The notes under the pieces are model-generated. The model was not told the origin of the DNA and did no database searches. It worked only from the letters and a program-made list of their open reading frames with translations. Position numbers and translations under genes: made by a program. Source: Catajapyx aquilonaris (Eukaryota). Taken from it: DNA of 20,000 nucleotides. Within the stretch, counting starts at the first letter, position 1, and every line of letters begins with the position of its first letter. Of the stretch, positions 1 to 20,000 are shown in pieces. The stretch spans positions 55,595 to 75,594 of the forward strand of contig KZ538793.1 of the NCBI GenBank assembly GCA_000934665.2. The letters are read 5' to 3'.

Positions 1-269
1 GTGGGCAAGGGGGGCAATAAAAAGCTAATCATGAATTCACGCCGAGAACGAGCTCCATGGATAACAATGTCCAATTAATCGAGTCAGAAGTTTACCCCCG
101 CCCCCTGAATAAATTCCTGGAGGAAAAAGGCTGACGTCACATTTGTCGTAAAATGGAAATTGCATGCTGCTTTTTATGCATTCAAATTATTGTTTTATGT
201 CCCACTGCTTAACTAAGCACCTTCACATGTCTCTGAACGAACTTTTCCTGTCATTTATTTCCTATCGTT

Positions 270-641
270 TTATTCATGCGGCATCGACCGGTCCTGATTG
301 GTCAGACCTGATTCAAGCTTATGTGCATAAGGGCATATGGGGGCTTTATTATTCGGATGCATTTCCCAGTGGGGTGAGCCCACGCCCGATTTTTGGGTAA
401 CGTCTGCTATCTCGGATGTTATCGGTGTTGAAATGATTCCAACAACGCGGAGGATGCCAAGGTTTATTAAGATTTCAGAAGTCTTTGTTATGGCCTTTTT
501 GCGAGCAGTAATGTCGCAAGGAAACATCACAACCCCCACGTGCACAGTATTCCTCTTCAGACCACTTTTCACGTATATATTCGCTTCTTCCATTAACTTG
601 TATAAACTACCGTAATGTATCTTGTACTTGATCTTTCGCAC
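270..641 (-). pseudogene. Unidentified coding-like frame, possibly a decayed SGNH/GDSL-esterase-like domain of mobile-element origin
   Basis: 123-codon open frame without ATG (RKIKYKIHYGSLYKLMEEANIYVKSGLKRNTVHVGVVMFPCDITARKK...). The pattern G-x-L-x-x-L...hydrophobic strand-CDIT loosely resembles SGNH blocks II/III. Protein-like sequence continues in shifted frames on both sides. The family assignment is inference only. Confidence 0.22.
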
Positions 642-1379
642 ATTTTACAACTAATTAATGCCTCTGTTGGGCATATAGGCTTAATTATTTTGATAATGGC
701 CTCCTCGCAAGTAGGCCTATCAGAATGTGGCGCGGAAAATAGCTTATAAATTTCAGACCAAATAAGTCAACTTTCCAGGCACACTGGCCTGCATACACGT
801 GACATCTCGTAGAACACTGAGTCTATCAGGTCAGCGGGATACTGGCAATCTTTCAGTACAGAGAACGATGAACCCTATAATGTATACTGTACAGTGTACA
901 CCATAAAACAGGGGTTATATGTTCCGGATAAAAGTGATAACTGATAATCAAGGATATTACAGTGTAATGATAACGTAACGGTCCGCACTAATCGCACCGA
1001 GCAATTTATTTAATCACAAAGCACTTACGCATGCAGTTCATTTACAGCTTCAAATTAGTTTAGGTGAGCGTATAATCGATATAAATCAATTATATGGTAC
1101 AGCATGTCAAAACGTGGATTATTATGAATTAAATAGTCGTTAAAGGCTTCCCTCATTTTGCTCTACAGGAGAGAGTTTATACTCGTATAGCGGGCAGAAA
1201 TAATGGGTAAACTGTGTATATGACAACGATATTATATCATGACCCATGCAGGGTGAGTCCTGAAAAGTGTCGGCTAAAGTTGCTTCAACCCTTCTTTGGT
1301 TACACCAACTACAGTTGTGTACTCTGCTAGTGTGTTGTCATGCTACATCTTCAATTATTTTTTTGTTTTCCAACTACCC

Positions 1380-1385
1380 TATATA

Positions 1386-1419
<34 letters not shown>
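1380..1419. repeat. (TA)n microsatellite
   Basis: About 20 TA units with one CA interruption, read directly. Confidence 0.97.
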
Positions 1420-3158
1420 GGCCTATACGAGGAATCAGCTCATATCGTTGTGGAGGAACCGAGGAACCCAACCAACCCAAGTGTTGCACATGCTGCCTGC
1501 TGGTAAACAATGCAGAAACATATGAAGAGGGCAAAGAGCCAGAATATGATAGTGCATGCTGGTCTGTAGCTGATGTGCGTTGGGGTTTGGAGGATAAAAT
1601 GCCATGCGGTAGCCACTGGCCTGTTACTGTTGGGAGCATGACAGAAATACAGCGTTATGACAGCAGTCTAGGCGTGCATGAGCCGCCCAACAAGATCGTA
1701 AAGCCGTCTTTTACGAGAGCAGGCCCATCATGATGCTTGGCCGGCCGCCACTGTCCAACCAACCAACCGACCTGCTGGTTGCTGGGGGTGGCTGAGATGA
1801 GGGGTTGAAGGAAGAACTCTTCTCCGAAAACCTACTGCTGCTTCGTGCCAATGAAGGACAATAAGTAATAAAGCGATCGTGTATCCTGCATCAGTGTTGT
1901 TTTCTCCTCTCTGGCACATACAACATACCGGATGGCCCACCGACACTTCACCCCTCCTCTATTAGGCAGTGTATAATGAAGAAAAGAATTTCCAACCTTT
2001 TAATTAATGGTATTCAAGCAGCAATAGGAATGCGGACCAAATTACACGCAACGCCTACTTTCACTTTTCAAACTTGTTTCAAACTGTGCTTCCAATTATG
2101 GCTCAGGCCAATGTGTTCCGTGATTATTATTATTGCTCTCCTTTTTATCTCCTAGCCAGGAATGGCCGTAATGATCCATGTCTATGTGCGATGCTTTGAA
2201 TTTAGCAACCTGTGACACACGCCCGATGCACTGTGCCATTGCCCGGATTAGTCCGGTCAAAAGAGTCGGGCATTCCCCCCATCCCAGTCCCAGCAAAGCA
2301 ATAGCCGCAGTGGCGACAGACAAAAACGGTTTTCCTTCCGAAAGAGTCCTCTTTTCATGCTAAGTGCAGGCAGTCCAGCCGGAGGACTAAACAAGGGGCA
2401 ATGACAGTGACTCCTAGCTGGCGAGTCACCTTTTGCTGGCAGACCACTTCAAAAGTCGGGAGCCGGCCTCGGGAGGGGACCCAAAACAGGATCAACATTT
2501 TTGGAAACAAGGCGTGACTGACCCCCTCAGAGGTGTCCCTTGCCAATAAACTCAATTTTCATCCTGACTTTTGGTGGACCATGCCGCACCGTGCTTTTAA
2601 GCCCTCCTTTGTTGCCGCCAATGACAGGTGGATCGCTCAGGTAGATGGCCACTGTGGCTTGTGTGCAGTTACTAGGCGGCGTGTCTGGAATTAGGGAAGT
2701 TAAGGTGTGCTAAGTTAAGTATAGTAGGCGATTCGGGGACTTGTGTCGGATCTTGCAAGGTCCAGGGAGCCAGCCACGATTTGTCCGGGATGAACATGAC
2801 AAAGGTTCTGGCTTACACCATATAACTGGTCAACCCTATACTGTATATATGACTCCCCTAACTGGCTTACACAGGTTGTTCCTATATAAAGGTGTGCAGT
2901 CTCTCTCGGATTAACATGTGCTCACAAGCTTGCCAACAAGTTTTTCTAGCAAGCTTATGTGAACACATCTGGGGGTCCTGAGAGATATGGCAAGTATTGC
3001 ACCATCCGATTTTGGCGATTTCGGCTTCATTACAGAGATAATCGCATTTCGATGTTAGTTTCGTCACACGAGTCACGCATGTAATGATGGTCATCCTGAA
3101 GATTATTACACCCCGAACTCCCGGGTCATGGGTCGCCTGAAAACAAGTCACAAATGTA

Positions 3159-3183
3159 GGGGGGGGGGGGGNNNNNNNNNNNN
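3159..3183. other. Poly-G run abutting an assembly gap (N 3172-3183)
   Basis: Read directly. Confidence 0.97.
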
Positions 3184-4259
3184 NGAGAATAAAATTGTGG
3201 AAGAAGCAACCGGTGACGACGAGGCAGACAATCAGACACTTTGGGTTGCCCCTAGACACGCGGCAACACACACAGCACCCTATTGCACAGAGATCATCTG
3301 ACATGAGAGATGACCCGATCACCTTACAATAGTTGCCTATGGAGGTATATATGGGCGTGATAATCATTGCAGTACTGATGGGATTTCGAAAGTCGCCTAT
3401 TTTGCAGCATGGCCACTTATTGACCAATGATTATCCTCCTTATCGCGTATTTTAATTCACATGATTGTGTCGGGAGGCATTATAGTATTTGTGTCGCCTA
3501 TATCCTTAAAGCCGTCGAGTTGATGCAAGTAATCTTTGTCTCAATAAGTTCATAACCTCCATCTCAGCTCAAGATTGTAGATCATCATCAAGTGAAGTAT
3601 AAATGAAACCTCAGAGGTCAATCCATCATTTAGAAAGCACAGGTTCACCAACTTCATACACATCCTACAGATTTCCTTGGCCCTTAACTATATCATTTAG
3701 GCTATGAATAATACGTGCAGGTATTTGTGTTCAAGTAGCACTATACTGTGTCTGGACGAAGATGAACCTGTATATCTGAAGCCCAACATTGTCCGGAAGA
3801 GTGAGCCAAGTTGGCGTGCAAAAAAAACAAACCCGGAGGCAGCAACCTACGGTGAGCAGGCAGGCAGTCAAGGCGTTAATAAAGGGCGAAGGCTGTAAAT
3901 AAAATCCTTTAATAAAGGGGAAGAGGAATCACCTGTCCCAAGACCTAATAGGCCTAATGGGCTAAGCCCATAAAGCCGGAAAGCCGCTGCGAGCCGGACA
4001 TTACACGATTTTGCTGCTGGGGTTGCTGTGGCAACCGAGGTGACGAGGCGATCCCAAACGCTCATTCCCCAGCAAGGTGCCACACTAATTGCACCTTTTC
4101 CTCTCCCACTTGCCCACCCACCTCCATACCCTATAGCACAGTCTATGTAGTTCTGTACAGCCCATCATTCGCAACAAAGCATGTGAAACTTGCCTACACT
4201 GTCCACTAATATTGAGCGGAGCTTGTTTTCACATATTTTCAAATATTTATATTAATTTC

Positions 4260-4313
4260 CATGTTAACTGGAATGTTGTCATGAATGTTCCACTGAACAT
4301 TCCAGTTGACATG
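4260..4313. repeat. Short inverted repeat (18-bp arms), possible MITE remnant
   Basis: catgttaactggaatgtt (4260-4277) vs aacattccagttgacatg (4296-4313), one mismatch; an internal gaatgttc/gaacattc pair is also present. Confidence 0.6.
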
Positions 4314-4978
4314 CAATGTGTCTGATGCAGATGAGTCATATGACAGCCCTCTTGCCCATTTGATGCACCTTATAGTGACGTGTATTAGGTTGTTCTAAAT
4401 TTTACAGGACATGAGTAACACAGGGGGTGTCACATTGCACACCCAAAAAATACGCAATCATTATTCTTCTGTATTTTGTTGTGACAGTGTAGCCTATATA
4501 TTGGTCTTCAAACATGCATGTGCATAATTAGAGGTTAAATAATGTGCGATAAAAATTCATCAATATCAGTCTTATCTAGATTATCTTTGCAATATCTAAG
4601 AAGCCTACAGATGAATGACTATATAGGTTTATTGGATGCTGGAGCTACGTAGATAAGTTAAACTACCCTGCAAAATTTAAATAATTTTCTGCGGCACAGG
4701 ATTTCATTGATGACCCATAACCTATAATCCAAGGGCTCTGATTTTAAATATGCTTTCCATTTTCCACTTTTACGTTCGGTTTTCTTGCAATGATAATGTG
4801 ATTAAGTTAATTTGAATATATACAGTAGGCCCTACTATTATTTTGTACAATTGTTACATACCATGAAAATGACCAAAAGTGTTCAGGAAACACAGAAAAA
4901 CAGTGTAAATGTTTTTCAAATAAATAATCAAAGCTAACTAAGGGAACTTTTCGGTGACATATCCATAATACAGTATAC

Positions 4979-5407
4979 CAGGGTGATTCCGGTAACTTTG
5001 GCAAAAATCACAGGGTGCTGGGTAGAGGCCCCATAGGCACGTATTTTGAGTTTCGATACCCATGTCCGGAAATGCCCCCATACGGGGGTACGGCCGTTTC
5101 CACCTTTAGTATGTTGCGCCTGGTGGGTAGTCAACCCATCGTACTCGAAGGTTGCGTTCATCAGGTTTTGCACTTGATACTCGCAATTGTTTTCACCTTC
5201 GTCTCCTCCACACGCGACACACATGATAAACGCAAGTTTCGAGTACGGTGGGTTGCCTATACCCACCAGGCGCAACAGACCAAAGGTCGAAACGGCCGTA
5301 TCCCCGTACAGAGGCATTTCCGGACATGGGTATCGAAGCTCAAAATACTTGCCTAGGGGGCCTCTACCCGCCCTGTGATTTTTGCCAAAGTTAACGGAAT
5401 CACCCTG
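4979..5407. mobile_element. Tc1/mariner-type MITE with long (~185 bp) terminal inverted repeats
   Basis: Ends CAGGGTGATTCCG...CGGAATCACCCTG; arms 4979-5163 and 5224-5407 are reverse complements with scattered mismatches. TA flanks at 4976-4977 (one extra C at 4978) and 5408-5409. No coding capacity; the mirrored ORFs in the track are artefacts of the palindrome. Confidence 0.92.
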
Positions 5408-5752
5408 TATTAGTGCCCTTGGCCTTCCTTATCGAAACAAATGAAACCAAGTAGAATCGTTTGCCGTGGGTCATAGAGCTGACTATGCTTCCCAGGCTTG
5501 CACCCATATATGTTATATTATACTCGAGCCTCTTCCTGAGTGAGGCAGTTCAGACGAAGGCGCCAGGTGGCCAAGATGCCCTGCAGCAAGTTTAAGAGCG
5601 CCTATTTGCACTTGCAGAATACTTCAGTAGAGTATGAAGGAATTGTGCCAACACCTTGTACAGGATGTTTGTGAAGCAAGAGCAACTAGTCTTAGTGGGA
5701 AAACTTGCGTCTTGTAGCTGCCAGTGAAAAATCAACAGTACGTGGATCTGAA

Positions 5753-5915
5753 TTGGTCATTTTGTGAACTCACCCGGGTGGATATTTCCACCCGAAATGA
5801 AGCCAGAGATGGCCCAACTCTGCACGGATAAAGGTGGAAACCCCGGGTGGGGATTGAACCCGGGACCTTCATATCCGTGGGCGCGCGCGTTACCGCGGCG
5901 CCACTTCATCTCCCC
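5753..5915 (-). mobile_element. Short, tail-less copy of the tRNA-derived SINE family
   Basis: Minus strand begins ggggagatgaagtggcgccgcggtaac (A box) and contains ggttcaatccc (B box). It matches the 5' half of the copies at 6167-6580 and 7557-7967 and is flanked by a 9-bp direct repeat ggatctgaa (5744-5752, 5916-5924). Confidence 0.9.
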
Positions 5916-6166
5916 GGATCTGAAGGATTAAGAGTAATGAACACACAACATACACACAATCCACTCCTCAGAAAAAGTCAATGTAGTGTATTCAATCAGA
6001 AAACATAGGAGTATACTGTAGAAAAACAATGTGTTTGAAGGAATTGTTTTCTACATGGATTAACATAATTTATTGGCAAAATGCTTGATGTGATGCATAA
6101 TCAAGTGAAAAAATTCAATTTCATCCATAATTCCAGTGCATGTGGGGGTGCCACAGTGGCTTACAA

Positions 6167-6188
6167 CAACAACAACAACAACAACAAC

Positions 6189-6249
<61 letters not shown>

Positions 6250-6580
6250 TCCGGGGTAGTGCTGACCTCATCAGAGGTGTGTAGCATGGACCTTTATTAA
6301 TTTTTGTCGTGTACATTGGAGCCTTTATACGTAACTCCCGGGCCCACGGGCAGGATGACAGGAGGGGATGTGCATGGTGCAGTGCATCTGACGCTGTGGC
6401 CATTTTTAGTGAACTCCCCCGGGTGGTTTAGTCTGTGGAAATACCACCCGAGACGAAGCCAGAGGTGACCCTGAACTCTGCACGAGATGAAGGGGGTGTC
6501 CCCAGGTTGGGATTGAACCCGGGACCTTATTAACATCCGTGGGCGCGTACGTTACCGCAGCACCACTTCGCCTCCCCAAT
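6167..6580 (-). mobile_element. Full-length tRNA-derived SINE with (TTA)n(TTG)n tail
   Basis: A box tggtgctgcgg and B box ggttcaatccc on the minus strand; body aligns along its length with 7557-7967; tail 6167-6248; 14-bp target-site duplication acagtggcttacaa (6153-6166, 6581-6594). Confidence 0.95.
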
Positions 6581-7325
6581 ACAGTGGCTTACAAGGTTTA
6601 GTTCAGGCCATTCCAAACTGCCACCCTGAGGTTTCAAGATAAAAACCCTGTTATGAATTTGTAAAAGTCGCGCCCTCAAAGTTCCTATATTAACACTGAG
6701 TAATTCATCAACAGTAGTATGTACAGATTGTACACTGGTTACCCTAGTGGCTGATAACTGATTATTTTAGCACATAATGTTAATAGGTGTTAAGTAGCAG
6801 TCTTATACAGCGGGGGGGGGGGGGNGGGGGGGGAGAGGTTTGGAAGTGCCAAACTTGTCCCCCAAACTGCATGAAAGACCATGCAGTATTAATGTGATGT
6901 TGCATGTGCATGTGCATGTTATGATGATACTACTGCATATGCTACATGCATCTCATAAATCATAAACCACTCTTAATAATTATGAATGACAGATTCATTT
7001 CTTATCACACAGTTGGCCAATCTTCATTGAACAAAAATCATAGATACCTTTTCCCCCAAATTATTCCTGCTGACACAAGTCATTACTGGAGCAACTAATC
7101 AAAATTAATGTCTTGTACCCTTAAATGGCCAAGAATTGTGACATTGGTGCACATGGAGGCCCCAGAAGTCATTATGAGGTATTGGGAATACAGAATCAAT
7201 TTTCCAACTGGTTCAGGAACATTTTTAAGGGTTTGGTGCAAAGCAGAAAAAAAATTCCCTTGATCACCTAAGTGTGAGAGATGAGAGCAAATGGCTATTC
7301 TACTGGTGAAAAAGGTACCACCAAG

Positions 7326-7500
7326 GTAGACTAGCTCAGTGGTCAGAAATACAGGTTGCCACCAGGTGGTCCAAGATTATTTAGAATCCTGGAGCTGGCC
7401 ATCCTGAGTGAGGTTTTTTTGTTCTTTTGCCAGGTCACTTCCAAGATAACTCTTGGGATGACTGCCTTTGAAGATGGACAGAATCATCTTCCATCCTTAC
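7326..7500 (+). mobile_element. Decayed tRNA-derived SINE of a second family
   Basis: A box tagctcagtggt (7332-7343) and degenerate B box (ttagaatcc), followed by ggccatcctgagtgaggtttt...tcacttccaag...tgggatgactgcctttgaag, which resembles the central domain of widespread insect SINEs (from recall, not searched). No TSD found. Confidence 0.6.
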
Positions 7501-7556
7501 CTATCTTTTTATTTCACATTGTTACATTATATATATGTAATAGTATGCTAAATTTC

Positions 7557-7890
7557 AGGGAGACGAAGTGGCGCTGCGGTAACGTATGCTCGTACACCTA
7601 CAGATGTTAAGGTCCCGGGTTCGATCCCAGCCCGGGGACACCCCCTTCATCTCATGCAGAGTTGAGCGGCCGTCTCTGGCTTTGTCTCGGGTGGTTCCTT
7701 AGACTAAACCACCCGGGGGAATTCACAAAACGACCACGGATAAGACATTGCACTGCACTTTGCACATCCCCTCCTGTCATCCTGCCCGTGGGCCCGGGCG
7801 CTTCGTCAAAGGTTCCAATTGTGTACAAATTGTACAAGTTAATAAATAGAGGTCCGTGCAGGTACCCTGAGGGTGAGCACTACCCCCACA

Positions 7891-7958
<68 letters not shown>

Positions 7959-7967
7959 CATTATTAT
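7557..7967 (+). mobile_element. Full-length tRNA-derived SINE with (TTA)n tail
   Basis: A box tggcgctgcgg 7569-7579; B box ggttcgatccc 7618-7628; internal hairpin cgggtggtt/aaccacccg (7688-7715); (TTA)n tail from about 7892; 13-bp TSD tatgctaaatttc (7544-7556, 7968-7980). Confidence 0.96.
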
Positions 7968-8521
7968 TATGCTAAATTTCTTCCCTGATTGGTTATGATT
8001 TCATGGTGCAATACGTAAATAAAGGCTCTGCAGAGCCATGACGGCTGATCCCTACGAACCAACCAACCAGCCAGTCACTAAAAAGGGACCACTGTAAAGT
8101 GCTACATACTCGTAACTGTATTACCAAGAGTACGGTACCGGATTTAACAGCCTTGGCTATTACAGACTTTAGGTTACAGCAGTCTCGAAAGGCTGGTCCC
8201 GCAATACTTCCATACATGGCCAGTGCATTTAGCTACTACAGAGTACAGACCTCGGATTTAACAGACTGATTTCCGCGGTCCATTGAAGCCTGTGATATCC
8301 GGAGTCTGCTGTATTATTATTAAGAGTTAAATTCCCGCATTTCTGTAAATTCTTAAGCTGAGAAGGCAGAAGTAGAATGTTAAATAGACCATGGTAGGAA
8401 CCAACCACCACACTACAACTCGCAATGCCATCTGTCCAAAGTATTTAGTAGCCTATCTGTAATAAAGTGATTGCAAGTGTTATTATTAAGGATTTACAGT
8501 GAACAAAATGTTTTCAATCTA

Positions 8522-8945
8522 CAGGGTGTATCTGAACTCAGTGCCCCGACGCATATGACTGCCTTCCTAGCCACCAGAGGATCGATTTAAGTATAGGAAT
8601 CATTATGTCTGGCTGCCGCATTACGGAGATAATTGGCCGCAAACATGTAGTACAAAATATCCTGTCGGTTAGGCCACCCATCGAACCCTCCCCCAGTCAG
8701 AAGGCTCTGGAAGGTCTGGGGGCGGGACTTTGTTGGTTTGTTGCCCACAGGTGGTAAGGCCTCTTTGGCTAGTTACACCAGAAAATTATATTTAGAAGTC
8801 AGAAGGAGCGATTAGGCAAAAATCGCTAAAGAGTGTATCTCCGTAATGCGGCGGCCAAACATAACGATTCCTATACTTAAATCGATCCTCTGGTGGCTAG
8901 GAAGGCAGTCATATACGTCGGGGCACTGAGTTCAGATACACCCTG
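8522..8945. mobile_element. Tc1/mariner-type MITE with 110-bp terminal inverted repeats
   Basis: TA|CAGGGTGTATCTGAACTCAGTGCCCCGACG...CGTCGGGGCACTGAGTTCAGATACACCCTG|TA; arms 8522-8631 and 8836-8945 are near-perfect; TA TSD at 8520-8521 and 8946-8947. Confidence 0.95.
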
Positions 8946-9018
8946 TATATTTTTTACATTGGGTTAACAAAGATAATATTGGGCCAAATAATGCTATTGA
9001 TGGGCTCTAACAGTAGCT

Positions 9019-9162
9019 TTAATCATCTATTGTGATAACTTCCACCACGGGTTGGCCGTTCCTCCTCCGGGCCTCGGCCGCCTGCTGCAGCAGGTGGTAA
9101 ATTCTCAAGACAATGCGCAGGCGGCGGCGAAACTCAGCAACGGCCGCAGTCCACTCAATTGG
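9019..9162 (-). CDS. Terminal coding exon (paralog A) of an unidentified gene; helix plus C-terminal SIM-like motif
   Basis: Acceptor cttgtcttttccacag| then phase-0 frame PIEWTAAVAEFRRRLRIVLRIYHLLQQAAEARRRNGQPVVEVITIDD* (TAA 9019-9021). Homologous to 19140-19298 with frame-preserving indels and many synonymous differences. Not in the ORF track. Upstream exons not resolved. Confidence 0.72.
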   Translation of the reverse strand, partial: PIEWTAAVAEFRRRLRIVLRIYHLLQQAAEARRRNGQPVVEVITIDD

Positions 9163-9185
9163 CTGTGGAAAAGACAAGTGAGTGT

Positions 9186-9322
9186 ATGTGTCAATCTGAT
9201 GACCATGGCACTCATGTGAATGTAGCCTGATACCCGGTTCAATATTGTGTAGGATTTAGGTAATTTATGCATAAAACCAGGTCGACATAATCACACATCA
9301 CTTTTTTTTGGCAAAAGTACAT
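9186..9322 (-). other. Conserved intronic block (copy A), candidate structured RNA or splicing element
   Basis: Aligns to 19326-19456 with long exact runs (tcatgtgaatgtagcctgata; gtaatttatgcataaaaccagg; aagtacattga; tgtgtcaatctga). Function is inference. Confidence 0.5.
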
Positions 9323-10071
9323 TGACACGAAGAGGGACTAATAGAAGCAGTTGCTGTGCCCTGGATATAATTATTTATAATAGTAATATCTTACTTGGAA
9401 TAACGACAATTTTAGTGGCACTCCAACTTATGAAACAAAACTAATAATCTGGGGATGACATCATGTTGACTATGCCTTCAAACTGGTATCCAAAAATTTA
9501 GCTGAGTTAATACCCATATCAGTTTGTGTGTCGTATGTAAGTGTGTATGGGTGGGTGGGGAGGGTTGTCCAAAATCAAAGACTCATACAGTCATAAGAAT
9601 TAAAAGGTGGGGGATGACTGATGGGGGACTTGCACATTTCATTGCATGCATTGAAATCCATGTAATACATTTGCTGTAAACACTTTTGTAGTTAAAAGGT
9701 AATGGAGTTTAAATTTCTGCTGGATGAAAAGCTCCTTTGTTCAATTAGTCAATTTCCAACTAGTGTTCTACTGACATGCAATTTTACATGTTTCTTTTTG
9801 CTGTTAGCTGGGGAGGAGCTAATAATGATACAAATAATTATACAAAATGCCTTTATCTGCGACCCTCTAGATTTCTCGTGTTTAAGTTTTACTGCGTTTT
9901 TTTTGTTATTATCAAATTGCTCTTATGTGCTACCTGCTTTCACGGGTAGAGTGGCACACCAGTAAAATTGGGGGTGACCCGATTTTTAAAAATCCCCATA
10001 TTGTGGTGGCTATACCAGAATGCTGGTATGTATAGAGTGAGGTTTTTCCTATTTACATTTTACCTGAATAA

Positions 10072-10198
10072 GGGCCGGTTTCACCGAGCTTGGTATATGA
10101 TAAAACCAGGTTTCTTTAGGAAAATCCAACACAAATAGATAGGGATTTTGAGAAAGAACCCTGGTTTTATCATATACTGAGCTCGGTGAAACCGGCCC
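10072..10198. mobile_element. PIF/Harbinger-type (Tourist-like) MITE, 127 bp
   Basis: TIR GGGCCGGTTTCACCGAGCT...AGCTCGGTGAAACCGGCCC, with the palindrome extending almost to the centre; 3-bp flanks taa / tca (TWA-like TSD with one mismatch). Confidence 0.88.
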
Positions 10199-10586
10199 TC
10201 AGTCATCAACTGAAAGCTATAATATATTAATTTCTTTGGAGAATGGGAAATATGGATGGAATAAATCTCTGCCCATTCTTCCTCATCGGTGGCTTTTGAA
10301 AGGGTTCTGTGCTCCTCTAAATCATTTCCTACTCCACCCTGACTTATGTACATGGTTCGTTCCTCAACATTGTACTGTACTTAAGTCAAATTTGACATAA
10401 CATGCTTTTTATTATACAGTATGGTCTTCCAACCAAATACAGTACATCTATACTGGAGCAGGGTGCAAATGTCTGTCACATGTAAACTGAGGGAGGTATA
10501 ATGAGTCTAACTGTAAGTGGGCAGGTCCGAGATGCCATATTTAACGATTTTTCTCACAATTGCTGGCATTTAACATTACCAGTTTG

Positions 10587-10970
10587 TTCCAGAGATTTCT
10601 TCTACATGTCAAAAAGTTTTATGTAGGCACGAATCTGTCTATGTATGTAGGAGTGGGGTGACATGCTGGAAAAAATATTGTTGAACTCTCCTGGATATTG
10701 ACACCCAGAAAACGCGGAGGTATAGCGGGCAGCGTTGTAAGTTCTTGGGTACTCGAATGGCTGTTGGCCATGGCAGGCAATGAGGATATGACACTCGGAA
10801 AAAGTCTAATACGAATTGTTGCGTGGTCGGGTGCCACCAGTAATACAGCCGAGGTGTGCCTGGAACTATGCTCTACACGTTTCCAGGAAAGCTCTGGGAA
10901 AATGAGTAGCGCGACTATAGTGGATTCAGGCAGTGAAAATGATCAAGTTTGCTCAAGGTTTGCTTCATGA
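10587..10970 (+). pseudogene. Decayed coding-like segment, paralogous to 12085-12388 (-)
   Basis: Long frame with one stop (FQRFLLHVKK...G*HAGKNIVELSWILTPRKRGGIAGSVVSSWVLEWLLAM...). 10696-10756 aligns to the reverse complement of 12322-12388 (shared tattgacacccagaa, cggaggt, S.WVLE). Confidence 0.4.
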
Positions 10971-10984
10971 GAAATGTTGATGAG

Positions 10985-11310
10985 CACTCACAAATCGCTC
11001 CAGGGGCGGGCTGCCCCGGGTCGGATCCTCCCCAAAAGAGGGTCAATGGGAAGGGCAAGATTATCTTAACCCCCCAAAAAATCCAGGGGTCGGTCTGCCC
11101 CAGTGCCAGCCGCCCAGATTGGAGGAGCAGACGAGAGGCCAACCCAAATGCACGGAGATCGTGCAATGCCGACTTGCTCCTCCATCTATGGAGGGCTAGA
11201 CCCGGGCAAACCGCCCCCTGGATTTTTTGGGGGGTGAAGATAATCCTGCCTTTCCCTTGACTTGAGTTTGGGGAGGATCCGGCCCGGGGCAGCCCGTCCC
11301 CGGATGAGTG
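10985..11310. mobile_element. GC-rich palindromic (foldback) MITE-like element, diverged
   Basis: Arms about 10999-11131 and 11174-11304 are reverse complements (cgggctgccccggg.cggatcctcccc; aagattatctt.acccccc aaaaaatccagggg; ggaggagca). Outer cactca/tgagtg. No clear TSD. Confidence 0.8.
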
Positions 11311-11609
11311 AATGCAATATTGCACTTTTGTTTATTTTGCATATCATAAACTCATTAAAAGGCACATGTTGACACTGCAATAAATTATGTAAATGTACTG
11401 TACTAGCTCACTGCCCATAACAGTACTGACCACCACATAGGCACATATGGTGCAAGAATAGGGGATCATATTGTAAATATTTGGAGGCAATATGTTGGAT
11501 TATTAATTGATTATCTTATGAAAGTGAAGACGATGCTGCACTGTGAGCACCTCCTGAAAATGGAGAAGAAAAGCATGCAACAACATGCACTGCAGTTCAG
11601 ACTGACCTA

Positions 11610-11899
11610 CTCTCTAAAAAAATAAGAGTTAAATTAACTCTTTTAAACCTTGAAAGTGGTCATTACCAAAAATGAGTTATAATAACTCTTTGCTGGAGTT
11701 CAAACAACTCTTTTAGTTCATTTCATCCTCCGAAGGAGTTAATGAATAACTCTTTCGGAGGATGAAATGAACTGAAAGAGTTGTTTTAACTCCAGCGAAA
11801 GAGTTATTATAACTCATTTTTGGTAATGACCACTTTCAAGGTTAAAAGAGTTAAAAAGAACCCAACTTGAGTTTTTTTAACTCTATTTTTTTTAGAGAG
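11610..11899. mobile_element. AT-rich near-perfect palindromic MITE with iterated GAGTT/AACTC motifs (CMC/EnSpm-like architecture)
   Basis: TA|CTCTCTAAAAAAA...TTTTTTAGAGAG|TA; symmetry axis near 11744; GAGTT/AACTC recurs throughout both arms; 2-bp TA flanks. Superfamily assignment is inference. Confidence 0.88.
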
Positions 11900-12084
11900 T
11901 ATGTATCTGGCATGAATGAAATTATTTCACTGATCTATTGTTCTCATGTTATGACATGCGCATGCAGTGTGAGGCTGAGACATAATTATGCTGTCATGCC
12001 TCCCCCAAAATATGTGTTGAATACAGAACTGATGTGTAAATACTCATATCGTTGCTCCAGATTTTGCAAAAAAAAAAAAAAAAA

Positions 12085-12835
12085 TCCGTGGGTTTGGGAC
12101 GTTTCAGAGTTTTGAGATGTACAGCAATTTCACGGGCCACTTATTTCGCCCCTTGCACATGCCCGCTCTTCAAAATATCTTTTCCTTTCATAAGAGCCAT
12201 TTTCAGGAGGTCAAGGGGTACGGTAACATTTAAGAAATCGCACTCCTTGGCCAATATTTCGCTCTTTTTCAGCGGCTTGAACTACATGCTTTTATACGGC
12301 CAGGGAGCGGCATTGTGGGGCTCTAGCACCCAACAGCTTAAGAATGTGGCCGCCAATGGCGCCACCTCCGATATTCTGGGTGTCAATACCCCACATACAA
12401 AATAATTATGATAATACTGTAAGAAATTTTACGAATGGGGTGCATCTCCCAGAACTGGAACACAAGAAAACACACAGTGCCAGGCATCGGATAATTCACA
12501 TTACTTTGTCAGTAGAATATGAACATATTACTGTATTCACCTCTGGGTGCATCCAAACAAATAGCGGGGAGTAAGAAGGGTCTTTTCAGCTTCACTATTT
12601 ACATCCACTAGCTGCAATGCCATATATCATAAATAATAACTACTCAAGCTTACATGCTGCACATTTTGCAACCAGACTAATGCATACATATAGGTAGCTG
12701 GATGGTCCCTGCCACTTTTGAACCAATTGAGTCAGAACCAGGAGGCACATCTTCAAGGATACCTTTCATCCGAACAAGTCATTTTCATCCATCACAATAA
12801 TGATTATTTGTGGTGTTAATGACTTTCCATTTCTG
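12085..12835 (-). pseudogene. Putative three-exon spliced pseudogene of unknown family
   Basis: Phase-consistent model: ~12835-12654 (...LVRMKGILEDVPPGSDSIGSKVAGTIQLPICMH*SWLQNVQH|gtaagc), 12611-12541 (ttgcag|LVDVNSEAEKTLLTPRYLFGCTQR|gtgaat), 12375-12085 (ISEVAPLAATFLSCWVLEPHNAAPWPYKSM*FKPLKKSEILAKECDFLNVTVPLDLLKMALMKGKDILKSGHVQGAK*VAREIAVHLKTLKRPKPTD). In-frame stops are present; the first intron is only 42 bp and the last acceptor is weak. Confidence 0.42.
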
Positions 12836-13539
12836 AGCATTCTGTCGCTATGTTCCCAATTTACCTTTTACCTTTTATAGTTTTATTATGATCAAATGCA
12901 TGCCATAGTGCATTATTTCAATACCAACTCAAGTAATTGTTTCTTTCTATATATAATTATGATTGCACTTACACCAAACCCATCCAAGGAGGGAAGATCC
13001 GGCATTTTGGAAGCAACGTCTCGGTGGTTTCTGAAAGATTCACAAATAGTCAGTATACAGTATAATGTTCATTATTGGCCTTACTGTCAAACAGGGTCAA
13101 GTAGGCAGAGAATTCTAAATTCAAAATGACAGTATCGATTAAACGTGCTCACCTGTGGCAAAAACTCTGAAGGAATGGAAGAGTTCGCAGTTTACAAGGT
13201 ACTGTTCCTATTCGCTATTCCAATATGGCAGTGCACAACTTGAACTGTTCAAGAACTTGAGAAATGACTGTGTTAGGAGCACTGAGTGCCTCAGGCATTG
13301 TCATACAATAATTTTCTCCAACAGTGCAAGAGGGACGTCATTTAGCATTTTCTATGCATTGTGTCTTTTATACTTGTGCTTGTCTTAAGAAGCATTCTAA
13401 ACATGTAGACCTTAAACATCATAAGTTACGAAGTCTATTCAGGAGGGGTAATTCTTAAAACATTTTAAATGGCCAAATGGGCCTTATTTTCGAAAAACAT
13501 TAACAGATTGAAGATTGTGGATTTATACTTGGACTTGTT

Positions 13540-13611
<72 letters not shown>
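13540..13611. repeat. (ATC)24 microsatellite
   Basis: Perfect 72-bp run, read directly. Confidence 0.97.
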
Positions 13612-16232
13612 GTGGGTTGTGAAAATATCCTATAAGTGCTGCAACCCACTCTTCATATTACACTCTCATACAGTAGGCTACAACAGTACAGTAAGCCTAG
13701 CTAGCTACTACTTCCCTACGCCCTACGGTACCCATGGTTGTGGATGTGTTGCTTGCATGATACGAGGATTGTACTTATAATTGGAGCAACTTTGACCTCA
13801 TCATGCAAATCAAACATGTAACATATAGCCAGATACAGCAGCACTGTACATTGCACTAATAGCCTGGGTCATGCACTGCACTGCACTGAACTGTTGCTGT
13901 TGAGGTAGGTATGGCCCAGGGTGACCAGCAATGACTCAATACAAATGGTGTTTTCCCGGTATTCATTTGTTTTGACACTTTCCCTCCTTATTTTTCTTAA
14001 CTTTTCATGGGAATAGTAATGCCGAAGTGAATAGAGAGGGGCTTCATACCATAAATATGTGCACAAGTAACTACAGCATAAAAATATGAGTTTTCCTTTT
14101 ATTTAAGTTACGTCTGAATGAAAACTTAAAACAAATATATCTGATATAATTATGAACCTCATCACAGACTAAGAGAATAGAAGCAAAATAAATGTAACAT
14201 ATTTTGGGTCAAGCTATATGCCATCTCTATTTCTTCAACTTTTTTCATTTTCTACTCCTATTTAAGCCGCATTTCCTGAAGTTCTTTCTTTCTTCCCTTC
14301 AAGTTCAATCAAAGCCCTCCTTTTATGTTCTTCATTGCCAGTTTGAAGTCGGGGCTCACAAATATAATAACTGTTAAGTATTAATCAGCATAGAGGAAGA
14401 AAATGGCTAACCACCGTAGGATTTTCGATTGAGACACCTTCTACACAGCATCATCCAATTAAACCGATCTGCTTATGAATAGGATTGATTTAATATTGTA
14501 TGTTATTATAATGATAATAAAGTCGAAGAATATATGCAGGCCTAACTTTGTAAACTATTAGCAAATAAAAATTAAGTCATGTGACACGTAGCGCCGCATT
14601 TGTCAGAGAATTTTTTTACCCGATGCCCATGGTCAACAACCTTTGCCCATCACGTTCTATTGAACTGAGAATGGCATTTAAAAAAAACAAAAAACAAAAA
14701 AAGAAGTTTTTTTTTTTGATACATGAATCAAGTACTTGAGATCCAACATAATTTGTATATTTCGTATGGAACGTGACCTTTCAGGCCCTTTTAACCCTGA
14801 CCAGCAGGATGGAATCGAGATTTTCCGATTTTAAAACTGCCGCGAGGATGCTACAGGAGCGCCACGGTCAGTGAACGAGTCAACTACTTTAGCTGTGATG
14901 TCACATATTACAGGTTTCTAGCCCAACGAGATCCTCATTTACCCTTTGCACTGAACCTATTGCACTGCGAGTTACCCATTGGGATCTCACCATGGCTACA
15001 CTTAGAAGTAAACAAGTAAATAAGGCAATACACATCAATGACTCAGTGTCAGTGCAGTAACCGTGGCTATCGTTCGATTTCCAAAATGTTCGATTCGAGA
15101 AATTACTTCGGATTAAGGCTAGGTCGATGACCTGAGGGACCGGAGCTAAACTGTACGAATAAATTACCCGATATATTCGACACAATGACAGGCGGTGCAA
15201 TTGACACAAAAATATGGAATCATATTCCTGATCAAGAATTCATATCCACTTGCATCCACCACAAGAGGGCCCCGGGCCTCCGCCTTTGCTTTCCCGAATG
15301 ATTCAATTAATTCCCAATGTCCCTTCTCCTCTAAAAAACTCAATGGATTATTACCACACAAATGCTCTAGTTGTTCTTCCTTATGACAACAATTACTGTC
15401 AGGACGTCAGGACTGACCAGTCTGGACTGAGAGCGGGTTTCTCTAACGTTCGATTGGGAACCTTCCTGATTGGCTGGTCCACACAGGTGGGAGGAGCGGA
15501 GCAAGATTAATAAATAGAACATGGACCAAAGTTAATCACTATTTACTCTACCGACAGCACCAGTGAGGGCGAAATTTTTAATAATAAAACTAGGATAAAA
15601 TTTTTGGAACAACGAACCTTCATCCATAGGGGTCAATAACCCCCCACCTCCCACCTCGGAACCATTGAATCAGTGCCTCCACATTCATTCGAACGCGGTC
15701 GAAACGTACCCCAAAACGTACCCTTGTCATTTAACTTTTCGCAGAAATGTACAGGGTGTTACAACTCAAATCATATTAATTAAAATAATTTCGTAGGCTA
15801 TATATGCTCTGGAGTCATACCAGGGTCATATCCACTCCATGATTCTTGCCATGATTTCATGCAATGTAACACATGATTCAGTGAAAGCAATACAAATATT
15901 TCCAAGTAATTTTTTTAAAAGTTTTTTATGTTTTTAAGTTTTATTTACCTGCGGGGCTTTATGGGCCCTTTTGCAGATTTCAAAGTAAATTAACTATGTT
16001 ATGATTCAACTTGCCGAAAAAGGTATTTTTTGTTATTGTTGCAATGTTATTGTTTTATAACAAGAAACCATTTTTAATCAGCCTGCTCTAAATCTCTAAT
16101 GGGACTTTTATACTTGAGAGATGCATAACGACTAACGTGAAACAAGTTGGCACAGATCCGTATTAGTGGGTCATTGATTCAAAGTCAGATTGGTACGTAC
16201 CCTACTCAAAATATACAGAAGTGTAGGTGCAA

Positions 16233-16619
16233 TGATTGTCCACGTCCATTGCTTGCTTTTTCTCTAGCACAGAAGCTGCAATGACAAGGAACAAGACAGT
16301 GTCATTGTGTCCCTATTTTCAAATATATGCTTCAGATACTCAATACCTGGTATGTTGGGTGGCCTGGGCTTATAATCACAAGCCCATGTAAGTTTCCATA
16401 CAAAGTATAAAAAAAACCATGTAAATTTTTTCAAGTACAGGGTATCCCACTCGCTACTTTACCTGACATTTCTTTAATAACTTTAACACAAACTTACCTT
16501 ACTTAATAACCTCATTATCTGAGAACGGAAATGGCATCACAACATGTGCTGTAAATGACTCCTATTTGTGCCCATGGGCAAGGCAGGCCTGAACACGACG
16601 CTCCACATTTTTGAAGGTC
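16233..16619. repeat. Direct duplicate of 17723-18111 (NOG1 exon pieces, intron and left end of the mariner derivative)
   Basis: Near-identical over about 390 bp at an offset of about 1490, with a few substitutions and small indels. Confidence 0.95.
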
Positions 16620-16681
16620 ATGGTCTTTAACTGTTGTATGAATTGGTCACTGGAACTCCCAAGCACAATTGATCTGTAATG

Positions 16682-16687
16682 TTTATT
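16682..16687 (-). promoter_or_regulatory. Candidate polyadenylation signal of the NOG1 fragment
   Basis: AATAAA on the minus strand about 190 nt downstream of the NOG1 stop, with overlapping copies adjacent. Confidence 0.4.
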
Positions 16688-16874
16688 TTTATTTATTTGC
16701 TTACCCAGTTCTTAGATTTCAATAAGCACAATAATTTAGCTGACTGTGACGACAAAGCTTCATCTGAAGCCATTTGCTGGTTGCCTTAATAATACTCGTA
16801 CATCGTAAAAAGGTCAATTAAAAACCTGCAACTTAAAAAGAACTGCTTATTTTCCCTCATTTCTGTAGACAAAT

Positions 16875-17878
16875 TTAACGCCGATCAGTCTTCCCAATTC
16901 CCCGTTTTCCACTGAACAGATGTTTGGGCATCTTGGCATAGATGGACCGATCCGCTTCACCCGTTTTGCCCTTCTTTACAAACAGGTTGTGATGAGACTT
17001 GATGGCAATCTTCGACACCTTCCTCTTAGCCTATGTATGAAATATAGTTTATGGTTACATTTGAATATATTTTTGGAGGCCTAATCATCATATTGATAAC
17101 GATACTAACCTCAGCATCGGGCTTAGACACAGACCGGTTGCGAGTGAAGTGGGCCTACAAATTAAAATATTGTTACTTGACTGCTAACTCTCATGGTTTT
17201 ACACAGTTATACCTCCTCTGTTCCAGACATGTCCACTCCCAGCGTTTCCATTTCACCTCTCAGTCGACTAGCACTTCTCCCCCGCTTCATGGCCCCTGCA
17301 GTTCTTGGTACAACTGGTTTGGTGCTGCTCTTTTTGATGTGGCTCAATCTTGAGCATTTTCTTCTTGTATTTGATCTTGCGGGCAAGGTCCCCGATCTCT
17401 TCCATAATCAGAATCATCATCAGGAAGGGGTGATTCATAAAATCCTGACGGCAACCTCAGTATAGTTGTTCTTCCTTCTCCAACTCCTCTAGTTTCTGTA
17501 ACAAACAATATTCATTAGAAGTCTTTCATCACAGGATCTTCATGCATGTCACAAGACCTGTAGTATGTCAGGATCAATGTAATCTGCAATATTGTGCCCT
17601 TCCCATATTCCAGGGATGGCATCATATTTGTATCCTCTGGTAGATCATAAGTTTTCTCCAGATCCAGGATGTAGTCATCACCCATCTTCTCCTCAATGTC
17701 TCGTTCTAGCTCTAATTTTGGTTGATTATCCAATTCCATTGCTTACTTTTTCTCTAGCACAGAAGCTGCAATGACAAGGAACAAGACAGTGTCATTGTGT
17801 CCCTATTTTCAAATATATGCTTCAGATACCGTACTCAATACCTGGTATGTTGGGTGGCCTGGGCTTATAATCACAAGC
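16875..17878 (-). pseudogene. NOG1: Nucleolar GTP-binding protein 1 C-terminal region; unprocessed, 5'-truncated pseudogene
   Basis: Exons: ~17878-17842 (CDYKPRPPNIP); 17765-17558 ([68 protein letters not shown]); 17495-17213 (KLEELEKEEQL*.../...MEEIGDLARKIKYKKKMLKIE/HIKKSSTKPVVPRTAG...EMETLGVDMSGTEE); 17154-17110 (AHFTRNRSVSKPDAE); 17030-16875 (AKRKVSK...[31 protein letters not shown]). These motifs match the NOGCT domain and C-terminus of NOG1/GTPBP4. Four GT-AG introns of 76, 62, 58 and 79 bp. Stop at 17743-17745 and several frameshifts; GTPase domain absent. Confidence 0.95.
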
Positions 17879-17933
17879 CCATGTAAGTTTCCATACAAAG
17901 TATTTAAAAAAACCATGCAAATTTTTTCAAGTA

Positions 17934-18605
17934 CAGGGTGTCCCACTCGCTACTTTACCTGACATTTCTTTAATAACTTTAACACAAACTTACCTTACTT
18001 AATAATTATTTCATTATCTGAGAAAGGAAATGGCATCACAACATGTACTGTAAATGACCACTATTTGTGCCCAGGCAGGCCTGAACACGACGCTCCACAT
18101 TTTTGAAGGTCCTGAGGCACTGCCTTAATTTCTTGGATGATGTTTTCTTTCAAGGCGTCGATGGATTGTGGTTTGTTTCAGTATATGTGCCACACATCAC
18201 ACGTCATCATGGCCAAAATGCAGTCCTTTTTTGGCAACTGAGTCAGTTTGAAGGGATTTTGGTCACTGTGTTTGCCAGATCTTATGCTGCCTGATTACTT
18301 CTTATGGGGCTATCTGAAACAAACCACAATCCATCGACACCTTGAAAGAAAACATCATCCAAGAATCTCAGGCAGTGCCTCAGGACATGCTGGCCAGGAC
18401 CTTCCAAAACAGCAAAATATGGAGCTTCACGTTCAGGCCTCCCTGGATGCAAATGGTGGTCTTTTCAACCACATGTTCTTTCAACAACATGCCATTTCCG
18501 TTCTCACATAATGAGGTTAGTTCAGTTCAAATGTTGTTGCGATATCTTCATTTGTGTTAGAGCTATTAAAGAAATGCTGGGTAAATTAGTGAGAGGGACA
18601 CCCTG
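17934..18605. mobile_element. Non-autonomous Tc1/mariner (rosa/DD41D-related) derivative made of two inverted 3' ends
   Basis: TA|CAGGGTGTCCC...GGGACACCCTG|TA. Plus-strand remnant from 18188: CHTSHVIMAKMQSFFGN*VSLKGFWSLCLPDLMLPDYFLWGYLK.../LKENIIQESQAVPQDMLARTFQN/MELHVQASLDANGGLFNHM. Minus-strand remnant from about 18190: NKPQSIDALKENIIQEIKAVPQD/FKNVERRVQACLGTNSGHLQYML*. Confidence 0.9.
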
Positions 18606-19139
18606 TACAAGTGGTGTCTAGTCAAGTATATAAATTTTATTCAATATTTTCTATCAGTAAATCATTAAGTCACCAATAAACACCTTAATGACCAAGGCAT
18701 GTATGTCATTTGCATATTTCATCAGCCCACATCACAGAGTGTGAAAATCCCCTGTTATGCTACAGCATAACAATTTCTGAGAGATAAAGGGAGTCCGGGA
18801 GGTTACCAAGAATGAAATACCTTTTTGGTAACATGATCCTTCGATGAAGGCATGTTGGGTGAAACGCACCTTCCACATATAAAACTGCCGGATTCGTGAT
18901 ATCTTATATTGCTTGTGAACAACTGTTGCTGTCTTCCACTGAGGTTTCCATAGCATAATGACGATGAACTCCTACAAAGACCAAATCAGCTTATTTAAAT
19001 TACACTAATTGGAAGATATAAAGTATACAATAAGGCATTACCTTAATCTTCTTATTCTTTCTTTGTCCTATAATTGCTTTTGAATCCATGATTGGTGTTA
19101 TATAAAAAATACAGAAACAAATGTCATGAACAAAATACT

Positions 19140-19298
19140 TTAATCTAATGTAATCACTTCCACCACCTGGCCCGACCTCTGTCTGGCCTCAGCAGCTCTG
19201 ACTAGGCGACCCAGAAGCCGGCCTGCAATCTTGTAGTTGCGGTAAAATTCCCGTATGGCTTGAAGCATAACAGTAGTGGCATCCTCTGGTCCATCAGG
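19140..19298 (-). CDS. Terminal coding exon (paralog B) of an unidentified gene; helix plus C-terminal SIM-like motif
   Basis: Acceptor cttgtctttttcacag| then phase-0 frame PDGPEDATTVMLQAIREFYRNYKIAGRLLGRLVRAAEARQRSGQVVEVITLD*. 15 of 31 identities to paralog A over an ungapped core, plus the shared VVEVIT[I/L]D tail. Confidence 0.72.
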   Translation of the reverse strand, partial: PDGPEDATTVMLQAIREFYRNYKIAGRLLGRLVRAAEARQRSGQVVEVITLD

Positions 19299-19325
19299 CT
19301 GTGAAAAAGACAAGTATGGAATAGG

Positions 19326-19456
19326 TTGTGTCAATCTGAAAACCACGGTCATGTGAATGTAGCCTGATATCTGGCTCAAATATAGAGAAATTTGTGTAAT
19401 TTATGCATAAAACCAGGACCACATATCACACACCACTTTTCTGGACATAAGTACAT
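19326..19456 (-). other. Conserved intronic block (copy B), candidate structured RNA or splicing element
   Basis: Aligns to 9186-9322; see findings. Confidence 0.5.
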
Positions 19457-19513
19457 TGAGATCAAGAATAATTAATGAAGAGAGAGGGGGAAGAGGGAGG
19501 GAGAGTAGGGAGG

Positions 19514-19595
19514 NNNNNNNNNNNNNNNNNNNNNNNNNNNNNNNNNNNNNNNNNNNNNNNNNNNNNNNNNNNNNNNNNNNNNNNNNNNNNNNNNN

Positions 19596-19635
<40 letters not shown>
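19514..19635. repeat. Assembly gap (N 19514-19595) followed by a (GA)n microsatellite
   Basis: Read directly. Confidence 0.96.
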
Positions 19636-19638
<3 letters not shown>

Positions 19639-20000
19639 GGGGTGTTGAAAATCAAATAACCCCATATGGATGTGCCAATTTCATTTCCTGCAGCAAAATC
19701 AATTCAATATTTGAAGACCACAGGGGAAAAAGGGGGAATGTCCAATTCCATTGAGTTTGCTGCCAAGTGCACATTACAATAGTAGCGTAGGTGCCCCTTA
19801 CACCTAGAGGGTGCCCATGGGTAGAAGTGAGTTAGTTCCAGAGATATAATGGCTTGAAGATATCCCGTACTGGGGAAGAACGAGGAACGTCCACGTCGTA
19901 CATGGCAGAAAAGGGGATAGTCCAAAACGCGCAATGACGTCCCTGGCGGACACTGCTTGTGCTGGCCTGTTTTGGACCAGTCGGCTTTTAACATCCTTGC

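Follow-up and report, generated by a model that had tools for sequence, protein, structure and literature searches.

The DNA analysed here, referred to as the window, comprises 20,000 nucleotides of contig KZ538793.1 of Catajapyx aquilonaris. It is animal-like, repeat-rich DNA, which carries on its minus strand two related segments that have the appearance of terminal coding exons. The first of these, copy A, spans positions 9019 to 9162 and comprises 47 codons with the stop codon at 9019-9021, while the second, copy B, spans positions 19140 to 19298 and comprises 52 codons with the stop codon at 19140-19142. Both are putative exons, delineated by translation and, in the case of copy A, additionally by homology to copy B. 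Reading copy A from 9162 to 9022 yields the 47-residue peptide P0001, PIEWTAAVAEFRRRLRIVLRIYHLLQQAAEARRRNGQPVVEVITIDD, followed by TAA, and reading copy B from 19298 to 19143 yields the 52-residue peptide P0002, PDGPEDATTVMLQAIREFYRNYKIAGRLLGRLVRAAEARQRSGQVVEVITLD, likewise followed by TAA. Both peptides end in a hydrophobic-acidic tail resembling a SUMO-interacting motif (SIM), which reads VVEVITIDD in copy A (9022-9048, minus strand) and VVEVITLD in copy B (19143-19166, minus strand; both sets of coordinates were derived by hand from the exon starts).

Each of the two frames begins directly behind a putative splice acceptor. The acceptor contexts are cttgtcttttCcacag followed by CC in copy A and cttgtcttttTcacag followed by CC in copy B, with cttgtctttt[c/t]cacag lying immediately 5' of either exon. 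Pyrimidines occupy 12 of the 14 positions ahead of the CAG in each copy, and a TTGAC site resembling the branch-point consensus is common to both copies about 30 bases upstream of the acceptor. An initial interpretation made from the letters of the DNA, hereafter the sequence-only reading, had described two minus-strand segments with these peptides, a near-identical acceptor, phase 0 and an aligned stop, and all of these features were reproduced. In addition, the similarity extends upstream of the acceptor into a conserved non-coding segment, a new observation which that reading did not contain. In copy A this segment covers positions 9163 to 9345 on the minus strand (183 bases) and includes the branch-point-like site, the pyrimidine tract and, at its end, the acceptor AG; in copy B its counterpart, delimited by blastn and alignment, covers positions 19299 to 19480 on the same strand (182 bases) and also ends in the acceptor.

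In the window, open frames of this length are common, given that its 20 kb hold 107 stop-to-stop ORFs of at least 60 amino acids, and a simple rule recovers 40 acceptor-like sites, i.e., about one per kb per strand. Hence, the case for coding exons rests on the pattern of conservation between the two copies. Base composition changes at the exon borders, as the G+C content of copy A amounts to 0.576 within the exon vs 0.388 upstream and 0.407 downstream of it, and that of copy B to 0.522 vs 0.352 and 0.258, respectively. Within both exon segments, moreover, GC1 exceeds GC2.

The relationship of the two copies is apparent from their peptides. In BLASTP the two copies align over 40 residues, 22 of which are identical (pairwise E value 7e-11), and in a tblastn search of both strands of the whole window each peptide retrieves the other copy at an E value of about 2e-8, the next matches having E values of at least 0.45. 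A protein-guided alignment places the stop codons opposite each other and introduces gaps of 21, 3 and 3 bases, in agreement with the previous claim that indels are multiples of three. Likewise, the differing codons quoted at that time for conserved residues are present in this alignment as the synonymous pairs GCG/GCT, GCC/GCT, CGG/AGA, GTT/GTG and ATC/ATT.

Constraint differs along the exon. The tail block, comprising the last 18 aligned codons, differs at 13 of 54 bases and at 3 of 18 residues. When 13 changes were placed at random (40,000 trials per setting, with transition weights of 1, 2 and 4), three or fewer residue changes resulted with P values of 1.3e-4 to 7.3e-4 (0.013-0.073%), and the Nei-Gojobori estimates for this block are a pN of 0.117 vs a pS of 0.611. 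The helix block, formed by the preceding 21 codons, has diverged to 24 identical bases of 63 (39 differ) and 7 identical residues of 21, with a pN of 0.55. Its hydrophobic positions align nevertheless and the changes fall on the exposed ones. The BLOSUM62 score of the block, 26, was reached by 0.063% of 100,000 shuffles (P 6.3e-4). Frame specificity is equally pronounced: over an ungapped block of 30 codons the BLOSUM62 score is 61 in frame 0, as opposed to 26 and 0 in the remaining frames, and within the aligned block frames 1 and 2 contain stops in one or both copies, whereas frame 0 is open throughout in both. Therefore, phase 0 at the acceptor is the only coding reading. Taken together, the constraint on the tail, the score of the helix block, the frame specificity, the gap lengths and the step in G+C content show that the two copies were coding in frame 0 while they diverged. 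The two segments are thus homologous coding sequence in which the tail and the helix pattern have been subject to purifying selection at the protein level, as the sequence-only reading had proposed.

Along the entire unit, identity amounts to 79% in the intron segment, then drops to about 38% and rises again to 76%; the divergence tracks codon positions. Sensitive blastn around both copies revealed no similarity past the stop codon or further upstream of the unit, where the comparison on the side of copy B ends at a (CT)n tract with an assembly gap beside it. Two assembly gaps are present in the window (at about 3170-3190 and 19509-19600, 96 N in total), the second of which adjoins this tract. 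An nhmmer search of the window recovered the conserved non-coding segment in two copies only, both on the same strand. Aligned with each other, the two intron segments occupy 188 columns with 140 matches, 37 mismatches and 11 gaps (79.2% identity over 178 bases in blastn). The gaps measure 1, 1, 1, 3 and 4 bases and disrupt any frame, and the segment is hence non-coding. A small ORF starting from an ATG upstream of copy B was considered and rejected, since this ATG is out of frame in copy A and the upstream frame is unconserved. In the exons, 24.2 of 34.7 silent sites differ, corresponding to 0.70 per site, while the intron segment shows 0.209 differences per site (Fisher P 8e-8). The better preservation of the intron segment points either to constraint or to recent homogenisation between the copies up to the edge of the exon. 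Because the silent sites are saturated, the age of the copies and their evolutionary rate are inseparable.

In RNAalifold the two best-kept blocks of the intron segment can pair with each other; the resulting stem has about 21 pairs, encloses a loop of about 44 bases and could be adopted by either copy. The corresponding hairpin of copy B (19343-19440, minus strand) is imperfect and has a folding energy of -28.6 kcal/mol with a z score of -2.96, while the counterpart in copy A (9205-9305, minus strand) has a z score of 0.06 and folds no better than shuffled sequences. Compensatory changes occur in none of the 27 predicted pairs. In view of the z score of copy A and the lack of compensatory pairs, the hairpin remains putative. 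An Rfam search of the whole window yielded nothing at the gathering score and, around both copies, chance-level matches only (E 1.2-4.3); an intronic snoRNA or miRNA was rejected on the grounds of this blank result and of the zero compensatory pairs.

It is conceivable that the functional element of the unit is non-coding, namely a duplicated regulatory or RNA element built around the 183 bases and the hairpin, next to which the open frame would be incidental. The intron segment is indeed the best-conserved DNA of the unit, and its stem is available to both copies with a favourable z score in copy B. This explanation leaves the frame-specific tests (P <1e-3 in two cases) unaccounted for, however, and it is further weakened by the shuffle-like folding of copy A, by base pairs without compensation and by Rfam matches with E values above 1. 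Hence, we grant it only a slim chance.

The surroundings of the exons are shaped by repeats and by a processed pseudogene of NOG1/GTPBP4 (nucleolar GTP-binding protein 1), located at 16878-19001 on the minus strand and interrupted by many stops and frameshifts. Its residues 5-58 are encoded at 19001-18846 and residues ~376-665 at 17775-16878, while residues 59-375 are absent and replaced by repeat sequence. The sequence-only reading held that other coding-like segments of the window carry stops, which is consistent with this pseudogene. Tryptophan occupies several arginine positions in it. A pseudogene fragment returned 23 matches, of which the named best ones are arthropod (one ostracod, two thrips and three cladocerans), in keeping with a probable arthropod source. 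A direct repeat of about 390 bases with 92% identity (16233-16622 and 17723-18114) holds a second piece encoding NOG1 residues ~369-392 at 16235-16377, and thus the junction of pseudogene and repeat has itself been duplicated; a weaker inverted copy lies at 18414-18608.

Downstream of copy A, a MITE-like element occupies positions 8516 to 8951. It consists of two inverted arms of 116 bases (8516-8631 and 8836-8951; 95.7% identical) with a spacer of about 200 bases, and the end of its arm, ACAGGGTGT, is found again near 18641 and 17974. Another repeat is present three times (5754-5915, 6183-6576 and, inverted, 7558-7956) with 74-81% identity and may be SINE-like; ARAGORN detected no tRNA in the window. 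Palindromic inverted-repeat elements at 4934-5428 and 10915-11331 contain mirror-image ORFs on the two strands, for which no Pfam match was obtained. Between the two exon copies there are only two G+C-rich islands, one of which (10961-11320) corresponds to an inverted-repeat element.

These surroundings bear on the possibility that the segments are dead relics, i.e., exons that once coded, in an orphan gene or in a tandem duplicate since decayed, and that are now neither spliced nor translated. Apart from the pseudogene and the density of repeats, such decay would fit the insertions close behind both exons, since 68 bases separate the copy A stop from the start of the MITE-like element 3' of it, and about 140 bases separate the copy B stop from the first aligned residue of the NOG1 pseudogene. 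It would also fit the lack of a canonical poly(A) signal nearby: no AATAAA or ATTAAA occurs in the 1.5 kb 3' of the copy A stop, the nearest AATAAA of copy B is at +501 from the stop and within the pseudogene/repeat region, and the signals closer to the stops are weak variants only. Moreover, no upstream exon for copy A is evident in the 9.8 kb between the copies, where the minus-strand ORFs, aside from the NOG1 pieces, have no Pfam match, the exon peptides are absent from the protein collections searched, and frames this short may escape stops by chance even once function is lost. On the other hand, neither copy has acquired a single stop or frameshift over its 47 or 52 codons, as opposed to the neighbouring NOG1 pseudogene, and the acceptor, the pyrimidine tract and the 183-base intron segment have been kept above the level of silent sites. 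An identity of 79% in an intron is hard to reconcile with relics unless constraint is ongoing or conversion was recent, and we consider this explanation unlikely.

Relatives of the exon peptides were sought in several collections. The word-indexed search for longer proteins in 5.8 billion clusters gave 105 candidates, none of them at an E value of 10 or below, and a HMMER profile of both peptides found no relative among 1.84 billion representatives. The single match of this profile, P0003 (E 7.7e-4), is a repetitive NGQP-x-VEV-x-LD protein that aligns in five stretches at profile positions 37-53, those of the tail, only and was dismissed as a low-complexity coincidence. None of 600 pattern matches in metagenome contigs was confirmed. 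A profile search of the PDB returned one chance match, to haloalkane dehalogenase (E 0.89), the ESM Atlas provided no usable match for the exon peptides, and a literature search for the peptide strings did not find them. In the collection of 1.84 billion representatives, the protein P0004 shares 28 consecutive identical residues with the NOG1 pseudogene and may originate from a close relative. As this collection may therefore include such a relative and yet lacks the exon peptides, the result argues mildly against ordinary expression of the exons.

The domain content of the window was assessed with Pfam on 248 ORF translations of at least 40 amino acids from both strands (45 + 112 + 91). About eight ORFs composed largely of N runs or homopolymer-like repeats were omitted from this set (e.g., 3059-3301, 3141-3329, 6069-6281 and 6109-6297; further omissions were 6161-6427, 19401-19703, 19411-19659 and 19472-19645). 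The sole interpretable matches in the set were the two NOG1 pieces. Neither the ORF of copy A nor that of copy B belongs to a Pfam family; a match to a known transposable-element ORF, which the sequence-only reading had named as evidence that would speak against it, was thus not obtained for either of them.

These searches are pertinent to a further explanation, according to which the segments are gene fragments of a mobile element or an endogenous virus whose multi-copy lineages diverged under selection while active. In a repeat-dense window, peptides for which no cellular relatives were found would be in line with such an origin, and selection between element lineages could produce the same excess of silent changes. 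However, no transposase, reverse transcriptase or integrase emerged among the 248 translations at the thresholds used, and 67 pattern matches in 2.9 million viral contigs left no confirmed relative. Besides, the 20 kb hold just the two copies, both on one strand and without similarity beyond the unit of about 340 bases, and the common part starts within non-coding sequence and stops at the stop codon. We therefore regard an origin from an element or virus as quite improbable. A special variant would take the copies for the two long terminal repeats (LTRs) of a single old LTR retroelement of 10.4 kb, given that they lie in direct orientation to each other, 10.1 kb apart. This variant is disfavoured and can practically be set aside, for the divergence is uneven and follows codon positions, the sequence between the copies yielded no gag, pol or integrase domain, and the interior contains an unrelated processed pseudogene as well as other repeats.

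Regarding the protein product, AlphaFold2 predicts copy B as a single helix of residues 4-41 followed by a non-helical tail, with a mean pLDDT of 86.9. The input consisted of the isolated 52 residues and a two-sequence alignment, the remainder of the protein being absent, and for residues 42-52 the non-helical prediction has a block pLDDT of 70-81. Together with the diverged helix block and the conserved tail described above, this prediction agrees with the earlier view of a variable helix bearing a fixed tail. The review PMC8616421 gives the SIM core as hhXh or hXhh (with h being I, V or L) flanked by acidic residues. Measured against this consensus, the tail core V-V-E-V-I of both copies satisfies both forms and is followed by Asp, so that the core of the SIM-like pattern ascribed to the tail was borne out (consensus from PMC8616421). 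The same review describes the consensus as degenerate and many putative SIMs as probably not real (PMC8616421). The acidic complement of the exon tails is small, comprising one Asp (copy B) or two (copy A) after the core and one Glu inside it, and the upstream flank is basic, with RRRNGQ preceding the core. HP1-type motifs take the form PxVxL; a corresponding reading of QPVVEV was rejected, as the Pro is found in copy A only.

The most likely mode of action of the tail would be that of a short linear docking strand. Since its core fits hhXh/hXhh and is then followed by Asp, the SUMO groove would be the best single docking candidate, though binding to SUMO itself is a tentative proposition about which we are more doubtful than confident. 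The sequence-only reading had envisaged a fast-evolving family of SUMO-binding adaptors of the kind known from chromatin silencing or host-TE conflict; the two copies seen in the window do not support the term family, and the adaptor, silencing and conflict roles would be candidate functions.

Comparison with known systems reveals partial resemblances. The PIAS core reads V-[E/D]-V-I-D-L-T, to which the exon tails are very close in letters. With PIAS-type SIMs they also share the fit of VVEVI to hhXh/hXhh, the subsequent T-[L/I]-D(D) and a predicted non-helical position behind a helix. They differ in having a minimal acidic flank devoid of a Ser/Asp/Glu run or phosphorylatable serines, and in being placed at the extreme C-terminus behind the basic RRRNGQ. 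Homology of the exon peptides to PIAS or to known SIM proteins was not found in Pfam, profile or PDB searches. Daxx terminates in a SIM, and there, as in the exon tails, a hydrophobic core with acidic residues closes the polypeptide. The serines of the Daxx SIM add charge once phosphorylated (PMC8616421). The exon tails, by contrast, have no serines, and no sequence relation to Daxx was found.

With respect to gene architecture, tandemly duplicated alternative exons, or alternative last exons, whose adjoining intron sequence is conserved are a known arrangement. The unit described here resembles it in consisting of an intron end and one exon with a common acceptor context, and in combining a conserved intron flank with diverged peptides. 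It departs from this arrangement in having no documented upstream exon, junction or poly(A) site, and two tandem genes are only slightly less likely. In snake-venom phospholipase A2 genes, introns are better conserved than exons, and the values of the present unit (0.21 differences per site in the intron vs 0.70 at silent sites, and a pN of 0.55 in the helix block) are reminiscent of this pattern, whereas the unconserved 3' flank and the restriction to two copies set it apart. Old age combined with constraint on the intron accounts for the data equally well.

Weighing these lines of evidence, we lean, with somewhat better than even confidence, towards the two copies being, or having been until recently, real 3'-terminal coding exons that arose by duplication of an intron end together with the last exon. 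The duplicated unit of about 340 bases would comprise the last ~183 bases of the intron and the final coding exon. If the conserved acceptor is used and the exons are expressed, splicing in phase 0 would add 47-52 residues to the protein. A short, variable linker would come first, leading into an amphipathic helix of basic character that spans about 38 residues; a break at G-Q(-P) would follow, and VVEVIT[LI]D(D) would end the protein. Within the helix, the hydrophobic positions would be retained while the exposed ones are altered. As no upstream exon is visible for copy A and the intron flank is conserved, there is a slight lean towards the copies being alternative last exons of a single gene situated past base 20000 rather than the ends of two tandem genes, and in the former arrangement the common intron segment may act in the choice of splice or 3'-end sites.

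A more far-reaching proposal would combine these elements into a lineage-restricted gene, probably arthropod, with two alternative C-termini, in each of which a basic helix that diversifies rapidly would carry a fixed tail docking to SUMO, with the conserved intronic element selecting between them. In our estimation this has little chance of being correct in full. If it were true, it would represent an exon evolving faster than its own intron, in a manner reminiscent of venom and immune genes, and would suggest a conflict-driven, SUMO-dependent adaptor. At present, the locus stands as an ordinary annotation gap with a plausible motif rather than as a demonstrated SUMO system, and the pair most likely represents unannotated, lineage-restricted exons. 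Provided that the exons are used, they would either mark a gene that is so far unannotated and has no detectable relatives or constitute a pair of alternative C-termini, and the intron segment, being kept above silent sites, would be a candidate splice-regulatory element. The short docking tail would then be the only fixed feature of the encoded C-terminus, making this pair a test case for the retention of a motif on a drifting helix.
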